IMG/VR virus record: IMGVR_UViG_3300045974_000132 | Coordinates: 124,001 to 188,000 of that record | DNA: 64,000 bases | Strand: one strand, 5' to 3' | Shown: positions 1 to 64,000 of the stretch, one piece after another | Position numbering within the stretch: the first letter of the stretch is position 1 | Layout of the letters: each line of letters begins with the position of its first letter | Position numbers and translations under genes: made by a program | The notes under the pieces: generated by a model | What the model was told of the DNA's origin: nothing | Database searches by the model: none | The model's input: the letters and a program-made list of their open reading frames with translations, nothing else

Positions 1-199
1 AATTTCCCCATCACGCATTAGAAGGGTGAAGTTATCCCCCTGTTCAACCCACTCAGATGCCTCTCTGAGGTTCATTCGATTAACGTTATTAGACTCTTCA
101 TGAGAACGTTGGCGAAAAGCAACCAAGTCTTCAGGTGTCACCTTAGACACAGGCACAATGCTCAAAGAGCCGGCCAAACTTATACTAAATTCCATATGC

Positions 200-460
200 C
201 TACCTCAGTAGGTTGTCGAGTTCGTCAACGTGTTTAACTACATCAGCAAACCCATAAGCAGCAGGCTGTCTGTATGCAGCAACAACAAGGCGTGCCGTTA
301 CTTTCAAGGAAATGTAGTGATTGCGATCAGCACACCCCGCGAGTTCCCATCGACTAAATCCGTGTAGCTTAAACCAGCTGCCAACCTTCTCAGCAGCTTC
401 AATAATGTCAGCGGGCACTTCAGGAATTATTACCGCAATAGGCTCAGACATTTTTGTCAC
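200..460 (-). CDS. hypothetical protein
   Basis: 86 aa ORF co-oriented with and overlapping its neighbour; no recognisable motif. Confidence 0.6.
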   Translation of the reverse strand: MTKMSEPIAVIIPEVPADIIEAAEKVGSWFKLHGFSRWELAGCADRNHYISLKVTARLVVAAYRQPAAYGFADVVKHVDELDNLLR

Positions 461-833
461 CTAGCCCTTCCTCACATTGAAACGCATCCTTGAGAGCTAG
501 TTGATACTCACTAGCAGCAACCTCTCGCATGAAGGTATCTCGTATTTCAGGTTGCACGCCTTCACAATCAGGACTAGTTAGGCGCATTGCTGCCCAGTCG
601 GTCTTGAAATTGACTGTAGTAAGATGCTCTGACAGAGTAGGGTGTTCTGCCCGAGACTTGATAATACGCATCGTCACAACACCGTTAGGCTCAATTTTAG
701 TTGCACCTAAGGATTTCAGTAGCTCTGAGTAGGGCCGATCAACAGGCTTTGTACTAAGGATATACGGAGGATACCTTTTAGAGATATCCTGTAGTTCTTG
801 AAACAGCTTTTCAATATCTTCATTCTCAGACAT
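444..833 (-). CDS. hypothetical protein
   Basis: 129 aa ORF with GAGGTG Shine-Dalgarno. Confidence 0.65.
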   Translation of the reverse strand: MSENEDIEKLFQELQDISKRYPPYILSTKPVDRPYSELLKSLGATKIEPNGVVTMRIIKSRAEHPTLSEHLTTVNFKTDWAAMRLTSPDCEGVQPEIRDTFMREVAASEYQLALKDAFQCEEGLGDKNV

Positions 834-875
834 GAAATCACCTCAACGTTTTGTATTATGTTATCAAACGTAGGT

Positions 876-909
876 AGAGGGTTGGCACCTACTAAGATAC
901 CAACCCTCT
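876..909 (-). terminator. hairpin downstream of the helicase gene (probable terminator)
   Basis: Inverted repeat AGAGGGTTGG/CCAACCCTCT just after the helicase stop. Confidence 0.45.
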
Positions 910-916
910 GTGCCCA

Positions 917-2329
917 TTACTTTTGCCCTGCTTCGTAATCTACTTCAACTTCATCATCGTTTAGGTTTAGATCATGCTCACCTTTACTGCGTGAAGAAGT
1001 ACGCTTGCTACCATTGCTTACGTTAACTTCGCCACCTTCTTTTGATGAACCGTCTACTGCTTCTTCTCCGTCCATGTTCTCGACAGACATAACTTCAAAC
1101 AGCTCCTTCAATTCAAACGGGAACAGTTCTTGGTCACGCGCCTTCAACTGGCGAATCGGAAGTACCTTGCTCTCACGCTGTTCGGGCTTGTAGTAGTTCC
1201 AAGTCCAGGCTGCGTCAGCATGTTCAAGCATACCCTTAGAGTACCGAATGCGATCATCATCACTGTCAAGCTGGGCAAGAAGAATAACAAGACAATTATT
1301 CTCACCACTAAACAACTTGCATTGTCGCACGACAGCAGATAGTGCCTTCCACTGATCCTTTTCATCTATACCGTCCAGTAGTGAAATGTAGTCAATGCCT
1401 ATTACTTTGTAACCATAAGGCTTGACCAGCGTTAGCAACTGCGTAATGTTGACACCGCGCTTCGGGCAGATGAAAGAGTATTGAGCATCATACTTCTCAC
1501 CATACCGATGTAACTTACGCCAAGCGCGTTTAGCTTCTGCCCGTTCTTCGTCTGACAAGGCTTTCTTAACGAATTTCCAATACGGAATCTTCGTCAAGCT
1601 GGACAATAAGCGGCGTGTAATCTTACGCTCATTCATTTCAAGCGAAACATTCGCTACGCTGATCTTGTTGATCCTATACATATTGGTCAACATGTTCATC
1701 AATAGCGTGGACTTACCACCAGAAGTAGTTGCTGCTAACAGCATTACACCCTCTGAAGGAACACCACCATTCTTTTCATCAATGTCTTTGAAGCCGCACT
1801 TGAGTAGGGCTTCATCTTCCATACTTAAAGCATCATCAACTAGGTCTATAGCATTCGCGTCACGACCGATTGAATGCACAAGATTACCTAGTTCATGCCT
1901 AGATCGAGTTGTCGTAAGGACGTTTGTAACCTCGTCTAGTAAGTCATCTACTTCTACCTCCGGCTTTTTAAGTTCATCAATGATGTCCTTGGCCATGTAA
2001 TATAAGGCACGAGTCTTTCGATACTTATCGAGAGCTTCTATTAGACGATGCGCTCTATCAACTGTTCTACAAGCAGGCACTTCGGACTCACGTAGAAGAT
2101 CCCGATACTCTTCATTCAGAGCAGGATCTTCTAGGAGTTCAGTATAGCCCAAAATAACAGACCGCTTCTTAGCAACATTGTGTAGTCGCTGATAAGCTGC
2201 CTTGCAAGGTTCATATTGAAAGAAGGTATCGTCTAGCCCACCCAACAGCAAAGCCTGCACTTCCTCGCGCGAGGAAGCACAGATACTTTTGATTGCTGTC
2301 TGTTCCAGTTTTTGGCTAAACAGTTTAAT
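917..2329 (-). CDS. dnaB: DnaB-like (SF4) replicative DNA helicase
   Basis: Walker A AATTSGGKST, SLEM motif, Walker B IGIDYISL, LAQL and KARD motifs. Frame is open to a probable ATT start at 2329 with GGAG 7 nt upstream (ORF track starts at GTG 2260). Confidence 0.9.
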   Translation of the reverse strand: MKLFSQKLEQTAIKSICASSREEVQALLLGGLDDTFFQYEPCKAAYQRLHNVAKKRSVILGYTELLEDPALNEEYRDLLRESEVPACRTVDRAHRLIEALDKYRKTRALYYMAKDIIDELKKPEVEVDDLLDEVTNVLTTTRSRHELGNLVHSIGRDANAIDLVDDALSMEDEALLKCGFKDIDEKNGGVPSEGVMLLAATTSGGKSTLLMNMLTNMYRINKISVANVSLEMNERKITRRLLSSLTKIPYWKFVKKALSDEERAEAKRAWRKLHRYGEKYDAQYSFICPKRGVNITQLLTLVKPYGYKVIGIDYISLLDGIDEKDQWKALSAVVRQCKLFSGENNCLVILLAQLDSDDDRIRYSKGMLEHADAAWTWNYYKPEQRESKVLPIRQLKARDQELFPFELKELFEVMSVENMDGEEAVDGSSKEGGEVNVSNGSKRTSSRSKGEHDLNLNDDEVEVDYEAGQK

Positions 2330-2343
2330 TTTGGTACTCCCAC

Positions 2344-2748
2344 TTATTTCTTATGCTGATAAATAGGAGGGATGAAGATTTGCAATTCAGGCATCTTCTC
2401 TTCTGTACGTCGCAACCACTCAATGAACTCATTGGGCGGAGGCTCTGTAACAGATACCTGCATGTCTCCGATCGGGCGGCCAGGAGCCTTCCAACGTTTA
2501 ACACATGCGAACATAGACCTTGAAATCAATCCCGCGATAGCTGCATCGAGTGCTGCTTCGGAGAGCATATACTCCCCACACAATAGAGCTTTTACAGAAT
2601 TGACAGTAAGACGTTCGTTCGCCTTGATCGTGTTGTAAACCATATACACAACAATCGAATGCTTAACCGTAGAATCCTCTGACGCAAGACCACAACTGAA
2701 GCGGTGCTTCAATTCGATCTTATCTAAAACAATTGTGTCAGTGGTCAT
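2344..2748 (-). CDS. hypothetical protein
   Basis: 134 aa ORF translationally coupled to the upstream gene. Confidence 0.65.
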   Translation of the reverse strand: MTTDTIVLDKIELKHRFSCGLASEDSTVKHSIVVYMVYNTIKANERLTVNSVKALLCGEYMLSEAALDAAIAGLISRSMFACVKRWKAPGRPIGDMQVSVTEPPPNEFIEWLRRTEEKMPELQIFIPPIYQHKK

Positions 2749-3848
2749 TATGCCTCCATTAACTCACGCAAGCTTCCGAGGAAGGTTTCTACCTTGCCCG
2801 GTGTCACCTTTAGAAACTCTGCTACATACCCATTGAACTCATTTGCAGAGCAACGTGCTTGTACGTCCACGTTGTCTTCACTAGGCTTACACAGTTCTTC
2901 CTGCTTCAGCCAATCGGTGAACTCTGCGTCTTCTTTACCCATGAGCAAGGATATGAAGCGATACTTTTTCTTACGATGCTTAACTGAGTTCAACACCTCA
3001 GAGACACTGAACTCCAACTCAAACTTAGTGTGCGCATCATTGGCAACGTTTAGGATGTCGACAGGGTTGCCGTCTTCATCTACGCCCGTATGAACTTGAT
3101 TCTGTGAAACACACAACAAGCTGAATTGGTTCTCATTGTTTTTATCACTACCTACATTTACCAATCGACCACGCTTTTGTGAAGTGTGACTCTTGATAAT
3201 ATTGATGGCATGATTATGTACAGCCCTCTTAAGGTAGTTGATGATGTGAAGCTCAGTTGCTTGAGCGGGAATCAACGAGTAGAAGGATTGAAGCACCTTC
3301 GTACTAAGGTCACTGTGCATATCCTCAAAAGTAATATTGTCGGATTTAACAATGAACCGAAGCTTCTTGTAACTGATAAACTTGATGTACTTCAGAATCG
3401 AAGGATAGATACGTGTGAATAATGTGTCAATCTCCTTTGGGTCTAATAGAACATTGTTCCTACCTACTTTCCTACCTGCTTGACACAGGGCGCGACGGAA
3501 CCAACCGTTTTCACTGAACAAGGTGTACACCATGAACGTGTCGTTTCGTGTGATCCCAAGAAGCGCGCCTAAGGAGAATGCGTCTTCCTTAGTAGGGCTT
3601 TTCATTCTTGCTAGGCGTAGAGAAAACAGCTTCAGGTCGAGATTCGCATAGCGTTGATCTTGAATCGACAACCTGAATAGCTTTGCACTGTACTCACTAC
3701 AATAAGGCTTGATGTACTCCTGATATTCAAACGCAGAAGAACTACCTACGAGATACAGGATACTCTCTGCATACGTATAAACAAATGCCTCACTGTCTGG
3801 TTCAACGTACAAGCCAGCTTTTACTACCCCATATAAACCTTTTGCCAT
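2748..3848 (-). CDS. putative sigma-factor-like transcription protein
   Basis: Segment FEDMHSDLSTKVLQSF...INYLKRAVHNHAINIIKSHTSQKR resembles sigma70-family region 2; by-eye similarity only. Confidence 0.4.
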   Translation of the reverse strand: MAKGLYGVVKAGLYVEPDSEAFVYTYAESILYLVGSSSAFEYQEYIKPYCSEYSAKLFRLSIQDQRYANLDLKLFSLRLARMKSPTKEDAFSLGALLGITRNDTFMVYTLFSENGWFRRALCQAGRKVGRNNVLLDPKEIDTLFTRIYPSILKYIKFISYKKLRFIVKSDNITFEDMHSDLSTKVLQSFYSLIPAQATELHIINYLKRAVHNHAINIIKSHTSQKRGRLVNVGSDKNNENQFSLLCVSQNQVHTGVDEDGNPVDILNVANDAHTKFELEFSVSEVLNSVKHRKKKYRFISLLMGKEDAEFTDWLKQEELCKPSEDNVDVQARCSANEFNGYVAEFLKVTPGKVETFLGSLRELMEA

Positions 3849-3886
3849 ATTTTACTCCCACTGCTGATGCTGCGCTTGTTAGACAA

Positions 3887-4609
3887 TCAATAATGGAAAG
3901 TAATTTCTGCGCCTTCCTTGACGTCCTTCTTACGCTTTGCAGTGGGTGTTCGACCGATGATACCGCGTGCCATACGTGACACTATAGATACCAAGTCGTC
4001 TTCACTTGACTTCTTCTTTGTTACTTGCTTACGCATGGGTTGTTCGCTGTTGGCTACTTCATCCAACTTAGCAATATGCCCACGAATATATTCTGGCCCG
4101 CCTTCAGGGTCGTCGCGCTTCTTGGAAGCAAGCATCGCTTCACGAATAGGCTTAAACTTTGCGACAGTGAAAAGGGTATTACCTTCCTCGTCATTCAAAA
4201 CAGACAAGAACATCTTGCCAGAATCACCTACGATACGAACATACTCCTTGTCAGCATACAAAACATAACCGATCAAGAAGTTGCTAAGGTAGTTGCGATT
4301 ACTGCTACCTGTGAAACGAACATAAACTTTCTGCATGAAACGCCAGCCTGCTTTGCGCGTGTTACGCTCCGCGTGGAGTACGGCGCCTAGCGTTTGTAAT
4401 TCATTTGCAGACATGCCATGGACGGCTTCAGCCATCTTGTGCATACGATCAATCTTTTGCCCAGAACCAACCAACGTGAACATATCAGGCTTATACGTGT
4501 TGCAAGCCTTATTAGTGGGAATCTTGCCTAGATCAGAGCAGCGGCGTTCAAAACAACGCTCACGATTTAAATACAGGCAGGAACCACAGTTCAGGTTTTG
4601 TTTGCTCAT
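3887..4609 (-). CDS. hypothetical protein with N-terminal Cys cluster
   Basis: 240 aa; CxxC...C...C at the N-terminus. Confidence 0.65.
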   Translation of the reverse strand: MSKQNLNCGSCLYLNRERCFERRCSDLGKIPTNKACNTYKPDMFTLVGSGQKIDRMHKMAEAVHGMSANELQTLGAVLHAERNTRKAGWRFMQKVYVRFTGSSNRNYLSNFLIGYVLYADKEYVRIVGDSGKMFLSVLNDEEGNTLFTVAKFKPIREAMLASKKRDDPEGGPEYIRGHIAKLDEVANSEQPMRKQVTKKKSSEDDLVSIVSRMARGIIGRTPTAKRKKDVKEGAEITFHY

Positions 4610-5051
4610 TTTTGATACCCTTCTTCGCTAGAGTAAATTTGATGCAATACTCTAGAGCCTTATCTTGCGAGGTACCTAAATCTTTTGCCAGGATCTTAAA
4701 TAGGTGCCAATCCTGGTTACTTAATGTTGTACTTACAAGATGCTCCAGAGAGTCGGAGTTAGGAACATCTGTAAGGAAAGCTTGGACAAGCACTTCAACC
4801 CAGCGGGTTGCACGGGCCTCTTCTTCGGGTGTAGACCAGAAGCTTGTGGTACGGCGTATACGTTTTGGGTTGTTGATGCAGGAGACTAAATACATTGCGT
4901 TAGCATGGAGAATATTGTGGCAGCTACTACAAAGTATTATCTGTAAGCTGTCCCTACCGCCTCTAGCTTGTGGGACAGTGTGATGGCTGTGCATAACAGA
5001 TTCGTGAATATCACAAATCACACAGGAGTCATGGGTAATTAAACTCGGCAC
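4560..5051 (-). CDS. HNH endonuclease domain protein
   Basis: CVIC...HHTVPQARGG...LCSSCHN, a zinc-finger HNH signature. Confidence 0.8.
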   Translation of the reverse strand: MPSLITHDSCVICDIHESVMHSHHTVPQARGGRDSLQIILCSSCHNILHANAMYLVSCINNPKRIRRTTSFWSTPEEEARATRWVEVLVQAFLTDVPNSDSLEHLVSTTLSNQDWHLFKILAKDLGTSQDKALEYCIKFTLAKKGIKNEQTKPELWFLPVFKS

Positions 5052-5097
5052 ACTACACCTCTAACTAGGAGACTATACTACAAGGTAGGACAGAGTA

Positions 5098-6120
5098 TCA
5101 GAAGGGAAGCCCCCACTTGACGGTACTGGCGTTACGACCGGAGAGCGCGATACGCATCAATGCACTCATTTTCGGCTTTGGCAAAACCCAATACATCTGG
5201 ATGTCAGCCTTACGCGGATTACCGACTGGTTGATCGGATACAAATTCGTAATCACGACCGCTCTTTTCATTCACAAGACTAACTACACTCTCAGCATAAG
5301 CTAAGGGCGTCAAACCTACGCGCTTGGCTTTTGCTTCAGAGATAGCGACCAACACTTGGTCGAGTAGTACCGCATAGCCCTCAATGAGGACATGCTCAAT
5401 ACCTAAGTCTTTGAACGTTTTGGGGTTGTTCATTTGGTAATTGGAGAAGATGGGTACGATGGGCATACGGATCAATTGAAAATCCGTTTTGAATGTTGTA
5501 GGCAATTTCTCTCGCATTTGGGCGAGGCCATGCAATTGCGTTACAGTAGCCACATCGGTGATCTCACCTGTCGGAGGCCCGGACGTTGCATCCTGGGTCT
5601 TAACGGCTTGCTTAACAACTGTCAGTGCTTCCTTCATGTCAGCGGACTTAGACAGTGCAGCCTTTAGGGACTCTTGTTCAGCAGACAGAACAACAGCTTT
5701 AGCCTTATTGGCTTCCTCTTTTTCAATTTCGACAGAGAGACTAGAACACACGTTCGGATAGAACCGAGTACGCAGAGTGTTCAGAGTGCCACGGAATTCA
5801 CTCCGCGACATATCGCCTGAAGATAAGCCTTCAAGCGTGCCGTCAATAATATTGAAGACGGCTTTTAGATTTTTTCTTACATCAATAAACTTACGTTTTT
5901 CATTGTCCGTAAGGTGCGATAGGGTAGTGCTAACAGACTCCTTCAGGTTTGTCAGTCTCTTGCTAATGACTGAGCGTTTCTTTTCGGAAGAACACGAGGT
6001 CATCGTATCTTCAAGTAAACCGGCAACTTCTTGGATAAGTTGAACGGTAGTTTTTTTGACCATGATGATTCCAACCTTTATTCTTGGTGGCAGTTTAAGT
6101 AGATGTATAAAGCTCCCCAT
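5098..6120 (-). CDS. hypothetical protein
   Basis: 340 aa ORF preceded by the CTAATTTA motif. Confidence 0.7.
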   Translation of the reverse strand: MGSFIHLLKLPPRIKVGIIMVKKTTVQLIQEVAGLLEDTMTSCSSEKKRSVISKRLTNLKESVSTTLSHLTDNEKRKFIDVRKNLKAVFNIIDGTLEGLSSGDMSRSEFRGTLNTLRTRFYPNVCSSLSVEIEKEEANKAKAVVLSAEQESLKAALSKSADMKEALTVVKQAVKTQDATSGPPTGEITDVATVTQLHGLAQMREKLPTTFKTDFQLIRMPIVPIFSNYQMNNPKTFKDLGIEHVLIEGYAVLLDQVLVAISEAKAKRVGLTPLAYAESVVSLVNEKSGRDYEFVSDQPVGNPRKADIQMYWVLPKPKMSALMRIALSGRNASTVKWGLPF

Positions 6121-6216
6121 TACATCTACTGGTTTGTATAAATTAGAATGCCTTCATTTCAGACGAATACGTTACGATGCGCCTCTGCATCTGTACCGCC
6201 TTAGATAAGAGCTAAA

Positions 6217-7638
6217 CTAAAATGCCTTTATATCAAGAGTTTTCAGATCCCGTACTACCCGAACTGGGAGTATCTTCAACTCTTGTTGCAGCTTTTTGAT
6301 GCTAAGTTCGGCCTCCTTAATTGCCGATTTAAGTTTAGATGCCTCAAGTGACTTTAGTTGCCTTACTTTCAGATCGAGGATTTCATTTGCTTCTTCTGGA
6401 GTTATCTTCAACTTCGTTACCAGATAAGCAGTAGAGTCTTCTACCTTCAAAGATGCAATAATCACAGCAAGATTGAGGACCGCAAGCAGAGTTACGTTCA
6501 ACCTACGTAACTTCTTTTCCTCCAATGAGATTAGATAATGAACTACCTTACGTTCCATTTCGATGCGCCAGCTGCACCATTCATGAATCAAGGTAGCTAC
6601 GTCAGAACGTCGGAACGATACGCCTTTAAGTTGTCGATCCGTAACTCCTATATCATAGGATTGTGTTCGTGTTATTTCCTTCTCAACTACTGGAAGTACA
6701 TCTTCCAGCTTTAGGTTTCTCATATAGGTTATTTCAAATCTAAAGCCCTTCTTGTCTGAAACATCTGACACCGATTGGATCATCGGTTTAGCCAAAAGGT
6801 TCTTACTGAGAGTTGCCCAACTAGCCTTTGAAATCAACCCGGGTGCTGCGGATGTTAATGCGATGATGCGCTTTGCTTCATCTACTTCCAGAATCGGTCG
6901 AAATGATATACTGCCCTTGCCGGTTTTAAAGAATGCAAGTTTTGTTTTCCGATCCGATATACACTCGCCGCCGTATGCAAAGTTAAAGTCCAAGTTATCT
7001 AAGCACAGCTTTGGTGTAATCTTGATGCCTTCTAAACACATTACAACTAGGTCCAGAACACCCTTGATACCGAACGATGGGCATTCTGCGCTCATACCGA
7101 AAGCGATTGACACGCTGCCGTTCAACAACAAAACGGGAAGCTTGACAGGTAGCACTAACGGCATTCGATCATCACCGCTGAAGTTAGGCACATAGTCTGT
7201 CACCGCCAGATACGTCGGATCGAGCATGTACTTCGTTGCAAACGTTGACAACCTTGCTTCAGTATAACGGTAAGCAGCAGGAGGGTCGATGTTATCTCCC
7301 CAATTGCCGAAACCTTCTACTAAGGGAATAGGCGTGTTGCGTGTTGCCCAATCCCCTTTCTCATTCTTCGTACCTGCGATACCAACCATCGCGTCATACG
7401 TTGAAGAGTCACCGTGTGGGTGGAACTTACCTAATACCTCACCTACAGTACGAGCAGCTTTCTTGAAAGGCCCTGAGTCTTTCAACCCTAGTCCATACAA
7501 CGCCCATAGAACACAGCGATGGACAGGCTTAAGGCCGTCACGAAAATCAGGAACTGCTCGTTGCATAACAACCTCTTGTCCATAAGACAAAAGATTACGT
7601 GCTGTTATGGAAGATAAAGATTCAGTTTGGTGTGTCAC
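6217..7638 (-). CDS. gyrA: type IIA topoisomerase subunit A (GyrA/ParC-like, lacking C-terminal beta-pinwheel)
   Basis: RAVPDFRDGLKPVHR, GKFHPHGDSS, catalytic AAYRYTEARL; only 473 aa. Confidence 0.93.
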   Translation of the reverse strand: MTHQTESLSSITARNLLSYGQEVVMQRAVPDFRDGLKPVHRCVLWALYGLGLKDSGPFKKAARTVGEVLGKFHPHGDSSTYDAMVGIAGTKNEKGDWATRNTPIPLVEGFGNWGDNIDPPAAYRYTEARLSTFATKYMLDPTYLAVTDYVPNFSGDDRMPLVLPVKLPVLLLNGSVSIAFGMSAECPSFGIKGVLDLVVMCLEGIKITPKLCLDNLDFNFAYGGECISDRKTKLAFFKTGKGSISFRPILEVDEAKRIIALTSAAPGLISKASWATLSKNLLAKPMIQSVSDVSDKKGFRFEITYMRNLKLEDVLPVVEKEITRTQSYDIGVTDRQLKGVSFRRSDVATLIHEWCSWRIEMERKVVHYLISLEEKKLRRLNVTLLAVLNLAVIIASLKVEDSTAYLVTKLKITPEEANEILDLKVRQLKSLEASKLKSAIKEAELSIKKLQQELKILPVRVVRDLKTLDIKAF

Positions 7639-7665
7639 GGTATTTTTCTTATTTCAAGAAACGAC

Positions 7666-7698
7666 AAAAGGCCGAGGCTCAATTACGAGTCTCAGCCG
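7666..7698 (-). terminator. rho-independent terminator candidate
   Basis: GGCTGAGAC/GCCTCGGCC-type stem followed by TTTT on the minus strand, after the 7710 gene. Confidence 0.45.
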
Positions 7699-7709
7699 AC
7701 GAATTTTAC

Positions 7710-8138
7710 TTATCCGGCGCGCTGTGTAACGGCCGCCGTTATATCTGATACCTTTGGAGCAGCTTCTACTTGTGCTTTGGTAGCACAGTCTTCTGCACTT
7801 GTAGGGACTGCCAACAGGACGGGCGCTTCAACGTCCCCTATAAGCTTGATGCAAAGATCAATTTCTGCCAGACGAACCAACTTCGATTTGCCGAAGACGA
7901 TCTTCTCACCCAATGCAGCACCTAGCTCGCCCCGCGCTAGGTTGTAGTCTTGAACGCATAGAGCCGTTGTCTTCCCAACTTTCAGGAAGGTATCCTTTTG
8001 GAATACGAAGGGCGTTCCCACATGCACATACTCGAATCGCACCGACGTTGCCGACAGCTTGCCGTTCAGGAGGAGCAACTTAGGTTCAGGAACTACAACC
8101 TTACGTGCTTTGGAGGATTCCTTTTTGTTCTTTGCCAT
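7710..8138 (-). CDS. hypothetical protein
   Basis: ORF with AGGATG SD, downstream of a consensus sigma70 promoter. Confidence 0.65.
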   Translation of the reverse strand: MAKNKKESSKARKVVVPEPKLLLLNGKLSATSVRFEYVHVGTPFVFQKDTFLKVGKTTALCVQDYNLARGELGAALGEKIVFGKSKLVRLAEIDLCIKLIGDVEAPVLLAVPTSAEDCATKAQVEAAPKVSDITAAVTQRAG

Positions 8139-8267
8139 TTTGTTACATCCTAGGATGTTTTCCATTTACAAAGGAACTTGGCATTTGCGAAACGGAAAAA
8201 ATTCAAATGTCAAGTTTGCAGATCACACGCATGATTTCGCTTCTCTTCGAGACCTGTGCGTGTCGTA

Positions 8268-8296
8268 ATTATACAGTATTCTTTACAGTTTGTCAA
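8268..8296 (-). promoter_or_regulatory. consensus sigma70 promoter
   Basis: TTGACA-N17-TATAAT on the minus strand; the spacer contains the recurrent AACTGTAAA box. Confidence 0.85.
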
Positions 8297-8317
8297 GCCC
8301 GTTGTAAGTCATTGATT

Positions 8318-8788
8318 TTAAAGACTTTTAGAAACTAGCTTTTCGTCATGCGCTATAAGGAGCAAGTCTTTGATGATCGAGCCCACGCTTTCCTTATCGG
8401 TACTGAGAACATGGCATATGAAATCCTTGCCGTATTCCTTAATCCGGGAAGCTGCCAATTCATGTGCCTTCCGATTGCTTAGTTCAACCCGTTTCTTCAA
8501 ATGGGAATACCTGGGATCACGATGGATGGACTTTATGCTAGTGGGTAGAATCTTACTCGCATCCTCATACATTTCCAAAAGGGTTTTCTGAGCATTAGCT
8601 TCGCCCCGGACTTCCTTCATACGCTTTGCATAGTCAATAAAGGCCGGTAGTACATGCTTCAGTTCATCCTCGGCGGTCTTGCTGTCCGTAAGATAGACAC
8701 GGACGAAAGACATGAATACCTGAAACAAAATAGAGGTTGCTTCTGAGGGATGTTCTTTGTCAGACGACGTAGAGATTATGATCTCCAT
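8318..8788 (-). CDS. hypothetical protein
   Basis: 156 aa ORF with AAGGAAG SD between gyrB-C and gyrA. Confidence 0.65.
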   Translation of the reverse strand: MEIIISTSSDKEHPSEATSILFQVFMSFVRVYLTDSKTAEDELKHVLPAFIDYAKRMKEVRGEANAQKTLLEMYEDASKILPTSIKSIHRDPRYSHLKKRVELSNRKAHELAASRIKEYGKDFICHVLSTDKESVGSIIKDLLLIAHDEKLVSKSL

Positions 8789-8797
8789 GATACTTCC

Positions 8798-9523
8798 TTA
8801 TAGGCCAAGTAGCTCCTTACGAGCAATAGTTTCACTACCTACAAGCCGTTCAAAGTATTGTAGTTCTTTTCCTTTTGGCGGTGTTACTTTGATGACTGTC
8901 CGTGTAGCAGGATTGAATGCTACGTGTTCCAACATCTGAGGACTGATTTCACCCCAGCCCTTAGCTCGACCAATTATGTTTGAATTGGCTCCCTTGGGTA
9001 GCTGCTTCTTTACTTCCAAGAAGGTATCCCCGAAGTAGCGTTTGTTCTTGAAGAAGGCTGAATACAGAGGCGCGTCGACAACGTAGATCATGCCCTGTTC
9101 AAACAGTCTGGGCATCAGACGCCAATACAGAGTTAGCAGCAATACGCAAATGTGACGACCGTCTTCGTCAGCATCAGGAAGCAAGAATATCTTACCTACT
9201 CGAAGCTTGCTGTACGCATCTCCTTTGGCTTCCTTACCCACATCAGCTTTGTGAATATCAAAGTTGTAGCCGGTTGCCATTAAGATGTTCTGGACCTTAT
9301 CTGATTCCAGAATCTTGTGGAGCTTCTGCTTTGCAACGTTCATAATCTTACCGTCGAGCTTCATCAACTCTTGGTATTTACTGTCACGCGCATTCTTCCC
9401 AGTGTTGTGGACATACACCCCGTTTCCTAAAGCAAAGTTATGGTACTCAGGTACAGTAGCATCATATACCGGTACAGACTTTTCTAACTTTATTCGACGA
9501 ATAGACTTAACAAAAACACCCAT
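8798..9523 (-). CDS. gyrB: GyrB/ParE C-terminal half fused to split-intein C fragment (IntC, 40 aa, 9404-9523)
   Basis: Intein blocks F/G VYDATVPEYHNF...VHN followed by +1 Thr, then TOPRIM GKIMN, PDADEDGRHI and KGWGE; own SD GAAGGTG. Confidence 0.93.
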   Translation of the reverse strand: MGVFVKSIRRIKLEKSVPVYDATVPEYHNFALGNGVYVHNTGKNARDSKYQELMKLDGKIMNVAKQKLHKILESDKVQNILMATGYNFDIHKADVGKEAKGDAYSKLRVGKIFLLPDADEDGRHICVLLLTLYWRLMPRLFEQGMIYVVDAPLYSAFFKNKRYFGDTFLEVKKQLPKGANSNIIGRAKGWGEISPQMLEHVAFNPATRTVIKVTPPKGKELQYFERLVGSETIARKELLGL

Positions 9524-9575
9524 TAAATCACCTTCTACTAAATACTAATTTAATTGTGTTATAAAGGAGAACATA

Positions 9576-10631
9576 ATGAAATTAGCGGATTTTAAACAAA
9601 ACCTAACTTTAATCAACCGAGAGCAAGTAGCTAATTTTCGTGAGCTATTTCCTTCTAAGTTTACAGAATTACTAAACAAACAAAATGAAGGAAGGGCCAG
9701 GAAAGAGGGTAGATTAAAAGCTCAGATTTTACATGATTTCTTATTCAAAAAACCAAAATGTTCTTGTGGAAAACAAACAAACTGGATGCCTGAAGGCAAA
9801 TATGCAAAGTTTTGTTCGCGTGAATGTGCAGATGGTTCACAAGAAACCGTAGATAAAAGAAGGGCTACTTCTAAGGAAAGATTTGGTGGTGAACCAAATC
9901 TGCATCCTACTATACAAAAGAAAAAGAAGAAGGTATTCCTTGAGAAATACGGTGTAGACAATCCTTCAAAATCAGAAAAGATCAAACGCAAAAAGCGTAA
10001 AACGTCCTTAAGTAATTTTGGAGTAACGCATTGGACTAAAACAGAAGAAGGTCGGCAGTTTATGTCTGAAGAAAATCCGATGTATCTTGCAGCTTCGCTT
10101 GAAACCTTAAAGAAGACGAATCTAAGTAAATACGGTTGCGAGTTTGCTTCTCAGCATAGATCCGTAAAAGCTAAAATGAGAAGGACTAGCTTAAAGCGAT
10201 ACGGTGTTCCTAACGCAGGCGTACTACCGAAATTTCATAGAAAAATATGCTCCGATAGATTTGGTACAACGCATACAGTTCAGGGCTATGAACCCAGAGC
10301 CATTGAATGGCTGTCTAATAGGAAAACCGTTGTAAGCATAAGTTCTTCCAGAAATAGCATACCGGTAATATACTATAAAAGCAATCGTAGCTACTATACT
10401 GACCTAGTCGTTAGTATGAAGTCTGGGTTAAAAAGAATAATAGAAGTAAAGGGCTCCTATCCTCTTAGGTGCTGCTTTGAAACAAACGTTCAGAAATTTA
10501 AAGCTGCTTCAAAGTATGCTAAATCTATAGAGCAGGAGTTTTGGCTGTTCTACTATACAGACAGAGGGCGACTTATAAAGGTTCGGTCGCCCTCAAGAAA
10601 AGACTTAACAAGGCTGCTATCGAGTCTGTAA
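9576..10631 (+). CDS. free-standing putative homing endonuclease (KYG repeats + C-terminal PD-(D/E)xK domain)
   Basis: CxC...CSxxC zinc motif, repeated KYGVxNP-type motifs, C-terminal QGYE...YYTD...IIEVKG; AT-rich; only plus-strand gene; AAGGAG SD and upstream CTAATTTA. Confidence 0.8.
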   Translation: MKLADFKQNLTLINREQVANFRELFPSKFTELLNKQNEGRARKEGRLKAQILHDFLFKKPKCSCGKQTNWMPEGKYAKFCSRECADGSQETVDKRRATSKERFGGEPNLHPTIQKKKKKVFLEKYGVDNPSKSEKIKRKKRKTSLSNFGVTHWTKTEEGRQFMSEENPMYLAASLETLKKTNLSKYGCEFASQHRSVKAKMRRTSLKRYGVPNAGVLPKFHRKICSDRFGTTHTVQGYEPRAIEWLSNRKTVVSISSSRNSIPVIYYKSNRSYYTDLVVSMKSGLKRIIEVKGSYPLRCCFETNVQKFKAASKYAKSIEQEFWLFYYTDRGRLIKVRSPSRKDLTRLLSSL

Positions 10632-12245
10632 CTCTATGCCTTCTTTAAGGTCCTGTGCTTCTGTATAAATACCATCTATCTGCAACCAAGGATGGTCTAT
10701 AGTACATATCCAAGTAGTCCCGTCAGACAGTTCTACTTCAATCAATTCGTCAACCCATTTAGTGAGTCGAGGTTCATCAAAAATGACCTCGACTTCTTTT
10801 TTGGTCTTTAAATTGAAAGCGAAGCCTTTAAACTGTTCTCCAGCTTCCGTACGCTTTGCCATTTCTTCAAAAAGTATAGTAGAGCCGTCAGAAAGAAGAA
10901 CTGGTGTATTTCCAATGAAACAGCCCGCAGCAGAGTCACCTTCAACTAGATACAGCTCACGGGCAGCCACAGGGCATTTCGGAGCAGCAACTAGAGAAGA
11001 AGGAAGCGAAGATTTAGCACGTCCCTTAGCATCAGCAATTGCTGACAACGTTTTCTTGAAAGCTTCCTTTGATACCTTAACAGCCATCGCACGTTTGACA
11101 ATAGCCCGTGCAAGAGGTTTGTTCTTGTCGAAGAATAGTTTCAACTGAGGAAGTAGCAAAGCTTCAACCTGCTTTGACACATTGGAAGTCAGTCGATCCT
11201 TTGTCTGACCGCTGTACTCAGCATGGTGCATCTTCCAGTCAAGAATACCTACAAGTCCCGAGTACGCATCTTTCGGAGCAAACTTCTGGGTCTTCTTCTT
11301 GAAAGGAGCAAGTGCAGCATTCAAAGAATTGCGGAAGCCAAGTTCATGCTCACCGTCATCCCGAGTACGTCCAGAACAGACATAGGTTTCAAGCGCATCA
11401 TCGTCAGAGTAGGTCGACCATTGCAGAGCAACAGACATATCATCATGGATGAAAGAGAACATACGACCTGTTGCAGTTACATCCCGTTCGGCCAACCGTT
11501 GCTTGATAATAGATTCAAGACCGCCCTTATTCAAGAAGGTCTTAGACTTTCCATTAGCACTAAACGTTACTTCCAACCCCGGATTGAGATTAGCAAACGA
11601 CTTCATCCAAGCAGCCGTATAACCAAGATCGAGAGTTGCTTTCGTCTTACCCTTGTCAGTCGATACGATTGTTTGATCTGTTGACCAAAGAACGATTGTC
11701 CCCGATACAGGCTTGTAAGGCATGATCTTAGTAACGCGCACAGGAGGCTTCTCTTTGAGCAACTCTGTTACAGGTTTGCCCTTAGAGAACTTCTGATAGT
11801 GCCAAGCTTTGTCCCGAAACGTCCATACTTCAAAAGAAGAGGATACAGCATTAACACCTGCTGCTCCTACTCCGTGAACACCGCGCGACTTCTTGTAAGC
11901 ACTGTCATTGAACTTACCACCTGTGTGCAGTTCAGTAAAGATCAATGTCAGGGTTGATGCTTTCTTGCTTCTAGGATTCTCGGGATCAACGACCTTTAGG
12001 CCAACAGGGATACCTTGAGCTTTGTCTGCTACAAGATAAACGTTGGCCTTATTGTCAGCATAGACGAAGATGGACTTATTACGACCAGCCATAAATTCGT
12101 CAGCAGAGTTGTCGAAGATTTCCTTGACGCATTGAAATACCATTGAACGACCGCGCTCACCTAGGTACATCCCAGGGTTTTCACGCACATTATCTGGAAA
12201 CTTTAATCTAACAATATTTGCTTCACTGTATGAAGACCTTGCCAT
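10617..12245 (-). CDS. gyrB: GyrB/ParE N-terminal half (GHKL ATPase, transducer) fused to split-intein N fragment (IntN, 101 aa, 10617-10922)
   Basis: VRENPGMYLG, EIFDNSADE, GIP, LHTGGKF, GVHGVG; TOPRIM VEGDSAAG followed by intein block A CFIGNTPV and block B TIDHPW, then a stop. Confidence 0.93.
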   Translation of the reverse strand: MARSSYSEANIVRLKFPDNVRENPGMYLGERGRSMVFQCVKEIFDNSADEFMAGRNKSIFVYADNKANVYLVADKAQGIPVGLKVVDPENPRSKKASTLTLIFTELHTGGKFNDSAYKKSRGVHGVGAAGVNAVSSSFEVWTFRDKAWHYQKFSKGKPVTELLKEKPPVRVTKIMPYKPVSGTIVLWSTDQTIVSTDKGKTKATLDLGYTAAWMKSFANLNPGLEVTFSANGKSKTFLNKGGLESIIKQRLAERDVTATGRMFSFIHDDMSVALQWSTYSDDDALETYVCSGRTRDDGEHELGFRNSLNAALAPFKKKTQKFAPKDAYSGLVGILDWKMHHAEYSGQTKDRLTSNVSKQVEALLLPQLKLFFDKNKPLARAIVKRAMAVKVSKEAFKKTLSAIADAKGRAKSSLPSSLVAAPKCPVAARELYLVEGDSAAGCFIGNTPVLLSDGSTILFEEMAKRTEAGEQFKGFAFNLKTKKEVEVIFDEPRLTKWVDELIEVELSDGTTWICTIDHPWLQIDGIYTEAQDLKEGIELQTR

Positions 12246-13092
12246 GTTTTTTCTCGAAGTGTTTTATTTTCAAAAGGAGTTCTTCTAAAGACAGATGACT
12301 TGTACTATTTTTCTTCATATTAGTTGTACAAGGCATTAGTTTTAGATTCGCGGGATGGCATATAATGTGCAAGGGTACTATGGGTGACCGCTTCACATAT
12401 CTATTCTTTGCTTGTGAATAAATATTCCAACCGTCAAACAAACTTAACTGATGGTCAACATGGTGATCATAAGACCTTAAACTTTTAGTGTCAATAAGGT
12501 CGCCCCACACGACTAAGACGCTCTCAGTAACTTTTCGTACCGCATATTTGTAAGAAGACTGTGTAGTAAAAGTCTTCCTAAAAGCATTGCGTAAACTTTC
12601 TTGATTTCTTTTTACACAATTAGCAGTGCCTAATTCCAAGGAACGCTGAAATGCTAAGTTGACACGCTCTGAGGTAGACCTTAAAGCAATGCCCTCTTCT
12701 TGCAATACATTCTTAACATGTAGAGGGTCCCGTAAAGCCACGCATTCTGTAATTTCCTGAATACTAGCACTATCCTTAACGTACATTCTTATTATTTTTT
12801 GCCTATTTTTCTGTACAATTTGTTTATGATGCTTTATGAGGTCGGCTTTACCTTTAGATACGCCTTCTTCATTAACAATAGCTTGTACAGTAGACATAGA
12901 CAAACCTACTTCCTCTGATATATCTCGGAAGGTCTGATTTTTGTATAAACGTACTACTTTCTTTTTTAAGCGATCTGGGATTATTAAAGCCCACTTACCG
13001 TTTTTGGATTTAGTGTAACTATATCCATTTTTCCATTTAACCGTATCCCCTACGTTTCCGGGATAGGTTCTAGGTATAACATTTTGTAGCAT
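12223..13092 (-). CDS. putative homing endonuclease (HTH + HNH-like)
   Basis: HTH (TFRDISEEVGLSMSTVQAIV) and C-terminal HVDHQ...HPANLKLM...NMKK; AT-rich; overlaps the gyrB start. Confidence 0.7.
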   Translation of the reverse strand: MLQNVIPRTYPGNVGDTVKWKNGYSYTKSKNGKWALIIPDRLKKKVVRLYKNQTFRDISEEVGLSMSTVQAIVNEEGVSKGKADLIKHHKQIVQKNRQKIIRMYVKDSASIQEITECVALRDPLHVKNVLQEEGIALRSTSERVNLAFQRSLELGTANCVKRNQESLRNAFRKTFTTQSSYKYAVRKVTESVLVVWGDLIDTKSLRSYDHHVDHQLSLFDGWNIYSQAKNRYVKRSPIVPLHIICHPANLKLMPCTTNMKKNSTSHLSLEELLLKIKHFEKKHGKVFIQ

Positions 13093-13099
13093 AGTAGAC

Positions 13100-13139
13100 T
13101 CCTAGATACATACACATCTAAATTAGTATGTATCTAGGA
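13100..13139 (-). promoter_or_regulatory. SD-sequestering hairpin containing the CTAATTTA promoter motif
   Basis: 14 bp inverted repeat TCCTAGATACATAC/GTATGTATCTAGGA covering AGGA of the AGGAG SD of the HNH gene; motif at 13119-13126. Confidence 0.75.
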
Positions 13140-13165
13140 CTTCAGTTTATTGTGTATCTTTACAG

Positions 13166-13600
13166 TTATTTGAGAAAGCGCAATTGGTATAAAGTCCCGC
13201 AGATCAGTTCTGAAATCTCAGCAACAATGTTCTGGAGAGCCGGTTGCTCAATACTAGGATATACCGCAGCCGTAAGGGACTTAAGGCTTTCAAAGTAATT
13301 CAGTAGGAAGTCATTGGCCAATTCATTTGACGGTGGGAAGGTAAAATTGAAACTACCGTATTGTAGAATCTCCCCGTAGCAACCTTGTGCGGTTTCAACC
13401 AGACGATCTACTAGATCAACAATACCGTCGTAGTACGCATTCAAAGCCTTGTGCGCTTCATACGCGCCCGGGCCAGTGACACTAAGATGTGCCAGATGTG
13501 CCCAAGTACGACTGTGCATTAGTGACATAACATAGTCACTACCTGCACAGCTAAGAGATTCTTCCTTACGAATAAAGATTTGAGCCATTTGTTTCTCCAA
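13166..13600 (-). CDS. ferritin/Dps-like four-helix protein (phage DUF5856-like)
   Basis: HLAHL...YEAHKALNAYYD...DRLVETAQGCYG...LQNIVAEI...LYQLRFL pattern. Confidence 0.75.
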   Translation of the reverse strand: MEKQMAQIFIRKEESLSCAGSDYVMSLMHSRTWAHLAHLSVTGPGAYEAHKALNAYYDGIVDLVDRLVETAQGCYGEILQYGSFNFTFPPSNELANDFLLNYFESLKSLTAAVYPSIEQPALQNIVAEISELICGTLYQLRFLK

Positions 13601-14908
13601 TTACATAATGATTATGCCCGTTGTTGGGCGAGTCCCGCAGACATACAAGCACCGCAAAGCTTCCAGCTTATCTCGATTGCTCATAATGTCGCCCATGTCA
13701 ATAAACACATTTCTAAATGTGCTACCTTGACCCCGGTGGGCTGTTAAACCATAGCTATGACGTATCTTATGGAAGTTGTTTTTCAACGCCCAGAAGAATT
13801 TCCATTTAGTACGATCTTGCTTTGCAACACCTGCAAGTTCATTCAATTGCTTGGCTAGATCAGAAGCACTACTCTCATGGATTACACTTACTTCCAATTC
13901 GCCTTCATTGTCATCTAGCTGGATCACAATGTTGTAGCACTTTAGGTCTTTGTAGTAGGTGTTATGTGTAACGACAACAGACTTGATACTACCTTCGTCG
14001 TCGATGTTTGCTTTAATACCCTTGTCACCTGTAACAGGTTCTGCAACCATTACACGATCACCTACAATCCAAGGTTCATTGTACGCATGGCGTCCAAACG
14101 TATGGCCTCGAATCGTATCATTCAATTGATTGACAGTTGCATTACGCCAAGCTAATGCTTTAGTGTGGTCAATCTCATTGAATAATCCCTGCTTACTTGC
14201 TTTTTCCAGATAGTGAAGGAAGTCACGTTGTTTAACTCGCCAGACACCTTCTTTGTACTTATGCCTACTACGAATGTCAAGCTGCCAGTCAGGATAGTGG
14301 ATAATCTGCTCCCGTATGTTCGTAGCAAGATTCAGAATCTGGTTGTCGTAACGAACAACTTCTGTCAGTTCAACGCTGGGCATCTTGCGCTTCCAAATAA
14401 GTGATTCATCTTCACCTATAGGATTCAACTGAGCGCGGTCGGCCGAATAAACCCATTTTACTTGTGGGTATAGTTTGGAGATATACTCAATGTACGTCAC
14501 CATATCTACGCACAACATACTACCTTCGTCGATATAAACAATATCCCATCTATTCATATCAACTGGCTTGTGCGGAAACTCAAGCACTAAGCGATCTTCA
14601 TCTGCTACCATCCTAACGCCTAGGACAGAGTAAATGGTCTTACAAGAACCGTTCGGTACCTTCTTAGAAAATACCTTTGTTGCTTTGTTAGTTGGGGCGC
14701 TATTGATCTGAGCTTTGTAGCTGTACTTCTCATTGACACAACCGAGTAAGTACGTCTTGCCAGTTCCAGCATAGCCTGCAAGTCTAAAGAAGCGTTGAGT
14801 AGGATGCTCTAGGAAAGCAGCAATCTTTGTGAAGGCTTCTCTTTGCGGTTGTATTAGTGTATTGAAGTCCAAAGCCGACACCCTAAATAGTAAAAGGTAG
14901 CAATTCAA
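13601..14908 (-). CDS. dda: Dda/RecD-like SF1B DNA helicase
   Basis: GYAGTGKT, APTNKA, IDEGSM, DRAQLNPI, TAHRGQGSTF, LYVCGTR. Confidence 0.9.
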   Translation of the reverse strand: MNCYLLLFRVSALDFNTLIQPQREAFTKIAAFLEHPTQRFFRLAGYAGTGKTYLLGCVNEKYSYKAQINSAPTNKATKVFSKKVPNGSCKTIYSVLGVRMVADEDRLVLEFPHKPVDMNRWDIVYIDEGSMLCVDMVTYIEYISKLYPQVKWVYSADRAQLNPIGEDESLIWKRKMPSVELTEVVRYDNQILNLATNIREQIIHYPDWQLDIRSRHKYKEGVWRVKQRDFLHYLEKASKQGLFNEIDHTKALAWRNATVNQLNDTIRGHTFGRHAYNEPWIVGDRVMVAEPVTGDKGIKANIDDEGSIKSVVVTHNTYYKDLKCYNIVIQLDDNEGELEVSVIHESSASDLAKQLNELAGVAKQDRTKWKFFWALKNNFHKIRHSYGLTAHRGQGSTFRNVFIDMGDIMSNRDKLEALRCLYVCGTRPTTGIIIM

Positions 14909-14930
14909 AAGAAAAGCTACCTTTTATTCA

Positions 14931-15710
14931 TTACTTGTATATTGATACCAAGTTGGAGAACCTATCTTTGTTACTCTTTACAATTTTGTCAAATTCATCA
15001 AAGGGAACTAAGATGTTGGCACACTCAGTTTTATCCAAGTAGCAGTGTATGTATTTTAGAATCTCACCATACATGCCCGGATCACCGTTGATAGCTTCTG
15101 CAAAACTAGAAGGGAGGCCCCATTCCTTCATCAAAGAAACTGATATAAGGGAAGCTATCTCTTCAGAAACCTTAGCATACTCTACAATAGGCGTAGAGGT
15201 TTGCTCGAAGTAATCAATGATCGGAAGGCAACCTATGCTGTGCAAGATACCAATAATCATTGCAACGTTCGGATCATAACGACGATCCTCAAGATGGGCT
15301 GTAAGCAAGTGAGACAGAGCACCTACTTCTACACTATGATGCCATGTCTCTTCGAGCAACACCTTAAGATCAAAGTTCTTAGACCTGAACATATCCCTAA
15401 TTGCGATGCTGATAGCCAAGTTCTTTACCAACACAATACCTAGAATCGACAAAGCTGTATATAGCGATGTGATGGGCTTGATGGGCTTAAGAGCGGGGCT
15501 ATTTACCACCTGAAGTAATCGAGCAGCTAAGGTTTGATGCGATTCAATAGCGGCTGAAATATCTACCAAGCCCTTAGTGTCGTCATTCATCAAAGCATTG
15601 ATCTTCAAAACTACTTCAGGTGAAGCAGGTAGCCTCAAACTCTTTGCAGAAAGGCGCTCAATAATGTCTTGAGATAATACACTTATTCCATCACTGGGCA
15701 GAGGGGACAT
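14931..15710 (-). CDS. HDOD domain protein
   Basis: LPASPEV...LAARLLQVVNSP...ALSILG...WHHSVEV...GILHSIG...WGLP. Confidence 0.88.
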   Translation of the reverse strand: MSPLPSDGISVLSQDIIERLSAKSLRLPASPEVVLKINALMNDDTKGLVDISAAIESHQTLAARLLQVVNSPALKPIKPITSLYTALSILGIVLVKNLAISIAIRDMFRSKNFDLKVLLEETWHHSVEVGALSHLLTAHLEDRRYDPNVAMIIGILHSIGCLPIIDYFEQTSTPIVEYAKVSEEIASLISVSLMKEWGLPSSFAEAINGDPGMYGEILKYIHCYLDKTECANILVPFDEFDKIVKSNKDRFSNLVSIYK

Positions 15711-17178
15711 CGTCAGGTACTCCCAAAAATTCATACAGTTGAGTTAGAGGTAGAGGCTTAGATATGTAGTAGCCTTGAACTAGGTCGCACTTTAAAGCGC
15801 GTAGAGCATCCTCTGTTTTTTGATCTTCTACACCTTCTGCACACACTGTACAACCTACGCTATGTGCCAACTGAATGATAGAACTTATGATATTGTAGTC
15901 CTGCTTATTCTCAAGCATCAAGGCTACGAAGGACTGGTCAATCTTAATTTCCTTAACAGGCAGACTCTTTAGATACACAAGAGAAGACTGACCAATACCA
16001 AAGTCATCAATCGAGATTGACAAGCCTAGCATGTCTAAACAAAGGAGAATCTTGATGAATTCCTCACTACCTTGATTCAGGGAAGTTTCAGTTACTTCCA
16101 ATATCAAGTTTTGTGGATCAATCGTATGTGTAGCAAGCTCTTTTGATATATGGAGTATCAAGTCACCCTGTGCTAAACTATACGGTGAGATATTGACAGA
16201 CACATTGGTAAGTACGCCTAACTCACTCAACTTAACAAAGTCGTCTAGTGCTTGATGCACAACCCAGTTTGTTAAGGTCTTAATCAGGCCAGTATGCTCG
16301 GCAATAGGTATAAACTTACTAGGAGGTATTTCACCTAGTAGAGCATGCGTCCATCTAGCTAAAGCTTCGATACCTACAATCTTACCAGTCGTAAGACTCT
16401 TCTTAGGTTGATAGTGCAGTTTGAGTTCACCTGCTTCAACTGCTTGCCTTAGATCAGCCCGCAGAGTAAGAGACTCGATTGAACTCACGTCCTGGTCCTT
16501 ATCATAGATAAAGAATCCTAGACGGCCATTCTTCGCCGTGTACATTGCAACGTCTGCACACTTAACTAGATCAACGGCTGTAACACCGTGTGCTGGGTAT
16601 AAAGCGATACCCAAGCTTGCACCTACTTCCGAGATACTCTCATTGAGTTTAAACGGAGCATCAAAAGAATGCAGCAATCGGTTGGCAATAGAGGAGAGAT
16701 TTACATCACTCTCAAAATTGGTAAAGATGAAGGCGAATTCATCACCGCCTATACGAGCTAGGTAGTCATGATTACGTAAACCTTTTGACAAACGATGGGC
16801 AACTTGCTTTAGGAGTTCATCTCCTACTAAGTGCCCCATTGTGTCATTCACGATTTTAAACTTATTCAGATCCAACAACATCACAGCTATTGTTTTATTT
16901 TCAGGAGAAGCTAATATCTTTTGTAGGATGTCATTGTATGAAGATCGGTTTAGCAAGCCTGTTAAAGGATCGTGCCTTGCTTTATACTCTAATACCTTAG
17001 TTTTCTTATATAGTTTTTTAAGGTAGAGGCCAAATAATACGGTAACGATTAAACTTGATACAGCTACAGCTATAGCAAGCTGCCTATCACCTACGGCTAA
17101 AGCGGCACTTGAAACTATTACGTTTAGTACCACAGAGCCTATAGGTAGGACTTTTCTGTATATATCTTCGGAAAGCAT
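15691..17178 (-). CDS. membrane-anchored GGDEF-EAL diguanylate cyclase/phosphodiesterase
   Basis: Two N-terminal TM helices, HDPLTGLLNR, DLNKFKIVND, RxxD I-site, GGDEF, EALARW, EVTE, DDFG, KID, EGVE, QGY. Confidence 0.95.
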   Translation of the reverse strand: MLSEDIYRKVLPIGSVVLNVIVSSAALAVGDRQLAIAVAVSSLIVTVLFGLYLKKLYKKTKVLEYKARHDPLTGLLNRSSYNDILQKILASPENKTIAVMLLDLNKFKIVNDTMGHLVGDELLKQVAHRLSKGLRNHDYLARIGGDEFAFIFTNFESDVNLSSIANRLLHSFDAPFKLNESISEVGASLGIALYPAHGVTAVDLVKCADVAMYTAKNGRLGFFIYDKDQDVSSIESLTLRADLRQAVEAGELKLHYQPKKSLTTGKIVGIEALARWTHALLGEIPPSKFIPIAEHTGLIKTLTNWVVHQALDDFVKLSELGVLTNVSVNISPYSLAQGDLILHISKELATHTIDPQNLILEVTETSLNQGSEEFIKILLCLDMLGLSISIDDFGIGQSSLVYLKSLPVKEIKIDQSFVALMLENKQDYNIISSIIQLAHSVGCTVCAEGVEDQKTEDALRALKCDLVQGYYISKPLPLTQLYEFLGVPDDVPSAQ

Positions 17179-17259
17179 TGGATTACCTCAGTCGCTTATC
17201 AAGCGAAACTTGACATGCGTATAAATTAGAAAGTAGCACAATGCAGAAATTCATTTGTG

Positions 17260-17670
17260 TTAATAGTGTATAGGATACGCTAAAGCATTTGCGTATTTAA
17301 GCAACGACTGCTTATACGCATCAGCATACCCCGGATTGTATTTTTGTTCTGCAGGTGAACAGGGCCCATACTGACCTTTTACTACTACGACTTCCCTAGA
17401 ATTAGCTTCATCTTTTAGGATGTGTGCCCACTCATGGGATTGGGTTTCACGACTGTAGTAAGCAAAGCTACAAATAACAATACCTGTGTTAGAAGTATAT
17501 GAATACCTAGTACCAAACAGGGTATCTTCATTTTCATAGTTCAGCATAGTACCGGCAACTAGCCGTGGCCCAGTCGGTAGACCTTTTGCATCACATATAC
17601 AAGCTTCCGTGTAATCTTCAAAAGGAGTTAAACATACGCAGCATTTGAATACGTTTGTAGGAATAGGCAT
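17260..17670 (-). CDS. hypothetical protein
   Basis: 136 aa ORF. Confidence 0.55.
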   Translation of the reverse strand: MPIPTNVFKCCVCLTPFEDYTEACICDAKGLPTGPRLVAGTMLNYENEDTLFGTRYSYTSNTGIVICSFAYYSRETQSHEWAHILKDEANSREVVVVKGQYGPCSPAEQKYNPGYADAYKQSLLKYANALAYPIHY

Positions 17671-17697
17671 TATATTATCTCGTATAGGTAGATTGTA

Positions 17698-18276
17698 TTA
17701 CCAACGGCCGCCTAGGAGTTTTAAGTTCTCAACTAGCACAGCAGGTACTTGAGGCTTAAACGCTTCAAGCTCTAAATCAAAATCCGCTTTTTCAATGTAG
17801 GTAATTTGTTGAATCTTAGAAGTCAACAAAGCAATAGGGTCGACTTGATTAGTCCCTGTCGGAGGGTAGGCATATGTAGCATACGGTTTATTTATAATCA
17901 GCAAACCCACAAAATAAGCTAGGCTTGTTTCTGTTGTGTATATGCTACCGCGCGTGATAAACGGTTGAACTTTTTGAGGGATGTCTTGCCCAAACATTAG
18001 GGAATAGAATATCTCAATACATACCCTATTCAAAGAGTTCTCGACCTTAACAAAACTCGGACTTCGCCAAAAGCCCGGTACATCTTTCAACAGAATCAAG
18101 TTGTCTGTCGGGGAGTTTAGCATATAGTGCTCCAGTTTGATGGGAAGGTATATTGGTAGCCCATTACTACCTAGAGGAGGCCTTAAACGTGCACCGAGCA
18201 GACCTACCCTACTCACGGTTAAGACGGGATAATTATCACCGGTCAGATATACCAGCCATACGGATCTATCCCACAT
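17698..18276 (-). CDS. hypothetical protein (true start may be downstream)
   Basis: ORF; no motif recognised. Confidence 0.5.
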   Translation of the reverse strand: MWDRSVWLVYLTGDNYPVLTVSRVGLLGARLRPPLGSNGLPIYLPIKLEHYMLNSPTDNLILLKDVPGFWRSPSFVKVENSLNRVCIEIFYSLMFGQDIPQKVQPFITRGSIYTTETSLAYFVGLLIINKPYATYAYPPTGTNQVDPIALLTSKIQQITYIEKADFDLELEAFKPQVPAVLVENLKLLGGRW

Positions 18277-18500
18277 GATGTGAAACGTAGGGTATATTCA
18301 GTTCTTTTAAATTACTATGCAGCCTACTTCTTCGACAAACTTAATGTCTTCCAGTCGGTAGACCGTAGGCTCTATAAAACTAGTCCTACGGAACTCTGCG
18401 TTGTGCAGTCTGCCCATGATTATATGTACCGTTTTTTCCGTCTTATCAACTACCTTAACAAGTGTCAAAGCACTTGAGTAAGGAAGTAGCACATAATAAG

Positions 18501-18584
18501 CCTTATTTACGATAGGCTCTAAAGATGCTTGATTATCAGCCACCTTATTTACGATAGGCTCTAAAGATGCTTGATTATCAGCCA
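18501..18584. repeat. perfect 42 bp tandem duplication
   Basis: CCTTATTTACGATAGGCTCTAAAGATGCTTGATTATCAGCCA twice, in frame within ORF 18307-18600. Confidence 0.95.
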
Positions 18585-19099
18585 CCTTTTTCATCCTCAA
18601 TAGGTTGTGCGTTCATCAGCAAGAAGTGAGGTTGATCGTCAATCCAGATGTGCGGTTTAATACCGAACTTCAACAGAAACGGTAGCTTTGCTTCACGCGC
18701 AGTAGGGACAATCCTATGTACAAGTTCGGTAAGTCTGTCACACATGTCATCTGTTTCTTCAAAGGTACGCATAGTTGCGATCAACACTTCATGTCCACGT
18801 GATTGTGCAAGTTTGATTACCTCAAGCCAGAAGTCAGGATCCCGCGTATAGGTGCCATCATAGTCTAGGGCAAGAGTTATGGGAGGTACTTTGGCCTTCG
18901 GTGCCGCCTTAGGCGCCTTAGCAGCTTGCCAAATTTCCCAAGCAAACTGTTTGGAGGACATTTTAGTATAGCGGCCGTTAGGGTACGTAGCACTATCAAA
19001 CAACGTATCGGCCGGATGCCAAGTAGCAATCTGGTCTCTACTATACTGAGTAACGTACCACGCTTCAAACTCCTGACGCAGAAGATCAAGATTCGACAT
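18578..19099 (-). CDS. HAD-superfamily phosphatase domain protein
   Basis: ALDYDGT motif I, IATMR motif II, Lys, WIDDQP motif IV. Confidence 0.75.
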   Translation of the reverse strand: MSNLDLLRQEFEAWYVTQYSRDQIATWHPADTLFDSATYPNGRYTKMSSKQFAWEIWQAAKAPKAAPKAKVPPITLALDYDGTYTRDPDFWLEVIKLAQSRGHEVLIATMRTFEETDDMCDRLTELVHRIVPTAREAKLPFLLKFGIKPHIWIDDQPHFLLMNAQPIEDEKGG

Positions 19100-20982
19100 T
19101 TGCCACCTCTTCATCCATCGGGCAAATAGAGCAGCCCTTATTAATTAACGGACAAACTTCATAGTCACCGACTGGGTTTAGCTCATTGAGCTTTTCAGCA
19201 TCGGACTCAGCATATGCATGATCTTCATACACAGGTAGAATGCCTGCTGTACTACCTGTGTGCGTCCATGAAGCAGAGTTACACTGACATACACCTTGCT
19301 TTGGGTCTTCTTGCCAGTAGTGCGTCCATGAAGGGCCAGCATGTTTTACAATCGCATACTTTAAAGAATCCTCAGCCATTTTCTTTTCCATCCAGGAAGC
19401 CAACTAACATAAATAACTTATTAGCAGCTTGTTGAAATTGAGTTGCAGCGGTACGCAAAGCTTGCATATCTTTTAAGGAAAGTTCAGCAGGCAGTTCATC
19501 CGTGATTTCTTTTCCACTCTTTATACACCTATGCACGTTCTTAATTCTTAGTAACGCGGGTGACATTACTTATCTCCGAATTTTTGCTGAGTCAAAGAAC
19601 CCAAGATTCGATTAGCTTCAGCCGCTGCTTGAGCAGATTGAGTGGCAACCAAAGTTAGTCCATGAATATCATCAGGAGTCAAAGGGCGTTTTGATAAACG
19701 GACGGCTGTTTTCTTTGCTGCAAGTATAGACGTAACAAGCTCTACCATTGCTCGATCATTACGGGTAGCCATTTTAGTGACCCAAGACACGCATACAGTA
19801 AAAGAAAGAATTTGTCTCTCGACACTCGTTCCACATACTTACTTCATACCATATAGCGAGAGCAACTACTAAAGCAGTACCTACAATTGGGAGGACATTT
19901 TTCATTTGCGATTCCTTTGTTTGGATTTCTTAGCTGCTTTACGCTTTGCCTTAGCATCAGACTTCTTTACGTGCTTACGGTTGTTACCGAAGCGAATAGG
20001 TTGGTCATCACCGTTGAAGTCATCGTCTGAAGACTGACAAGGAGCAGTCTCGTCCTCTCCAAAGTAGTCATCTTCAGGTTCTTTATAAGCAGGCTCAGAA
20101 GTGGATTGTTCTGCCTTCTGTGCTTCTTGGTATAGTCTAGCCGACTGCGAATCAAGATTAAACCACGGTTCATTGTTCATTTTCTATTCCTACGCTTTGA
20201 CTGTTTCGCAATCTTTGCCTTACGACGTTTCAACTCAGGATCGTACCACGGCTTGTTGTTACCCCCCTCTACGTGAAGGAGTAGGTCCAAAATTAGGTAC
20301 AATCTTGCTGGGCTCATATATCTTAGTAGCCGGAAAATCATTTTCATTCCAACCACTTAAAGCAGCAGGCATCAATGAAGAAAGAATACCTGGACCCGCA
20401 CCTATAACTAATGGGCCGTTCTCTTTATTTCTTCTGGCGAGTTCTTCATCTTCAGGTAGAACTATCGTTATACCTAAGTCACGTAGATGCGTAATCTCTT
20501 CTTCAGGCATATGGTGAAGTAAATCGTGAGGCAGCATTATCGTGAGCCCTATAGCTTCTTCAATATCTGCGGCCTCTCCATCTATCGTAGCACGAAGGTG
20601 TTTCAGTATATCAAGACTGAGTTTGCTGCCCTCTTTGGGTGCATCAAAAGCAAGTAACGGATCAGAGGAAACGTTAATCATCATAGTAATCCTCAATTGT
20701 AGGAGTGCCTCGCCCTGAGCAAGGTCCAAATTCAGGCCAGCAATGAGTGCGTTTCATTTCTAACCACATTGCAGACATGCACATTTCAATAAACCAGTAT
20801 TCCCAACGGCCCCCGTACCACTTACGATACCACTTGAATCGACTAAGAGGGACACGCACTAAAGACAAACGCATCCAAGTAGGCATCGACATATTCATGC
20901 AATACAGAATCACAGCACAACACAGTTCTAGGATTACAATGGCAGCTACCGCAAGTGCGAGTGTCTTTAGCGTTTCCACGAT

Positions 20983-21378
20983 TTACACTCCGTATTTTTG
21001 CAGGTTCAGCATCACATTACTTACCATATTGGCAATGACCTTGTTGAAAATAGTATGCCCATATTTCTCACAGATTTCCTGAACAGTAGCAGAAGCGACT
21101 TGCTGACCCATACCATCCCACATACTCTGATATTCAGACTTGTTGAGTTCTGCTTTGATAAGTTCTTTAGCACGGGCTGCAATATCAGCAAGGATCAGTT
21201 CTTCCAAATCAGAAGTATAACGTTCTTCTTGGTACTGGCCGCGCTTCTTTTTCGTTGTAAATTGTTGTACTACACCATTAACTAGTTGAGTCCAATTCTC
21301 AACAGGGATTAAGGAGACAAAGTCCTTTTGAATACGGTCACGAACGAGTTCATTGATAGTTGCGGGCATGTCAGCCAT
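20983..21378 (-). CDS. hypothetical protein
   Basis: 131 aa helical ORF with AAGGAG SD. Confidence 0.65.
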   Translation of the reverse strand: MADMPATINELVRDRIQKDFVSLIPVENWTQLVNGVVQQFTTKKKRGQYQEERYTSDLEELILADIAARAKELIKAELNKSEYQSMWDGMGQQVASATVQEICEKYGHTIFNKVIANMVSNVMLNLQKYGV

Positions 21379-21408
21379 TTCATACTCCTTGTATTATTTA
21401 AGATAGAA

Positions 21409-21430
21409 TAGGAGGCCCGAAGACCTCCTA
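21409..21430 (-). terminator. terminator hairpin after porin gene
   Basis: TAGGAGG-TCTTCGGG-CCTCCTA followed by an AT-rich tract. Confidence 0.6.
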
Positions 21431-21439
21431 CGTTTTACT

Positions 21440-22075
21440 TTAGAACTTGTAAGTGTATTCGACGATCAAAGCTGTCGAATGCAACTCGTTGGTACCAAGA
21501 TCAATGAAACTCTTGTTTGCATCCCACGCAGGAACATAGCGCAACTCAAACCCATTATGCTTGTCCAGATCGAAGTTTGGGCCAATGCGAAGTTTGTTCA
21601 CGTTGTGTCCTTCACTTCCATCAATGCTGCGAACAACACGGTAGGCAGTAGTGAAACTCCACTGATCGTTAAACGAGTATTTGATACCCGGTTCCCAATA
21701 CAGATAGTTGAAGTTCTTTTCACTGTTTGCTGAATGCCCGATCAATACACGAAAGTAACCACTGAAGCTATCGCTGATCTTGAAGTCCTTGCGAACTCGA
21801 ACACCGACTTTAGTTTCAGTTGCCGTGCTACCGTGACTGTCTTGGTTGCCCTCAAGATACAGTTCATAGCGGTTGATGAAACACTCTTTGCACTGGATGC
21901 CAGGAATAATAGAGAAGGCGTCATTGACAACAGTGCTACCGTGTGACTTCTCATGTTCATACTCGAAACCAACGCGCGGGGTGTATTCCGCTGCGCCTGC
22001 CGGAGAAGCAAAGCTCCAGAGAAAGGCGATTATGAAGAGGATGGTGAGAAGTAAACCTTGTAAAAATTTAATCAT
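21440..22075 (-). CDS. outer-membrane beta-barrel protein (KdgM-like small porin candidate)
   Basis: Signal peptide, alternating amphipathic strands, C-terminal VEYTYKF Bam signal. Confidence 0.8.
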   Translation of the reverse strand: MIKFLQGLLLTILFIIAFLWSFASPAGAAEYTPRVGFEYEHEKSHGSTVVNDAFSIIPGIQCKECFINRYELYLEGNQDSHGSTATETKVGVRVRKDFKISDSFSGYFRVLIGHSANSEKNFNYLYWEPGIKYSFNDQWSFTTAYRVVRSIDGSEGHNVNKLRIGPNFDLDKHNGFELRYVPAWDANKSFIDLGTNELHSTALIVEYTYKF

Positions 22076-23103
22076 AGTGACACCTTGACGAAAGTAACAC
22101 AGAAAGCTATCAGTGTAATGAACAGTCCCCAGCTAGTTAAAACAGCCATGTAAGTCTTAACAGGAGTACCGAAGTAGCGATTACCGATTGCTACACACTT
22201 ATGAGTAGGACTAATCAAATACCCAGCAAAGTCCACTGCGAAAAACCATAGGAAGTATTCAATGCCAAACACTTGACTGAGCATTACTGCAATGGCTGCA
22301 AACTTACCGCTGCTGCCCATTGCGAATGAAGCCCAGAAGCTCAAGAGTGATACCCATGCGATAGCTTTAAAACTGCTACCGTCTGTTGAAGCAGACCTCA
22401 CCAATGTTTCAACCTCTGCACTATGTGCCTTCACGAAGTTACCGAAGATCATAACGCAAGCAACTACAAGAAGAACTTGGAAGTTTACATAGGTGAAGAG
22501 CTTTGAATGGGCCCACTGCTGTGTCAAGAACATGTAGTACAGAGCTAACGTCCCGAAGCACCATACATGATCTACACCGTATATGTAAGCCCCGATAGCA
22601 GCAACCATTGGGAATACATTACGGATGACATTCGACAAGTTTACCTTCATTGGCGTGATTGCTATCTGCTCATCCTTGATCGTCGTCCAGATATAGACAA
22701 AGATGAAGAAAAAGCTTGCAATCAATAACGGCCAAATAACTCCCAGCCATTGCCAATACGACAACCCAAATGCAGCGATTGGTAGAATGACAGTCTTCTC
22801 AAGCGGCGACCACATGTAGTAGTGGTGAGTCGCAAGATAATCGACAATGCCAAACTTAGCACGATGTTCACCATCTTTGGGAGCAACCGTATCAAGCAAA
22901 CCTGCTGACACAGTTACACGACCTTCGATAGGTAGAACACCACCGATTGCACTGAGTAGAACAACTACAAATTTGTTACTGCGGAATACACTCTTAACAT
23001 AGGCGTAAGCAGGGGCGAAGAGTGCGTACTCTTTTGCTAGTCCGGCAACGATCATAATGAAGAAGATCATCCACAAGTAGGACAAGTCTTTCAGTAAATA
23101 CAT
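22072..23103 (-). CDS. multi-pass inner-membrane permease (DUF401/ion-transporter superfamily-like)
   Basis: About 10 hydrophobic segments, GGVLPIEGR, HHYYMWSPLE and SPTHKC motifs; overlaps the porin start. Confidence 0.75.
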   Translation of the reverse strand: MYLLKDLSYLWMIFFIMIVAGLAKEYALFAPAYAYVKSVFRSNKFVVVLLSAIGGVLPIEGRVTVSAGLLDTVAPKDGEHRAKFGIVDYLATHHYYMWSPLEKTVILPIAAFGLSYWQWLGVIWPLLIASFFFIFVYIWTTIKDEQIAITPMKVNLSNVIRNVFPMVAAIGAYIYGVDHVWCFGTLALYYMFLTQQWAHSKLFTYVNFQVLLVVACVMIFGNFVKAHSAEVETLVRSASTDGSSFKAIAWVSLLSFWASFAMGSSGKFAAIAVMLSQVFGIEYFLWFFAVDFAGYLISPTHKCVAIGNRYFGTPVKTYMAVLTSWGLFITLIAFCVTFVKVSL

Positions 23104-24277
23104 TTTGTTTCCTTGAGAGTTGAAACGGTTATTTGTTCATGCTAGTTTTTCCTTTGAGTCCTTTGGTTGAGTTGAGAATTAGGTAGTCAAGTCTCGGTCT
23201 ATAGCTGCACGGTCGGCGGCGGTAAGCGGACTGACTTTGCAATGATCGTAGTCAACAGACCAACCTTGGTAGTGCTGAACTACTTGCGATAGCAATCGTT
23301 GCCAGTTACCGTCAGTGCAGCCGTACGCTTTCGCTAGTTGCGTAACAGCAGATTGGCTTGAGTAGTTTGGTGCAGAGTCTTTAGCCCACTCGTTGAGTGT
23401 TCCAGTTCTCCACATGCCACGAATTTCATCTTCGTTGTACGAGCAAGCCAAGAAGTCCTGCGATATGTCACCAAGGAGTTCGCACAGGTGAATTTCCTCA
23501 CCAGACTCGGAAATGTAAGGCGTTAGCATACTTCAACTCCAGTTAAGCAGAAACGTATTTAACTACGTCGCCTGAAATGCAATCATGTTCAATGCAGGTA
23601 TTGACCAATGTATATCCGTGACGCTGCAAGAGTTCCTGAATGTCGTAATACGTCGATTCATTTTCCTTAGTTGTGTTGTCATCTGTATCGTAACGGAGAT
23701 ACATTGTACCGTCTAGGATGCACACGTGGCCTTCGAGATAGGTACCTGCAACTCGTTCGCGGATGTCAGCGAAAGACTTTTCCAATGAATCTACAAGAAA
23801 AGCCGCGATGTGTGTTACTTTGCGTTTTTTAATCATCTTTGACCAACATGGAAGTTTGTATTTCAGAAATCGGGAGTAGCAACCAGTAGGCTCGGGATTC
23901 ATATTCATATTGGGCTCTTCCCAATACTTTGCCATCTGACGCGGAGACATGCACAGTTCTTTTTTCTGTTGAATGCAAGCGGCCACATAGTGAAACTGGT
24001 AGCCACGTGCAGCAGAGAAATCACGCTTGCTTCGTTTGTTTCGGTGCATTAAGACTCTCCAAGAAAGACATTGCTTCATGAACTTCGTGAAGGTTGTTTG
24101 GATTTACATCGCGCCAAGCTTCCATACCACAGACTTTCCAGTCTTTATCAAGCCCATGGACTGTAAGCTGCTCTCTACGGATCTGTATAACAGCAAAGGC
24201 TTTAAACAACCAACGTTTCCGAGTGAGGCGTACTTTTACAATAGCCCCTGACTTATAGTAGTTTGGTATTTGAGCCA

Positions 24278-24832
24278 TTATTTCTTTTCTTTCAACAACT
24301 TCAAAGCTTCGTGGATTGAATCATCCGACCAGTCCTTAAGACAGTCGTTCAAAATGACTTCGAGTTTCTTTTCACGTTCTTCTGCTTCAACAAGGCGACG
24401 AGACAGCCAACGAATACGATCTTTGACAGCCGTCATCCAAGCGATTGGCGAAAAAGCTTTACCGTCAATGATTGATTGAATCGGTGGGCGTACATCATAG
24501 TTCATGAAGGCGCCATTAGCTAGTTCATCGTCTGTAAGCTTACCCATGCAGAGCTTGGCACGTTCGCAATCATATGATGAACCATGTGGATCAGGCTCGC
24601 CATTCAAACGCCATTCAGCAGCAGGTGTAGATTCAATACAATTTGCATCGGGTTGTTCAGCGTGTGCTGCTTCCGCTTCCAACCGTTTACGCATGTTGTG
24701 GCTCAGACCGTCAGCGTTTGGTAAAGCACAGTCATCAACGATCTTGCAATACTTGCAGTTCCACGTATCGGAAGCTGGGCAATCTTTAGGTGGCTGGGCA
24801 TGTACATCGACAGCTATTTTAGGTTGTGTCAT
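24278..24832 (-). CDS. hypothetical phage protein
   Basis: 184 aa; GEPDPHG...LTDDELAN...AVKDRIRWLSR. Confidence 0.65.
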   Translation of the reverse strand: MTQPKIAVDVHAQPPKDCPASDTWNCKYCKIVDDCALPNADGLSHNMRKRLEAEAAHAEQPDANCIESTPAAEWRLNGEPDPHGSSYDCERAKLCMGKLTDDELANGAFMNYDVRPPIQSIIDGKAFSPIAWMTAVKDRIRWLSRRLVEAEEREKKLEVILNDCLKDWSDDSIHEALKLLKEKK

Positions 24833-25371
24833 TTTAGGTTGTCAATCATCATTGGGTTGTGGGAGTCGGCATTCACAAAATTTAGTAAGGGGTTCACCGT
24901 CTGGCCAAGTCTTTCCAGAAGATTCAAGTAAGCCACCGTAGTCTAAACAAATATTGCACTTGTATTCTTTTCCTTCTTCACGCGCAATAAAAGGAACATA
25001 TTCAGCTTCAGAGTCAGGCATAGAAAACTCCTTATTGTATAATGTATATTTACATTTTTAAAAAGCAAAAGGGAAAGGGCCACGAGAATAAACCCGCAGC
25101 CCTTGTTTTAGTACAACCCGTCTTCTATCTGTTTCTCAATTGCTATCGCGGCATTCTTATTTACCTGCCGTCGCAAAAACCTGACTTCTTCAATCCAGCC
25201 GTCACTACTGTTATCACGACGATAGTTTTTATACGCGTCTTCCAGTTCGTGATACTTAGCTTTCCAGTAGGTTGCCCGAATCGTATTAACTCCAAACAGG
25301 GCAAGCACTATAAGGAAGACCAAAGAAAGCATGTCAGGTTCTATTACTAGCATTTAAATCTCCAGATAAGG

Positions 25372-26436
25372 TTAGTCAGTGTATTTCCAATAGTACGGCA
25401 GCCAAGAACGATCCCTAGTGTATAGGTTTAAACGAGAACTATCTTCAAGCACCAGCTTTGGATACTTGTAGTCATTCTTGATGTTGGCGACAAAGTCATC
25501 ATCGACTTCTCGTATAAAAGTACCGAGGTGCTGCTCACCTTCTAGGGTATCAAAGCGTACTTCCAACTTACGACCTTCGTCTGGATAACGATCACTACTC
25601 CAATTCCACTCAGGGATGTCTGCTAATGATATGCGGACATACACTTGAGCACCTGGTTGCAACCAAGAAGCTTTCGATGCAGGTGCTGTCTTGCTAATAT
25701 CCATTGAGAAGAAAGCACTCGGCGTTGAATCCGAGAAGCACTTATTCTCACTATCTGGGCGTGAAGAATATACTGCACCCATTTCAACACGAACAGAGCT
25801 ACCGACATCCTTGATAGCATTGATGTTCATCTTGCAACGAAGGGTACCAATGTCCATGCTATCTTTTAGTGAGCCTTTCTCATGGAAGGGCCCAACCATT
25901 CCTTTATCTTTCAGGTCATCTATGATCTTTGTGACAACCTTACTAGTTTCTGCTTCCTGCTCTTGGTCTTTCCTATATTGGCGTTTCGCTTCATCCAAGT
26001 TAGATTCGCAGTTATAGCACCACAGTTTGTTCAGACAGCTTATTACACCTTTAGTGCAGGGCTTACCGCAGTTTGAACATAAAGGGAAAGCTAAAGGTTT
26101 ACTGCTAACGGCGGCCCGGAACTCGTCTAAAGACCATTGCTTTTGCCATTTAAGCAAAAGCTTGGCTACTTGAATACCTAAGTCATATTCGTCTTGAGAC
26201 TCAAGGCTTTCCAATTCAAGGTTTTCATATATAATTCTGGCAGTATGCACATCAGAACTGCCGTAGCCTTTAATAGTACCATGAACAACTTGAATCAAGG
26301 GATTGAAAATAGATTCCATTTTTACTACTCCTATGTCGATTAAAAGGCATAGGCTTTTGTGTTTCAGTGTTACGGCCTTGCAACTGTCGCAAAGTACAAC
26401 AGTTTGAGCGACTTCCTTGCTCAAGAAGTCCGACAA
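25372..26436 (-). CDS. hypothetical protein with Cys motifs
   Basis: Long ORF, probable start near 26319. Confidence 0.6.
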   Translation of the reverse strand: MSDFLSKEVAQTVVLCDSCKAVTLKHKSLCLLIDIGVVKMESIFNPLIQVVHGTIKGYGSSDVHTARIIYENLELESLESQDEYDLGIQVAKLLLKWQKQWSLDEFRAAVSSKPLAFPLCSNCGKPCTKGVISCLNKLWCYNCESNLDEAKRQYRKDQEQEAETSKVVTKIIDDLKDKGMVGPFHEKGSLKDSMDIGTLRCKMNINAIKDVGSSVRVEMGAVYSSRPDSENKCFSDSTPSAFFSMDISKTAPASKASWLQPGAQVYVRISLADIPEWNWSSDRYPDEGRKLEVRFDTLEGEQHLGTFIREVDDDFVANIKNDYKYPKLVLEDSSRLNLYTRDRSWLPYYWKYTD

Positions 26437-26437
26437 A

Positions 26438-26728
26438 CTATTTTATATAGAACAGCTTACCGAAGTTGGCAATGTTCAAAGCTTTAAGAACGTCGCCTTT
26501 AGCATTAATCAACCTGATATTAACTCCAGGGAATCGGTCACGCGCTATTAAGATCATTCCTAAAGCGGAACTATCTAAATAGGTACATTCTGTTAGGTCT
26601 AAGTCTAAGGTAGTGCAACCAATTAATTTTAAAAGATTGGTTCTAAAATCATTATGGCAATTAAAGGTAAATCTACCTTCAGTGTATAAGGTAGCTGATC
26701 TACCCTCAAAACGAGTACGAAATTGCAT
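26438..26728 (-). CDS. STAS domain anti-sigma-factor antagonist
   Basis: LDLTECTYLDSSALGMIL with the phosphorylatable Ser; LNIANFGKLF. Confidence 0.88.
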   Translation of the reverse strand: MQFRTRFEGRSATLYTEGRFTFNCHNDFRTNLLKLIGCTTLDLDLTECTYLDSSALGMILIARDRFPGVNIRLINAKGDVLKALNIANFGKLFYIK

Positions 26729-26793
26729 GATACTTCCCCTTTATTGTTCTTAAGGCTAAATTAGTATCATGCAAATGTCGCGGTCTTGTACGT

Positions 26794-27186
26794 TTAGGAA
26801 GCTACATGGATTACCAGGTAGTTAATCACATCCTGGCAGGTCTTCCAACCCATTGCTGTGTCATCGTCAACTTCAATATCGAAAGTCTCTTCAATGTCCA
26901 TCAGCATTTCAATCTGATCTAAAGAGTCGGCACCTAGTGAATCAAAGGTCGCATCCAGCTTTAAGTCAGTAGTGCCCATCCATTCCTTTGCACAACGTTT
27001 GAGTTCAGTAAAGAGGCGCTCCTTCTTTATTTCAAACTCTTCAATACCTACGGGTGCAACAGAAGGGTCTTCAGCAACTTCGTATTTGGGTTTTTGTTCT
27101 TCTTTCTTGCCCCAAATACGTTCATAGCCCTCGCGGGAGGCATCATTAGCAGCTTTGGAATGTATTGTCATTTCTGGTTGTACCAT
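26794..27186 (-). CDS. acyl carrier protein with N-terminal extension
   Basis: LGADSLDQIEMLMDIEETFDIEVDD; phosphopantetheine Ser in DSL. Confidence 0.85.
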   Translation of the reverse strand: MVQPEMTIHSKAANDASREGYERIWGKKEEQKPKYEVAEDPSVAPVGIEEFEIKKERLFTELKRCAKEWMGTTDLKLDATFDSLGADSLDQIEMLMDIEETFDIEVDDDTAMGWKTCQDVINYLVIHVAS

Positions 27187-27392
27187 TTAGAACGAAGTAA
27201 AACGGCTGCATTGAAATTGCTAAGGCAGTTGGCCATGTAGTCAGCAAGAATGAAGTCAGGAGTATTGCTACCGTTCTCTTTAGAGTAACGGTTTATCAAA
27301 CTTTGAAGTTCCTTTTCAAAGCCGGGTCTTTCATCTTGCGTTACAAGTTGGAGATCAAGATTTTCATCATTTGCGTCAGCAGGTACACTCAT
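27168..27392 (-). CDS. small helical phage protein (ENGSNTPDFILA motif)
   Basis: 74 aa ORF with AGGAG SD. Confidence 0.65.
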   Translation of the reverse strand: MSVPADANDENLDLQLVTQDERPGFEKELQSLINRYSKENGSNTPDFILADYMANCLSNFNAAVLLRSKWYNQK

Positions 27393-28090
27393 GTAATACT
27401 CCTTTATTTCCTACCTATTAAAGTAAGATCCATATCGTCAGAGAGGTATTGGTAGGCACTTTTGTGAGCAACTACTGCAACCCGCTTGCGCTTCTTAGAA
27501 ATCTCTATCTGGGCAATCCGTTCGCGCTCTTCCATTTCAGCAGACATACGCTTTGCTACACGCAGTTCCGTCCTAGTGAAGCCTACGTCCATTGTAATGA
27601 GACTTTTAATCTCACGAGTTTCACGGACATAATGTTTTAGATTCAAAACACACCCGGGAGAGGGCTTTGCGGATTCATTAGATTTAGATGCAGAGACTCT
27701 ACCTGTTACGGTGCCTTCAATTGAGAAGCCACCTACTAAAGACTTCAACCTCAAAGCGTTTGCTTTCAACCGTTCTGCTTCGCGTTCAGCGTATGCTTGG
27801 TTTTCAATTCGTTGTCTATCAGCCCGCAACTGGCGTTTCGATTTGATTTTCGACATCAGAGCAATGTACCTGTAGAATACCATCTGACATAAAAGGAAGT
27901 GAGTCAGCCTTAAACATATATCGGCCGTCTGTTGTTGTATATAGCGCCTCATTATCGTACAGCTTAAATACATCCCCGATATGGATTGCTTCAAACGAAC
28001 AGGGAAACCATTTATCCCCTATTAGCTTTTTAACGCGACGACCACTACTTGTTTTTACGGCTTTCTCACTTGTAAACATGTTGCTGTCCT

Positions 28091-28492
28091 TTAGACTACA
28101 AAACCGTTTTCAAATACAGCCTTCAGCTTTTCGCTGATACACTCTTGACCAGGAAGCAGCTTAAACAGGACTGTATGGCCGTTAACAAAGTATTGTGCTG
28201 CACGAAAACGACCCTCAATCTTGTCAAAGCGTTCATTGTCATGACACCAAGCGATGGACACTTCAAGCATTCGAGCATAGGGCTTCTCCGGCATTTGCCA
28301 GCAGACAACAGCCCCACCGAATTGATACGGTTGCTCCGAGTCTTCATCAAAATTTCGGATGTACGTGAATTCAAGGGCATGATCTGCAACCATTGTCTTC
28401 AGTTCATCATGGCGTTGCTTGCGCTCACGCCGAGCTTGTTCCTTTTTGGCAATCTTTTCAGTCAAAACAGCATTATCCAGCATCAAAGACAT
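28091..28492 (-). CDS. hypothetical protein
   Basis: 133 aa ORF with AAGGAG SD. Confidence 0.65.
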   Translation of the reverse strand: MSLMLDNAVLTEKIAKKEQARRERKQRHDELKTMVADHALEFTYIRNFDEDSEQPYQFGGAVVCWQMPEKPYARMLEVSIAWCHDNERFDKIEGRFRAAQYFVNGHTVLFKLLPGQECISEKLKAVFENGFVV

Positions 28493-29592
28493 GTGATACT
28501 CCTTGGTTGATCGTCGTTTGTGTTATTTAGTTTTTACAGTTTCTTCATCAAGCATCCCCAACCAGCGTAGCGTTTTCAGATGCTGATTCCATAGAGCGGC
28601 CATCGGAGGGTTAACATACGTTCCCCGCATGTGATGCTGTGTCAAGTTACGACCACTCTGCATTTCTTCAAAAGCAATTCGTGCAGTTGCAATTGTTATC
28701 TTCGTAGGAAGAGTACGAAGGGAATTGTCATTGTGACAAACTGGACAACTACCTTGTATAGATGAATAGGTCATCCTCCTCCTCGTCATCATCAATATCA
28801 GGGAGCTCGATCTTGCTGTAAGGGCCGCAGTTGCTCTCGTACATCACCCCATTGATTTCTACCTTCAAACCCATTTCAACAAGCAAGTCCCGCAATAGCG
28901 TATTGATAGTACCGTCGGGCTTACGAAGCTTCTCCATGTAATTAGGATATAGCTCCTGAGCTTGGTCTATTATAATAATATTACCTTGAACTGAAATACG
29001 CATAATCAAAGCTCCTTATAGACTGGCACACTCATTGAGCATTGTATTAAAGCCTAGCTCTGTTATGTGCCATAACTTAGGTCTTACCTTACCTTTAGCA
29101 GGGCCACGTATATGATAGCAGAAACCTTTACATTCAAGTTGCTGCAACATACTACCTATCACATGAGCAGGTGTAAAAACAGAAGCGTGTCTAAACCCAG
29201 ATACAACACCAGGCACAAGCTTGTTAGCTAGGTTTGGGCCCTCTGCTAAATTCGAGAGTAGCTTAATTTGCTTTGGTGTCATTAGGAGGAACCTCACCAC
29301 ATACAACTATACCATCAACGATAACAGTAAGCTTGATTGTGCCGTATTCGCTGGCTAGAAGTTCATCCTTACCATCCCAGCGATTCCAAAGTTCCCAGCC
29401 ACCCATACGAGTGCAAGTAAGCATAAGGCCATAACTAACATCGAACAGTCGATAGCGATTACCGCCAAACTCCACTTCCACATCATGGTAGCTGCGTACT
29501 TGAGGAATAACTTTAGGGACATCCGACATGCTAGTCTCCGAACGTGACAATAGGCGCTTCGGCGCCTACTAAGTTTTAAATACTTCAGTAAT

Positions 29593-29677
29593 TGGTGCCC
29601 AGGAAGGGACTCGAACCCTTACACCTTTCGATACCAGAACCTAAATCTGGCGCTTCTACCAATTTAGCCACCTGGGC
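29593..29677 (-). tRNA. tRNA-Leu(UAG)
   Basis: Cloverleaf GCCCAGG/CCTGGGC, loop TTTAGGT, long variable arm, TTCGAGT, ACCA. Confidence 0.95.
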
Positions 29678-29683
29678 ATTGAT

Positions 29684-29856
29684 GCTGATGTTGGGCGCTA
29701 CTCCAACTCCGGTACTCCACGTCAGTTACAGTGTCCTTCGGGTGTTCGACGCTTCGCCAACACATACGTGCCGCTACTGGTGGTCTACAATGTGCCCTTC
29801 GCTGCTTACTGCTCCGGCCTTGTTCTCTGACAGGTCTGCTTTCCCTGTAGATCAGC
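29684..29856 (-). ncRNA. putative structured ncRNA immediately upstream of tRNA-Leu
   Basis: Intergenic, closed by GCTGAT/ATCAGC, with internal hairpins and a T-arm-like GTTGG-AGTAGCGC-CCAAC. Confidence 0.45.
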
Positions 29857-29865
29857 TAAACTATT

Positions 29866-30120
29866 TTACTTTCCAAACAAACGATCATGCAGCTTTATAG
29901 AGATATACATACCTATAGCAGCACCCGTGCCACAGTAGGGTATCAGTACCCATCCGTCTCGCACAATCAAACCTACTAGCCAAACATCAGCACAAGCCAT
30001 AAAGTAGGATGTAATAACAATAGAAGCCATCTTGTTTGCTATTACGTTTTTGTGCTGAAAGCCTTTGAGGAAGACAGAAGCAAATGTCGCCAATGCTGCC
30101 AGCAAATAACTTGTACTCAT
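29866..30120 (-). CDS. small membrane protein
   Basis: Three hydrophobic segments. Confidence 0.65.
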   Translation of the reverse strand: MSTSYLLAALATFASVFLKGFQHKNVIANKMASIVITSYFMACADVWLVGLIVRDGWVLIPYCGTGAAIGMYISIKLHDRLFGK

Positions 30121-30395
30121 ATTAAACACAGATGATCGTAAGATTGCCGACGATCATACTTTCGGAATTCTAAATTGAAGCCGTCTGTTACAGGAGTAGG
30201 TGTTTTAGGGTACTCGGCATCCGGTGACAAAATCCGTCGCATTAAACCAGGCATGTTCATATGCACCTTCATACACTCTGCAAATATATCAACAGCTGGG
30301 TACTTTTTGTACAGACGATCAACGAAAGCACGATAGCTTTTACTTTTGTACCGTTTCTTGTTCCGGGTCTTGTGCGTTTTCATTATATTCTCATT

Positions 30396-30534
30396 AGTGA
30401 AAGGGATACACGATTCCCCTAAGTCCCTGCTTTCCATCGTGCTACCTCGCAGCGATACCGAGGAGGTTATGCAGGGTGCTTTGCGTTTAGGATTTAACCC
30501 TACTTCCACCGACTTATCTGAGCAGAATTTCACT
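30396..30534 (-). ncRNA. putative structured RNA / leader
   Basis: Nested stems AGTGAAA/TTTCACT, AAGTC/GACTT, CCCTGC/GCAGGG, ACCTC/GAGGT; downstream gene probably starts at 30383. Confidence 0.4.
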
Positions 30535-30593
30535 GCATTGTTTCAGCGTTACGGTGCGATGTGGCGTCTACGGCCCTAAACTTATTGCATTGG

Positions 30594-30974
30594 TCAATCA
30601 ATGATCTGCCAAATCTTACCTTGTGCACGGATTTCAGATACCGTGTCCAGCGAGACTGTACGATATTGAGCCAACTTAATATCGAACACTGTCAAGTACG
30701 GACGTTCGTCTTTCTCAACATTGTTTTGACCGCCCTTTAAGAAAGCCTTGACTCCAAGGCGACCTGTGAGGGTGCGCTTCTCTCCACTAAGCTTGATATA
30801 GTCCACAGAAACGAACAAGCCGTTCTGACGAACAATGAAAGTGCGAAGATTGACACGATTAAGCTGTTTGACCTCTTTCGGCATCTTCTTGGAAGCTTTA
30901 GGCTTGTGGCTGTTAGCGACTGAAGTGGACACCGAAAGATTTTGAGCAGTAGTAAAAGCAGATTGAACTTGCAT
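30594..30974 (-). CDS. SH3/Sm-like beta-barrel protein (DUF2693/WYL-like)
   Basis: VDYIKLSGEKRTLTGRLGV...VFDIKLAQYRTV pattern. Confidence 0.6.
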   Translation of the reverse strand: MQVQSAFTTAQNLSVSTSVANSHKPKASKKMPKEVKQLNRVNLRTFIVRQNGLFVSVDYIKLSGEKRTLTGRLGVKAFLKGGQNNVEKDERPYLTVFDIKLAQYRTVSLDTVSEIRAQGKIWQIID

Positions 30975-31128
30975 GATATTTCTCCGAAAAGTAGTTGCAT
31001 GTGAAAGTAATCGGGACACCCCAACTACTAGCGATCAACCTGCTACAGTTGACCCGCCGTAAGCCTCGTCACACATAACAACCTATCTAGCAAATCTCTA
31101 CTACTGGCTACAAAACTTGTTTACAGTT

Positions 31129-31317
31129 TTACTTAATCATTACATTGCAGGAACAGATTCCTGTATCACCTTTAGGGCCTATTAAACCCTGAGGCCCAGT
31201 AGGACCCGGAGGACCCGGCTGGCTAGGGGGCAGTTTACGAAGTGCTTTCTTCACTGCCTTAGCAACCAATTTCTTGATCTGCTTTTTACTAAAATGAGTG
31301 CATCCGCAGGGAGTCAT
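31129..31317 (-). CDS. small collagen-repeat protein with terminal Cys pairs
   Basis: GPPGPTGPQGLIGPKGDTG; CGC and CSC at the termini. Confidence 0.6.
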   Translation of the reverse strand: MTPCGCTHFSKKQIKKLVAKAVKKALRKLPPSQPGPPGPTGPQGLIGPKGDTGICSCNVMIK

Positions 31318-31319
31318 GC

Positions 31320-31520
31320 TTACACCTTCTCAGTAACGGAAACTACATTTGCACTCTTCCCAGGGACATGCGTAACAGTTGCCTGGGTATAAGACTTACC
31401 TACCGCTTTGAGTGCAGCGTTCTTGATTGTATCTTTGCTTGAGTCTTCCCGAACGGTAATCTTCTTTACGAATACTCCGTCCAGTGTTACATCAAGACTT
31501 GTATGGCCACCGTCATACAT
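31320..31520 (-). CDS. stand-alone LeuRS C-terminal-domain-like protein
   Basis: VTLDGVFVKKITV...IKNAAL...HVPGKSANVV matches the bacterial LeuRS CTD pattern VQVNGKxRxxIxV...YVPGKLxNxV; GGGAG SD. Confidence 0.6.
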   Translation of the reverse strand: MYDGGHTSLDVTLDGVFVKKITVREDSSKDTIKNAALKAVGKSYTQATVTHVPGKSANVVSVTEKV

Positions 31521-31521
31521 G

Positions 31522-32007
31522 TTAGCTGTACTCCCCTGTTGATTGAGCTTCTGAGGTAAGCTGGTCGAGAACTTCTTTCTGATAGACAACCGGATCAAAA
31601 GCAGCAATACGCTCGCCCAAGACTTTGGAGTATTCAGTCATATGGATACGCTGTTTCACCAAACGGGCACGTTCACCGTCTGTGATAAAAGAAGCGTGGA
31701 ACGTAGGATTGTACTCGATAAAGTTATTGATCGCTTCAACCTTCTTATCGAGTTCGGCTTTCTCGTTAACAACCCGTTGTTGGTGCGGTTCAAGCTTTTG
31801 GGCAGATTGTTCCGCAGCACGTTCTTCTTCAAGCCTAGCGAGTTCCATATTGTTTCCTTGAGGGATTGTATAAACAGCATCGCTACCCTTGAAAGAAGCG
31901 GCAGCTTTCTTCAAAGCTTCAGAAGGTTCAGGCGGGCTATCAATAAGGGCCGAAAGATGGGCAGCAGCTTTCTCAGGGAGATTAACCGATTCACTGTCTT
32001 GACTCAT
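31522..32007 (-). CDS. crAss001_48-related domain protein
   Basis: PHQQRVVNEKAELDKK...LVKQRIHMTEYSKVLGERIAAF. Confidence 0.6.
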   Translation of the reverse strand: MSQDSESVNLPEKAAAHLSALIDSPPEPSEALKKAAASFKGSDAVYTIPQGNNMELARLEEERAAEQSAQKLEPHQQRVVNEKAELDKKVEAINNFIEYNPTFHASFITDGERARLVKQRIHMTEYSKVLGERIAAFDPVVYQKEVLDQLTSEAQSTGEYS

Positions 32008-32654
32008 TTTGCTTCCCTTGTGTAAGTAGTTTGTCTTTAGCGTCAAGTTCCTTCATAAGCTTTTCAAGCTGTTGACGCGCTTTAGGATCTTTACTGTGGT
32101 ACAACTCAAAGCATTGACTGCCTGGAGCCAACCAAGAATCTTTGAATTTTACAGCGTTGCGATACATCAGTGAGCTTTCTTAGAAAGGTATTCTTTACAA
32201 ATATGGAGTTTCTTCTTTTTCTTAGACATAAGACGCCAACCCGCTGAAGTATTTACCCAACGCAACTTTTTCTTACCGCAATACTGACATGTTACCTTTT
32301 TTGGTTTGTGAAAGTTTGTAGAGTTTTCACAACCAGGGTAACTTGAATAGAGAGGGCGTTCATCCTGTCCGTCAGCGCTTCTCCCGCACATCAAATCATC
32401 CCAAGCATCTGCTTCATGGTCAAAACAATCACTCACAGAAGTTCTCCTAACCAGACCCCATTGCAAAGCTACCCACTACACGTAGCTCTTTTGTCTCAAC
32501 AAGCTCTGTGCAGGTTGTACGGGATTTATCGTCCCAGATACCCGGATAGTCACTGCTCGGGAATTGAATATCTGCCCAACCGCAGGCACCACTTTCATTA
32601 CCTGCTTCGACTAGCACCATATGAGTACGGTCATACGGCATTTCGTTGAACTCT

Positions 32655-33107
32655 TTATCTGTTATCTGCAACAAGAAGAAAGGCATTTTGATGCTCCGAC
32701 GTTTGGGTAGAGTGGCTCTTAAGCCAAGGTATAAATTGTGCGTCATCTACTAGGATGTGCTTTGTCAGCCAGTCAACAACAAGAGTACGCAACTCTTCTA
32801 GGATGCACGTACTAGCATCAATGAACAAAGGTCGAGAAATCTGCTCGAACAGGTTGTCAAGCTGATACGTCAAGGCACGATGTTGCATTACATGACTAGC
32901 GTATCCTTCCCACCCTTTAATTAGTTCTTCTTCATGTTTAAGATGCGTCCATACGTATTCGTACAACTCTGCGGCAATATCAAAAGAACTTAGCAAAGAA
33001 GTTCCGTTTAAGATAGCTTCCAGCCTATTACTAAGGTAGAACAACTTGATATGTTCTTCGTCAATAACAGGAACACCTAAAAGGTAGCTTTCGACAGAGA
33101 TAGTCAT
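32655..33107 (-). CDS. bacteriohemerythrin
   Basis: IDEEH, HLKHEE, HVMQH, WLTKHILVDD: full di-iron ligand set. Confidence 0.9.
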   Translation of the reverse strand: MTISVESYLLGVPVIDEEHIKLFYLSNRLEAILNGTSLLSSFDIAAELYEYVWTHLKHEEELIKGWEGYASHVMQHRALTYQLDNLFEQISRPLFIDASTCILEELRTLVVDWLTKHILVDDAQFIPWLKSHSTQTSEHQNAFLLVADNR

Positions 33108-33205
33108 TTTATTATGTCCTTAAACACACTTACAGTAGCACACTATCTTAGTTTGAATGTCGGCTCTTATAACAATCTATATAGATAATGTGCTTTCGTA
33201 AGTGT

Positions 33206-33590
33206 GCCGCTCACCTATTTTGGTAATAAGGACTCCGTCATTATCAGGAGAGTGAGCGGCTTAACAAACCAAAGTCTGTTAGTGACCCCATCCGTTTAGG
33301 TGCTGTTAGGCAGCCTTCCGGAAAGACGCATCATTCGCGGCAATTACAAGTTTAGCCCGGTTTAACGAGAGTACAATGCTCGGATCGTTCTTTATCAACT
33401 ACTCATGCCCAATCGAAACCAGGTCAGGCCCATCAGGATCGTTCTATGTATCACCCACCCCGGTGACCTCAGCCTTGCGGTAGGACCTTTCGGCACACAG
33501 AACGATTTTGGTGGACCTGGGGAGAATCGAACTCCCGTCTTGAACACTTTTATTTCAAAAGTCTCATAAGCAAAGTTGTTCCGGTAGCTA
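33206..33590 (-). ncRNA. ssrA: circularly permuted (two-piece) tmRNA
   Basis: T-arm and CAGGTCC-ACCA (33509-33540) lie upstream of the 5' strand GGGCCTG (33431); G3-U70 pair; tag ORF (A)ANDASFRKAA* at 33306-33341; outer boundaries approximate. Confidence 0.9.
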
Positions 33591-33646
33591 ATCGGCTTTA
33601 CTTACATACGATCATATTCCTTAACACGCCAATGATTACGTGTTAG

Positions 33647-34180
33647 TTAAGACCTACGCTTGATTGACATAAAGCCGATCATACCAAGGCCGGCAAACAT
33701 CATAGCGTAGTTCTCAGGTTCGGGCACAGAAGAAATGACGCTTGCTGCGATAGGAGCAACAAGTGACGCATCAATGTGACCGCCCAAAGCTTGGAAGGCA
33801 CCTACTTGATTACCATATAGTGTCAGCACAAACGGTGACTTGGTATTAACAGAGATAACACCAAAGTCAAAGCCCGGACCAGTAAGGATAGGGGCGCCGA
33901 AAGCACCATTCAGATTAGTCTTAGACCAATCAATGTTCAAGCCAGAACCACCGAAAGAGGATACAACATGATACGTACCCAGAACAGCAGTAGTCGGTAG
34001 CGTAAACGTAAATACGTCAGAGCCACCATCAAGAACAGAAGGTCCAAAGTTGGCGAAGTCAGCAACGTAACTCTTGGAAGCTGTGTCAAAAGACAAGCCA
34101 GAAGAACTATCCGATGCCCAAGCGCCTTGCAAACCCATTGACAGAACAAGGGCAACAAGCAGAGTTTTAAACCACTTCAT
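33647..34180 (-). CDS. PEP-CTERM exosortase-target surface protein
   Basis: Signal peptide MKWFKTLLVALVL...AWA; C-terminal VPEPENYAMMFAGLGMIGFMSIKRRS. Confidence 0.9.
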   Translation of the reverse strand: MKWFKTLLVALVLSMGLQGAWASDSSSGLSFDTASKSYVADFANFGPSVLDGGSDVFTFTLPTTAVLGTYHVVSSFGGSGLNIDWSKTNLNGAFGAPILTGPGFDFGVISVNTKSPFVLTLYGNQVGAFQALGGHIDASLVAPIAASVISSVPEPENYAMMFAGLGMIGFMSIKRRS

Positions 34181-34237
34181 TAAGAAATACTCCCTAGGTG
34201 AGTTGAAAAGAAATTTTATTATGTAAGTAAAATTGGG

Positions 34238-34450
34238 GAGAAGTGCTTGCCCTACTACTAAGAGGCTCGAAATGGACGATGAAACCAAAGCGAGATACAG
34301 GCTATTTTGAAAGTCGCCGAGACGACTTGTTAGCAAGCACTTCTCTTACACGGGTGAGAGGTATTGAACGTTTTCCACCGAAAGGAAAACCAACGAGGCA
34401 CAACGTACAGGCTATTTATCGTCGCCGAGACGACTAGTCCAATACCTCTC
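34238..34450 (-). ncRNA. two tandem related structured RNA modules
   Basis: 13 bp and 11 bp perfect closing stems; both contain AGTCGTCTCGGCGAC and AAATAGCCTGTA. Confidence 0.65.
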
Positions 34451-34455
34451 AAAAC

Positions 34456-34530
34456 TGGTTGAGGATGACGGGATCGAACCGACGACCCTCTGCTTGCAAG
34501 CAGAGGCTCTCCCAACTGAGCTAATCCCCA
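34456..34530 (-). tRNA. atypical tRNA-Ala(UGC), possibly pseudo
   Basis: U1-A72, G3-U70, ACCA; palindromic anticodon arm with a 6-nt loop TTGCAA. Confidence 0.75.
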
Positions 34531-34631
34531 AACACTTGCAGTCTACTGCCGGACTTCAGGACTTAGTATAAGTCGTCCTCGGCTCCGCATCTTTTTAACA
34601 CAAGTCCTGCGGTTGCTTGTGAGCAAGTGTT
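34531..34631 (-). ncRNA. putative structured RNA abutting tRNA-Ala
   Basis: Closing stem AACACTTGC/GCAAGTGTT. Confidence 0.45.
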
Positions 34632-35055
34632 TTAAACTTTATTTCGTAGGTAGAGGAGGCAACACAATAGTTATTGCCGCGTAGTGGCCGTGATGTACGG
34701 CGTTATAAGCTTTTTGCAATTCAGGCTCTTTCAGAAGTCTGTCAGTGGCAGAACGCAGCTTCTCAAGCTTTCTGCCTCTAGGCTTCCTACCATAAATTGA
34801 AATGTCGGTAAGATGCGGGTGCAAATCTGTAAACGTAATTGGGCACTTTGCTGGTGAACCTACAAAATCAATATTTACCGAACTAGTTCTACCGTAATCA
34901 CACTTGTTAAATGTTATTACAAGCTCCCGCTGTGCAAGCCCAGGTGATAGGTGGTTGGATACGTCTAAGATACTATCAACAAACTCAGCATGTGCGGTCA
35001 AACTGACGGGACTGCTCTTTTTTGACATTTTAGTTTACCTTTGACTTGAGAAACT

Positions 35056-35097
35056 TGATGGGTTGTGACAAGCTAGTGCCGACTGAGCTAAAACCCG
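35056..35097 (-). pseudogene. internally deleted tRNA remnant
   Basis: CGGGTTTTAGCTCAGTCGG...AGC joined to AACCCATCA; anticodon and T arms missing. Confidence 0.45.
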
Positions 35098-35433
35098 AAA
35101 CTTTATGACGCACCCTTTGCAATCTTCTCAAAGTGACGAGTCAAACTTACAGTGAGCGATTTTTCTATCTGCTGCACAGGCTCAAGTAAAGGATCATTAG
35201 AAGCATAATAAAAAGAACCTCGAAGCCTGTAAGCATGTATAAGGGAAGCGATTAACTTTAGAGCCTCTGCATCACCTTTACAGTACGCACGAATTTCCTT
35301 AATAGCTTTTTTCTCTTTTACTATGTTATCCTTAGACAGTATAGTACCGCGAAAGCGGCAAGCATACATCAAAGTTCGGAGCAGTTCGTACTGCTCCCGC
35401 GTCATCTTATTTCGCTTAGGTATCATAATAGCT

Positions 35434-35748
35434 CTAGCACCACTCTATCTTATTGTTTCGGATGAAGTAATGACTCTTGCAAGGAAACTGCATGTTGCCG
35501 ACAGAAGGGCTAAACGTAACACTGACTGAATCAGTAGCTACCCAAGTATAGTCCCAGCCGAACGTAGTCATTGTGCCGTCTTCTTGCTTGTAGTTTATAG
35601 GCATCACAGTCTTAACACGACACCCACAAGCACACATATGGATTGCACAACTATACTTTTCAGATATGTAGATCACGCCGTCTTTCAGTTCGTCATCAGG
35701 CGGTACAGTATCTACAAACTCAGGTGTTATCGTTGTCAGTCTTGGCAT
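35434..35748 (-). CDS. DUF6527-like protein
   Basis: GVIYISEKY...HMCACGCR...W...TFSPSVGN...CKSHYFIRNNKIEW; start moved to ATG 35748. Confidence 0.75.
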   Translation of the reverse strand: MPRLTTITPEFVDTVPPDDELKDGVIYISEKYSCAIHMCACGCRVKTVMPINYKQEDGTMTTFGWDYTWVATDSVSVTFSPSVGNMQFPCKSHYFIRNNKIEWC

Positions 35749-35755
35749 AGCACAT

Positions 35756-36069
35756 ACCCTTAAATATTTAGAACAACACCCTGACCTCCAGTGTAACTGC
35801 CGGGTGAGAGAAGGGTTTACCGTCTGCTGGTCGGGCACTTGGCGTTGAAGACTAATCAACAACGTTGAGTCCAAGTGTCTCACTCCCGTTAATCGTCGCC
35901 AAGGGCGTTGATCTAAATATTCGTAAGGGTCTTGTACAGGCATTACTCACCATATGTCAGTCAGGCCGTACTCATAGAGTGACGCTGGTCCAACCCATGT
36001 ATGTTGTTTGGTCCCTGCTTCGGAGAATGACTTTTTCGACGGTATGCATTCCGTCCCGAAATACAAGAC
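35756..36069 (-). ncRNA. two adjacent stem-closed structured RNA modules
   Basis: Long imperfect closing stem 35756-35930 and GTCTTGTA/TACAAGAC closing 35929-36069. Confidence 0.55.
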
Positions 36070-36081
36070 TTTAAACTTAAA

Positions 36082-36546
36082 CTACTCCATCAATTCAGCA
36101 GTAGCAATTACTGAACTTACATCAAGGTCGTAATACTCATGAGACTCCTTACCCAGTGGCCCATAACAAGCACTACTTTCAGGATACATCAAGTACAAAC
36201 CGGCTCTACTAGAAGACAAGGTTCGTGTCTTTATAATACCTTCGTCTTCAGGATCCAAAGAATCGTCAGCTTCTAAAACATAATTAAGCTTATGGCCTTC
36301 GGGGAGCCGTTCAAAATACATTTCAGTATCGGCAATGTATTCAGCAATACTTTTATGAAACCAAAACTGCGAAATAGCTCCAGTCACACCTAAGCTGAGA
36401 ATTTCATCCCCTCCTTCAGGTTGTTCAGAGATTTCTCCAGCTTCATCAGTATCAAGCGCAAGCTCATGTAAGTAACTAACAAGATCAAAAGCTTCTGCAA
36501 CAGAAAGAGCAACTTCCGAAAACTTTAAAGGTGTATTTGTGGTCAT
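36082..36546 (-). CDS. acidic hypothetical protein
   Basis: 154 aa ORF with GAGGA SD. Confidence 0.6.
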   Translation of the reverse strand: MTTNTPLKFSEVALSVAEAFDLVSYLHELALDTDEAGEISEQPEGGDEILSLGVTGAISQFWFHKSIAEYIADTEMYFERLPEGHKLNYVLEADDSLDPEDEGIIKTRTLSSSRAGLYLMYPESSACYGPLGKESHEYYDLDVSSVIATAELME

Positions 36547-36562
36547 GTTATATCAGTCCTCG

Positions 36563-37238
36563 AATAGAAATTGTAATAGACGCGATTACCTAGTATTAGT
36601 CTATTTGCACTTCACTTCACTTCATCCTAGTATGGGTAGTGTTACGTTCTCGCTACCAACGCCTGAAGATCACACTCTACAGGTAGTGTTTTATATACAT
36701 CTACTTCTATTGACTTTCAATAAGTGAAGGTTCTACATTCGCTACACCCTAACGCTCTCGTGTCATAGCCTCCGCGCATTCGGGCAGGCCGTCTGGTTGC
36801 AAGAGTAGGTGGTTAAATACAGAACCTTCACGTATTTAAAGTACATGCTACTTATTTACACTTTTGTTTAAGGGTGCCCAGGCTTGATTAGGGCTCAGCA
36901 ACACACTGGCAGTTGCCTCCGGTGAGTCGTGCGTCCACGTTGCTCACACCATTTCCTATCAATGCCTTCGCAGCACAAGCTAGTGTATTTCCCGCAAAGA
37001 TGAATGGTTAGACCAAGCAGAGCTTTTACCCTATAGACCATGTGAAAGCGTGAACGGGGTTAACGGACTTGTGTTTCATGTTTCTGCATCACATCTAGCG
37101 TGTCCATCCACGCCGACCCTTAAACAAAAGAAGTATATATTGCCACACTCACTAACGGCAGCTATGATTTTCTTGCTTACATTGACGCAGCCTAGGCTTT
37201 TGAGGCATCTGCGGGTCATCAGTGAGTGTGGGAATATA
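36563..37238 (-). ncRNA. array of four stem-closed structured RNA modules downstream of tRNA-Thr(AGU)
   Basis: Closing stems at 36563/36711, 36714/36841, 36861/37130 (15 bp perfect) and 37143/37231 (11 bp perfect); no credible ORF. Confidence 0.6.
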
Positions 37239-37242
37239 AACT

Positions 37243-37318
37243 TGGTGCCCTGTGTCTGAATCGAACAGACGACCTCTCGCTTACTAGGCGAGTGCTGCTA
37301 CCTCTGAGCTAACAGGGC
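37243..37318 (-). tRNA. tRNA-Thr(AGU)
   Basis: GCCCTGT/ACAGGGC acceptor, CTCGC-CTAGTAA-GCGAG anticodon arm, ACCA. Confidence 0.92.
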
Positions 37319-38109
37319 TTTTGTTACTTGAAACTTTTTACAGTTTTACTTTCGACCGTAGTATTTTAGCTTACGCTGGGTAAACCGATAGTTGTACCGA
37401 TAAGCAGAAGCTAGATCCTTCAATAAGAAACTAAACCTACGTTGCACTATACGTTGCTGCGTTCGGACTGTACGAAGTTTGCTCCTGATCGAAGTTGTCG
37501 AACGATTGTAGTACAACCTCTTCGACCAAAACTTACGAACATAAGGAGACCAATATTCACCAGCACGAATTACATAGGTGGCCATTATGTTTTCACCCAT
37601 TGGGCTAAGAGAGGGCCGTTCGTTGAGTTGTCCAAATAACGCTGATACTGAAACAGAAGATTATCCAGCCAGCTATTACGACTTCGCAGGTTTATCTTTT
37701 TCATAAGCCTCTGCATGTCATCACTCTCTGGCGCAAGCTCTAAGAGTTTTGCAATTGCGGGTGCATATCGAGTATAGTCCGTACGCAGCGGCATAGGAAA
37801 CTCGGGCATTTCGTATATGCGATCATCTTGCACTGCCGAAAGAAAAACCTTAGCAGTATGGACGAAGCCGTTGTACACGTTTGCAAAGCACGGGAAGGTA
37901 ACTATGTAGCAGTCAGTGTCAAGCATCTTTCCTGTATGCTTTACCCAAACATTAGCATAACGCAAGGCAGATTCTTGATTACGCAAATTGGACTTCAGAT
38001 GAAAGTCTTTGCAGTTGTGAATACCCATGTCCATAGAACGGACTTGGTAGCCACCTGCTCCCGCAACGAAATAAACAAGAATCATTTTAGCCTACCTTGA
38101 TACAAAAGT

Positions 38110-38145
38110 TGGTGCCCCCGGTCGGAATCGAACTGTTAACTGAGC
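38110..38145 (-). pseudogene. 3' remnant of disrupted resident tRNA (Thr-like)
   Basis: AGCTCAGTT...GTTCGATTCCGACCGGGGGCACCA; acceptor strand complementary to GCCCCCG at 38882-38888. Confidence 0.85.
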
Positions 38146-38154
38146 TTGTGTATA

Positions 38155-38239
38155 TGGTGCTGAGGGCGGGACTCGAACCCGCGTGTCCTTTCGGAGCCGG
38201 ATTACAAATCCGGTGCTGTCGCCACTGAGCCACCTCAGC
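38155..38239 (-). tRNA. tRNA-Thr(UGU) with long variable arm
   Basis: GCTGAGG/CCTCAGC, CCGGA-TTTGTAA-TCCGG, variable arm TCC-GAAA-GGA, ACCA. Confidence 0.9.
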
Positions 38240-38242
38240 AAT

Positions 38243-38839
38243 TTAAACTTTCCTACCTCTAAAATAATCGAATGGGTTTATACCATAAGCTATAGCCCAT
38301 TTACGCACTGCGTTATCACTAACGCCGTAATGCTCACCCACCGCTACCCATGATTGCCTACTTAGGCGTTTCATAAGGTTTGCTTTACTTGGTTTTTTCT
38401 GAGTGCTACCCGCAATGAAACATTCTCGGTGAGAACTCTGACATACCGATCCGCAGTAGCTACTGTTGTCCGTAGGCATTTGACAGACTTTACAGCGGGT
38501 ACATTTTGCAAGAACTTTATCAATACAGCCGTTGTGTCGATACGAATAAATGCGGTGCTCAGAAAAGTACCCAATCGAATCAAGCCACCCATGAAGTTTG
38601 GCATGACTAGCACGGCTAAGAACTAGCAGGTTTGAAGGTGCATTATTTACCTTGTTAAGATCAAGATGGTGTACGTGTTCCGTGCGCTTTAGAGGTCGTC
38701 CTAGCGCCCGCTCTGCCACCAAGATATGCTCATAGACATACCCTTCATAAGCACCTGACTTATCGGCCCGGTCGTGAGTCGGCTGCCAAACTAGCAAGTA
38801 GCCCACATTATTTACGATCCGAACACGGTTGCGTATCAC
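38243..38839 (-). CDS. HNH homing endonuclease with C-terminal HTH
   Basis: YVYEHILVAERALGRPL...VHHLDLNKVNN...NLLVL...H; C-terminal SWVAVGEHYGVSDNAVRKW. Confidence 0.9.
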   Translation of the reverse strand: MIRNRVRIVNNVGYLLVWQPTHDRADKSGAYEGYVYEHILVAERALGRPLKRTEHVHHLDLNKVNNAPSNLLVLSRASHAKLHGWLDSIGYFSEHRIYSYRHNGCIDKVLAKCTRCKVCQMPTDNSSYCGSVCQSSHRECFIAGSTQKKPSKANLMKRLSRQSWVAVGEHYGVSDNAVRKWAIAYGINPFDYFRGRKV

Positions 38840-38877
38840 AGCGTTTCCTCTTCAAAATCAACTGCACGAATCTTCAT

Positions 38878-38888
38878 GCTACGGGGGC
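38878..38888 (-). pseudogene. 5' remnant of disrupted resident tRNA (Thr-like)
   Basis: GCCCCCGTAGC, 25 nt downstream of an AACTGTAAA box. Confidence 0.7.
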
Positions 38889-38925
38889 AAATCGTTGACT
38901 ATATGTATTATTTTTACAGTTTGTA

Positions 38926-39231
38926 TCAGCTTGCCTTCGAGGATTTACTATAGTTATTCAAGGAAGTAAGCATATCATGCCACATACCCGAACCACCGCT
39001 TGTCGCCAGCGCCACGACTACAATCAGTACGTACTCGTTAAGCTTCAGGAATGTAAACTCAGGAGGACTAGCATAACAAAGTAATCCGCCTACAATGCCA
39101 GCGATGATCTGATACACAACACCGGGAACTTCGATCTTGGCTAGATGGACGCGCTTTAGAATATCGGTTACGCGCTCGGCTGCTACGCTTGTAACTGCAA
39201 AGTATGTTATAAGCTGAATAAGATGATCCAT
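38926..39231 (-). CDS. holin-like small membrane protein
   Basis: Three hydrophobic helices; AAERVTDILK. Confidence 0.5.
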   Translation of the reverse strand: MDHLIQLITYFAVTSVAAERVTDILKRVHLAKIEVPGVVYQIIAGIVGGLLCYASPPEFTFLKLNEYVLIVVVALATSGGSGMWHDMLTSLNNYSKSSKAS

Positions 39232-40491
39232 AGTTCCACCTTTAGGGCATATCAAAGAAAGTATCTGACAACCCAATTGCTTTTGCTTTAGCTCTTAGTT
39301 CATCACTAATGCCCGGTTCGAGCGTCCAAAAATCTTCAGGAGACTTAACTACTAGATCAGCCTTAGCAAAGCAAGGTTGTCCATAGATAGCAGTAAGCTG
39401 CTTTTCAGAGCTTACATACAAGGGCTTAGAAAAGAACTTCTTGGCACCACGACGGGTCTTAAACAACAATGAGTTAGGAACGCATGTTGCATCTACCTGC
39501 TCACTTGTGTAATATCGGCCTACGAGCTTAATACGAAGTTTAGGTTTGTATCGTGCATCACCCTTAGTGATACGAATGTTGCTTATAGTGCCTATGCTGC
39601 ATGTGAGGAATTTAGTATCGGCACCTGGTATCATAACGCTATGGTCAATTTCACGAACGTAGATTACACTCATTTGAAGCCTGCATCAAAGAAGGTGTTT
39701 AGCAGCCAGCGTTGAAACCAAGACTTGGCCTGAACTAACTTCCACCCTTCTTGCTGGGCACGCCAGGACGGATGAAACACGCCGGTGTTGCACTCAATCA
39801 CAGCAGATCGTATGTCGGCACCCGAGTGATAAACACAACAAGCTTGATTGTGTTCGACAACGATACCTAGGTCGAGAAACTCAGGCTTGCGAGGTTGTAG
39901 ATTGCCGTAAGCTAGTTTTAAATTGTTAGTCATGACAACCTCTGAACGTTGTATAAAGTATGCCCATCATACTTGTAATAGTAAGGACCATAGTCAGGCA
40001 GAAGAGAGGGCACCCAGATTTTAACAACTGTCTCACCGTCATCATCGGAATACCCAAGTAAAGCTAAAGCTGCTGCCGCTGCTAGATAGTAGTTACCTGT
40101 TTTAACTGAGACCTGTTGTTCAGCACCCTCATTAATCCTAACATGAAAGGTGTTGAGTTTTAGTTTGAGTTTTTCTTCGTCATCATCAGAAGCCATCTTG
40201 AGCCTCACGTTCACGTTTATAGTATGTTAGTACCGCATACTCTTTCGATTACCCGGTAGATTCTTTAAGCCTTCACGCAACTGTTTAGCTCTAAGCTTCG
40301 GCTTCTCAGTAGGCTCAATAACTTCAGATTTAGGCAAATAGAAAGTTTGAATTCGATTGTCACGGTGGTGTGGACAATTGTAGCAACTACCTGTGATAGT
40401 TAGACTCTCGCTTTGCTTAAAGCAAGGTCCTGTGTATGCGCACCCAGTAACAGATATAGGAGAAGAACAAAACATACACTACCTCATGTGT

Positions 40492-40581
40492 TGGCGGGAG
40501 CGGTGGGATTCAAACCCACGAATGTGTTTCCACATTGCCGGTTTTCAAGACCGGTGTATTCAATCGCTCTACCACACTCCC
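40492..40581 (-). tRNA. tRNA-Ser(UGA)
   Basis: CCGGT-CTTGAAA-ACCGG, long variable arm, G73-CCA; A19/U56 instead of G19/C56. Confidence 0.92.
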
Positions 40582-40588
40582 TAAAACT

Positions 40589-41713
40589 TTATGCCACTAG
40601 AACATCCCGCAATTTTGTTAGCATTTCAACCTGATGCTTGTAATGAGCTATCTCGAAGTCCAGTTGTTGAACAGCGAGTGTTATCTTGTTGCCTGCGATA
40701 GAACTAGGCGGAAAGTATTCGCTATTTTCAAACATCGTAACGCCAGGACTTTTAAGTACAGGACGTTCAAGAGTAGCATGACCCGCAACACAGCAACCTG
40801 ATGCTTCACCGATGGGACCTAAACTAGAAAGAGTCGTTTGTTGCCACTTAGGATCAGCTGCGATCATTGCATCATCAGCGGCAGTGAAGTCTTTATGTAC
40901 AACGGGCTCAATCTCTACCTTAGGCCGCTTTGAATCATAGTAAGCAGCAACAGTAGGGTACGGAAGCAACTCAGTGTCAGTAGCGAGTGTCTTATCAAAG
41001 GGATACGCAAACTTGTTAGACCACTTGAAGTAGGGCTTACGGAAGTCTGTATCGTTCTTGTCAGCATACCCTTGCTCTACAAGCTTGGTCATAACCGAGT
41101 ACAAAGAAGTCTTTGGACATTGCGTAATGGCAACCATATCGTCAAGTGTAAGAGCAGGCTCAGCACGGAACTTGAACAGAGCAAGAGCAGCAGCCCCCAG
41201 GCTCTTAGAGCGATGCAGATCACCGAATGGGAGACGCTTGTCACCTTGCACAACCTGTGTAGAGGCTTGAACTTGCTGGGTAGACATAGTTGCAATCTCC
41301 TTCAGAACGTCAGTAGGGCTTTCTACAACAAGAGCTACTTTAGTATTTGGGCCACTATCCGCAGGAACTTCATCATGCTTACCCGGAACTACTTTGAAAG
41401 AGGTTTCAGGAAAGGTCTCACGCAAACTCTTCGGTTCAAACTTAGCTTTGGATGCAGCCCAAGGGTCTTCTTTGCTACTAGTAGGAGTGGGCTGAATAGT
41501 GTCAGCATAATCCTTAGAGGTAGTGACAAGGAAGTGTAAGCCACTCTTGTTATACATCCAGCCTTGATGCTTGGCTGCATGAAGACCTAGAGACAGTTCT
41601 TGCTTCTCCCCAAAGGTCTTACACTTGGCCCAAAGAGCTTCGGTACTAATACCGATAGGATGTTGAGCTAAGACACTACGGAGTTCATCTTCTTGATCGG
41701 TAGAAAGTTCCAT
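40589..41713 (-). CDS. hypothetical protein with putative winged-helix domains
   Basis: LTLDDMVAITQCPKTSLYSVMTKLVEQGYA is wHTH-like. Confidence 0.6.
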   Translation of the reverse strand: MELSTDQEDELRSVLAQHPIGISTEALWAKCKTFGEKQELSLGLHAAKHQGWMYNKSGLHFLVTTSKDYADTIQPTPTSSKEDPWAASKAKFEPKSLRETFPETSFKVVPGKHDEVPADSGPNTKVALVVESPTDVLKEIATMSTQQVQASTQVVQGDKRLPFGDLHRSKSLGAAALALFKFRAEPALTLDDMVAITQCPKTSLYSVMTKLVEQGYADKNDTDFRKPYFKWSNKFAYPFDKTLATDTELLPYPTVAAYYDSKRPKVEIEPVVHKDFTAADDAMIAADPKWQQTTLSSLGPIGEASGCCVAGHATLERPVLKSPGVTMFENSEYFPPSSIAGNKITLAVQQLDFEIAHYKHQVEMLTKLRDVLVA

Positions 41714-41964
41714 AACAACCCCTGTTTATTATTTTTTTGAGTATTGACGACGCTGATTAGGGCGCGTTAACACCCGTACAGCTACCTCCAGCGGAACACC
41801 CAAACAGCCACAAACTAAGGCAGCATCTTGAACAAAGCCCATTTCAGCTATTCGGATCGCTTTTTCAACTTCCCGTGCAGTTTCAAAATCAGTACGTTTC
41901 ACTTTAGCAGATTTCATAGTTATACCACATAAATTTTCTATAGAGCCTTAAATTAGAAAGCTTA

Positions 41965-42297
41965 TGTGGTAAGACTCAGAAGTGCTTAACACCGTCTGAG
42001 TCAAACCGGTGTAGCTTGCGTTGTGCCAAGCAGCAATTCTCGATGGGATAGTATTGAGAAAAGCCGCATTGACTGCACCTTGCAAACTACTGATTATTCT
42101 CGCCTAAAGCGCATGGTCATCACCCTTATATAATGTTCTATATGTATGCTTGTATATAGAACCCTACTTAGATTTAAGAACTATATTAGACGTAACATTA
42201 AGTTACCCTCCAAAAGAGTTCGCTATGAGCGTAGCGGGAGCTTCTGTTCACAAGCTTGCCGGCCCGACTCTCACGGGCAGTACCTAGGGCGAAGAGT
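41965..42297 (-). ncRNA. putative structured ncRNA region
   Basis: Non-coding, hairpin-dense (GACTCAGA/TCTGAGTC, TTCTC/GAGAA, GTTCTATAT/ATATAGAAC, CGCTA/TAGCG). Confidence 0.45.
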
Positions 42298-42303
42298 TAA
42301 AGA

Positions 42304-42738
42304 CTACTTCTTCTTTTTGCTACCGAACGTCATCTTCTTGTAGTCAGAAGGAACGACCAGAGCTTCGGGTTTGATACCACGCAACGAAGGCAGAGGCATC
42401 ACGATACCAGCCAGAGGCAAGTAGTTGGACGACTCGTTACCGTAGTCAATAGCAGTGTCAATATGAGCAAGCATACGCTGGGCTTCAGCGATAGAAGCAC
42501 GGGCATTACGAATCGCCACAACTTGCTGAAACTTGACCGTCTCTGCCTGGTCGATGATAGCGATGATCGAATCAGCAGCACGTTCTGCCTTTTCAACGTC
42601 ACGCTGCTCCAGACGCTTCTTCATAACCGCTTGCAAATGCTCAGGAAGCTTCTCGCTGACTTTGGCTTCCTTCGACAAGTCGGTGTCAGCCAGCATTGCC
42701 AAAGCTTCGAGATTGATTTGGTTGGTACAACACGACAT
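42304..42738 (-). CDS. hypothetical coiled-coil protein
   Basis: 144 aa ORF with AAGGAG SD. Confidence 0.65.
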   Translation of the reverse strand: MSCCTNQINLEALAMLADTDLSKEAKVSEKLPEHLQAVMKKRLEQRDVEKAERAADSIIAIIDQAETVKFQQVVAIRNARASIAEAQRMLAHIDTAIDYGNESSNYLPLAGIVMPLPSLRGIKPEALVVPSDYKKMTFGSKKKK

Positions 42739-42757
42739 ACGTTTTCTCCTTGGAAAG

Positions 42758-42973
42758 TTATGTTTGCATTTCAGTTAAGATTACCTTAACGCCTTTAAGA
42801 CGTTCAGCAATCTCAGGATCAGACTTAGCCAATTTCTTAGCATTGTGAGTCTCACCTAGCTGGACTACAACTTCGCAGCCTAGAGACTCTAAATAATGAG
42901 CTATAGCAGCCATTGCATAGCCTTTACCGGACTTATCAGGCCCTTCAATACTCACTCTTAGAGTATCGGGCAT
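42758..42973 (-). CDS. small P-loop protein (thymidylate-kinase-like N-terminus only)
   Basis: VSIEGPDKSGKG; only 71 aa. Confidence 0.55.
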   Translation of the reverse strand: MPDTLRVSIEGPDKSGKGYAMAAIAHYLESLGCEVVVQLGETHNAKKLAKSDPEIAERLKGVKVILTEMQT

Positions 42974-42983
42974 ATTAAACTCC

Positions 42984-43802
42984 TTATGAAGTAGCTGCCA
43001 CTATATGAATAGAAGGAGCAGCAAGTTTTGCATACAACTCAGTCACACCGTTTTCTTTATACAAGTGCGACAAGAAGGAACGAACAAAGCCTGAACGAAC
43101 AATGTCTTCTAACTGAAAGACTGTTATTGGGATGTCAAAGCCATTACGTTGGGCAAAGGCATGCAACCACAAAAGCCCACTTTCTCCCTTTAGATCGTTT
43201 TGGAAGGGATCTCCAAGAAGTACAATACGACCTGACTCATAGCGAGTAATGATTGCGATCATGTCCTCTTCGTCAAGGTTTTGAGCTTCGTCAATGATTA
43301 CAAACTTGTTGATGAATGAACGCCCACGTACATACTCAAAGGGAAGCATTTCAATCTGCCCTTTGTTAAGCATGTAATCTACTTTAGGACCAAGATGGCG
43401 ACGTAAGCTATCAAGAATAGGCATTAGCAAAGGAGTCATCTTATCTTCTTTGCTGCCTGGCAAGAAACCTACTGTTTCACCGCGCAACACATTAGCGCGT
43501 GTTAGAACAAACCCATCAACAAGGTCTGCTAAAAACATCTGAGCAGCAACCCCTGCTGCACAGTATGTCTTACCTACGCCCGCTGGCCCAATTGCCGCAC
43601 ATACTTCACTGTCCTTAAGAGCATTGATAAAATGACGCTGATTAACAGTCTTGGGAAGGAGTTCAACACGCCACGATTCGCGCTCACGAAACTTTTTATG
43701 CTTCTCACTTTCGGCTATACGCTCAAGATCCCGCTGCGTGTCACGGAGTCGACTCTTATTAGAGGACTTAGGGATACTCTTGACCTTATTGCTGCGCGCC
43801 AT
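42984..43802 (-). CDS. phoH: PhoH-like ATPase
   Basis: GPAGVGKT, GFLPG, RGRSF, IIDEAQN, GDPFQND, DIVRS. Confidence 0.95.
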   Translation of the reverse strand: MARSNKVKSIPKSSNKSRLRDTQRDLERIAESEKHKKFRERESWRVELLPKTVNQRHFINALKDSEVCAAIGPAGVGKTYCAAGVAAQMFLADLVDGFVLTRANVLRGETVGFLPGSKEDKMTPLLMPILDSLRRHLGPKVDYMLNKGQIEMLPFEYVRGRSFINKFVIIDEAQNLDEEDMIAIITRYESGRIVLLGDPFQNDLKGESGLLWLHAFAQRNGFDIPITVFQLEDIVRSGFVRSFLSHLYKENGVTELYAKLAAPSIHIVAATS

Positions 43803-43842
43803 ATTGAACCTTTGATGATATGGGAGGAAGAAACTTTAAACT

Positions 43843-44340
43843 CTGTACGACTCTCAGGTGGGGTCTAGCTTGCAAGGCCAAACCACACGAGGCAGTCGTG
43901 CACAACTACTTCTATTCACTAGAGCAAGGTAATAGCTTACCTATTAATCTATGCTAGGTTGCTCTAGCTAACCGTCCGACCTTTGGCTGTCGTCCCCGCT
44001 CAAGCTGGCTTCACTGAGTTTCCTCTCCACTGTCTCGATCTGCTGCTCCGAAGAGCTTCAACAAGGACACGCTTGACCCACTGTGCAATCTAAATACTCA
44101 GCTAGACACCTAAGGGGATAGGTACCGGCTTATGCTAGACCGTTACAAGTATTCGATAAGATTAACAACTTTCCATCGACGTACCCTAGCGCGTATAACG
44201 AAATCACGGCTCCAACATTGTAAGACTTTCCAATCATTGCTTAAACCGCTGTACCCTGGCCGGGGCCTTCAATTCTGCTATACTCGGGCTATTCGGTAAC
44301 TGACTACACAGACTACTCTTGCATTTTTCGGTGGTGGCCT
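43843..44340 (-). ncRNA. large ornate ncRNA candidate (ROOL-like)
   Basis: About 500 nt ORF-free, multi-hairpin region between tRNA-linked genes; family assignment from recalled resemblance only. Confidence 0.5.
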
Positions 44341-44601
44341 TTAATGTGCGCCTCACGGCGTTAAGGTTTCTGCAATTTTTGTATTTCTTCAAATCTACCT
44401 AAAGCTGTGGCCAGTTCAGCGCGAGCTTTACCCACTTGCTTTTCAGCAACACCGTATAGGTGCGCATGAGCAGCATCCCAAGTGTCGAAGCGTAAAATTT
44501 CGCGCATCGCAGGAGGATTAAAGTCAGACGCAACCTCTTCACGACTTATATTAGTTGATATACCTGGGTAGCGTAAAACAAATTGAATTTTAGTATCCAT
44601 G

Positions 44602-45180
44602 TTAACTACCTGCGCGTCGTTTTGCATCGTTAAACTTAGATAACTGATCTTCAGTTAAGAACTGTTCCCAGCCCTCTAAGATTAGATCCGGATGAGAAGA
44701 CAAGATTGAAACAATGTCATTCAAGTCTTTGAACTCGCGCTTCAACGTGTTAGCACCAAACAACTTTAGAACAACCATTGCCTCCTTAGAAGCAACAAGT
44801 ATCCCGTCATGGTTTACTGCGGTGTGTATCACCTTCTTAGCAACGGGTATAGGTAGTTCAATTGAAGCAGGTGTTGTAAGCTCAATATCAACCTGCGTTT
44901 TGTTTTCTTGAAAGGCACCTGGCCTATAACGCTTGAAGCCCTTGACTTCAGTAGGTACTAAAGCTTTACTAAGAAACAGAAGGTCTACGTCTTCAGTGTA
45001 ACGAGGCTTTGCATAGAAAGACATTGCAAGTCCGCCGATTAAAACACCGGGAGCTTCTGTACCTACTTTAGATTTAATCCAAGCAAGTAAAGCATGTTGC
45101 ACTTCAGGAACTAAGGCTACATGCTTTACCTCAGATACTGCCGACGCATACACAGACATGTTACGAAGTATCAGTTCCAT
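44602..45180 (-). CDS. AbiEii/MenT-like nucleotidyltransferase
   Basis: LIGGLAM...PRYTEDVDL and LKL...KDLND motifs of the DNA polymerase beta-like NTase fold. Confidence 0.75.
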   Translation of the reverse strand: MELILRNMSVYASAVSEVKHVALVPEVQHALLAWIKSKVGTEAPGVLIGGLAMSFYAKPRYTEDVDLLFLSKALVPTEVKGFKRYRPGAFQENKTQVDIELTTPASIELPIPVAKKVIHTAVNHDGILVASKEAMVVLKLFGANTLKREFKDLNDIVSILSSHPDLILEGWEQFLTEDQLSKFNDAKRRAGS

Positions 45181-45193
45181 CGTTGCTCCTAAA

Positions 45194-45274
45194 GAAAGAA
45201 GACCGGGCTTCCACCGGCAGCAAGATTAAGCCGAAGCAACCTCTCTGCGTCAGATTTGGTATCCGACGACTTTC
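45194..45274 (-). ncRNA. tRNA-like cloverleaf RNA
   Basis: GAAAG/CTTTC closing stem, CGTCGGA/TCTGACG arm, TTCG-capped arm, GCCGG-TGGAAGC-CCGGT T-arm-like. Confidence 0.45.
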
Positions 45275-45309
45275 TGGTAGGCCCGGTCAGACTTGAACTG
45301 ACGACCAAA
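45275..45309 (-). pseudogene. 3' half of disrupted resident tRNA (Ile2-like)
   Basis: TTTGGTCGTCAGTTCAAGTCTGACCGGGCCTACCA. Confidence 0.9.
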
Positions 45310-45323
45310 TACTTAAACTAACT

Positions 45324-45401
45324 TAGTGGGCCCAACTGGATTTGAACCAGTGACCCTCCGGTTATGAGCCGGGCGCTGCTAACCAACTGAGCTATAGGCC
45401 C
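45324..45401 (-). tRNA. tRNA(CAU), probably Ile2 (or elongator Met); encoded end CTA not CCA
   Basis: GGGCCTA/TGGGCCC, CCCGG-CTCATAA-CCGGA, TTCAAAT. Confidence 0.88.
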
Positions 45402-45402
45402 T

Positions 45403-45993
45403 CTAAGTAAGCTTTCGTCCTCTACCTAGCTTAGGCAATAGAGTACGGCAAATTTTGGTATAGCTGCTTTTAACATGACTATAAGTATCACCGCGCAACA
45501 TTGAGAACAGGGTAAGAGGATGCACATCTAACTCTTCTGCTAGTTCATGATGGGACAATTCATACTCAGAAAAGTATTTCCTAAGGCGTTTAACTTCACT
45601 ATCTAAAAACTTTGAATTAGGTCTAAGCTCACCTCGAGGATCAACGCGCAAACCTGTTGCCAGTGCGTGTTTCACATTACCGGAATTAGTTGTCAATTCA
45701 AGATTTGTTAATCGACAGTTAGCTTTAATCCCATCACGATGGTTTAACTGTAGTTCAGAGTCCTCTGGTATCCCCTTAAAGTGCGCCCATACAAGCCGGT
45801 GCAATTGTATCTGACGAATCTTTTTAGAGTTAGGATCTTGCCAAGATAGCTTTCGATATCCTTTTGAAGAAGGAGTCTTAGCTACTTCCTTACCTGAAAT
45901 CAAATTAAAAGCTTTACCAGACTTCGTAACTTTTAACTTACCTGAGTTTATCAGGCTAAGAAAGAAGCGTTCATTTCTAAGGTTTGCCGCCAT
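45403..45993 (-). CDS. HNH homing endonuclease with C-terminal HTH
   Basis: LHRLVWAHF...NHRDGIKANCRLTNLELTTNSGNVKHA; GELRPNSKF; LSHHELAEELDV. Confidence 0.9.
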   Translation of the reverse strand: MAANLRNERFFLSLINSGKLKVTKSGKAFNLISGKEVAKTPSSKGYRKLSWQDPNSKKIRQIQLHRLVWAHFKGIPEDSELQLNHRDGIKANCRLTNLELTTNSGNVKHALATGLRVDPRGELRPNSKFLDSEVKRLRKYFSEYELSHHELAEELDVHPLTLFSMLRGDTYSHVKSSYTKICRTLLPKLGRGRKLT

Positions 45994-46033
45994 GAGGTTA
46001 GAGCAGAGTAGTGGTATAGCTCATAAATTAGTA

Positions 46034-46065
46034 TCCTCTGCTCTGACCAACTGAGCTACAGGCCT
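46034..46065 (-). pseudogene. 5' half of disrupted resident tRNA (Ile2-like)
   Basis: AGGCCTGTAGCTCAGTTGGTCAGAGCAGAGGA; acceptor pairs with CGGGCCT at 45279-45285. Confidence 0.9.
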
Positions 46066-46074
46066 AAAACTTTA

Positions 46075-46226
46075 TAAGGTTGCTTACATTCTCGATCACC
46101 TACCACCAGTAAGTCAGTGTCGATAGTTGTGATACGCTCAACGTGCAGCCCACAACTCCTATGCACGTTAAAGCTCAACTTCATCTGGACTATACATCGA
46201 CCAGTCTAGGTGTTAAGCAAACCTTA
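46075..46226 (-). ncRNA. putative stem-closed structured RNA
   Basis: TAAGGTT(T)GCTTA(A)CA closing stem; internal AACGTGCA/TGCACGTT. Confidence 0.5.
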
Positions 46227-46496
46227 TTGGGTAGCAGCAGCTTCGTAATAATATTCCTTGAAGTGCTTTAAGAAATCTGACAGCGTAGATTTGATAGTCA
46301 CCTTAGGGCGGAAGCTATCGTCAAGCATCGTATTAAAGGTTTCTTCAACAAGAAGGATTAACTCAAACATGTCCATCGAGTCTAAATCTAAGCCTTCTAA
46401 AGTATCAGACAGACTTGCTTTGCAGGAACGATCATCTGAAAACAGTTTCAGGAATTGCTCTTGCAAAACATCTTCTTTCAGTTTTAAATTAGTCAT
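46224..46496 (-). CDS. second acyl-carrier-protein-like protein
   Basis: LDLDSMDMFELILLVEETF. Confidence 0.75.
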   Translation of the reverse strand: MTNLKLKEDVLQEQFLKLFSDDRSCKASLSDTLEGLDLDSMDMFELILLVEETFNTMLDDSFRPKVTIKSTLSDFLKHFKEYYYEAAATQ

Positions 46497-46507
46497 AGCA
46501 CAAATGA

Positions 46508-46537
46508 AGAAACAGGATGACCGAAGCCACCCTGTTT
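46508..46537 (-). terminator. terminator hairpin
   Basis: AAACAGG...CTTCGG...CCTGTTTCTT after the histone-like gene. Confidence 0.55.
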
Positions 46538-46553
46538 ATCAATACCTCGAAGG

Positions 46554-46928
46554 TTACTGACGGGACTTGCGTGAAGACTTCTTGCCATCCTTGGAACCGC
46601 GCGAAGACTTTTCGGCCTTCTTCGGTTCAGCAGCAGCGGCCGCTTTCTTAGCAGCACGGGTAGAAGTCTTGGCCGGAGCAGCAGCCTTAGCAGGAGCAGC
46701 TTTGGCAGCAGCAGCAGCAGCTTTGGCCGGGGCAGCTTTGGCGGTTGCCGCAGCAGCACGGGTAGAGCGAGCCGGAGTCTTTTCGCCAGCGGTGCCGATT
46801 GCCGAAGATTGAGCAATAGTTTGATTGACAGCTTCGACAGCATCAGCAACAGCCTTCTTGGCAGCGTCGATAGCTTTGTTGGCAGCAACCAGAGAAGAAA
46901 TAGCCTTCTTGAGAGTACGAGAATTCAT
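46554..46928 (-). CDS. histone H1-like Ala/Lys-rich protein
   Basis: AKAAPAKAA repeats. Confidence 0.75.
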   Translation of the reverse strand: MNSRTLKKAISSLVAANKAIDAAKKAVADAVEAVNQTIAQSSAIGTAGEKTPARSTRAAAATAKAAPAKAAAAAAKAAPAKAAAPAKTSTRAAKKAAAAAEPKKAEKSSRGSKDGKKSSRKSRQ

Positions 46929-47016
46929 TGTTGTATTCCTTATATATGTAAAGTTGGGGAGAACATTACGCCCTCCCCTTTAAAACAGACTACTTGGTTA
47001 GTGCAATGAGACGGAA

Positions 47017-48111
47017 TTACTCGTCGTCATCACCCCAATCTTCGTCATCTTCTTCATCATCTTCTTCATCATCTTCTTCGTCGTCGGAGTCTTCATCATC
47101 CTCGTCATCTTCTTCGTCGTCGTCGGAGTCTTCATCATCCTCGTCATCACCTTCTTCGTCATCTTCTTCATCATCTTCTTCGTCGTCGTCGGAGTCTTCA
47201 TCATCCTCGTCATCACCTTCTTCGTCGTCGGCATCTTCATCATCGCCGTCTTCGTCGTCATCACCTTCTTCTTCGTCGTCCTCGTCTTCTTCCTCAGCAG
47301 CCTTACGACCTCGCTTGGCTTTCGGAGCAGCGACTTCAGCAGCAGACGCATCTTCTTGGGAGAAGACTTGAACTTCGACGCCTGCATCATTGTTGGTGTT
47401 GATGATAACGGTTTCGCCATCAGTCGTCGTAACCTGAATCAGGCCGCCTTCCAGTTGCGAAACTTCGCCTTGATACTCGGCCAGCGTGACCGTCTTGTAA
47501 ACGTACAGCGTTGCGTCTTCACCTTCGTTGCCCTTGATAGAGACAACATCCTTCAGCGGGAAGGTAGAGACTTGGACACGCTTGCTGCGTTCCTTAGCAT
47601 GACGGAACACGACATTCTCGGTAGAGAACGAAACGAGTTGACCTTCAAGCTGAACAACCAGGCGGCTGACAAGAGCGATTTGCTGACCTTCGTCAACGCC
47701 CTTGGAAGCCTTGGAACCGCGACGCGGAGCCTTGGTAGCTTTTTCGGTTGCAGCAGCGCCTCGACGCGAAGACTTCGCCGGAGCAGCTTTTGCAGTACGT
47801 GTAGTCTTGGCAGGAGCTGCCTTTGCAGCAGCGGCACCACGACGGCCACGAGCCGGCTTTTCTTCAACTTCTTTTGCAGCACGACGACCACGTGCCGGCT
47901 TTTCAGCGGCAGCAGCCTTGCTTGAGCGAGTAGAGCGTGCCGGCTTTTCAGCAGCGGCAGCAGCGCCACGACGACCACGAGCCGGTTTTTCTTCAACTTC
48001 CTTTGGTGCGCGACGACCGCGAGTAGAGGTCTTTTCAGCGGCAGCAGCGCCACGACGGGTTGAGGTCTTTGCCGGGGCAGCCTTGGAACTACGGGTTGAT
48101 GCACGAGCCAT
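47017..48111 (-). CDS. basic-repeat / acidic-tail nucleoid-like protein
   Basis: N-terminal EKPARGRR repeats, central beta domain, C-terminal Asp/Glu tract of over 80 aa. Confidence 0.8.
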   Translation of the reverse strand: MARASTRSSKAAPAKTSTRRGAAAAEKTSTRGRRAPKEVEEKPARGRRGAAAAAEKPARSTRSSKAAAAEKPARGRRAAKEVEEKPARGRRGAAAAKAAPAKTTRTAKAAPAKSSRRGAAATEKATKAPRRGSKASKGVDEGQQIALVSRLVVQLEGQLVSFSTENVVFRHAKERSKRVQVSTFPLKDVVSIKGNEGEDATLYVYKTVTLAEYQGEVSQLEGGLIQVTTTDGETVIINTNNDAGVEVQVFSQEDASAAEVAAPKAKRGRKAAEEEDEDDEEEGDDDEDGDDEDADDEEGDDEDDEDSDDDEEDDEEDDEEGDDEDDEDSDDDEEDDEDDEDSDDEEDDEEDDEEDDEDWGDDDE

Positions 48112-48219
48112 TTGTTACTCCTTGTTGATAAAGGTTTGTTGTATTACGTTTGTTACAACTGTTATTTACAGTTTTCGGGAAAACCCAAATTGTACTTCGG
48201 GTAGAACTACATCGGACAA

Positions 48220-49290
48220 TTATTCGTTGTCGTCTTCTTCACCGGCAGCTTCTTCTTCCTCGTCCCCTTCGTCTTCATCTGCAAAGACATGAGAGAACAG
48301 AAGAATATCAGTACCGTTGACGAACAAGCTGTCAGCGTCCTTCGGACTGATCCACGGTTCCTTGCCAAGAGACACAGAATTACGTGACACCAGAGCAAAG
48401 CCTTCTTCCGGAGAAAGAAGGATGTCAAGCAATTCACGATTTTCAGGTTCTTGCAAAGAGTCGCTAGAGATAGCAACACCGACGTATGGGTTTAGAACTT
48501 CTTCGCCCATCTTTTCCAGGATACCGCGAACGAACGAGATAGCACGGATGATGAACTTGTGCGGTTCAGGCGAATCGTACAGCGCCGCTGCATTGATGAC
48601 CAAGTTGAGATTGATAACCGAATTGACAACGCTGGTCTCTTCGTCGAGAGCAACAACTGTCCAGGTCTTCAACGTGAACAGGTCTCCGAACTTGAGGTCG
48701 AAGTCAGTGCCGTCCACGACCAGTTCAAGAAGTGTTTCATCTTGAGAAAGCGGGAACTTGCGAAGAATATCACGTACCAGGCCTTCAGCGACTTGCTGCA
48801 CGATAGGTTGCAGATCGACGGGCTTGCCGATATACGAGACTTCACGATTTTGTGCAGCACGAACGATATTGACGATCTTGCCGAAGACACGACGCAGAAC
48901 GCCTTCGCTCAGATTCTTGGCGCCGTTTGCCTTCAAGAACGGATTGTGAAAGTTGAAAGTTTCTTCGGTGCCCGGTGTTACTTCCAGCGTAACAGACTTC
49001 AGTTCTTTCAAACCCTTCATGTACGGAGTACCGTAGCTGAGGGTAACGAACGGAAGAACCGTGATCGTATTGATCGAAGGAGCATTGAGAAACTTCAGCT
49101 CCTGCGCGATTTCTGCGTCGAGCGGATCGACAACAACAACGGGTACGGGAGTAGCAGCACTGATACCGCCGATAGTAGCAATCGGCTTTTCAGGAGCAGC
49201 ATCAGCAGCTTGAGCAGCCAGCTGTGCGTCAACCTTCACGAGACCCGCGTCAAAATTCACGGCACCTTGATGATGTTCAGTTTGAGACAT
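48220..49290 (-). CDS. hypothetical protein with acidic tail
   Basis: 356 aa; strong SD, biased codon usage. Confidence 0.75.
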   Translation of the reverse strand: MSQTEHHQGAVNFDAGLVKVDAQLAAQAADAAPEKPIATIGGISAATPVPVVVVDPLDAEIAQELKFLNAPSINTITVLPFVTLSYGTPYMKGLKELKSVTLEVTPGTEETFNFHNPFLKANGAKNLSEGVLRRVFGKIVNIVRAAQNREVSYIGKPVDLQPIVQQVAEGLVRDILRKFPLSQDETLLELVVDGTDFDLKFGDLFTLKTWTVVALDEETSVVNSVINLNLVINAAALYDSPEPHKFIIRAISFVRGILEKMGEEVLNPYVGVAISSDSLQEPENRELLDILLSPEEGFALVSRNSVSLGKEPWISPKDADSLFVNGTDILLFSHVFADEDEGDEEEEAAGEEDDNE

Positions 49291-49360
49291 TTAAAACTCC
49301 TTGTCGGTAAGGATAAACAAAATGTTACTAGACGATATTTACAGATTTTACTACCTGCCG

Positions 49361-49999
49361 TTATTCAATAAGAAAACGGTAATAATGCCCACTATAGTTT
49401 TCGCCGGTAGTGTAGTATTGACCCATATCAGCGATAGACTTCACAGAGGTTACAGCTAAAACTTTTATTACAAAACCTACTTCGTCGACTTCAATAGCAG
49501 ATACGGTTTTTCCTTTCTGCAAAGCTTCACCTATTCGACGAACCCAAAAGCCACGACCCCGTGTAGATTGCGTGTTGTCGCTAATAATCTTAGAATACTT
49601 CGGATAGAGTCGATTGGTAAACAACCATTCAGGCAGGTTGGTAGTAAGATCGTAAGCTCCGTTTCGCCACACACTAACTTGGCCACACGCTTTGCTATGA
49701 AGCTTCCCTGTAAGATCGTAGTGTCGAACTCGTGCACCGTATTGAATCATGTCGGGGTCGTCACCTATATTAGCATGAACAAAATAGAAATCGGCTCCAC
49801 CATCCTCCACCAGCAACACAGGTACCTTGCCACCTGTTGCAGTATAGGTTGCAACTACTTCGGCACGTTTAAGCAAAGACTTCAACTTTGCTGCGTTCTT
49901 TGCCTTGGACCTAGACCATTCTGGCTTGTACGTTCCTTCAAGCAAGTACGGCATAGAAAGAGATATGTGAGGAGTAGCAACAGTGAGAGATAGTTCCAT
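49361..49999 (-). CDS. hypothetical protein, possible GNAT-like fold
   Basis: ISDNTQSTRGRGFW motif. Confidence 0.55.
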   Translation of the reverse strand: MELSLTVATPHISLSMPYLLEGTYKPEWSRSKAKNAAKLKSLLKRAEVVATYTATGGKVPVLLVEDGGADFYFVHANIGDDPDMIQYGARVRHYDLTGKLHSKACGQVSVWRNGAYDLTTNLPEWLFTNRLYPKYSKIISDNTQSTRGRGFWVRRIGEALQKGKTVSAIEVDEVGFVIKVLAVTSVKSIADMGQYYTTGENYSGHYYRFLIE

Positions 50000-50018
50000 A
50001 TTGCATCCTTTAAATAAG

Positions 50019-50030
50019 TGGTGCCCGTAG
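50019..50030 (-). pseudogene. 3' remnant of disrupted resident tRNA (Leu-like)
   Basis: CTACGGGCACCA; CGGGC pairs with GCCCG at 50625-50629. Confidence 0.6.
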
Positions 50031-50038
50031 CACTTTAT

Positions 50039-50123
50039 TGGTGGGCGGAAAGGGACTCGAACCCTTACACCTTGCGGCTGCGGGTTTTAAGCCCGCTGCG
50101 TCTACCGATTTCGCCACCCGCCC
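50039..50123 (-). tRNA. tRNA-Leu(UAA)
   Basis: GGGCGGG/TCCGCCC, GCGGG-CTTAAAA-CCCGC, variable arm, ACCA. Confidence 0.95.
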
Positions 50124-50595
50124 TTAACATCTATAGCCAGTTAGAGCATTACCGTACTGGTTTGCTTTGAAGTACCTAGAGCGGCATGAGTGGGAGCAGA
50201 ATGCAACCTTAACACGCTTCTTAGAATAAACTTCTCGAACAAACCCAGAACACTTTGCACAATAAAGCTTTACTGGTTTTCCGTAAAGCTGGACTTGCTG
50301 CTTTTTACGATTCTTAGTTCCAGATAGCAACTGAAGATTACGAAACTTATCATTTCTAAAGTTGCCGTCTTTGTGATCTACTTCTTCAGCGGAAGTTAAA
50401 AACCGACCAAGCTTTATTTCCAACTCTAGCATATTGCCTAGCTGTCCGTTTCACGCTATCGTACAGGATAACGATCTTTCGTCCATCTTTTCTTTTATAC
50501 GGGCCGTACACCTTAAACGCATTTCCGTACAAAGCAACAAAGTCAGTGTAAAAAGTTGAGTACGGCTTACACTTTGTTTTAGACTTTGCTGGCAT
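50124..50595 (-). pseudogene. frameshifted HNH homing endonuclease
   Basis: N part GPYKRKDGRK...QYAR (50595) and C part LEIKLGRFL...VDHKDGNFRND...NLQLL are in different frames, shifting near 50425. Confidence 0.8.
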
Positions 50596-50608
50596 TTTGG
50601 TCCTTTGT

Positions 50609-50629
50609 TACCAATTTCCCCACCCGGGC
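50609..50629 (-). pseudogene. 5' remnant of disrupted resident tRNA-Leu
   Basis: GCCCGGGTGGGGAAATTGGTA, a Leu-type acceptor and D-arm start. Confidence 0.75.
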
Positions 50630-50733
50630 AGTCAAGGAAGCTCTAACTCTTTTCATCTAAATCAGATGTAACGAATTAGTATTTACAAGTTGAAAGAAAC
50701 TACCTTGTATTTCATTCCCTTTGTTTACAGTTT

Positions 50734-51789
50734 TTAAACGCGGGGACGACGAACCGTTTGAGCAGCAGCCCGTACCTTAGTAGCGTCCATGCGGTCTTCA
50801 ACTTGAACGCGACGGACGGTAGTTTTGGCAGGACCTACAACCTTACGAATCTTGGCAATAGCCCCTTCTACTTTATGTCCCTTATTTACAGTTTTTCCGG
50901 GAACACCGGGGCGGTTGGATTTGGCCTTTGCGGTCGGCTTTTCGTCATCCTCGAAGTCCATTTCTGCCGGGACGGCCTTGATACGCGGTTTGACGACAGT
51001 GGAGGCCCCGGTACGACCGCGGCGGGTCGGCTTCGATTCAACCAGCTTACGACTGCCGCGACGGGTTGGCTTTTCGTCGGCTTCGTCTGCATCTTCGACA
51101 ACGGGTTGGGCACCGCGGCGGCCACGGGTAGAGGGCTTTGCATCAGCTTCAGTAGCACGACGGCCACGGGCAGGCTTTTCTTCGTCGTCTTCACGGCGGC
51201 CGCGTTTGGCTTTTTCCGCAGCTTCAAGACGCCGCTGGGCACGTGCGCTCAAAGGCTTGTCTGCGCTACGACGGGTTGGGGCAGCTGTAGAAGCAGCGGA
51301 AGCACGGCGCGAAGTGCGCGTAGGCTTTTCTTCAATGTCAGCCCCGAATTCTTTCACGAACTTTGCCGGAGCATCTTCACGTTCAGACAAGTCCTTCAGA
51401 GTACGGGCAGACAAGCTTTCGCTGTACGCAACGATCATCGTCCAAAGACGATTGGAGATTTCAGTGTAGTTGATTGCCCGTTTGACCAACAGATGAATGT
51501 CATCTTCATCCTTGAGCTTGATGATTGCATCTTGGGCAGCGACAACGGGATCGACAAGAACAGAGGCCGACTTTTCATCGAGCTTGGCGTACGCTGCAAT
51601 AAGGCCAGCATGACGGGCTTGGTTGCCGTTTGCTTTCATCCAGGTACGAACCTGACGTTCAAGCTTGCTGGGAAACTCTTCGTTGTCCCAATGATCGACA
51701 GCAAGTTGCACGTTGGCCGAAGTGAGGGTTGCTTTTGCAGTAAGAGCATGAAGCTTGGTGAGGGTAGAATTTTGACGCGAGATTGCCAT
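50734..51789 (-). CDS. basic low-complexity protein (EKPTRRG repeats)
   Basis: Helical N-terminus plus a long Arg/Lys/Ala-rich disordered region. Confidence 0.75.
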   Translation of the reverse strand: MAISRQNSTLTKLHALTAKATLTSANVQLAVDHWDNEEFPSKLERQVRTWMKANGNQARHAGLIAAYAKLDEKSASVLVDPVVAAQDAIIKLKDEDDIHLLVKRAINYTEISNRLWTMIVAYSESLSARTLKDLSEREDAPAKFVKEFGADIEEKPTRTSRRASAASTAAPTRRSADKPLSARAQRRLEAAEKAKRGRREDDEEKPARGRRATEADAKPSTRGRRGAQPVVEDADEADEKPTRRGSRKLVESKPTRRGRTGASTVVKPRIKAVPAEMDFEDDEKPTAKAKSNRPGVPGKTVNKGHKVEGAIAKIRKVVGPAKTTVRRVQVEDRMDATKVRAAAQTVRRPRV

Positions 51790-51855
51790 GACGTTTCTCC
51801 GAGAGAAAGAATTTGGATACTGAAGATTGAAAGTTTCAAACTTTGAGAAGGCTTG

Positions 51856-52278
51856 TTAGCCGCCGACAGCGGGCACCGGAATGCGCTTCGGGTGTAACGA
51901 ATAGACCTGGTTTTCTGTATGAAACTCGATTTCAGCCCAGTCTGTCATATCGCGCTGAATACCGTAAGTCATCAAAGCTGACTCAAAGGAATCGAGCTTG
52001 TCTGAGGTGAAAGTAGTAGTGCTTTCTTCACCAACGACATGATCGCCAGCTTTGACAATGAAGTACGAGGCAGGACGTACATCGCTGCCGCGCAGTTCAT
52101 TGAATCGACGGAGAGCTTCTGCTTTGGGAGCAAATGCCATTGTCAGAAGTTTTTGTACGGGCTTGGGTACGTTACGGCCTGCTTCATAGCGAGAGCCGCC
52201 GCTTTGAGTAACACCAAGACGCGACCAGAAAGCCACTTGATTGAGGCCGAGTTTTTTGCGGAGTTCAGTTGCGTTCAT
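51856..52278 (-). CDS. XRE-family HTH transcriptional regulator
   Basis: LRKKLGLNQVAFWSRLGVTQSGGSRYEAGR. Confidence 0.85.
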   Translation of the reverse strand: MNATELRKKLGLNQVAFWSRLGVTQSGGSRYEAGRNVPKPVQKLLTMAFAPKAEALRRFNELRGSDVRPASYFIVKAGDHVVGEESTTTFTSDKLDSFESALMTYGIQRDMTDWAEIEFHTENQVYSLHPKRIPVPAVGG

Positions 52279-52293
52279 TTTGAAAGTGTCCTT

Positions 52294-52782
52294 TTACAGA
52301 GAGGTTTGCTTGACCCAAACAGCATCATTGAAGGTTGCGACACGGCGTTTCTTGACATTCTTGCTGAAGACGTAGAACTTATCGACCAGTTCATAGTCCC
52401 CAAGGAAGGCAAAGATAACATCACCTTCAGCCTTCTTGCGGTACTTCTTGGCTTCCACGTAGCTTTCAAAGATGCGGTATTCTGCAATCTTCAATTCACG
52501 ATTCAGCGGGCGATCAGCTTTGTCAGCCGGCAGCAGAACGTAGAGCTTGGGCGTGTTCATGTCGTCACGCACTTTGCCGAAGACTTCAAGCTGCTTTAGC
52601 ATTGCCGCAGCAACAGCTTCAACCTGATCGACGGGCACCATAATGCCCTTCGGCGTCGGCTTGAACTCTTCGCCGGCCAGATAGAAGTTGCGAACGTCGA
52701 TGTAGTCCACGTTTTTGAAACGAGTACCCACGACTTGAATGCAAGCTTTGCCACCGGGCTTTTTCAGAACGAGTGGTTTCAT
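52294..52782 (-). CDS. PC4/YdbC-like ssDNA-binding protein
   Basis: YIDVRNFY...FKPTPKGIMV. Confidence 0.8.
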   Translation of the reverse strand: MKPLVLKKPGGKACIQVVGTRFKNVDYIDVRNFYLAGEEFKPTPKGIMVPVDQVEAVAAAMLKQLEVFGKVRDDMNTPKLYVLLPADKADRPLNRELKIAEYRIFESYVEAKKYRKKAEGDVIFAFLGDYELVDKFYVFSKNVKKRRVATFNDAVWVKQTSL

Positions 52783-53975
52783 GTTGTGAATCTCCTTAAG
52801 GCCGTATGCCTGCGTTGCTGTGGAATTTCTCCACTGCGTCAAGAACGATCTTTTCAAGAACGTCCTTGTGTAAAACAGGTTGCAGGATACAGTCGATTAT
52901 CTGAGCGTAAAGATGCTCAAGTGTATGCTTGATTGTCGGATACGAATACATGAAGGTGCTCTCTGTCACCAAAGGTTTGTACTCGGGCTTACCGATAACG
53001 TTGGTCATCCAATTACCCAAGCAAGAGTGGTACTCGCCGAAGTAATTCCTGTGCAGAGTTTTTAACAACCAGTCCTTCTTGATGCGCTTGTTTCCCTTGA
53101 TAAGGGAGAATTGATAAACACGCGCAAGAGGAGCAAGAACACCGTTGTTTAGCCAGTGATGACTATCAACACAGGGAGGCAGTCCGAGCAGTAGGCATAT
53201 ATGCTCCTGAATAACAGGAGTGAGGGCTTCGATTTTGTTTTCAGCATCTTTCTTGGGAAGAGACATGCCCAAAGAAATCAGAACATGCTTTACCATTATT
53301 TAAACCTTTCACACAGGGCCGCAATATCAAAGAACGGTTTGCGGCGAATTTCTTCAGAATCAGGTAGTGCTGCGCGGAAGTCCTTCCACATCAAGATAAG
53401 CTGACGCTCACGAAATTCGTGCTGGTCAATAGACGCAGTGGACATGTTGTGCTTACCGAGAATGGGCAGAAACAGGTTTTCGTAATACTTCTTCTCAAAA
53501 ACCTGATTCATAACTTCTGCCGACTTTGATTTTATATCAAGCGGCATGGTCGTCTACCCCAATGAAGCAAACATCGTACGGAGCAGCGTCACAGCACTGT
53601 TGGCCGCAGCAAACGCTTCAATACGAGAGGCAGGCAGAGCGATGGCAAACAGTTCAAGTGCTTGCCCTTCAACCTGCATGTTGAGAAACAGACGGCTTTC
53701 AACCTTCTGCGTTTCATCGACGATCAGAACATTGACGTCCTTGATTTCGCAGCCTTCTGTGACCATGTCGTAGTCAGCAACAACCCCGTCGGCCAATTTC
53801 TTGGACGAGAAGAAGGTTGCTTCTTCCAACTTCTCGACGAAGCCTATGCTGTTTGGGTATTGAACAACGAAACCCTGATTCGGGATGAAGATAGAGTGAA
53901 ACAGTTTCAGCTTGGGCATGATGTGCCTCCAACGTTTATTTAAGGTGTAGAGCTTAGAGCCTTTGAGCAAGACTC

Positions 53976-54494
53976 TTAATGAGCAAACTTGGCTTGAAGG
54001 GCAACAAGCTTGTTATCAGAAACAGTCCTGCTGTGTAAGCGGTTTAAGGATTCCGAAAGAAACTCACGAAAACCTTCGCTTGCTTGAACGGCGCGATTGA
54101 TGACACACGGAACACGATGCCCTCTAATCGTTTGATACTGAACCTTCAGAACACGCGTGGCTTTCAGAATAGCGGGATTCAAAAAGCCTTCCTCAAAGGC
54201 AAACAGCTTCGGCTCGACCTGTTCGATCTTGCGAAGAGCCATGTTCTTTATACGGACAGCAAGGAAGTTGACCGTGGACAACAGATCACTACCCTTGCTC
54301 GACAATTCGCCATAAATGCGATACCAGCCAAAGCCGCTAGGATAGACAGTCATACCTCGAACACGGAAAGCACCGGACTTCTTCCCACCGCGAAGATGGG
54401 TAGCGATTGCCTTGTTGATTTGCAGGACTGCATACGAAACGGTTTTGTGAACGTGCATAAAATAGCGCATTTTGTTTTCCTCACGAATTGTCAT
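53976..54494 (-). CDS. hypothetical early protein
   Basis: First gene after the consensus sigma70 promoter. Confidence 0.65.
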   Translation of the reverse strand: MTIREENKMRYFMHVHKTVSYAVLQINKAIATHLRGGKKSGAFRVRGMTVYPSGFGWYRIYGELSSKGSDLLSTVNFLAVRIKNMALRKIEQVEPKLFAFEEGFLNPAILKATRVLKVQYQTIRGHRVPCVINRAVQASEGFREFLSESLNRLHSRTVSDNKLVALQAKFAH

Positions 54495-54538
54495 TAATCA
54501 AGTTGTCGATCATAGAGGTGTGACTTCTACGTGTACGT

Positions 54539-54567
54539 ATTATAGCACAAAAATCAAAACTTGTCAA
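54539..54567 (-). promoter_or_regulatory. consensus sigma70 promoter
   Basis: TTGACA-N17-TATAAT with extended -10 TG. Confidence 0.9.
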
Positions 54568-54785
54568 GCCTGCTCTAGGTCTTCAGATTAGGCCGCTTTT
54601 CGTAAAAATGTTGAAACACGAGTTTTCGAGGATTGCAGAAACGCCCTGCTTTTGAAGACTTTTCTGATATGACAGGTATGTGCAAAAACTTGATCCCTTC
54701 TATATGCACAACACGTATAGAATCGTCATAAGGGGCGTGCCCTCTAACACGCCACCCTTCTTTCTTATCAAACGTTACGAGCAGG

Positions 54786-55559
54786 CTAGTAAAGGCCATT
54801 TTCGATTATCACTGGTTTCACAGTGAGCACCCAAATGTCAGGGTTTTCTTCATCCGCATCAGACACACCCCATTTGTAAGCATCAATGACAACAGCCCGG
54901 AATGACTTTGAAGAAATCAGTTTTTCGGTTTGAACGACAAGCGGAACACGAAACCCTTTCTTGAAACTTTCGACAATCGAGTTCAGTTCATCGACAAGCC
55001 CTTTCGGTACGGCACCGAGGTCGTCAACAGGCCATTCAAATTTGGCTTTCTCAGGGCTTTGCTGCCAAACGAACTTGCGATTCTCAGATTCCGGCGCTGC
55101 TTGAGCTACCGAGTAGCGAGTGACATTCAGTAGCCCGTGCATTGCAGTCAGCCACTCATTCAGGGAAGTAGCGGACTTGCACTTAGCTTGAAGCTCCTTC
55201 CATTCTGCACGAATACGTTTGCTGCCGACTTGAATCTTGCGTGTGTTGGTCGTATCATCGACGGGCACTTCAAGAGTAGTGACTTTCGGAGGAAGCGGTA
55301 CTACTTTGCAGTTATGGGTATGCGGAAGATCAGCCATGCCTTCATGCGTAAAGAAAGCATAGCTAGAAGGTAGTTGAATGTCGTCAGACCCAAGAAGTAC
55401 ATTGATGCCTTCAAGGGCAGTAGAAGCAGTAATGCCCCCGCGATCAATGAAAGGTAGGCTGTATTTCAAGCACAATTGCGTGACAGTATATTCTGCATCA
55501 GCAGACCAGCGATCACCTACAACGCGAATTTTCAGAGAGCTTTCAGTTGTTGTGTTCAT
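54786..55559 (-). CDS. hypothetical protein (paralog of 58795-59388)
   Basis: Shares GxxRxRxEWKxL...LxxxHxL...Y. Confidence 0.7.
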   Translation of the reverse strand: MNTTTESSLKIRVVGDRWSADAEYTVTQLCLKYSLPFIDRGGITASTALEGINVLLGSDDIQLPSSYAFFTHEGMADLPHTHNCKVVPLPPKVTTLEVPVDDTTNTRKIQVGSKRIRAEWKELQAKCKSATSLNEWLTAMHGLLNVTRYSVAQAAPESENRKFVWQQSPEKAKFEWPVDDLGAVPKGLVDELNSIVESFKKGFRVPLVVQTEKLISSKSFRAVVIDAYKWGVSDADEENPDIWVLTVKPVIIENGLY

Positions 55560-58500
55560 GTTTGTTTTCGATAGGTAGTTTGGAGGACTTGATAAGAGGG
55601 AAGGCTATCTTGTTTGCTTTGTGTTCAAGAGCTTTAAGAACAGCTTCTTCAAGGATGCGATCCCAGTTTGCTTCAACGATCTTGCTGATTTTGGTAACGG
55701 CAGCATCGGAGCAGATCAATGCGGTTACCGTTTCTTCAACGGCCCCATAAGCAATGCCCTTAGTACCGCTGTACTTACCGTCATTGAATTGCGAGTTGAT
55801 TATTTGGATAGCTGTCGTCCGAGCTTCTTGCTCAATCTTTGCCTGAAGGTCTTTCTCGTTGATAGAGATAGCGATTGGGATCTTAACTTCCATTTTCGTC
55901 ATCCTTGTTATAAGGGCCGGCATTACGCAAGCAGCTATTAATTTTGAAACCGATTACCCTAGTGTCTTCTTGAGCGAAGAGGTCTTCACGCAAAGATACA
56001 ATGTTATTGGTAATCTTCAGCAGGTTCTTGATCCAGCGAGACATGATAGCTGTATGGCTTGAAGACACCATTGCATCTTCTGGGAAACCAAGCAGCGGCT
56101 CAGAATGACGATTGGTAAAAGCTTCTTGCGTCCATTCTGTCTCAGCGCAGATTTCACCCAGGCGCTTACTACAGTCATGGGCCTTGTACATCAAGCAAGC
56201 AAGTTCTTCGGCTGACACAGATACCGTCATGTTCTTGATCTTACGGATTTCTTGCAGCTTGGCAGCACTGTCTTCAAAGTGTTCATCTGCAAGACTGAGG
56301 ACTCCAATGTACTCGCCTGGATTATCAGACCAGTCAGAGCAGTCATCGACAAGAACGCGCATGTCGTAACCAGTGTCACGATCAAAATCTTTTGTGATCC
56401 AAACGTCACCCATGCGAGAAGCGCCGGTCATGCGAAAACGTTTACCTTCATACGTGCAAAACAACTTGTGTTTTTTAATCCACTCAGGCCAATCCATTTG
56501 AAAGACAGCGGCCAGCCTGTATAAGAACAGACAGAAACGAGCATACTTTTGTCCAACAGATTGTTTGCCCGTATCAAAAGCATCCACCCAGTCATCTACA
56601 TGAGTAGGATCTTTCTTTTCTGCACTACTTTTGTTCTTTGTCATTTTGTTCTTTCAAGTTCACGTTTGAAGTAAAGTTAGGTTTGAGCTTTTCCAGAAGT
56701 TCTGGTGTAAACTCAATAATTTCAACAGGCTTACGTATGCAAGTACGAAAAATCCGTGACTGAGATTGAAACTCCTCGAGCGAAGAACCGTAGCCTGTTT
56801 TATAAAACTTTTCGCCAGGTGCAGTTTTTAGTATCTGCTCAATAGACTTTGAAAGGTCTACCTTCGCACGACTATTAACAATGCCTAGACCGTAACGCTT
56901 GTTCCACTTTTTTTGAATACGCTTGTGGTACGTTTCAGACATCCAGCGTTTCTTTTTGTGTTGCCTGCCGTACATTGAATAGTACGCATTCTTCATTGAC
57001 TGGTCACGTATAGAATGACCGTGCAACCGCTTTACAACTGAAGCTTTCCCAGCTTGATTGGGAATATGGAATACTGCTTTTCCTCCCATTGCACGAAGAT
57101 CAGCAAGCATCTTTTCTTGATAAGGATGAAGAGGGAATGAAGTACCTATGTCAGCAATCATCTTCGTCATCGTCATCATCCTCGATTTCAATCTCTTCAT
57201 CGTTTTCATCTTCTTCGGATTGAAGCATGTCTGTTACGAACTGAAGAGTTTCAGGTGTTGCACGACTAACTAGTTCAAGGTGTTCTGGATCATACCAAGA
57301 ACAACCGTTAACGGCATACTGCAAGCAACCGCCGTCAAGGGAAGCATCTGACACAACAAAAAAGTCACCACTAGGTGTAAACTTCCTGTCAGTAGTTGAT
57401 TGCTCAGTGAAGTTGACAACGTCACCGATTGCAAGAGATACACAAACTTCAGGCATTTTAATTACTCCCAATATAGGAATTCAGAAGAGTACGTGCATGT
57501 AAAACAGATGTATTCCACTCACCTGCAATGGATACATACAGTAAGTCTTTAGCACACTCACGGAGGCGCGTTTCAGACAGATCATACGCCAGACACCAAT
57601 ACAAACGAGCAGGTGTCTTTGTCCAGTATTCGCCAAATTGATGTTCAAGTGTTACAGCATTCCACTTTGCAAGAAACTCTTCAGGCGTCTTTACTTCACC
57701 GGCCATACTAGTCTCCTGTGATGAAAGCGATTTCGTGAATGATAGGATGAACGATACGCACAGGCCATACGTCAGAGTCACCGTCGATGTATCGAATAGC
57801 ATCTTCCACCGTATTGAAATCACCTACGTGATTCTCGTAATAGCCTTCGCCGTCAGGTTGTGAGAAGATAGCGATAGGTGAGCGACAAGCACCTTCGCTT
57901 ACGCCTATCGTACTCATTGAAACTTGATACCCTTTGTAAGCAAACTGGGCACACGCATCAATGGGATTGTTCTTGTCGAGAATGACAAAGTCCTGAACAG
58001 GTCGATAACGTGCAAGCCAACGATCTTGCAATTCATTGTAGTTATATCGTTCATTCAAAAATTTGAAGTGAGGAGTGTCATCATCAGCCCAAGTATAAGT
58101 AGCAAAGGGCTCCTTGGAGTAATGAATCGTTACACCGTCACCTGCAAACATAACGGTTTCAACAATATGAAGAGGGATGCCGATTTTGCTGAGTTGATAC
58201 AAAAGCTTGCCTGCACAGCGACCAGCACTGCGATATTCACCATAAGCCATTTTGTTTTCTTCCAAAATTGTTTTGTTGACCTTTGAGGCGCCGGGCGTCA
58301 GATTCGAGTTTGAGGATACGCTTTTCCAACGCTTCTTTATCTTCCTTGAAACTCGCTTCTGCTTTATCGACAGATGAACCTGTCCCGCAGTCTTGTTGCC
58401 ATCCATACTGCTTTGCAGATTCTTCAAAAGAGTCAACAAGCTTTTGTGAAGTCTTACTGAGTTTGATTTTCGCAGCCATTTTGTTTCTCCTCTTAGTAGT

Positions 58501-58794
58501 CGATGCTTTCGCCAAGGCCAGAAAGAGCGCAGGCCAAGGTCATGTAGTTGCTACCAAGCTTTGATATAGCTGCCGACAGCTTGATTGCAGAGTGAGCAAT
58601 GTCACTACCTGAAAGAGGCACCTGAAACCCTTCATGGCCTGCAAGAGCTTTACTCATGGTATTCAAGTAGATTGACGTAGTTTGGTGTGCGCAGGCTGCT
58701 TCACCCTGTGCTTCCTTGATTGCAGTAACGATTGCTTGCACTGTTGTATCCTTATCGTGCCAACTAGCAATTGTAAGGAGTTCAGCTTGAGTGG

Positions 58795-59388
58795 TCATAA
58801 GAAAGCATTCCCAGGAAGAGTTTCAAGAATAAGAATTACGGGAGTGATAACAACAGCCGTCGCATACGATATTGAATCGTTGTGCCCACCACCCGTCGAT
58901 ACTTCCTTGAAAGAGACAGTCAAGCATCTGGGCACTTCTACTGTACCCTTAGTCATATAAAGAGAAGCTTGAACAATCCCCATTTCATAGTCTTCAAGGA
59001 AGTCGCGCATCCGCTCTTTGAATAATTCAGGGAACTTAATTTCAGAAGTTTGCCCATCGACAAAAGCAAATGTACCCATGCCTGCTTTGTCACGTACCCA
59101 CTTAACTTCAGTAGGCTTACCGGAAGCTGGATCGAAAGCAGAAGCTTTTGCAGTTGCGTACTTGGGAGTTTCAATAAGATCGTGCAACAGCGCAAGAACT
59201 TCATCGAAGTTGGAAGACTTCTTAATCTGGTCAGCAAGAGCTTTCCACTCCTTGCGAACCCTCCTCGTACCGATAGTGGGAAGAAGAGTCTTCACTTCTT
59301 CAACAGACGGTTTGATCTTTGGAGCGGGCACAGCTTTCAGAATTTTAAAAGCGTCAACCAGAACATTGGGTTTCTTAGTAACAGGCAT
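58795..59388 (-). CDS. hypothetical protein (paralog of 54786-55559)
   Basis: GTRRVRKEWKAL...LLHDLIETPKY. Confidence 0.7.
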   Translation of the reverse strand: MPVTKKPNVLVDAFKILKAVPAPKIKPSVEEVKTLLPTIGTRRVRKEWKALADQIKKSSNFDEVLALLHDLIETPKYATAKASAFDPASGKPTEVKWVRDKAGMGTFAFVDGQTSEIKFPELFKERMRDFLEDYEMGIVQASLYMTKGTVEVPRCLTVSFKEVSTGGGHNDSISYATAVVITPVILILETLPGNAFL

Positions 59389-59406
59389 GGTAAATCTCCA
59401 GACGTT

Positions 59407-60276
59407 TTATTGTTGCAGTTTGCGACGCAGATAAGGATACTCAAGGGCTAAGATTTCGCGCAACTCGCGGTCATCATTCAGCCTAAACCAATTCGCTTGT
59501 TTCAAAATCATTTCTTCAGAGCCGCTCTTGATAAACATCGCAACAGCAAGCACCTGATCTAACATAGGCGTGTCTTTCATATACACGCACAGGTTTGCTA
59601 CATGCACATCAGACTTAGTGTGCAGAGACAAAGCATAGGGTGTGCTATGCCCAGGCCGCTCTGTTCTGTCCATTACGCTATGATACGCTTTCTTGATTAC
59701 AAACTTGAACAGACTTTCAGGGTGTGCAACTTCTACAGTGTCACCCTTCAAGAATATTCTTGCTTCTTCCTCAAAGCCTACGTTCAGCATAAGCTTCAAG
59801 GCACGCTTGATCGAACTCTTTGTTCTACGCTCTCTCGCAAGTGCAACCTTCTTTGCAATCTGGAAGCCAGCCCTGTTAATCGGCGGACTAACTCCTGCAT
59901 TGTATATGAAATAGTTTGTACCATTGATTGCAATACTACCTTGAACAATTGCAGTGCTGCTAGTAGTGGTGGGTACGAATATCCCACTACCACCTGAAAC
60001 ATAAAAGCCGTTAGTCGTAGCAGCAGTTGAAGTAGTGCTTACAAGGATGTTAGTCGAAGTGGCTGTCTGATAAAAGCGAATGTCAGTACCGTTTGAGGGA
60101 ACTAGCATATAGCCATTTACAACCAAGTTGCTGCCTGGAGTAGTTACACAAGCTGCTTCTATCTCAGGTGGAATCCTACTCGATACTATCTGAAGTGAAT
60201 TCGCTTCAATAGCAGCATTAAACAACCCAGCAGCTACTGGCGGATTTTGATAGGTTGTTTGTGCTTGAACAGGCAT
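59407..60276 (-). CDS. hypothetical protein with C-terminal LCV...PxxDxxLA...AN domain
   Basis: Thr/Ser-rich N-terminus; starts 1 nt after the stop of the GG-ending gene. Confidence 0.7.
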   Translation of the reverse strand: MPVQAQTTYQNPPVAAGLFNAAIEANSLQIVSSRIPPEIEAACVTTPGSNLVVNGYMLVPSNGTDIRFYQTATSTNILVSTTSTAATTNGFYVSGGSGIFVPTTTSSTAIVQGSIAINGTNYFIYNAGVSPPINRAGFQIAKKVALARERRTKSSIKRALKLMLNVGFEEEARIFLKGDTVEVAHPESLFKFVIKKAYHSVMDRTERPGHSTPYALSLHTKSDVHVANLCVYMKDTPMLDQVLAVAMFIKSGSEEMILKQANWFRLNDDRELREILALEYPYLRRKLQQ

Positions 60277-60277
60277 A

Positions 60278-60787
60278 CTAGCCTCCTGCGAGTGGCCTTA
60301 CTGCAAGGCTTTGCTCTTCCATAACATCTTCTGCTTTGCTGAGGCGCTTGATAGCGTCCATCGTGCGATTCTTGGACTGACGTTTGCTCAAATGCGCGTG
60401 GCCGTCACGAACGGCAGACGCAACATCAACGTCGTCCATTGCTTTGGTGAAGCGTTCAAAATCTTCGTCGGAGATGATAAGCGATTCGAGCTTATCCAGA
60501 TTCTTCTCAGTGACCTTGACTTCACGGTACATACGAAGAAGCGGAATCTTTCTCGTAGTGAAGAACGTAAAACCCTCAGCCATTTTCTTGCGAACCATTT
60601 CGAGAATCTTTTCACGGTTCTGTTCGTCCCAGGTGAGCGTAATGTCACCGGACATATTCATAAACGTGATACACGGAATGTCCTTCAGATGCTCTTGAGC
60701 AACCTGCTCGGCATCACAATCAGGGCAGACAACATTGTTAGTACGACCATGCTTTTCACAAGACATTTGGAACTCCTTCAAGGACAA
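60278..60787 (-). CDS. putative ubiquitin-like protein with C-terminal diglycine
   Basis: Ends SLAVRPLAGG, a MoaD/ThiS-like tail. Confidence 0.5.
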   Translation of the reverse strand: MSLKEFQMSCEKHGRTNNVVCPDCDAEQVAQEHLKDIPCITFMNMSGDITLTWDEQNREKILEMVRKKMAEGFTFFTTRKIPLLRMYREVKVTEKNLDKLESLIISDEDFERFTKAMDDVDVASAVRDGHAHLSKRQSKNRTMDAIKRLSKAEDVMEEQSLAVRPLAGG

Positions 60788-60794
60788 TGAATAA

Positions 60795-60824
60795 TGCCCA
60801 GCTAAAATGAACTCTAGCTGGGCA
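60795..60824 (-). terminator. hairpin (terminator or processing site)
   Basis: TGCCCAGCTA/TAGCTGGGCA inverted repeat. Confidence 0.5.
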
Positions 60825-61800
60825 ATTTTACTACACTATCTATTTACAGTATTAGCGGTCTTCCGCTGCAATCAAGTCCTTGTGGATTTCAATTGACAGC
60901 TTACCCGTCACACTGAGCTTGCAGGTTGCAATCAGAAAGCCGAAATTGGAATTGCTGAACTCCACAACGTCCCCCGGCTGGCCTTCCAGAATTGCCAGTC
61001 CTACTGCGCGAGGGATTGCTGTGGAGATTTTCACGTAGTAACGTGACCAGACAAGTTCTTTACCGCGATGCAGTTGTGCCAAAATGGGACGCTTGTGATG
61101 CTTAACAGCAGGCATTTTATTCTTCCTTGACGTTGTGGGAGTGAAAGTGAAAGTTTCAACAAAATGATGTAGGATACTCGATACTGACTTGAATACCCTA
61201 CCGCGTTTGTCAACTACCTGATCGACTCAACGTTACGTGATACGGTTCTTTGGGATGATTCTCAAAGCAGGTAGCACAGAATAACACGCGCCATTCAAGC
61301 TGCACTTCAATAACAGCAGCAGACTCCGCACTGACCAGCCACGCAAGGAGCAACTTGCTATCAAGACTGCTTCCATCTGTATAGAAAGCGGGATCAAAAG
61401 CCCCATTCATTTCCAGATACAGTGCAGTTTGCTCCTTCAGCTTGGTTTGAAATGCTGCAAGCTTAGGTGAGCGTAAGATCGCTTTGTCTGCAATTTTTCT
61501 AGCACCTGCTACAATCTCATCCCAATTCATCGGGGGCTTTTCCATTTCAAAACTCCTTTTTAGGGTTACGATACACCACTTGTTCCAGAAGCGGTGCAAT
61601 GTCTGCATCAAGAGCAACTTCGCGCATTTCAAGTTCGTCGCGCTTGGCCAACAACGGCGCAATTTGCTCAACCATGATTATTCGGATTTGAAGATCAACT
61701 GCTCTACGTGCAGCAGCAACCCTTTGACGCTCAGAATCCAGGATTGCAATCTTCAGCCCTTCTGCACTAACTTTTGATTCCTGGATAACATAATTCACAG

Positions 61801-62256
61801 TTAGTCCTTCCACTTATTGTTAACAGCATCCACCTGACGTTCACCCCACTGCAATTCAATGGCACCTTCTTTCACAGCAGGGAGTTCAGACATAGGCACA
61901 ACATAAACGGGATACATAGTAATACCCATTTTGTAAAACTTCACCATACGATGATGGCCGTCTATTGGGCACATACCACCACCGCGTTCTTCTGATAAGG
62001 GTGTAACAAACCCAGGTAGCTTATAATGATCTATGTTAAGCTGCTCAACCCGAGCTTCGTCGATTTCACGCTTCTCATACAAGAAGTCAATTACCTCTTT
62101 AGACAAGAAGATATTTGTTTGTGTCCACTTATCAGGGTTTGCACTCACAGCTTCCCGCAAACTGCTAACATCAACGACAAAGGGAATGTCAGAGGATGTG
62201 AATGTCTCTCTTGCCAGCCCAGCTTCGATCAAAGCCATTGCTTCACTTTTAGTCAT
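61801..62256 (-). CDS. ParB/Srx-like domain protein
   Basis: PIDGHHRM...GITMYPVYVV. Confidence 0.65.
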   Translation of the reverse strand: MTKSEAMALIEAGLARETFTSSDIPFVVDVSSLREAVSANPDKWTQTNIFLSKEVIDFLYEKREIDEARVEQLNIDHYKLPGFVTPLSEERGGGMCPIDGHHRMVKFYKMGITMYPVYVVPMSELPAVKEGAIELQWGERQVDAVNNKWKD

Positions 62257-62970
62257 TATGCCACCTCTTAGAAAGACTTAATCAAGTAGCCTGTTTCCAA
62301 GCTACTCTGTTAAATAGTTCTACGGCTTTTGGTCAGATCGGAGTACTACCATTTGTTCTGACATACCATAGTTATGAAGAATAACACGGCATTGCGATTG
62401 AGCATAGTGAGATTGTAAAAACTCACATGTAACATCCCGCGTATCGAGCCATCTTGGGCCTTCTTTACTAAACCACTTCTTGCGCGAACTGGAATAGATA
62501 GCGTAGGTGAAGGGCTGTTCAGCGGCTTCATAAAGATCGTCAGCAGGGCCACCTTCTGCATCAGTTTCATTCAATGCGAGTTCGGCTGCACAGTCTTCAG
62601 CAACCTCACGACCGAATTCTTCGCAATACAGAATACCGACGCGCTCATACGAGTCAGGCAGGCCTTCTGCTTCTTTCACAACAAGGCAGCCTTTGTGGTC
62701 GGGCGTATCGTAGTGAATCTCGAAAGCGCCGTCTGTTTCAAACAACTCGACGCGCAAAGCTTGCCCAGGCTTCAGAGTAACGACAACAGGTTCAAGTTTC
62801 ATTTACTTCCCCTTATTAAGTAATGGACTTATGTCCAATGTACCGCCTGCTTCAACTACGGCACGCATTAAAGTCAACCAACTAGGAACTACCCAGCCTT
62901 CGGGTGTAAATTTTGCAAACACACATTCGAGTCTGTCTACCTGCTCTATGGTACAGTGCAATGTAATCAT

Positions 62971-62999
62971 AGTATATCATATTTCGTCAGAAATGTCAA
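62971..62999 (-). promoter_or_regulatory. sigma70 promoter
   Basis: TTGACA-N17-TATACT. Confidence 0.75.
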
Positions 63000-63442
63000 G
63001 CCCTTCAATATCGCACTCATAGACGACGTAATGCCCAGCATTCTTGTAGTCAATAGACATGAAGACCACAACATGGTTGAAGTTGTAGAACAGCATATCG
63101 CAGGGAATCAGGTCTGTAAAGACAACCTGAAAAGGAAGCTTAGGAATTACTTCCTTTATCTTTGCCAGAAATTCTTTACGCCCTTGATGCGGATCACTAT
63201 GAACGAGTTGCTCAACCAACTCCGAAAGTTCGCGTGCTTTTACTTCAATCCAAGAGGCTGCCATGATAAAGTCCTCAGAAAACCAACGTTGCAAGCAAAG
63301 CAATACCGGGCAAAGGTTTGCCGGCAACAATAAGGTATATAGCAATTATAAGTTGTACTACGACACGAAGTGTCATTTTGTTTCTCCTAGAAAACTTAAT
63401 CAGGTGCTCGATAAAGAACACCCTGTTAAGCCTACTAGAACT

Positions 63443-63847
63443 CTAGTCAAACAGCTTGCCCAAAGAAGGGAAGTCTTCATTGCTGCGAAGCATGCGGTGC
63501 ATCAAACGCTGATGGTGCAGAGCAATACGCAGGCCGTTAAGCATCTTGAGTTCTTCGACAGAGACTTTACCGTCCTTGCCGTCAGCAGAATAACTGTAGA
63601 TGTAGAACGTCCCCTTCGTTTGCCCGATCTTGAGTTTGGCACAAGAAGTCAGGCAGTATTCAAAGAACGATTCTTTACCAGAGCGGTAAGCACGGAACTG
63701 CTGTTCCAGACGTTCTGCTTCCCACTTCGGAAAGCGATGGGTGACGCTCAGAATTTCGGCCATCATCTTGTCAGTGCAGTCGATCTTGATAGCACCAAAC
63801 TGCTCGACACGCTGGCCCTTCTTGTAATGAATTTTCATTTTATCCAA
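63443..63847 (-). CDS. hypothetical protein
   Basis: 134 aa ORF in the early-gene block. Confidence 0.6.
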   Translation of the reverse strand: MDKMKIHYKKGQRVEQFGAIKIDCTDKMMAEILSVTHRFPKWEAERLEQQFRAYRSGKESFFEYCLTSCAKLKIGQTKGTFYIYSYSADGKDGKVSVEELKMLNGLRIALHHQRLMHRMLRSNEDFPSLGKLFD

Positions 63848-64000
63848 AATCCTTGAGGAGTTAAGTGGTCGTCATTCAGAAAGTGATCGCTACCTGCGAC
63901 TAACGGAAAAGAACCGATCACGTATTGCTTACGGCGAGCAGGCCCATAGCGTGCTTGTTCATGGCAGTTATGAATCGTCACAACATTCGTCCAACGATTG

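What the first reader, a model, noticed from the sequence alone, without database searches (positions are those of the whole stretch)
38110..38888. Thr cassette inserted at the D-arm with an AGC junction repeat and later deletion in the old tRNA
Seen: 5' piece GCCCCCGTAGC, then the insert, then AGCTCAGTT followed almost directly by the T-loop and acceptor. AGC appears at both junctions, and the anticodon arm of the old tRNA is gone. An AACTGTAAA box 25 nt upstream, the putative promoter of the old tRNA, would now drive HNH plus the new tRNA. The insertion point differs from the Ile2 case, implying independent origins.
Basis: partly seen in the sequence, partly recalled or inferred. Interest (0 to 1): 0.65.

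Follow-up and report, generated by a model that had tools for sequence, protein, structure and literature searches.

The report
Homing nuclease carrying a spare tRNA
A phage tRNA-Thr gene has been split in its anticodon loop (not its D arm) by a mobile HNH nuclease gene that brings its own replacement tRNA-Thr, and a related phage still carries the unbroken gene at the same spot.

Summary
On the minus strand, a 705-nt insert (38852-38148) holds an intact HNH_3 endonuclease ORF and an 85-nt tRNA-Thr(UGU) with a long variable arm. It sits between the two halves of a resident tRNA-Thr(UGU): a 5' half of 36 nt (38888-38853) and a 3' half of 38 nt (38147-38110).

A relative, L097, carries the uninterrupted 75-nt tRNA at the same locus behind the same AACTGTAAA box. 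It shows that GCCCCCGTAGC continues directly into an unusual D arm, so the break lies in the anticodon loop. The AGC "junction repeat" and the "AGCTCAGTT D-arm remnant" are coincidences. There is no large deletion.

The closest HNH homologues (53-56% identity), in four other phage contexts, also travel with a long-arm tRNA-Thr(UGU) inside a split canonical tRNA. More distant family members are ORFs of true group I introns in the anticodon loops of phage tRNA genes. The window has no ribozyme; the spare tRNA occupies that position.

Best reading: a ribozyme-less homing element that makes up for the tRNA gene it destroys. Cleavage and homing are inferred, not shown. This is a new variant of a known kind.

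The parts
38913..38921 (-). AACTGTAAA box, a promoter-like motif of this phage, 24 nt upstream of the old tRNA
   Evidence: There are 9 copies, all on the minus strand, against 1.1 expected. Eight of the nine are intergenic, 49-125 nt before ORFs or 18-24 nt before tRNAs. The same box precedes the intact tRNA in L097. Promoter function is inferred.
38853..38888 (-). 5' half of the resident (old) tRNA-Thr(UGU): acceptor 5' strand, non-canonical D arm, and the 5' strand of the anticodon stem plus TTTTG
   Evidence: Window 38889-38861 matches L097 591-619 at 93% (alignment). Nucleotides 29-36 (TGATTTTG) have diverged from L097 and are identical to the left junction of the L005 cassette.
38840..38852 (-). 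13-nt leader of the HNH gene with a Shine-Dalgarno-like AAGAGGAAA
   Evidence: Read directly from the sequence.
38243..38839 (-). HNH_3 homing-endonuclease-like ORF, 198 aa, GTG start: N-terminal HNH domain, four-Cys zinc ribbon, C-terminal helix-turn-helix
   Evidence: Pfam PF13392, E 5e-9; phrog_15471, E 2e-27. All columns that are invariant in the 30-sequence family alignment are present. The AF2 model has pLDDT 93. Residues 1-88 align to I-HmuI at Z 5.9, and residues 130-198 form an HTH fold.
38155..38239 (-). New (cargo) tRNA-Thr(UGU), 85 nt, with a 3-bp variable-arm helix capped by GAAA and an encoded CCA
   Evidence: ARAGORN; Rfam tRNA, 62.4 bits. Six such tRNAs share a cloverleaf of 25 pairs, 16 of them with compensatory changes, including the extra arm.
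38148..38154 (-). 7-nt spacer (TATACAC) between the cargo tRNA and the old 3' half
   Evidence: Read directly from the sequence.
38110..38147 (-). 3' half of the old tRNA-Thr(UGU), from A37 to CCA. The T-stem 5' strand has decayed; the T loop, acceptor 3' strand and ACCA are intact.
   Evidence: Window 38133-38109 is 100% identical to L097 643-667. The tRNA profile matches positions 45-76. Length is 38 nt against 39 nt in L097. The acceptor pairs 7/7 but the T stem only 2/5.

Best explanation
The element is a mobile HNH endonuclease cassette lodged in the anticodon loop of the phage's resident tRNA-Thr(UGU) gene.

Shown:
- The resident gene is split into a 36-nt 5' half and a 38-nt 3' half by a 705-nt insert.
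- The insert consists of a short leader, an intact HNH_3 ORF and a complete second tRNA-Thr(UGU) of a different build (long variable arm).
- A relative has the unbroken gene at the same locus.
- The closest HNH relatives carry the same kind of tRNA inside split tRNAs in four other phage backgrounds.
- The wider HNH family includes ORFs of true group I introns at the same tRNA position.
- Here there is no ribozyme and no room for one.

Inferred:
- The nuclease cuts or nicks intact canonical tRNA-Thr(UGU) genes of co-infecting relatives near the anticodon-loop coding region.
- Recombinational repair then copies the cassette in, together with a few exon nucleotides on each side.
- The long-arm tRNA differs from the target and so escapes cutting. 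It supplies the decoding function that the insertion destroys, so the insertion costs little. This is the role that self-splicing plays for the intron-borne relatives.
- Transcription probably starts at the old tRNA's AACTGTAAA-associated promoter.
- RNase P and 3' processing would then release the cargo tRNA 3 nt after the HNH stop codon.
- The old tRNA itself is dead: it has no continuous anticodon loop, and its T stem pairs 2/5.
For: - Empty-site allele. L097 592-666 is an intact 75-nt tRNA-Thr(tgt) behind the same box and upstream of the orthologous 166-aa gene. The window matches its nt 1-28 and 52-76 on either side of the insert.
- Cassette recurrence. HNH homologues P0002, P0004 and P0005 (53-56% identity) in L005, L008 and L009/L010 are each followed by an 86-87-nt tRNA-Thr(tgt) and bracketed by tRNA halves. 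L100 has the order tRNA then HNH.
- The acceptor strands of the old halves pair 6-7/7 in all five cases, each with an ACCA tail.
- The four HNHs form a clade with SH-aLRT 97.
- The family is tied to the tRNA anticodon loop. Nineteen of 45 non-redundant viral full-length members are bracketed by tRNA halves. Sixteen of 30 metagenome members have a 5' and/or a 3' half beside them, seven of them both.
- Eleven loci score as Intron_gpI at 56-84 bits, each hit ending at the 3' half.
- No ribozyme in the window. The whole-window Rfam scan and an E<=10 scan of 37900-39100 give no Intron_gpI hit. Only 13 + 3 + 7 nt of the insert are neither ORF nor tRNA.
- The ORF is intact with all family-invariant residues and has an I-HmuI-like N-terminal domain.
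- The cargo tRNA belongs to a conserved class with covariation. That class also occurs without an HNH, in Sinorhizobium phage Phosso.
- Divergence from L097 is concentrated next to the junctions (nt 29-36 and 40-52). Nucleotides 1-28 are 26/28 identical to L097 and nt 53-76 are identical. The left junction 8-mer equals that of L005. This pattern fits co-conversion of exon flanks.
Against: - No cleavage, homing or expression data exist. The target site is unknown.
- The closest relative (L095/L096, 86% identity in the flanking protein) has neither state. It carries a long-arm tRNA-Thr(UGU) alone at this locus, with no HNH and no halves. The order of events is therefore not resolved.
- The HNH tree does not nest the Thr-cargo clade inside the intron-borne clade. 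Descent from an intron is not shown.
- In the neighbouring CAT cassette, the old halves show three compensatory pair changes between the window and L095. Broken tRNA halves may therefore keep some selected role, which the simple 'dead relic' view does not predict.
- Only one sequence carries this exact Thr insertion.
Confidence: 0.7

Rival explanations
1. The cassette entered the D arm after GCCCCCGTAGC, with a 3-nt AGC duplication. The old tRNA then lost its anticodon arm by a later deletion, leaving AGCTCAGTT next to the T loop.
For: The strings exist as described, and AGCTCAGTT looks like a canonical D arm.
Against: - The intact orthologue in L097 continues GCCCCCGTAGC with ATGAAGGCTCGTGCAGT, just as the window does with ATGAAGATTCGTGCAGT. 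The D arm therefore lies upstream of the HNH gene and is non-canonical.
- The 3' piece is 38 nt, against 39 nt in L097 from position 37, so nothing large is missing.
- All related cassettes and introns break in the anticodon loop.
Confidence: 0.02
2. The interrupted tRNA is still used. Either its halves are joined after RNase P and 3' processing remove the cargo tRNA (for example by a phage RNA ligase), or the acceptor/T-arm 'top half' formed across the insert serves as a processing or stabilising signal for the HNH-tRNA transcript.
For: - The old acceptor strands stay complementary 6-7/7 in five Thr cassettes, and the T stems pair 5/5 in four of them, while the D and anticodon parts erode.
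- In the CAT cassette, three stem pairs changed on both sides and stayed paired between the window and L095, with a rough P of about 1e-4.
Against: - In this window the T stem of the old Thr tRNA pairs only 2/5.
- The junction-proximal nucleotides are scrambled.
- The old CAT tRNA has A at position 33, and its anticodon stem pairs 3/5.
- Related Thr cassettes have lost different inner parts.
- The compensatory changes could predate separate invasions.
Confidence: 0.12
3. No homing is involved. The arrangement arose by illegitimate or tRNA-tRNA recombination within a tRNA array, and the HNH gene is a passive or decaying passenger.
For: - Phage tRNA arrays are recombination-prone.
- Many family members sit free between tRNAs without any halves.
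- L095 has the long-arm tRNA without an HNH.
Against: - The same three-part unit recurs inside split tRNAs in five unrelated backgrounds.
- The ORF is intact with all invariant residues.
- The break sits where intron-borne relatives sit.
- There is a presence/absence polymorphism at one locus.
Confidence: 0.08
4. It is still a self-splicing group I intron, too divergent for Rfam to detect, with the tRNA embedded in a peripheral loop.
For: The HNH family is intron-borne in many relatives. L009 and L005 keep a P1/P2-like hairpin after the 5' half.
Against: - No Intron_gpI hit even at E<=10.
- Only about 23 nt of the insert lie outside the ORF and the tRNA.
- The exons cannot re-form a tRNA, because the T stem pairs 2/5.
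Confidence: 0.02

Closest known systems
[quoted passage not shown]
   Same: Insertion in the anticodon loop of a tRNA gene, and an endonuclease ORF inside the insert. The window's HNH belongs to a family whose other members are ORFs of Rfam-scoring group I introns at that position in phage tRNA genes.
   Different: There is no ribozyme here and the exons cannot be rejoined; a whole second tRNA stands where the ribozyme core would be. The cyanobacterial intron endonuclease is not an HNH_3 protein (own knowledge). The 2014 review also states that all phage introns known then were in protein-coding genes.
Phage T4 SegB, a free-standing GIY-YIG homing endonuclease in the tRNA cluster (PMC2330249; PMC13096335)
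   Same: A phage homing nuclease associated with tRNA genes. It cuts tRNA genes of relatives that lack it and is inherited together with neighbouring tRNA genes by co-conversion.
   Different: SegB is GIY-YIG, lies between genes, and recognises the T-loop motif of many tRNAs. The window's element is HNH_3, lies inside one tRNA gene, and carries a same-anticodon substitute.
I-HmuI (PDB 1U3E), the intron-encoded HNH nicking endonuclease of Bacillus phage SPO1
   Same: Best structural match for the N-terminal 88 residues (Z 5.9, 77 residues aligned, rmsd 3.8). The layout is also the same: an HNH module followed by a C-terminal helix-turn-helix DNA-binding module.
   Different: No sequence-level match to any PDB chain. 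There is an extra four-Cys zinc ribbon. The I-HmuI intron is in a DNA polymerase gene (own knowledge).
[quoted passage not shown]
   Same: Phage endonuclease ORFs located among tRNA genes.
   Different: PMC2330249 reports only that their ORFs lie in the tRNA gene cluster. A split tRNA with an internal substitute tRNA has not been described for them as far as I could find.

Membership tests
HNH_3 homing endonuclease gene (mobile, I-HmuI-like) | HNH catalytic motif and an intact ORF | tested here: met
   PF13392, E 5e-9. All family-invariant residues are present (H57, H58, N66, N70, H79, H83, and the ribbon cysteines C119, C129, C133; C116 is nearly invariant in A1, invariant in A4 and present here). 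N-terminal domain aligns to I-HmuI at Z 5.9.
HNH_3 homing endonuclease gene (mobile, I-HmuI-like) | Presence/absence polymorphism at one locus among relatives, with an empty target allele | tested here: met
   L097 has the intact tRNA at the orthologous site. L095/L096 lack the HNH.
HNH_3 homing endonuclease gene (mobile, I-HmuI-like) | Same element found in unrelated genomic contexts | tested here: met
   L005, L008, L009/L010 and L100 have different flanking genes and different old tRNAs.
HNH_3 homing endonuclease gene (mobile, I-HmuI-like) | Site-specific cleavage of the empty allele and biased inheritance | not testable with these tools
   Requires enzyme assays and mixed infections.
Group I intron in a tRNA anticodon loop | Insert located in the anticodon loop | tested here: met
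   The 5' half ends at about nt 36 and the 3' half starts at A37, relative to L097. tRNA-profile breaks fall at 34-37 in relatives.
Group I intron in a tRNA anticodon loop | Catalytic core (P3-P9) present | tested here: not met
   No Intron_gpI hit at the gathering threshold or at E<=10. Only about 23 nt of the insert lie outside the ORF and the tRNA. By contrast, 11 relatives score 56-84 bits.
Group I intron in a tRNA anticodon loop | Exons that re-form a functional tRNA | tested here: not met
   The T stem pairs 2/5, and nt 29-36 and 40-52 have diverged.
   With the true boundaries (38853/38852 and 38148/38147) the two AGC copies are not at the junctions. One lies in the D stem; the other lies at A38 and the first bases of the anticodon stem's 3' strand.
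tRNA (cargo, Thr UGU with long variable arm) | Cloverleaf with covariation and a conserved anticodon loop | tested here: met
   ARAGORN and Rfam at 62 bits. Six homologues give 25 pairs, 16 of them compensatory, with an invariant TTGTAA.
tRNA (cargo, Thr UGU with long variable arm) | Charged with threonine and used in translation | not testable with these tools
   G1-C72, C2-G71, A73 and the UGU anticodon fit the ThrRS identity rules of E. coli (own knowledge). The effect of the extra arm is unknown.

The most novel reading that the evidence does not exclude
This would be a distinct class of mobile element in large phages: an intron-like homing cassette that has given up the ribozyme. It makes its insertion into a tRNA gene harmless by carrying a same-anticodon spare tRNA. 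The re-built body of that tRNA, with its long variable arm, would also make it immune to the element's own nuclease. The paired 'top half' of the broken tRNA may be retained as an RNA-processing handle. Analogous units seem to exist for Val, Lys, Ile, CAU and Leu(UAA) tRNAs, and they sit beside a previously unreported population of group I introns in phage tRNA genes.
Probability: 0.35. Interest if true: 0.8.

Novelty: new variant of a known kind. Interest (0 to 1): 0.66.

Why it matters
Homing endonuclease genes usually survive inside essential or useful genes only because an intron or an intein splices them out. This element suggests a third route: bring a replacement copy of the gene you break.

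If that is right, several things follow.
- It would explain tRNA fragments and odd long-arm tRNAs (Thr, Asn, Lys, Ile, Met) in tRNA arrays of large phages.
- It would give a mechanism for tRNA gene turnover and spread between phages.
- It would supply natural nucleases that are specific for tRNA gene sequences.

The related finding also matters. [quoted passage not shown] A 2014 review stated that all phage introns known then were in protein-coding genes (PMC3984707).

Tried and rejected
- Phage GenBank search with 37000-40000. Megablast found nothing. blastn hit only tRNAs.
That reconstruction was wrong.
- The true 5' 24-mer found only the source contig in viral contigs and nothing in metagenome contigs.
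- Single-protein locus search. The flank protein and the HNH found only the source contig, IMGVR_UViG_3300045974_000132.
- A script pairing acceptor 7-mers with G-U allowed was too noisy to use.
- Joining halves at many offsets and calling ARAGORN gave offset-dependent anticodons and was not informative.
- MAFFT of the whole cassette against the short alleles aligned the wrong tRNAs. It was replaced by BLAST and pairwise alignment.
- A sigma-70 promoter scan found none in 37900-39300. The AACTGTAAA box is therefore not a standard -35/-10 promoter.
- Sequence search of the PDB with the family profile gave no hit. Foldseek gave only a weak I-HmuI match, E 0.15. VIA-align gave Z 5.9.
- The HNH tree could not show whether cassettes descend from introns.
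- Literature searches found no description of an HNH plus substitute tRNA inside a split tRNA, nor of group I introns in phage tRNA genes. The library is incomplete, so this is absence of evidence only.

Full report
**Setting.** The window is part of a 286-kb IMG/VR phage contig, IMGVR_UViG_3300045974_000132. Almost all genes lie on the minus strand. The window holds seven tRNAs and a permuted tmRNA.

**Reading of 38960-38060 on the minus strand**, in order:
- an AACTGTAAA box (38921-38913);
- 24 nt of spacer;
- GCCCCCGTAGC and what follows it;
- a 198-aa ORF with a GTG start (38839-38243), which is an HNH_3 endonuclease (PF13392, E 5e-9; phrog_15471);
- 3 nt;
- an 85-nt tRNA-Thr(UGU) (38239-38155) with a long variable arm;
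- a 7-nt spacer;
- a stretch ending in a T loop, CGGGGGC and ACCA (to 38110).

**The decisive comparison.**
- The downstream 166-aa protein (37585-38085) has two relatives in public assemblies, at 86% and 66% identity.
- The 66% relative lies on L097. About 150 nt upstream of that gene, and behind the same AAACTGTAAA box, L097 carries an intact 75-nt tRNA-Thr(tgt) at 592-666 (Rfam 53 bits).
- The L097 tRNA begins GCCCCCGTAGC and goes straight on into ATGAAGGCTCGTGCAGT. The window reads GCCCCCGTAGCATGAAGATTCGTGCAGT.
- BLAST gives window 38889-38861 = L097 591-619 (93%) and window 38133-38109 = L097 643-667 (100%).
- The old tRNA therefore has an unusual D arm (GCAT / GAAG.. / GTGC), and that arm lies upstream of the HNH gene.
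- The 5' half is 36 nt (38888-38853). The 3' half is 38 nt (38147-38110), against 39 nt in L097 from A37.
- The string AGCTCAGTT is A38, the 3' strand of the anticodon stem and the variable loop. Its likeness to a D arm is accidental.
- The insert is 38852-38148 (705 nt), and it lies in the anticodon loop. There is no AGC duplication at the true junctions and no large deletion.
- The old tRNA is nevertheless dead. It has no continuous anticodon loop, and its T stem pairs only 2/5, although the acceptor still pairs 7/7.

**Pattern of divergence.**
- Relative to L097, nt 1-28 are 26/28 identical and nt 53-76 are identical. Nucleotides 29-36 and 40-52, which flank the insert, are heavily changed.
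- The eight nucleotides at the left junction (TGATTTTG) are identical to the left junction of the related cassette in L005.
- This is the pattern that co-conversion of exon flanks during homing would leave. It is suggestive, not proof.

**The cassette recurs.**
- The HNH protein has hundreds of homologues.
- The closest three (53-56% identity) lie on contigs with unrelated neighbours. Each is followed within a few nucleotides by an 86-87-nt tRNA-Thr(tgt). Each is bracketed by a 5' and a 3' piece of a canonical tRNA.
- A fifth case, L100 (44% identity), has the order old 5' piece, long-arm tRNA-Thr, HNH, old 3' piece.
- In all five cases the old acceptor strands are complementary (6-7 of 7) and end in ACCA.
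- How much of the inner part survives differs between cases. L005 keeps both complete halves (tRNA-profile positions 4-34 and 35-76). L008, L009, L100 and the window have lost or scrambled different junction-proximal parts.
- In a maximum-likelihood tree of 45 family members, the four HNHs with a downstream Thr cargo form a clade (SH-aLRT 97). Its sister is an HNH from L012 that sits with a tRNA-Val inside another split tRNA.

**The wider family points to tRNA introns.**
- I built a tRNA profile from 114 tRNAs of the fetched loci and an HNH profile from alignment A1. With them, 19 of 45 non-redundant full-length viral members are bracketed by tRNA halves. The break falls at profile positions about 35/36.
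- In metagenome contigs, 16 of 30 members have at least one half beside them, and seven have both.
- Typically the 5' half lies 40-100 nt before the ORF and the 3' half lies 80-165 nt after it.
- In eleven loci that downstream space scores as Rfam Intron_gpI (56-84 bits, gathering score 50). Each hit ends exactly at the 3' half. L101 shows the same layout by eye. Most of these introns interrupt tRNA(CAU) right after the anticodon.
- So this HNH family is largely the ORF of group I introns in phage tRNA genes.
- The window and L005/L008/L009 give no Intron_gpI hit. For the window this holds even at E<=10. Only about 23 nt of the window's insert are neither ORF nor tRNA.
- The distance from the ORF stop to the 3' half (83-122 nt) is similar to that in the intron-bearing loci, but here it is filled by the tRNA.
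- L009 and L005 keep a hairpin after the 5' half that resembles the first hairpin of the introns.
- The tree places the intron-borne HNHs in a different clade from the Thr-cargo clade. Whether the cassette descends from an intron, or the two are parallel uses of one nuclease family, is open.

**The cargo tRNA.**
- Six long-arm tRNA-Thr(UGU) genes were compared: the window, L005, L008, L009, L095 and Sinorhizobium phage Phosso.
- They fold into one cloverleaf with 25 pairs, 16 of which show compensatory double changes. These include a 3-bp extra-arm helix capped by a GNRA-like loop. The anticodon loop is invariant.
- This is a real, conserved tRNA class.
- It also occurs without any HNH, in the cultured 469-kb phage Phosso and in L095.
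- G1-C72, C2-G71, A73 and the UGU anticodon fit threonine identity as known from E. coli (own knowledge). Charging is untested.

**A third allele.**
- The window's closest relative (L095/L096) is syntenic over about 15 kb at 65-97% nucleotide identity.
- At this locus it has a long-arm tRNA-Thr(UGU) alone, preceded by an unrelated 61-aa ORF. It has no HNH and no halves.
- Homology to the window resumes inside the T loop of that tRNA, opposite the window's old 3' half. Its acceptor (GCCCCGT/ACGGGGC) resembles the old one.
- It could be a collapsed cassette, a converted resident gene, or an older state. I cannot tell which.

**The promoter claim.**
- AACTGTAAA occurs nine times, always on the coding strand, against 1.1 expected.
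- Eight copies are intergenic. They lie 49-125 nt before ORFs, or 18 and 24 nt before tRNA-Thr(AGU) and the old tRNA-Thr.
- The box also precedes the intact tRNA in L097 and a gene in L095.
- It is not a sigma-70 consensus.
- That it now drives the HNH gene and the new tRNA is plausible but inferred.

**Independence of the three cassettes.**
- The HNHs next to tRNA(CAT) (45993-45403) and tRNA-Leu(UAA) (50432-50124, frameshifted) share only the 40-residue HNH_3 core with the Thr HNH. They belong to other PHROGs.
The CAT cassette also splits its old tRNA in the anticodon region (tRNA-profile positions 3-28 and 36-76).

**An unexplained observation that tempers the 'dead relic' view.**
- The CAT cassette is shared with L095 at 78% identity, similar to the flanking genes.
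- Its old halves differ at 14 of 78 nt. Three stem pairs (1-72, 3-70, 52-62) changed on both sides and stayed paired, keeping the acceptor at 7/7 and the T stem at 5/5 in both lineages. A rough estimate gives P of about 1e-4.
- The anticodon stem of that old tRNA pairs only 3/5 and position 33 is A, so it is not a working tRNA.
- Either each lineage was invaded separately after the tRNA had diverged, or the acceptor/T-arm top half is still under selection, for example as a processing signal.

**Comparison with what is known.**
[quoted passage not shown] The same review states that all phage introns known by 2014 were in protein-coding genes, despite the many phage tRNA genes (PMC3984707).
- T4 SegB is a free-standing GIY-YIG nuclease in the tRNA cluster. 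It cuts tRNA genes of relatives and carries neighbouring tRNA genes along (PMC2330249). Its association with tRNAs is widespread (PMC13096335).
- I found no report of a nuclease gene plus a same-anticodon substitute tRNA nested inside the tRNA gene it interrupts.

**Verdict.**
- The best explanation is a ribozyme-less homing cassette with a compensating tRNA (confidence 0.7). Nuclease action and homing are inferred.
- This is a new variant of a known kind, of moderate-to-high interest.

Noticed in passing
window 46065-45275 (minus strand); L095 1785-2694: A second cassette: HNH_3 (45993-45403, phrog_59) plus tRNA(CAT) (45401-45326), inside an old tRNA split in the anticodon region. Between the window and L095, the old halves show three compensatory pair changes in the acceptor and T stems, although the old tRNA cannot work. 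A cassette-borne CTCTGCTCT is complementary to old-tRNA nt 21-29.
   Followed up: partly
window 50629-50019 (minus strand): A third cassette. An old Leu-like 5' piece (GCCCGGGTGGGGAAATTGG...) is followed by an HNH broken by a frameshift (ATG at 50595; second ORF 50432-50124, phrog_14913). Then come tRNA-Leu(UAA) (50123-50039) and a 12-nt acceptor-plus-CCA remnant (50030-50019) that pairs 6/7 with the 5' piece.
   Followed up: partly
loci L015, L019, L020, L029, L030, L032-L034, L037, L038, L041, L101: HNH-encoding group I introns (Rfam Intron_gpI, 56-84 bits) sit in the anticodon loop of phage tRNA genes, mostly tRNA(CAU), on large IMG/VR contigs. ORF-less intron hits also occur (L025, L028, L046, L079). 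A 2014 review said no phage tRNA introns were known.
   Followed up: partly
L022, L026, L027, L036, L042, L043, L046, L050, L051, L066, L091, L133 and the window: Phage tRNA arrays hold many 82-94-nt tRNAs with long variable arms but with Asn, Lys, Met/Ile2, Ile(UAU), Arg or Thr anticodons. These isotypes normally have short variable loops. Several lie next to HNH genes of this family.
   Followed up: no
window 34456-34530 (minus strand): ARAGORN calls a tRNA with a four-base anticodon (tgca). The orthologue in L095 (11351-11426, 92% identity across the region) is a normal tRNA-Ala(tgc). The window copy may have an altered anticodon loop.
   Followed up: no
window 33215-33601 (minus strand): A phage-encoded permuted (two-piece) tmRNA (Rfam tmRNA_permuted, 89 bits; tag AANDASFRKAA). 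Relatives L095 and L009 also carry permuted tmRNAs.
   Followed up: no
L095 7890-7974 and L096 1745-1829: At the orthologous locus, the closest relative has a long-arm tRNA-Thr(UGU) alone. Its acceptor and T loop resemble the window's old tRNA. How this allele relates to the cassette is unclear.
   Followed up: partly
L095 9045-9823 versus window 37318-37135: L095 has a 222-aa HNH_3/HTH gene directly after tRNA-Thr(AGU) that the window lacks. L095 10628-11240 holds another HNH (PF01844) between two tRNA halves. Both are further presence/absence polymorphisms of nuclease genes in this tRNA region.
   Followed up: no
L097 151-307: A 95-nt tRNA-Ser(tga) is followed by an orphan 3' fragment of another tRNA-Ser. 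That fragment matches the window's tRNA-Ser (40539-40491) at 86%. It looks like a tRNA replacement scar without any nuclease gene.
   Followed up: no
L095 4294-4374: A Rfam Twister-sister ribozyme hit just above threshold (37.9 bits against a gathering score of 34). No such hit appeared in the window at the gathering threshold.
   Followed up: no
window 38879-38855 (minus strand): The old D-arm hairpin followed by AGTTGATTTT was flagged as terminator-like, just upstream of the HNH start. It might limit HNH expression.
   Followed up: no

What the first reader, a model, noticed from the sequence alone, without database searches (positions are those of the whole stretch)
45275..46065. Cleanest cassette: a 724-nt insert replaces the anticodon loop of an Ile2-like tRNA
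Seen: the 5' half ends exactly at the anticodon stem (…GAGCAGAGGA, 46034) and the 3' half resumes at TTTGGTC (45309). Joining them with about 10 nt (e.g. CTCATAATCC, inferred) gives a canonical tRNA. The insert 45310-46033 starts TACT and ends AGTA. It holds a CTAATTTA motif, an intact HNH and a full CAU tRNA ending CTA rather than CCA. No group I intron core is visible. Both halves are still nearly unmutated, suggesting a recent event; they could still pair around the insert in the precursor RNA.
Basis: partly seen in the sequence, partly recalled or inferred. Interest (0 to 1): 0.8.

Follow-up and report, generated by a model that had tools for sequence, protein, structure and literature searches.

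The report
Endonuclease-plus-tRNA cassette splitting a phage tRNA
A selfish DNA-cutting enzyme gene travelling with its own spare tRNA gene sits in the anticodon loop of a jumbo-phage tRNA gene and has destroyed it, with no self-splicing intron to repair the damage; this is an uncommon variant of a known kind of mobile element.

Summary
On the minus strand, a 32-nt tRNA 5' piece (46065-46034) and a 35-nt 3' piece (45309-45275) flank a 724-nt insert. The insert holds a 40-nt leader, an intact I-HmuI-like HNH gene and a complete tRNA(CAU). Ninety-six viral contigs carry uninterrupted homologues. No group I core is detectable at E<=10, although the same search finds such introns in relatives. About a dozen metagenomic relatives (HNH 45-85% identical) show the same nesting. 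In one (L153), similarity to the window begins and ends at the outer tRNA's ends and the flanks are unrelated, so the unit is a discrete module. In another (L013), removing the insert restores a perfect tRNA, which places the insertion in the anticodon loop. I read this as an intron-less homing-endonuclease cassette that brings a replacement isoacceptor tRNA. The "recent event" claim fails, because relatives only 74-77% identical in DNA share the junctions. The leader is an inverted copy of the tRNA's D-arm-to-anticodon segment and forms a hairpin ending at the HNH start codon. No RNA or enzyme data exist.

The parts
46189..46216 (-). Sigma-70-like promoter match (TTAACA-16-TATAGT), about 120 nt upstream of the 5' piece. 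Weak evidence only.
   Evidence: The number of such matches in the region is not above the shuffled expectation.
46067..46185 (-). Conserved non-coding stretch upstream of the 5' piece, containing a hairpin (AACGTGCA..TGCACGTT).
   Evidence: Aligns with L002 at 77%. The stem shows a compensated change in L002. It is absent from L153, so it belongs to the phage flank rather than to the module.
46034..46065 (-). 5' piece of the split Ile2-type tRNA: positions 1-31, comprising the acceptor strand, the D arm and the 5' strand of the anticodon stem (GAGGA).
   Evidence: It differs at 3 of 32 positions from the commonest natural intact homologue.
45994..46033 (-). 40-nt leader of the cassette with conserved elements ACTAATTTATGAG and CTCTGCTCTAACC. 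It is an inverted copy of the tRNA segment from D loop to anticodon loop.
   Evidence: TTATGAG is the reverse complement of CTCATAA, and TGCTCTAACC of GGTTAGAGCA. Conserved in window, L002, L153, L018 and L053.
45996..46048 (-). Hairpin. The 13-nt arms 46048-46036 (D arm of the 5' piece) and 46008-45996 (leader) are 12/13 complementary. The 3' arm ends 2 nt before the HNH ATG, and there is no Shine-Dalgarno sequence.
   Evidence: I3. Folds: -19.6 kcal/mol in the window, z from -1.8 to -4.3 in six loci. Also present in the fold of the whole precursor.
45403..45993 (-). Intact HNH homing-endonuclease gene (196 aa), I-HmuI-like, with a C-terminal helix-turn-helix-like part.
   Evidence: Pfam HNH_3 7e-11; PDB 1u3e 2e-6; phrog_59 2e-29 and phrog_517; 16 homologues at 45-85% identity.
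45327..45401 (-). Complete inner tRNA(CAU), Ile2-like, followed by CTA rather than CCA. It starts 1 nt after the HNH stop codon.
   Evidence: 99% identical to that of L002 while the surrounding DNA is 77% identical. Its stems change with compensation in L153. Its best E. coli matches are genes labelled tRNA-Ile (80%, E 9e-5), against tRNA-Met (77%, E 0.2).
45310..45326 (-). 17-nt spacer CTAAGTTAGTTTAAGTA between the inner tRNA and the 3' piece. TAAGTTAGT can pair with ACTAATTTA of the leader (8 Watson-Crick pairs and 1 G-U).
   Evidence: The spacer start is the same in L002 and L153. The pairing is read from the sequence and is not tested by covariation.
45275..45309 (-). 3' piece of the split tRNA: variable loop, T arm, acceptor strand, discriminator A and CCA. 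The 3' strand of the anticodon stem is lost (TCCTT in L002, L153 and a metatranscriptome variant).
45202..45218 (-). Terminator-like hairpin followed by a T-rich run, downstream of the unit. Weak evidence only.
   Evidence: not above the shuffled expectation.
38110..38888 (-). Second cassette of the same design. 5' relic GCCCCCGTAGCA (38888-38877); an unrelated HNH_3 gene (38243-38839); a full tRNA(TGT) (38155-38239); a 3' relic consisting of part of a T arm, then CGGGGGC, A, CCA (38134-38110).
   Evidence: No group I signal, although many homologues of this HNH lie inside group I introns that split tRNA(CAU) genes.
50019..50629 (-). Third cassette. 5' relic of a Leu-type tRNA (50629-50607); an HNH_3 gene broken by one frameshift (50595-50124); a full tRNA-Leu(TAA) (50039-50123); a 3' relic CGGGCACCA (50027-50019).

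Best explanation
This is an intron-less homing-endonuclease cassette. An I-HmuI-type HNH endonuclease gene is physically coupled to its own tRNA(CAU) gene, and the pair sits in the anticodon loop of an Ile2-type tRNA(CAU) gene.

Inferred mechanism:
- The enzyme nicks or cuts the DNA of uninterrupted tRNA(CAU) genes around the anticodon stem-loop.
- The break is repaired from a cassette-bearing genome. The two tRNA halves that flank the cassette serve as homology arms.
- The insertion destroys the enzyme's own target, which gives self-immunity.
- The inner tRNA has a different anticodon stem and D stem. It escapes cutting and supplies the decoding function that the split gene has lost.

In the window the outer gene is dead as a decoder, because 10 nt including the anticodon are gone.

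Expression is probably kept low in two ways. A hairpin between the D arm of the 5' piece and the antisense leader buries the translation start. RNase P processing of the inner tRNA would cut the mRNA 1 nt after the stop codon.

Shown: the anatomy, its recurrence, the module boundaries, the absence of a ribozyme and the conservation of the inner tRNA. Inferred: cleavage specificity, homing, immunity and regulation.
For: 1. Anatomy, with an intact HNH gene.

2. Uninterrupted homologues of the target exist in 96 viral contigs as 49 distinct tRNAs, and exactly 10 nt are replaced.

3. The same nesting occurs in relatives:
- L002, L153, L013, L018, L053 and L052 have 5' piece, HNH, tRNA(CAU), 3' piece.
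- L051 has HNH only.
- L050 and L010 have the inner tRNA ahead of the HNH.
- L008, L015 and L006 show a 5' piece only.

4. In L013, removing a 644-nt insert between U33 and C34 restores a canonical 77-nt tRNA(CAU).

5. Similarity between the window and L153 runs exactly from 46064 to 45275, the ends of the outer tRNA, and the flanks are unrelated. L013 and L018 have almost identical outer pieces (100% and 96%) but cassettes whose HNH proteins are only 49% identical.

6. Within a locus the 5' and 3' acceptor strands pair 6.4/7 on average, against 3.9/7 between loci. T stems pair at 40/40 positions, while junction-near anticodon stems pair fully in only 2 of 7 loci. This fits arms whose distal parts come from recipient genes and whose proximal parts are co-converted or damaged.

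7. The inner tRNA is under purifying selection. It is 99% identical between window and L002 against 77% for the surrounding DNA, and its stem changes in L153 are compensated.

8. There is no group I core in the window or in ten related loci. The same tool finds group I introns in L006 and in eight loci of another HNH family.

9. In L006, a homologous HNH sits beside a tRNA(CAU) whose anticodon loop is interrupted by a group I intron. This points to the anticodon loop as the target.

10. Two more cassettes in the window, with unrelated HNH_3 genes, pair a relic with a full tRNA that appears to be of the same type. For Leu this rests on a 23-nt relic; for the other cassette it rests on short relics and remembered Thr sequences. 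One of these HNH genes is already frameshifted, as the life cycle of such elements predicts.

11. There is precedent for an endonuclease gene abutting a tRNA and for endonucleases that cut tRNA genes: T4 SegB (PMC2330249).
Against: - No cleavage, homing or RNA data exist. Only DNA metagenomes hold this phage.
- No syntenic relative with an empty site was found.
- L051 has no inner tRNA, so the spare tRNA is not obligatory.
- The arms are only about 32-35 nt, which is short for homologous repair.
- Three close relatives have three different, perfectly paired T stems in the 3' piece. L153 and L002 differ by two doubly compensated pairs. This could instead mean that the 3' piece is under selection for an RNA role.
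- How the first nested arrangement and the inverted-repeat leader arose is unexplained.
Confidence: 0.62

Rival explanations
1. It is an intron. The 724-nt insert is removed from the precursor and the outer halves are joined into a working tRNA-Ile2.
For: - The insert lies in the anticodon loop, the classic site of bacterial tRNA group I introns.
- In L013 the outer gene is complete once the insert is removed.
- Relatives of the second HNH family do sit in true group I introns of tRNA(CAU) genes.
- The predicted fold closes the insert with the outer acceptor stem.
Against: - In the window, the anticodon and the 3' strand of the anticodon stem are absent, so no excision can give a tRNA.
- No group I or other ribozyme signal appears at E<=10 or in ten related loci at E<=1, with positive controls.
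- Only 40 nt and 17 nt of non-coding, non-tRNA sequence are available for a ribozyme.
- Anticodon stems are broken in 5 of 7 loci.
Confidence: 0.04
2. It is a decayed group I intron. An HNH-bearing group I intron of a tRNA-Ile2 gene lost its catalytic core, and the lineage survived because a second tRNA(CAU) came to lie where the core was. On this view the unit is a relic rather than an actively homing cassette.
For: - The leader keeps TTATGAG, complementary to the exon sequence CTCATAA. It lies about 10-30 nt into the insert, like the ATGAG that pairs with exon CTCAT in the group I introns of L185.
- HNH-bearing group I introns in tRNA(CAU) are common in large phages.
- L006 combines a homologous HNH with an intron-bearing tRNA(CAU).
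- The window's second HNH belongs to a family that is usually intron-borne, yet it has no intron here.
Against: - The CAU-cassette HNH is unrelated to the intron-borne family, and none of its own relatives lies inside an intron.
- The insertion point in L013 (33/34) differs from the intron site (36/37).
- The module occurs in unrelated flanks and with different cassettes in the same target. Both speak for continuing mobility.
- The HNH gene is intact and conserved.
Confidence: 0.15
3. The outer pieces are kept for an RNA function. Together, the acceptor stem and T arm form a tRNA-like 'top half' that frames the HNH-tRNA transcript. This could serve RNase P and 3'-end processing, stability, or excision from a polycistronic tRNA transcript. 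Alternatively the halves act as a split tRNA-like molecule.
For: - T stems are intact in all 8 loci, with doubly compensated differences between close relatives.
- Acceptor strands match within each locus.
- CCA is encoded at the end of the 3' piece.
- The minimum-energy fold of the whole 801-nt precursor pairs the two acceptor strands and keeps the T hairpin (z -2.7).
Against: - Recipient-derived distal arms after each homing event predict the same pattern.
- The D arm of the 5' piece is tied up in the leader hairpin.
- The acceptor stem pairs only 5/7 in L153.
- L008, L015 and L006 lack a 3' piece, and the other two cassettes of the window keep only 9-25 nt of theirs.
Confidence: 0.15
4. It is an assembly chimera or a chance resemblance.
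For: The source is a metagenome-assembled contig.
Against: - The identical sequence is found in an independent Logan contig of the source sample at 17x, and in a second pond sample.
- The same architecture appears in about a dozen independent assemblies.
Confidence: 0.01

Closest known systems
T4 SegB and the HNH endonucleases of the T5 tRNA region: free-standing homing endonucleases in phage tRNA clusters (PMC2330249)
   Same: - An endonuclease gene lies in a phage tRNA array and abuts a tRNA, so that tRNA processing cuts its mRNA at the stop codon.
- The enzyme's target is tRNA-gene DNA.
- Preferential inheritance of the tRNA region is the expected outcome.
   Different: - SegB is a GIY-YIG enzyme and recognises T-loop DNA.
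- It lies between genes and leaves no split tRNA around it.
- Here the gene sits inside a tRNA gene, between that gene's two halves, and brings a tRNA of the same kind.
HNH-encoding group I introns in the anticodon loop of tRNA genes: bacterial tRNA introns reviewed in PMC3984707, and phage examples found here (L185, L172, L179, L157, L164, L175, L176, L171)
   Same: - The same place (anticodon loop of a tRNA(CAU)) and the same enzyme class.
- The same flanking exon-like halves with matching acceptor strands.
- A leader element complementary to the exon sequence CTCAT.
   Different: - There is no catalytic core.
- The exon sequence is incomplete in the window.
- A whole tRNA gene lies inside the insert.
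- Function is rescued at the DNA level by a spare gene, not at the RNA level by splicing.
Collaborative homing: the free-standing F-CphI beside an intron-bearing psbA, and mobE with I-TevIII (PMC6083498, PMC2790892, titles and abstracts only)
   Same: An endonuclease gene lies next to a protected copy of its target and moves together with it. L006 (HNH beside an intron-bearing tRNA(CAU)) looks like exactly this.
   Different: In the window the protected copy is protected by sequence divergence, not by an intron. The sensitive copy is still present as two relics around the pair.
I-HmuI of Bacillus phage SPO1 (PDB 1u3e)
   Same: The closest solved relative of the protein (E 2e-6 over residues 18-115). 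It has the same HNH_3 architecture followed by a DNA-binding tail.
   Different: I-HmuI is intron-encoded in a DNA polymerase gene and nicks one strand (my own knowledge). The sequence relationship is distant. Whether the window's enzyme nicks or cuts is unknown.
Genes split by endonuclease insertion that still work in pieces (MobE in nrdA of phage Aeh1) and split tRNA genes of Nanoarchaeum (both from my own knowledge, not read here)
   Same: A gene is cut in two by, or is found as, separate halves that could pair.
   Different: Those halves together hold the complete functional sequence. Here the anticodon is missing, and a separate complete gene does the work.

Membership tests
Group I intron in a tRNA gene | Catalytic core (P3-P9) recognisable by a covariance model | tested here: not met
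   No Intron_gpI match at E<=10 in 28000-52000, and none at E<=1 in ten related loci. The same tool scores 56-84 bits on introns in L006 and in eight loci of another HNH family.
Group I intron in a tRNA gene | Flanking exons that join into a complete tRNA | tested here: not met
   The window pieces joined give no tRNA, and 10 nt are missing relative to natural homologues. The feature is met in the relative L013.
Group I intron in a tRNA gene | Splicing of the transcript | not testable with these tools
   No RNA run holds this phage.
Free-standing HNH homing endonuclease gene | His-Me finger (HNH) domain with its conserved residues | tested here: met
   Pfam HNH_3 7e-11; PDB 1u3e 2e-6; all invariant columns of the 17-sequence alignment are present.
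Free-standing HNH homing endonuclease gene | Patchy presence: the same target exists uninterrupted elsewhere, and the element occurs in different genomic contexts | tested here: met
   96 contigs carry the uninterrupted tRNA. The module is bounded by the tRNA ends, with unrelated flanks in L153. Different cassettes occupy the same target in L013 and L018. No syntenic empty site was found.
Free-standing HNH homing endonuclease gene | Own genome protected: target disrupted or altered | tested here: inconclusive
   The presumed target is split by the insert. The inner tRNA has other anticodon-stem and D-stem sequences but the same loop, CTCATAA. The recognition site itself is unknown.
Free-standing HNH homing endonuclease gene | Site-specific cleavage of the element-free allele, and preferential inheritance in mixed infection | not testable with these tools
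   Needs protein and phage work.
Split or permuted tRNA gene (Nanoarchaeum type) | The halves together encode the whole mature tRNA and carry a splicing motif at the junction | tested here: not met
   The anticodon and the 3' strand of the anticodon stem are absent. The 5' strand pairs with the leader instead.
Integrase-type element in a tRNA gene | An integrase gene, and a direct repeat of the tRNA 3' part at both ends | tested here: not met
   The only ORF in the insert is the HNH gene. The ends are complementary halves of one tRNA, not a repeat.

The most novel reading that the evidence does not exclude
A ribozyme-free, self-compensating mobile cassette may form a class of its own. It would consist of an endonuclease gene plus a spare isoacceptor tRNA, and would home into tRNA genes of otherwise unrelated phages using only the two tRNA halves as portable homology arms. 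The retained outer acceptor stem and T arm, kept paired by compensated changes, would act as a tRNA-like frame that lets RNase P and 3'-end enzymes cut the endonuclease mRNA out of tRNA-operon transcripts. The antisense-tRNA leader would gate its translation.
Probability: 0.25. Interest if true: 0.75.

Novelty: new variant of a known kind. Interest (0 to 1): 0.6.

Why it matters
Homing endonucleases normally avoid harming their host gene in one of two ways. They ride in self-splicing introns or inteins, or they sit between genes. Here the element sits inside a gene with no splicing device, and it appears to pay its way by bringing a replacement gene.

One phage carries three such cassettes, and relatives cover a graded series:
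- HNH inside a group I intron;
- HNH beside an intron-bearing tRNA;
- HNH plus a spare tRNA;
- HNH alone.

Together these give a natural system for asking three questions: how such elements gain and lose introns, how tRNA arrays of large phages are reshuffled, and why phage genomes hold tRNA fragments that gene finders miss or call pseudogenes.

The practical point is that orphan tRNA halves flanking an HNH gene mark a former tRNA gene. The tRNA inside the cassette is the functional one.

Tried and rejected
- Group I intron or other ribozyme in the cassette: none at E<=10.
- ARAGORN in intron mode does not call the outer genes, even in L013. I therefore removed the inserts in silico.
- TACTAATT as a repeated signal: 5 copies in the window against 2.3 expected, 12 of 100 shuffles reach this, so it is not significant.
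- Exact search for the joined tRNA with a gap in IMG/VR: no hit.
- Leader pattern ACTAATTTATGAG..GCTCTAAC: in IMG/VR it finds only the source contig. In genomes it finds 30 Clostridium loci, which are a chance match inside a conserved coding gene.
- RNA evidence: two searches found only DNA runs of pond metagenomes that hold the phage. The 'RNA' runs hold other organisms' tRNAs or short pieces of a relative.
- Syntenic empty site among the 96 contigs with the intact tRNA: tblastn with eight neighbouring proteins found nothing.
- Cultured phages: no HNH homologue above 37% identity, and those found split tape-measure or polymerase genes rather than tRNAs. The tRNA array of Vibrio phage Ceto holds a 92% match to part of the inner tRNA but no HNH gene.
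- E. coli match for the 37-nt stretch 45273-45309, which holds the 3' piece: none.
- A 9-nt perfect inverted repeat outside both pieces (46085-46077 and 45242-45234) is within chance expectation for 1 kb.
- Population variation in the L002 lineage: four contigs are identical.
- The short ORF 46056-46184 upstream is not conserved in L002.
Full report
WHAT IS THERE

The window is part of a 286-kb IMG/VR phage contig, and the tRNA region is transcribed on the minus strand. At 46065-46034 lies a perfect tRNA 5' part: acceptor strand, D arm and the 5' strand of the anticodon stem (GAGGA). At 45309-45275 lies a perfect 3' part: variable loop, T arm, acceptor strand, A and CCA. Between them are 724 nt:
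- a 40-nt leader;
- an HNH_3 gene, 45403-45993, I-HmuI-like;
- one base later, a complete tRNA(CAU), 45327-45401;
- a 17-nt spacer.

THE SPLIT GENE

An exact search with the sequence suggested by a loose contig end found 99 IMG/VR stretches. Of these, 96 could be analysed, and they hold 49 distinct tRNAs. All read GAGGA CTCATAATCC TTTGGTCG in the centre, with varied acceptor and T stems. Those letters include the anticodon and most of the 3' strand of the anticodon stem. Joining the pieces gives no tRNA. The outer gene is of the Ile2 (CAU) type by its anticodon stem and variable loop. This assignment partly rests on my memory of E. coli ileX.

The inner tRNA is also closer to genes that RefSeq labels tRNA-Ile (80%, E 9e-5) than to tRNA-Met (77%, E 0.2).

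NOT AN INTRON

A permissive Rfam scan of 28000-52000 (E<=10) gives no group I or other ribozyme in the cassette. Ten related loci are equally blank at E<=1. The tool is not blind, however. It finds a group I intron in the tRNA(CAU) next to a homologous HNH in L006. It also finds group I introns of 42-84 bits, all but one above Rfam's gathering score of 50, around HNH genes of a second family in eight phage loci. In those loci the introns split tRNA(CAU) genes just after CAT.

RELATIVES

The HNH protein has 16 homologues, all from metagenomes, and none above 37% identity in cultured phages. Nearly every homologue whose DNA could be fetched lies between tRNA relics.
- L002 (85%), L153 (83%), L052, L053, L013 and L018 have the order 5' piece, leader, HNH, tRNA(CAU), 3' piece.
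- L051 is from a relative of this phage. It has HNH alone between the halves, and its stop codon lies in the CATAA of the old anticodon loop.
- L050 and L010 have a 5' relic, a full tRNA, then HNH, then a short 3' relic. L016 shows only the short 3' relic, and no clear relics were seen in L017.
- In L008, L015 and L006 I saw only a 5' piece.

In L013 the outer gene is complete. Cutting out 644 nt between U33 and C34 gives a canonical 77-nt tRNA(CAU). The insertion site is therefore the anticodon loop.

A DISCRETE, MOBILE MODULE

Similarity between the window and L153 (74% over 792 nt) begins at 46064 and ends at 45275, the ends of the outer tRNA. The flanks do not align.

L013 and L018 share outer pieces (100% and 96%), but their HNH proteins are 49% identical and their inner tRNAs differ.

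Within loci, the acceptor strands of the two pieces pair 5-7 of 7 (mean 6.4). Across loci the mean is 3.9. Each pair of pieces therefore comes from one tRNA, and different tRNAs have been hit.

Between window, L153 and L002 the junction-near parts are shared. The distal parts (acceptor strand, T arm) differ by whole compensated stems. The junction-near anticodon stems are broken in different ways:
- the window keeps GAGGA but lost TCCTT;
- L002 keeps TCCTT but has GATAA;
- L153 keeps both.

I read this as arms whose distal parts derive from the recipient gene at each homing event, as with the co-conversion gradients known for homing (established knowledge). Selection on the 3' piece is the alternative reading.

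NOT RECENT

The junctions are shared by cassettes that differ by 23-26% in DNA. Over the same span the inner tRNA stayed 99% identical (window versus L002), or changed only by compensated pairs (L153). It is therefore the functional gene.

THE LEADER

TTATGAG is the reverse complement of the anticodon loop CTCATAA, and TGCTCTAACC is the reverse complement of the D-loop/D-stem sequence GGTTAGAGCA. The leader is thus an inverted copy of the upstream tRNA segment. In L053 both arms are 29 nt.

The resulting hairpin is seen in the window (12/13 pairs) and in L002, L018, L053, L013 and L015, with z from -1.8 to -4.3. It ends 0-5 nt before the start codon, and there is no Shine-Dalgarno sequence.

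By analogy with other phage endonuclease genes (own knowledge; PMC2330249 discusses processing-based control), I propose that it limits translation.

The same ATGAG-to-CTCAT pairing exists at the 5' end of the true introns. This keeps open an origin from a decayed intron.

The hairpin also occupies the D arm, which argues against a cloverleaf made from the outer pieces. Even so, the minimum-energy fold of the whole precursor pairs the two acceptor strands.

THE PATTERN REPEATS IN THE WINDOW

Two further HNH_3 genes, unrelated in sequence to the first, each stand directly upstream of a full tRNA. Each pair lies between short relics.
- For the Leu cassette, the relic is Leu-like.
- For the TGT cassette, the relic looks Thr-like, judged from short relics and remembered sequences.

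The Leu one is frameshifted. The TGT one belongs to the family that is usually intron-borne, yet it has no intron here.

VERDICT

Best model (0.62): an intron-less homing-endonuclease cassette that carries a replacement tRNA.

Rivals:
- decayed intron relic: 0.15;
- RNA role for the retained halves: 0.15;
- true intron: 0.04;
- artefact: 0.01.

No cleavage, homing or transcript data exist.

Noticed in passing
window 33215-33601 (-): A two-piece (permuted) tmRNA gene in a phage. Rfam tmRNA_permuted scores 89 bits, and ARAGORN gives the tag peptide AANDASFRKAA. Relatives L018, L172 and L185 also carry tmRNA genes near their tRNA arrays.
   Followed up: no
window 34456-34530 (-): A tRNA whose anticodon stem CTCTG/CAGAG encloses an 8-nt loop, CTTGCAAG. 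ARAGORN reports a 4-base anticodon 'tgca'. It could be a quadruplet decoder or a 6-bp stem with a 6-nt loop.
   Followed up: partly
window 38155-38239 (-): The tRNA inside the second cassette has a Thr anticodon (TGT) but is 85 nt long with a long variable arm. That shape is normally limited to Leu, Ser and Tyr tRNAs in bacteria.
   Followed up: no
window 42215-42295 (-): Near-threshold match to the twister-sister self-cleaving ribozyme: 30 bits against a gathering score of 34, E 0.006, over the full model length.
   Followed up: no
window 44602-45180 (-): An AbiEii-like nucleotidyltransferase ORF (Pfam 7e-7) lies directly downstream of the cassette. At the same place, L002 goes straight to the homologue of the next gene. 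A toxin-like gene therefore sits at a recombination boundary next to the tRNA relic.
   Followed up: partly
window 50124-50595 (-): The HNH gene of the Leu cassette is in two frames, with one frameshift near 50430-50440. It is either a decaying endonuclease gene or an assembly error at 17x coverage.
   Followed up: partly
window 47017-48111 (-): A 364-aa protein with many basic KAAPAK/ARGRR-type repeats and a long Asp/Glu tail. The DNA repeats attract much cross-mapping from other organisms at about 46626-46726.
   Followed up: no
L185:1884-2000 and L172:1014-2020: In group I intron-bearing tRNA(CAU) loci of the second HNH family, extra orphan halves occur. L185 has a second copy of the 3' exon 75 nt downstream. 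L172 has two nested pairs of matching 5' and 3' pieces around one HNH gene.
   Followed up: partly
L050:1306-1405 (also L010, L016, L017): A 97-100-nt tRNA next to homologous HNH genes is called Gly(ccc) by ARAGORN. It also offers a perfect 5-bp stem ATCGG/CCGAT with loop CTTATAC. That reading gives anticodon UAU (Ile, AUA codon), the same codon read by the split Ile2-type tRNA.
   Followed up: partly
window 46067-46185 (-): A conserved non-coding stretch upstream of the cassette contains a hairpin whose stem changes with compensation in L002. Its function is unknown, and no Rfam family matches it.
   Followed up: partly

Follow-up and report, generated by a model that had tools for sequence, protein, structure and literature searches.

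The virus record IMGVR_UViG_3300045974_000132 is complete, with terminal repeats, a length of 286,393 bp and a G+C content of 43.7%, and represents a jumbo phage. The window analysed here is a stretch of 64,000 nt corresponding to bases 124001-188000 of the 286,393-bp record, and all elements described in the following lie on its minus strand. The locus of interest contains a tRNA(CAU) gene that is broken into two halves, with an endonuclease gene and a second, complete tRNA gene located between them. The 5' half (46065-46034) comprises positions 1-31 of the tRNA, i.e. the acceptor strand, the D-arm and the 5' strand of the anticodon stem; it reads AGGCCTG TA GCTC AGTTGGTCA GAGC A GAGGA and breaks off directly after GAGGA at position 31. 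The 3' half (45309-45275) comprises the end of the anticodon stem, the variable loop, the T-arm, the acceptor strand and CCA, and reads TTTGGTC GTCAG TTCAAGT CTGAC CGGGCCT A CCA. Since the two acceptor strands pair at 7 of 7 positions, the halves are regarded as one tRNA gene, split by approximately 725 nt. The broken tRNA was called neither by ARAGORN nor with Rfam; the nested tRNA alone was called.

This nested whole tRNA(CAT) is located at 45401-45326 (ARAGORN; Rfam score of 59.4 bits), starts 1 nt past the stop codon of the endonuclease gene and is separated from the 3' half by a spacer of 16 nt. According to a whole-genome tRNA scan it is the sole CAT tRNA of the phage, which fits a role as replacement for the broken gene. 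A terminator-like hairpin with a T-run follows the 3' half at 45202-45218, as recognised by a consensus scan only, and the genes neighbouring the cassette are all encoded on the same strand. A sigma-70-like promoter match (TTAACA-16-TATAGT, 46189-46216, 10/12 consensus positions) precedes the broken tRNA by about 120 nt; it is no better than chance, as the shuffled region yields as many matches, and is a weak candidate for the source of read-through transcripts.

The gene between the halves (45993-45403) encodes a protein of 196 aa and was assigned to the HNH_3 homing endonucleases (Pfam PF13392, E-value of 7e-11, above the curated cut-off). Its product also matches the PHROG HNH endonuclease family with an E-value of 2e-29, and the closest solved relative is I-HmuI (1u3e; E-value of 2e-6, residues 18-115). 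A word-index protein search resulted in 16 HNH homologues with 45-85% identity, and the residues H65, N84, H85, D87, N106 and H109 are invariant in 17 HNH homologues. The N-terminus M-x-A-N-L-x-N-E-x-F-F is common to all of them and the annotated start codon is therefore considered to be right. The leader of the gene is devoid of a Shine-Dalgarno (SD) sequence. It contains an eight-codon upstream open reading frame (MSYTTTLL*, 46024-45998), the stop codon of which lies 4 nt before the HNH ATG and which was judged to be incidental.

Viral contigs were scanned for exact matches to 31 letters of the 5' half, from G2 to A31, and the pattern was found in two other contigs, L002 and L003. L002 carries a whole tRNA with CAT anticodon and the sequence ...GAGGA CTCATAA TCCTT TGGTC..., and the 32 letters A1-A31 of the 5' half in the window are identical to the start of this tRNA. 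Its features A1-U72, C4-G69, C5-G68 and G27-U43 resemble those of tRNA-Ile2, which we take as a lead. A search for RNA sequencing runs containing this DNA found none. Contigs of three DNA sequencing runs revealed a relative in which the layout is identical and the HNH gene has diverged; it has TCC in place of the GTA found in the window at 45312-45310, and the loci L004 and L012 read TCCTT at the matching position. Therefore, the cassette appears to have replaced just the 7-nt anticodon loop, and the 3' half of the window would have changed later. The site shows a present/absent polymorphism at a defined position, represented by the whole allele of L002, six loci with matching flanking halves and the remnant L050. 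Judged from these sequences, the tRNA(CAU) position is a recurrent putative target of unrelated endonuclease genes (HNH in the window, GIY-YIG in L003).

Two other explanations of a tRNA gene in pieces were rejected. For a group I intron, no Intron_gpI match was obtained at E<=10 in the region 45000-46300, and about 60 nt of non-coding sequence are too little for a ribozyme; the same model finds an intron in the nested tRNA of locus L016 with 59.3 bits, and the search therefore has power. An archaeal-type split or trans-spliced tRNA was dismissed because the anticodon loop (and three additional stem nucleotides in the window) is absent from both halves and because the leader of the HNH gene pairs with its own D-arm and not with the 3' half.

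The latter pairing is the feature on which this analysis is centred. As an earlier note on this DNA had claimed, the HNH leader pairs at 12 of 13 positions with the D-arm of the 5' tRNA half, ends 2 nt before the ATG and leaves CTAATTTA in the loop; the repeat finder and the reading of the sequence agree on the same arms, 45996-46008 and 46036-46048, each with a length of 13 nt, 92% complementary and separated by a loop of 27 nt. The 5' arm GGTCAGAGCAGAG (46048-46036) extends over the D-loop, the 3' strand of the D-stem, position 26 and the start of the anticodon stem (tRNA positions ~18-29). The 3' arm CTCTGCTCTAACC (46008-45996) spans positions -15 to -3 of the HNH start and is followed by TC and the ATG at 45993-45991, so that the AUG itself lies outside the 13-bp helix. 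C46045 opposite A45999 is the sole mismatch. In the loop, CTAATTTA is part of the longer motif TACTAATTTA at 46033-46024, and a 15-nt spacer lies between TACTAATTTA and the 3' arm. Folded alone, the hairpin has a predicted free energy of -17.3 kcal/mol, and it is also present in the minimum-energy fold of the whole leader.

Six distinct inverted repeats with at least 12/13 paired positions and loops of 3-40 nt were found in the 64-kb window, compared to 0-2 in eight dinucleotide shuffles. One such repeat per 64 kb is on its own unremarkable. A chance origin of this hairpin was ruled out by its site abutting the ATG, its use of the D-arm and its recurrence in five diverged loci. The stem was also considered as a terminator, which was rejected since no T-run follows it. 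Pairing of the leader in trans with an intact tRNA(CAU), in the manner of a T-box-like sensor, was considered in view of UUAUGAG, which complements the anticodon loop, and nothing supports this reading.

The motif in the loop resembles a phage late-type promoter, an assignment that rests on motif statistics. Exact copies of TACTAATTTA occur seven times in the genome (1.4 expected), and all seven are intergenic and positioned within 100 nt upstream of a gene on the same strand, while 40 permuted control motifs had on average 0.8 sites and none upstream of genes. With up to one mismatch, 44 sites were counted, 28 of them in intergenic regions and 19 upstream of a gene; the corresponding controls gave 24 sites, 4.4 intergenic ones and 1.3 upstream of genes (maximum 4). 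Near-exact copies precede the genes for the tail sheath, the head maturation protease, a tail-fibre-like protein and a virion structural protein, and looser variants precede UvsX and SSB. Exact copies are found in front of the HNH gene described here, a second endonuclease gene between both topoisomerase II genes, a third HNH-like gene and a gene for a 289-aa HTH protein with a weak HNH match, so that three or four endonuclease-like genes are among the genes downstream of the motif. The phage encodes its own sigma factor at genome positions 201637-201795, and a search of the phage for the RNA polymerase beta-subunit domain PF00562 gave no match. From these observations we infer that TnCTAATTTA is a phage sigma-dependent promoter element with activity at late times. 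The complete TACTAATTTA is conserved in the related loci L004, L012 and L013, and its core in L015 and L020. In the cassettes the motif is followed by a conserved TGAG that is not kept at the other promoter sites of the genome, a feature that a model of hairpin and promoter does not explain.

Relatives of the cassette were collected by several scans with very different yields. In the INPHARED phage collection a generic tRNA-Met was the sole match, and searches of viral contigs for close relatives gave none, whether based on the HNH protein, on the 3'-half pattern or on the motif pattern. An alignment-based scan returned only the free-standing L048 and one distant match, a metagenome pattern scan returned 23 loci that are all chance matches, none with a tRNA half upstream, and a scan for the D-arm/anti-D pattern returned one real remnant (L050) and one chance match in a tRNA cluster. 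Four loci share with the window the architecture 5' half, CTAATTTATGAG, a variable stretch of 11-15 nt, GCTCTAAC(C), 1-5 nt, the HNH gene with its ATG, a whole tRNA(CAT) and the 3' half. These are L004 (85% HNH amino acid identity; flanking acceptor strands pairing 7/7), L012 (83%; 5/7), L015 (56%; 7/7) and L020 (51%; 6/7), and in each of these four loci the leader and the D-arm can form a helix of 8-12 bp. Two further loci, L047 (49% identity; acceptor strands of the halves pairing 7/7) and L013 (62% identity), have a hairpin at the same place made of other letters and lack the D-arm copy. In L047 it is a perfect 14-bp palindrome, TTTTAACTCATAAA/TTTATGAGTTAAAA, which is made from the anticodon loop and ends at the ATG. 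L013 has an inner stem TTTTGACTC/GAGTCAAAA around ATACTAATTTA, and its minimum-energy fold shows the anticodon-stem strand of the tRNA half paired with the nucleotides that precede the ATG. L014, L016 and L046 also follow a 5' tRNA half, and no such pairing was seen in these three loci. The HNH genes of L018, L019, L022 and L048 are free-standing, each after a whole tRNA. L050 has lost its HNH gene; what it retains is a whole tRNA(CAT) together with the 5' half and the anti-D arm. In L003 the 5' half extends as far as GAGGACT, and downstream of it come first a GIY-YIG/NUMOD3 endonuclease gene and then a whole tRNA(CAT).

Comparison of these loci also bears on the small upstream open reading frame. 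A ribosome translating the eight codons from 46024 might open the stem and be delivered to the SD-less start of the HNH gene, and in the window and in L012 a GAGGA lies 9 nt before the small ATG and the TAA is part of the 3' arm. L004, L015 and L020 have a different frame and stop and no SD sequence for the small frame, L013 has no ATG at this place, and the small ATG is simply part of the conserved TTATGAG. Such a coupling is regarded as highly improbable for the window, and as a general mechanism it was rejected because the frame is not conserved.

A second alternative arises from the position of the HNH gene within a tRNA precursor. The stem may be a processing or stability element, i.e. 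an RNase III or RNase E site or a 5' stabiliser that parts the HNH message from the precursor instead of keeping ribosomes away. Precedents exist in phage T4, in which RNase E processes the messages of segB and segG and in which segB is also cleaved in the course of tRNA maturation (PMC2988022; PMC2330249). Moreover, the endonuclease reading frame overlaps the nested tRNA by 14-23 nt in L003, L014 and L015, so that cutting by RNase P would remove the stop codon there. With 10-13 bp and a large loop the stem would be a short substrate for RNase III, and neither the promoter in the loop nor the tight spacing to the ATG is explained by processing, which as the reason for the stem seems quite improbable to us.

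The question of whether the helix is under selection was addressed with an alignment of six sequences. The cells of the helix are paired in 88% of cases, compared to 34-42% after shifting the partner by 1-3 columns. The GCTCTAAC core is invariant in six loci, is placed 1-5 nt before the ATG and is complementary to the adjacent D-arm; GCTCTAAC(C) is kept in five loci with 51-85% HNH identity, in which the neighbouring spacer is unalignable. The distance from the end of the motif to the ATG is fixed at 27-31 nt across the loci. At a protein identity of about 50%, the retention of CTAATTTATGAG, GCTCTAAC and the spacing of 27-31 nt beside an unalignable spacer points to selection, an argument that rests on a small sample of five to seven loci and to which the stems of other letters in L047 and L013 add. 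A covariation test on the six sequences detected none: seven of the ten core pairs never vary and shuffles equal the observed score. The D-arm is nearly invariant, which accounts for the lack of covariation, and since its core never varies the test argues neither for nor against the helix. The support for the helix is thus conserved complementarity, which a role at the DNA level would produce as well.

The uncompensated mismatch gives an indication of the history of the two arms. The D-loop of the window, GGTCAGAGC, which is the same in L002, puts C46045 opposite a leader A, and L050 shows the same uncompensated D-loop mismatch. Therefore, the leader seems to have come with the cassette from a GGTTAGAGC background and the D-arm to be that of the recipient. 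These data may also be read in a different way, according to which the repeat is an inherited scar, a by-product of cassette formation by foldback or snap-back repair at the break in the anticodon loop, and is now functionless. The palindromes of L047 and L013 have their centres directly behind CTCATAA, which is what an inverted duplication at the break would leave, the D-loop mismatch has not been compensated in the window and in L050, and L050 retains the 5' half and the anti-D arm despite the loss of its HNH gene. A functionless scar is at odds with the retention of GCTCTAAC, CTAATTTATGAG and the 27-31 nt spacing at about 50% HNH identity next to an unalignable spacer, and also with the recurrence of the design at two unrelated genes of the genome and, with other sequences, in L003. 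We thus hold a mere scar to be rather unlikely.

The inverted copy in the leader could also serve at the DNA level. As an operator, it would be an inverted partial copy of the target beside the promoter, to which the HNH protein would bind without productive cutting and thereby repress its own transcription. The leader contains TTATGAG, the exact reverse complement of the target anticodon loop CTCATAA, and GCTCTAACC, the reverse complement of the target D-loop/stem GGTTAGAGC, and both are conserved in five loci beside the promoter-like motif on its downstream side. Unlike the promoter alone, an operator would account for the conserved TGAG, and the absence of covariation fits a sequence-specific site as well as a helix. 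On the other hand, the real target half with the same D-arm is already present just upstream of the promoter, so that an extra inverted copy is unneeded, L047 and L013 keep the hairpin but not the D-arm copy, and the fixed distance of 1-5 nt between the 3' arm and the ATG is what a translational role would predict, while an operator does not need it. Autorepression through such a site is in our view unlikely to be the explanation of the leader, and operator and RNA hairpin could act together. The operator, the scar and the processing element are not mutually exclusive with control of HNH translation by the hairpin. The pairing itself looks functional and linked to translation of the HNH gene.

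The predicted folding is consistent with such a role. In all five cassette loci the probability of being unpaired for positions -15 to +6 was 0.17-0.33 with read-through RNA and rose to 0.55-0.76 with RNA that begins at motif +7. In the window itself, in which the start has no SD sequence, the stem lowers the predicted accessibility of this region to 0.24. The same design is also encountered elsewhere, as two of the other five strong inverted repeats in the window carry the motif at or in the loop. The 3' arm of the hairpin at 13141-13098 (minus strand) ends in TCTAGG of an SD sequence, 10 nt before the ATG at 13092, and the 3' arm of the hairpin at 26776-26721 (minus strand) contains the ATG at 26728. 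In all three window hairpins the 5' arm lies upstream of the likely transcript start. Folding gives unpaired probabilities for -15 to +6 of 0.17-0.33 when the RNA is read through and 0.43-0.76 when it begins 7 nt past the motif. In L003, whose GIY-YIG gene occupies the matching site of the tRNA, a TTCATAT/ATATGAA hairpin lies over the ATG and has the T4 late promoter TATAAATA in its loop.

Taken together, the best reading is a scheme of the type known from I-TevI of phage T4, in which the D-arm/leader hairpin and an internal late-type promoter control the HNH gene; its probability is estimated at roughly 0.6. A homing cassette consisting of late-type promoter, leader, I-HmuI-like HNH gene and whole tRNA(CAT) would have replaced the anticodon loop of the tRNA(CAU) gene. 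Transcripts started upstream, either at the tRNA's own promoter or in the upstream genes of the same strand, would carry the 5' tRNA half, the D-arm of which would pair with the 13 nt before the HNH AUG, and the resulting stem of about -17 kcal/mol would occlude the SD-less start region. Strictly, a leader without an SD sequence would offer no ribosome binding site to sequester. The nested tRNA could be obtained from such read-through transcripts without synthesis of the endonuclease. Transcripts from TACTAATTTA would start past the 5' arm, could not form the hairpin and would be translatable, so that the HNH protein would be made only upon firing of the internal promoter. Because the promoter-like motif lies in the loop, the hairpin would be a switch and not a permanent block.

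The earlier note had proposed that the D-arm remnant was co-opted as the repressive arm of a translational switch of the endonuclease. Conservation, predicted folding and known analogues partly support this proposal, in which the repression is putative, and it gains further once the promoter-like loop motif, which the note had missed, is included. The additional suggestion that the pairing explains the preservation of the 5' half is not supported, since the 3' half lies outside the hairpin and is kept equally: the acceptor strands pair 7/7 in four, 6/7 in one and 5/7 in one of six loci. The uncompensated C46045 and decay in both halves also give retention by co-option no support, as L004 reads GATAA in its 5' half where others read GAGGA and the window has GTA in its 3' half. 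The halves are more simply understood as homology flanks left by homing, as copies with decayed flanks cannot spread.

Extending this reading beyond the window, the tRNA(CAU)-targeting HNH cassettes of large phages may each be half a riboregulator: the element would bring a late-type promoter and a leader that is antisense to the near-universal D-arm, the homed-into tRNA gene would supply the repressing arm and thereby complete the switch at insertion, and the strong tRNA promoter of the target would express the replacement tRNA while the endonuclease stays silent until the internal promoter fires. This generalisation is tentative and is given somewhat less than even odds. Homing endonucleases need low and late expression, as otherwise the genome carrying them is harmed, and the T4 solution of hairpin and late promoter has so far been known from a handful of T-even genes. 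Here, the same logic would apply in an unrelated, uncultured 286 kb phage with a different motif and at three genes in one 64 kb window. With the remnant of the invaded gene as repressing arm, regulation would be physically linked to target choice in one endonuclease family. TnCTAATTTA is a candidate late-promoter consensus for this phage group, and an element that splits a tRNA gene and carries its own replacement tRNA bears on the turnover of phage tRNA sets. For annotation it is relevant that tRNA halves and SD-less endonuclease genes are easily overlooked.

Several known systems share parts of this arrangement. In the literature, the coverage of which was incomplete, no description was found of an HNH gene and a nested tRNA inside a broken tRNA. 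I-HmuI of the Bacillus phage SPO1, an HNH nicking enzyme, shares the HNH_3 core with the enzyme of the window and has a C-terminal DNA-binding region; its gene resides in a group I intron that interrupts a DNA polymerase gene, whereas the window enzyme is intron-less and would target a tRNA gene. Integrating elements are known to restore the tRNA gene that they disrupt, and endonuclease genes to split fractured genes (PMC2677866). Like the tRNA-restoring elements, the cassette compensates for the gene disrupted, in this case by a complete second nested tRNA gene and not by a 3'-end duplication, inteins or introns. SegB is a free-standing GIY-YIG endonuclease in the tRNA cluster of T4 that cuts tRNA genes (PMC2330249; PMC13096335). 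Both endonucleases are tied to tRNA genes and co-transcribed with tRNAs, in the window presumably, have a predicted start-occluding hairpin and travel along with neighbouring tRNA genes. SegB is located between tRNA genes and recognises a T-loop motif, whereas the HNH_3 gene lies inside a tRNA gene at the anticodon loop, and unlike SegB the cassette brings a replacement tRNA and leaves both halves.

The closest parallel is found in the T4 genes I-TevI, I-TevII, I-TevIII and segB and in Aeh1 mobE, in which a start-sequestering hairpin is bypassed by a late or middle promoter; similar arrangements of hairpin and promoter exist at the T4 genes soc, e, 49, 39, 25 and 26 (PMC2988022; PMC2330249). 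As in the I-TevI scheme, a predicted stem, here over positions -15 to -3, would cover the start region, and a late-type promoter, deduced here from motif statistics, lies between its arms. In T4 the endonuclease gene is present on long early transcripts, and read-through transcription is postulated for the window. I-TevI also represses itself via a homing-site-like operator over its late promoter (PMC2988022), and a target-like sequence beside the endonuclease's own promoter is likewise present here, to which binding is putative and which, unlike the I-TevI operator, is inverted and complementary to the adjacent real target half. In contrast to the T4 scheme, there is no SD sequence to sequester, the motif is TnCTAATTTA and not TATAAATA, and the 5' arm is the D-arm of a split tRNA gene and not a sequence of the element or of an intron. 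What is new compared to T4 is that the remnant of the invaded gene supplies the repressing arm, that the start is SD-less and that a whole replacement tRNA is carried.

Across the whole genome of the jumbo phage, the promoter-like motif TnCTAATTTA behaves, judged from sequence, as the consensus of a late-type promoter, with example sites in the window at 9543-9552 (+), 13119-13128 (-), 26757-26766 (-) and 46024-46033 (-). Genes preceded by such sites include those for tail sheath, head protease, a tail-fibre-like protein and a virion protein as well as several endonucleases, and the phage carries a sigma factor gene of its own (genome positions 201637-201795). Besides the broken-tRNA locus, where the motif lies in the loop of the hairpin preceding the HNH gene, two further strong hairpins with TACTAATTTA at or in the loop were identified. 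The 3' arm of the first (13098-13141, -) covers the SD of a gene that begins at 13092, and that of the second (26721-26776, -) covers the ATG of a gene that begins at 26728. The placement of a predicted promoter within a hairpin is a design that the phage employs repeatedly. An exact copy of TACTAATTTA was also found 23 nt upstream of a second homing-endonuclease-like gene (9576-10631, +; phrog_3339, with DUF7487 and a TnsA-like nuclease domain), which is located between the genes of two topoisomerase II subunits (6217-7638 and 10617-12245) on the strand opposite to the HNH cassette.

Directly downstream of the broken tRNA, a gene for a 192-aa protein (44602-45180, -) with a short match to AbiEii-type nucleotidyltransferases (PF08843, E 7e-7) was detected. 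Just upstream lie the genes for a small acyl-carrier-like protein (46224-46496), a 124-aa Ala/Lys-rich protein (46554-46928, -) and a 364-aa protein that combines Ala/Lys/Arg repeats with a long Asp/Glu tail (47017-48111, -); no family matches were obtained for the latter two. The genome encodes only 7 tRNAs, among them a tRNA whose four-letter anticodon tgca sits in an enlarged loop (34456-34530, -) and an 85-nt tRNA-Thr(tgt) (38155-38239, -), both of which were called by ARAGORN and pass the Rfam tRNA model. Moreover, a permuted (two-piece) tmRNA with the tag AANDASFRKAA is encoded at 33215-33601 (-; Rfam RF04321, 89 bits), and a tmRNA is also present in the related locus L020.

Downstream of the same tRNA 5' half lie, in locus L003 (123-752; IMGVR_UViG_3300038299_000132), a gene for a GIY-YIG/NUMOD3 endonuclease and then a complete tRNA(CAT). 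A hairpin there covers the ATG of the endonuclease gene and holds the T4 late promoter TATAAATA in its loop; this site has therefore also been occupied by an unrelated endonuclease family, with the same predicted control logic. An endonuclease gene is missing from L050 (8781-8839, -), where a whole tRNA(CAT) accompanies a 5' tRNA half and the anti-D arm GCTCTAACC; this locus is apparently a copy of the cassette that has decayed.

In the relative L016 (2130-2338 of contig Ga0556162_0000140), a group I intron (RF00028, 59.3 bits) follows CTCAT in the tRNA(CAT) downstream of the HNH gene. Such an intron would conceal the anticodon loop from an endonuclease targeting that loop, and the layout recalls partnerships of an intron with a free-standing endonuclease. 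In the window cassette 1 nt separates the HNH stop codon from the nested tRNA; in L003 (678-691), L014 (726-748) and L015 (1973-1995) the first 14-23 nt of the nested tRNA lie within the endonuclease ORF, and processing by RNase P would therefore take the stop codon off the message, much as has been reported for T4 segB.

What the first reader, a model, noticed from the sequence alone, without database searches (positions are those of the whole stretch)
59407..60787. Candidate phage ubiquitin-like conjugation pair: GG-ending protein plus Cys-containing partner
Seen: the upstream protein ends in a beta-strand-PLAGG tail like MoaD/ThiS/Ubl modifiers. The next gene starts 1 nt later and has a compact C-terminal domain with LCVY...TPMLDQVLA...LKQAN. 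The pair has its own ACTGTAAA box. No E1 or sulfur-transfer genes are visible in this window. Inference: a minimal modifier plus E2-like/ligase module, or a decoy against bacterial ubiquitin-like defences (Bil, CBASS Cap2).
Basis: inference. Interest (0 to 1): 0.65.

Follow-up and report, generated by a model that had tools for sequence, protein, structure and literature searches.

The report
Phage ubiquitin-like protein with E2-like partner
A giant bacteriophage carries a tightly coupled gene pair: a small ubiquitin-shaped protein that always ends in Gly-Gly, and a partner with one invariant cysteine predicted to hold that tail; this looks like a stripped-down ubiquitin-type tagging module with no activating enzyme of its own, and nothing like it turned up in the papers searched.

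Summary
On the minus strand, gene A (60278-60766, 162 aa) ends ...AVRPLAGG-stop. Gene B (59407-60276, 289 aa) starts 1 nt later.

Neither protein matches Pfam, PHROGs, PADLOC, NCBIfam or PDB sequences. Both belong to sizeable phage-only families. A has 401 cluster representatives; of the best 150, 132 end in GG and 12 in AG, SG or WG.

A and B are adjacent in all 14 distinct loci examined, including the cultured jumbo phages Atu_ph07 (gp231/gp230) and Phosso. No other neighbour is conserved.

A complex prediction passed its controls (0.77 vs 0.01). It lays A's tail against the strand after Cys230.

ThiF-type E1 was sought in eight phage records and not found. JAB, MoaE, PP-loop and ATP-grasp were sought in this genome only and not found.

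Best reading: a phage ubiquitin-like modifier with an E2-like carrier, activated by a host enzyme. The chemistry is inferred, not shown.

The parts
60278..60766 (-). Gene A: 162-aa protein (P0001), predicted beta-grasp, ending ...AVRPLAGG then TAG. The family core spans roughly residues 30-162. Residues 1-29 are a clade-specific extension with a C3-x2-H6...C14-x2-C17 motif.
60281..60286 (-). Codons GGA GGC for the terminal Gly161-Gly162. They overlap an AGGAGG Shine-Dalgarno (60282-60287) for gene B.
   Evidence: The codons vary synonymously in other loci, so selection acts on the protein.
59407..60276 (-). Gene B: 289-aa protein (P0002). Its start lies 1 nt after A's stop.
59881..60276 (-). 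B residues 1-132: hypervariable Thr/Ser/Asn/Gly-rich region, modelled with low confidence. Other clades have an unrelated ~190-aa N-terminal region here instead.
59410..59841 (-). B residues 146-289: conserved alpha/beta domain, pLDDT about 73-96. Its secondary-structure order resembles a UBC (E2) domain.
59587..59589 (-). Codon of Cys230, invariant in 42 of 42 B sequences. It lies at the end of the fourth strand, before the long helix, and is in the predicted interface with A's tail.
59557..59559 (-). Codon of Asp240, invariant and in the predicted interface.
59491..59493 (-). Codon of Asn262, invariant and in the predicted interface.
60843..60850 (-). ACTGTAAA box, a promoter-like motif that recurs upstream of genes in this phage.
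60795..60824 (-). 12-bp GC-rich hairpin between the box and A's ribosome-binding site. The whole 89-nt leader folds at -29.3 kcal/mol, z -5.6. It could be the terminator of the upstream gene or a 5' stem of the A-B transcript.
60773..60779 (-). GAAGGAG ribosome-binding site of gene A.

Best explanation
A and B form a two-gene, translationally coupled module of jumbo phages.

A is a small beta-grasp (ubiquitin/ThiS-like) protein whose free C-terminal Gly-Gly is its working end. B has a variable N-terminal region and a conserved ~140-residue domain of UBC (E2)-like topology. That domain's pocket is lined by the only three universally invariant residues: Cys230, Asp240 and Asn262.

A binds B with its tail (residues 154-162) running antiparallel to B's Val231-Met233, which places the terminal glycines beside Cys230.

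Most likely course of events:
1. A's C-terminal carboxylate is activated by a host ThiF/MoeB-type E1, since the phage has none.
2. A is loaded on Cys230 as a thioester.
3. A is passed to a lysine of a target chosen by B's fast-evolving N-terminal region.

Shown here: the conservation, the coupling, the single-copy status, the absence of a recognisable E1, and the predicted complex that passed its controls.
Inferred: the beta-grasp and E2-like folds (weak structural matches), the thioester, the transfer, the target, and the host origin of the activating enzyme.
For: Conservation of the Gly-Gly end:
- 19 of 19 aligned sequences end in GG.
- Among the best 150 of 401 representatives, 132 end in GG and 12 in xG.
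- The Gly codons vary synonymously, and GG is kept even where the gene order is B then A.

Pairing:
- A and B are adjacent in 14 of 14 distinct loci, and they are the only conserved neighbours.
- The pair is also present in cultured Atu_ph07 and Phosso.

Fold of B:
- The C-terminal domain is modelled at pLDDT about 73-96.
- Almost all matches covering the whole domain are E2, UEV or UFC1 proteins.
- Only Cys230, Asp240 and Asn262 are invariant in 42 sequences. His185 is not conserved, so there is no Cys-His pair.

Complex prediction:
- Score 0.77 against a best control of 0.01. That mark was reached by 58 of 80 solved complexes and 2 of 110 mismatched pairs.
- The runs agree in at least 11% of contacts, and the partner's pLDDT is at least 44.
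- The interface contains B residues 230-237, 240 and 260-262, and A residues 154 and 156-162.
Against: - No E1 (ThiF) was found in eight phage records carrying the module. No JAB, PP-loop or ATP-grasp_4 was found in this genome. The energy source for a thioester is therefore unexplained.
- The A model has mean pLDDT 54. Profile-profile comparison with ThiS/MoaD gave nothing beyond the last 13 columns, at probability 0.9%.
- One of the three complex runs scored 0.00.
- There is no expression or biochemical evidence. No RNA runs hold this DNA.
Confidence: 0.42

Rival explanations
1. Sulfur-carrier pair. A is a ThiS/MoaD/TtuB-like carrier that a host E1 and desulfurase convert to a C-terminal thiocarboxylate. 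B uses Cys230 in a sulfur-transfer step for a phage-specific thiolation, for example of tRNA or nucleotides.
For: - MoaD, TtuB and Mth1743 are among the structural matches of A.
- The Gly-Gly end is the defining feature of sulfur carriers.
- The arrangement resembles moaD-moaE: coupled genes, with the carrier's tail inserted into the partner.
- The window carries 7 tRNA genes. In Atu_ph07 the pair lies near tRNA- and nucleotide-modifying genes.
- In known systems one E1 can serve several carriers (established knowledge).
Against: - No MoaE, PP-loop (TtuA-type) or ThiF was found in the genome.
- B shows no rhodanese-like or MoaE-like match; its whole-domain matches are E2s.
- A hypervariable N-terminal region on B fits a protein-targeting role better than a metabolic one.
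Confidence: 0.2
2. Non-covalent plug or decoy. A's tail occupies B's Cys pocket without chemistry. B could be a Cys-dependent enzyme kept in check or chaperoned by A. Alternatively the pair could mimic a Ubl-E2 complex to soak up the E1, E2 or deconjugase of host Ubl-based defences (Bil, type II CBASS, Bub).
For: - The predicted stable heterodimer has the tail in the pocket.
- The absence of any E1 stops being a problem.
- Fast-evolving regions suggest an arms race.
- Host defences that use Ubl conjugation are known.
Against: - Strict invariance of Cys230, Asp240 and Asn262 across very divergent members points to catalysis rather than mere binding.
- The family is broad (401 clusters), and its cultured hosts are Agrobacterium and Sinorhizobium. 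Such breadth is hard to tie to sporadic defence systems.
- No PADLOC model matches.
Confidence: 0.2
3. Assembly or structural pair. A would be a ubiquitin-like assembly factor, like lambda tail assembly protein I. B would be a virion or scaffold component whose Thr/Ser-rich N-terminus is fibre-like.
For: - A phage Ubl with a conserved C-terminal Gly is known in tail assembly (Iyer et al. 2006).
- B's N-terminus is Thr/Ser/Gly/Asn-rich and variable, like receptor-binding parts.
Against: - No JAB/NlpC partner and no tail genes are nearby.
- In Atu_ph07, gp230/gp231 lie outside the three clusters that hold most virion proteins.
- Other clades replace the Thr/Ser-rich part with an unrelated N-terminal region.
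- This reading does not explain an invariant Cys/Asp/Asn pocket.
Confidence: 0.08

Closest known systems
Bacterial Ubl-E1-E2-deconjugase operons (Bil, type II CBASS Cap2/Cap3, Bub)
   Same: - A small beta-grasp protein, or a C-terminal Gly tail, is handled by an E2-fold protein with a catalytic residue just before the crossover helix.
- The setting is phage-host conflict.
   Different: - Those are host defence operons, and they always include an E1 and usually a peptidase.
- Here the genes are in phages, there are only two of them, no E1 or JAB was found, and no HMM of those systems matches.
E2-only CBASS (cGAS plus a lone E2; Yan et al., bioRxiv 10.1101/2022.05.25.493364)
   Same: - A two-component system without an E1.
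- The partner's C-terminal tail is inserted into the E2 active site.
   Different: - There the E2 first cleaves a C-terminal extension of cGAS after a Gly, which supplies the acyl-enzyme. A ends at Gly-Gly with a stop codon, so it offers no leaving group.
- The substrate there is a nucleotidyltransferase, not a beta-grasp protein.
Sulfur carriers and their partners (MoaD-MoaE, ThiS-ThiG, TtuB-TtuA; Urm1 and SAMPs as dual-use carriers)
   Same: - Beta-grasp fold with a free Gly-Gly end.
- Coupled genes, with the tail inserted into the partner.
- Dependence on a ThiF/MoeB-type E1 that may be encoded elsewhere.
   Different: - No sequence-profile similarity to ThiS/MoaD.
- The partner is not MoaE-like or PP-loop-like.
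- The partner has an invariant Cys and a hypervariable N-terminus.
Lambda/T1 tail assembly protein I (TAPI), a phage Ubl
   Same: A phage-encoded beta-grasp domain with a conserved C-terminal glycine.
   Different: - TAPI lies between the tail genes K (JAB + NlpC/P60) and J, and carries a further C-terminal domain after the Gly.
- None of that context is present here.
Eukaryotic E2 (UBC) enzymes and UFC1
   Same: - Same domain length and the same order of helices and strands.
- The Cys falls at domain position 85, after the fourth strand.
- These are the only whole-domain PDB matches.
   Different: - There is no HPN motif. The conserved Asn lies after the Cys, not before it.
- No UQ_con hit.

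Membership tests
Ubiquitin-like / ThiS-MoaD beta-grasp modifiers | Beta-grasp fold | tested here: inconclusive
   [not shown]
Ubiquitin-like / ThiS-MoaD beta-grasp modifiers | Free C-terminal Gly-Gly (or Gly) directly after the last strand | tested here: met
   19 of 19 aligned sequences. 132 GG and 12 xG among 150 representatives. G162 is 100% and G161 92% conserved in 156 sequences.
Ubiquitin-like / ThiS-MoaD beta-grasp modifiers | Sequence-profile match to a known Ubl family | tested here: not met
   No Pfam, NCBIfam or PDB-sequence match. hhalign against 19 ThiS/MoaD sequences aligned only 13 columns, at probability 0.9%.
Ubiquitin-like / ThiS-MoaD beta-grasp modifiers | Adenylation of the C-terminus by an E1 | not testable with these tools
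   No ThiF-type gene was found in eight phage records. Use of a host enzyme is an assumption.
E2 / UBC superfamily | UBC fold (helix, four-stranded sheet, crossover helix, C-terminal helices) | tested here: inconclusive
   [not shown]
E2 / UBC superfamily | Catalytic Cys after strand 4, before the crossover helix | tested here: met
   Cys230 ends strand 225-230 and the helix starts at 238. It is invariant in 42 of 42 sequences.
E2 / UBC superfamily | HPN motif upstream of the Cys | tested here: not met
   His185-Pro186 lies 45 residues upstream and is lost in divergent members. The invariant Asn262 lies downstream of the Cys.
E2 / UBC superfamily | Ubl tail held at the active-site Cys | tested here: met
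   Prediction only. Score 0.77 against a best control of 0.01; the mark was reached by 58 of 80 solved complexes and 2 of 110 mismatched pairs; runs agree in at least 11% of contacts; partner pLDDT at least 44. A residues 156-162 touch B residues 230-237, 240 and 260-262.
E2 / UBC superfamily | HMM match to UQ_con or a Prok-E2 family | tested here: not met
   No Pfam hit and no UQ_con hit in the genome at E <= 10. A Prok-E2 reference alignment could not be built, because no Prok-E2_B was found in 401 genomes.
Bil / type II CBASS / Bub operons | E1 and deconjugating peptidase encoded together with the Ubl and E2 | tested here: not met
   Only A and B are conserved neighbours in 14 loci. No ThiF or Prok-JAB was found, and no PADLOC model matches.
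MoaD-MoaE molybdopterin synthase | MoaE-family large subunit | tested here: not met
   No MoaE match in the genome at E <= 10 and none on B.
Lambda TAPI tail-assembly Ubl | Neighbourhood with TAPK (JAB/NlpC-P60) and TAPJ tail genes | tested here: not met
   The neighbours have no Pfam match and the genome has no JAB. The defining context is described.

The most novel reading that the evidence does not exclude
Jumbo phages carry their own minimal ubiquitin-type tagging system: a Ubl and a cysteine carrier with a fast-evolving targeting region. It would parasitise the host's sulfur-carrier E1 (MoeB/ThiF) for activation and covalently mark host or phage proteins during infection. That would be a virus-encoded, E1-less protein-conjugation pathway in bacteria.
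Probability: 0.28. Interest if true: 0.88.

Novelty: new variant of a known kind. Interest (0 to 1): 0.72.

Why it matters
Ubiquitin-like conjugation in bacteria has so far been described as a host weapon against phages (Bil, CBASS Cap2, Bub). A widespread module on the phage side would show that the virus uses the same chemistry. The A family has 401 clusters at 50% identity and occurs in cultured Agrobacterium and Sinorhizobium jumbo phages.

The module would also be the smallest such system known, with no E1 of its own. That raises a concrete and testable question: can a host ThiF/MoeB enzyme charge a foreign Ubl?

Two cultured phages (Atu_ph07 gp231/gp230 and Phosso CDS 346/345) carry it, so the prediction can go to the bench at once. 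Even if the chemistry proves different (sulfur transfer, or an inhibitory plug), two large families of unknown function would gain a defined interaction and an active site.

Tried and rejected
Searches that gave nothing useful:
- Family scans gave nothing for A or B: Pfam, PHROGs, PADLOC, NCBIfam. The same held for long-form B proteins, N-terminally extended A proteins and ten neighbouring genes.
- PDB sequence search with the B profile hit only designed repeat proteins, through a short KRALKL-like helix. These hits are spurious. The A profile hit nothing.
- Foldseek against the PDB gave nothing significant for either model.
- The exhaustive structural search of the full B model was swamped by its long helix 124-168.
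- The ESM Atlas returned only unnamed clusters.
- BFVD returned the Atu_ph07 homologue.
- hhalign of the A family against ThiS/MoaD found no homology.
- I tried to collect Prok-E2 sequences for a profile comparison. None turned up in 401 genomes, so the comparison could not be made.
- A was not found in species-representative bacterial genomes by pattern search.
- The DNA is held only by DNA runs from pond and freshwater metagenomes, with no RNA runs.

Ideas rejected:
- B as a papain-, DUB- or C39-type cysteine protease. His185 is not conserved and no other His is invariant.
- Gly-Gly conserved only because its codons form B's ribosome-binding site. The codons vary synonymously, one locus has a separate site, and one has the order B then A.
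- A and B fused by a frameshift, with B then cleaving after Gly-Gly. The junction geometry differs between loci.
- An activating domain in B's N-terminus. It is Thr/Ser-rich here and an unrelated region elsewhere, with no known domain in either.

Housekeeping: only genetic code 11 was used.

Full report
WHERE IT IS. The window is bases 124001-188000 of a 286,393-bp virus record with direct terminal repeats, rated complete. It holds a jumbo-phage stretch with almost all genes on the minus strand. Identified genes include a split type II topoisomerase and DnaB-like and Dda-like helicases, plus 7 tRNA genes and a tmRNA-like gene. The DNA is held only by DNA runs from pond and freshwater metagenomes, and no RNA run holds it.

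THE OBSERVATION. Both genes are on the minus strand.
- Gene A is listed from TTG 60787. ATG 60766 is the likelier start: it has GAAGGAG 6 nt upstream and matches the start of homologues.
- A is 162 aa and ends ...SLAVRPLAGG, followed by TAG at 60278-60280.
- Gene B starts at 60276, one base after A's stop, and runs to 59407 (289 aa).
- The codons GCA GGA GGC for Ala-Gly-Gly also spell an AGGAGG ribosome-binding site for B.
- The ACTGTAAA box lies at 60843-60850, 77 nt before A's ATG. It is a phage-wide motif: 11 copies, all on the coding strand, against 3.6 expected.
- A strong hairpin sits between the box and A's ribosome-binding site.

NO KNOWN FAMILY. Neither protein matches Pfam, PHROGs, PADLOC or NCBIfam. 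PDB sequences gave nothing real either: the B profile hit only designed repeat proteins through one short helix. The region has no DNA-level match among 50,697 phage records.

FAMILY A.
- The word search found 10 relatives, all ending in Gly-Gly.
- With sequences read from related loci, 19 of 19 end ...[A/S]x[A/G][V/L/M/T][R/K]xxxGG.
- The family scans and the word search had left the protein open, so I spent the single exhaustive profile search on A. It found 401 cluster representatives at E <= 0.001, of which 280 were at E <= 1e-10.
- Among the 150 listed, 132 end in GG, 10 in AG, and one each in SG and WG. The other six are fragments or miscalled ends.
- In 156 aligned members, the best-conserved positions are G40, D41, W46, K61, G65, F68, F69, D112, G161 and G162.
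- The terminal Gly codons differ between loci (GGA GGC, GGT GGT, GGC GGG and others). GG is retained where a separate ribosome-binding site follows, and also where the gene order is reversed. Selection therefore acts on the protein, not merely on B's ribosome-binding site.
- A is single-copy in this genome.

FAMILY B.
- The searches found 64 and then 34 relatives, all of the same family.
- The N-terminal ~130 residues are hypervariable, rich in Thr, Ser, Asn and Gly, and modelled with low confidence. Residues 146-289 are well conserved.
- A second form occurs in loci L010, L017, L018 and L019 and in the phages Atu_ph07 and Phosso. It replaces the Thr/Ser-rich part with an unrelated ~190-residue N-terminal region that has no known domain.
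- Across 42 sequences including these divergent forms, only Cys230, Asp240 and Asn262 are invariant. His185 is lost in the divergent forms.
- With no conserved His, a papain-, DUB- or C39-type protease is unlikely. A lone Cys with Asp and Asn is what E2-type carriers have.

THE PAIR IS THE UNIT.
- In 14 distinct loci, A and B are adjacent. Their stop and start codons overlap or lie 1-15 nt apart.
- In 13 of these loci the order is A then B. In L018 it is B then A, with the two genes overlapping.
- A fifteenth locus (L017) is cut off by the end of its contig, but what follows A there matches the N-terminus of a long-form B.
- No other neighbour is shared by more than 3 loci.
- The contigs that are long enough to judge measure 59-490 kb.
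- Two cultured jumbo phages carry the pair, annotated as hypothetical: Agrobacterium phage Atu_ph07 gp231/gp230 and Sinorhizobium phage Phosso CDS 346/345.
- Atu_ph07's virion proteins map mostly to three gene clusters that do not include gp230/gp231.

FOLDS.
- A: with 11 sequences in the alignment, the model has mean pLDDT 54. Its elements run strand, strand, helix, strand, a helical insert, then a last strand just before Gly-Gly.
- Profile-profile comparison with 19 ThiS/MoaD sequences found nothing beyond the last strand plus GG. If A is a beta-grasp protein, it belongs to a family of its own.
- B: residues 146-289 are modelled at pLDDT about 73-96. The order is helix, four strands, Cys230 at the end of the fourth strand, a long helix from 238, then further helices.
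- Foldseek found nothing significant for B. The exhaustive search was dominated by the long helix 124-168.
- The E2 label is therefore a reasonable reading of the topology, not a demonstrated membership. There is no HPN motif and no UQ_con hit.

PREDICTED COMPLEX. B's domain was folded with A residues 28-162, using my own alignments.
- The three runs scored 0.00, 0.87 and 0.77. The median is 0.77 and the best of three controls is 0.01.
- That mark was reached by 58 of 80 solved complexes and by 2 of 110 mismatched pairs.
- The runs agree in at least 11% of their contacts, and the partner's pLDDT is at least 44. The model supports binding; it does not show it.
- In the best run, A residues 157-160 pair with B residues 231-233 in antiparallel register. 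By extrapolation this puts Gly161 and Gly162 next to Cys230.
- The interface also includes Asp240, Ala261 and Asn262 of B, and the conserved Gly40-Asp41 loop and Phe69 of A.
- So the residues that conservation singles out in both families are the ones that meet in the model.

WHAT IS MISSING.
- A six-frame HMM search found no ThiF-type E1 in any of eight records with the module: this genome, five related virus records (two complete), Atu_ph07 and Phosso.
- This genome also lacks Prok-JAB, UQ_con, MoaE, PP-loop (TtuA/TilS type) and ATP-grasp_4 matches.
- A ends at a stop codon. The E1-free route described for E2-only CBASS, where the E2 cleaves a C-terminal extension to form the acyl-enzyme, is therefore not open to it.

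INTERPRETATION.
- Best-supported reading (0.42): a phage ubiquitin-like modifier docks its Gly-Gly end at the Cys/Asp/Asn pocket of an E2-like carrier. Activation would come from a host ThiF/MoeB-type E1, and the target would be chosen by B's fast-evolving N-terminus.
- Well supported in silico: the specific A-B interaction, with the tail at Cys230.
- Inferred: the thioester, the transfer to a target, and the source of activation.
- Rivals:
  - a sulfur-carrier pair (0.20);
  - a non-covalent plug or decoy against host Ubl-based defences (0.20);
  - an assembly role like lambda TAPI (0.08).
- The small remainder covers something not thought of here.

NOVELTY.
- The library holds papers on the host-side systems Bil, CBASS Cap2, E2-only CBASS and Bub, and on the lambda TAPI Ubl.
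- A comparative survey of 224 jumbo phages that covers Atu_ph07 uses the word 'ubiquitin' only in passing and describes no such module.
- I found no description of this pair. I rate it a new variant of a known kind: Ubl plus E2-type carrier, but encoded by a phage, made of two genes, and lacking an E1.

LIMITS.
- No Prok-E2 reference alignment could be assembled.
- Only the best 150 of the 401 A-family hits were visible.
- Nothing here is experimental.
- Only genetic code 11 was used.

Noticed in passing
window 33215-33601 (-): ARAGORN calls a tmRNA-like gene, flagged as permuted, with tag peptide AANDASFRKAA. It lies among the phage's tRNA genes.
   Followed up: no
window 34456-34530 (-): ARAGORN reports a tRNA with a four-base anticodon 'tgca' and no assigned amino acid. 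It could be a frameshift-suppressor-type tRNA or an artefact. Six ordinary tRNA genes (Leu x2, Thr x2, Ser, Met) lie between 29.6 and 50.1 kb.
   Followed up: no
window, 11 sites, e.g. 8282-8289, 28533-28540, 48165-48172, 60843-60850 (all -): ACTGTAAA, often preceded by AAA, occurs 11 times. All copies are on the coding strand and mostly sit in intergenic gaps, one of them just before a tRNA. Only 3.6 are expected. It is a likely promoter element of this phage.
   Followed up: partly
window 60795-60824 (-): A 12-bp GC-rich hairpin lies between the ACTGTAAA box and gene A's ribosome-binding site. The leader folds at -29.3 kcal/mol, z -5.6. It may be a terminator of the upstream 87-aa gene or a 5' stem of the A-B transcript.
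   Followed up: partly
window 15691-17178 (-): This 495-aa protein has its best phage-database matches annotated as diguanylate cyclase domain or signal-transduction (gmr/cph2-like) proteins, at 33-41% identity. The phage may therefore encode a c-di-GMP-related enzyme. PHROGs lists the family as of unknown function.
   Followed up: no
window 60680-60766 (-), residues 1-29 of gene A: A clade-specific N-terminal extension carries a zinc-knuckle-like pattern, Cys3-x2-His6 ... Cys14-x2-Cys17. It is shared by three close relatives and absent from most of the family.
   Followed up: no
window 57151-57471 (-): A 106-aa ORF ends in a very acidic tail rich in Asp and Glu (about 20 of its last 24 residues).
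   Followed up: no
L002 1741-5941 (a related contig): In one related phage contig the A-B pair lies directly downstream of a gene with an RNA polymerase Rpb2 domain 6 hit and another large gene. At least some carriers therefore encode multisubunit RNA polymerase parts.
   Followed up: no
window 59602-59997 (+), 60311-60790 (+) and similar: Long antisense ORFs overlap genes A and B and recur in related loci only as shadows of the conserved coding strand. They are not genes.
   Followed up: partly
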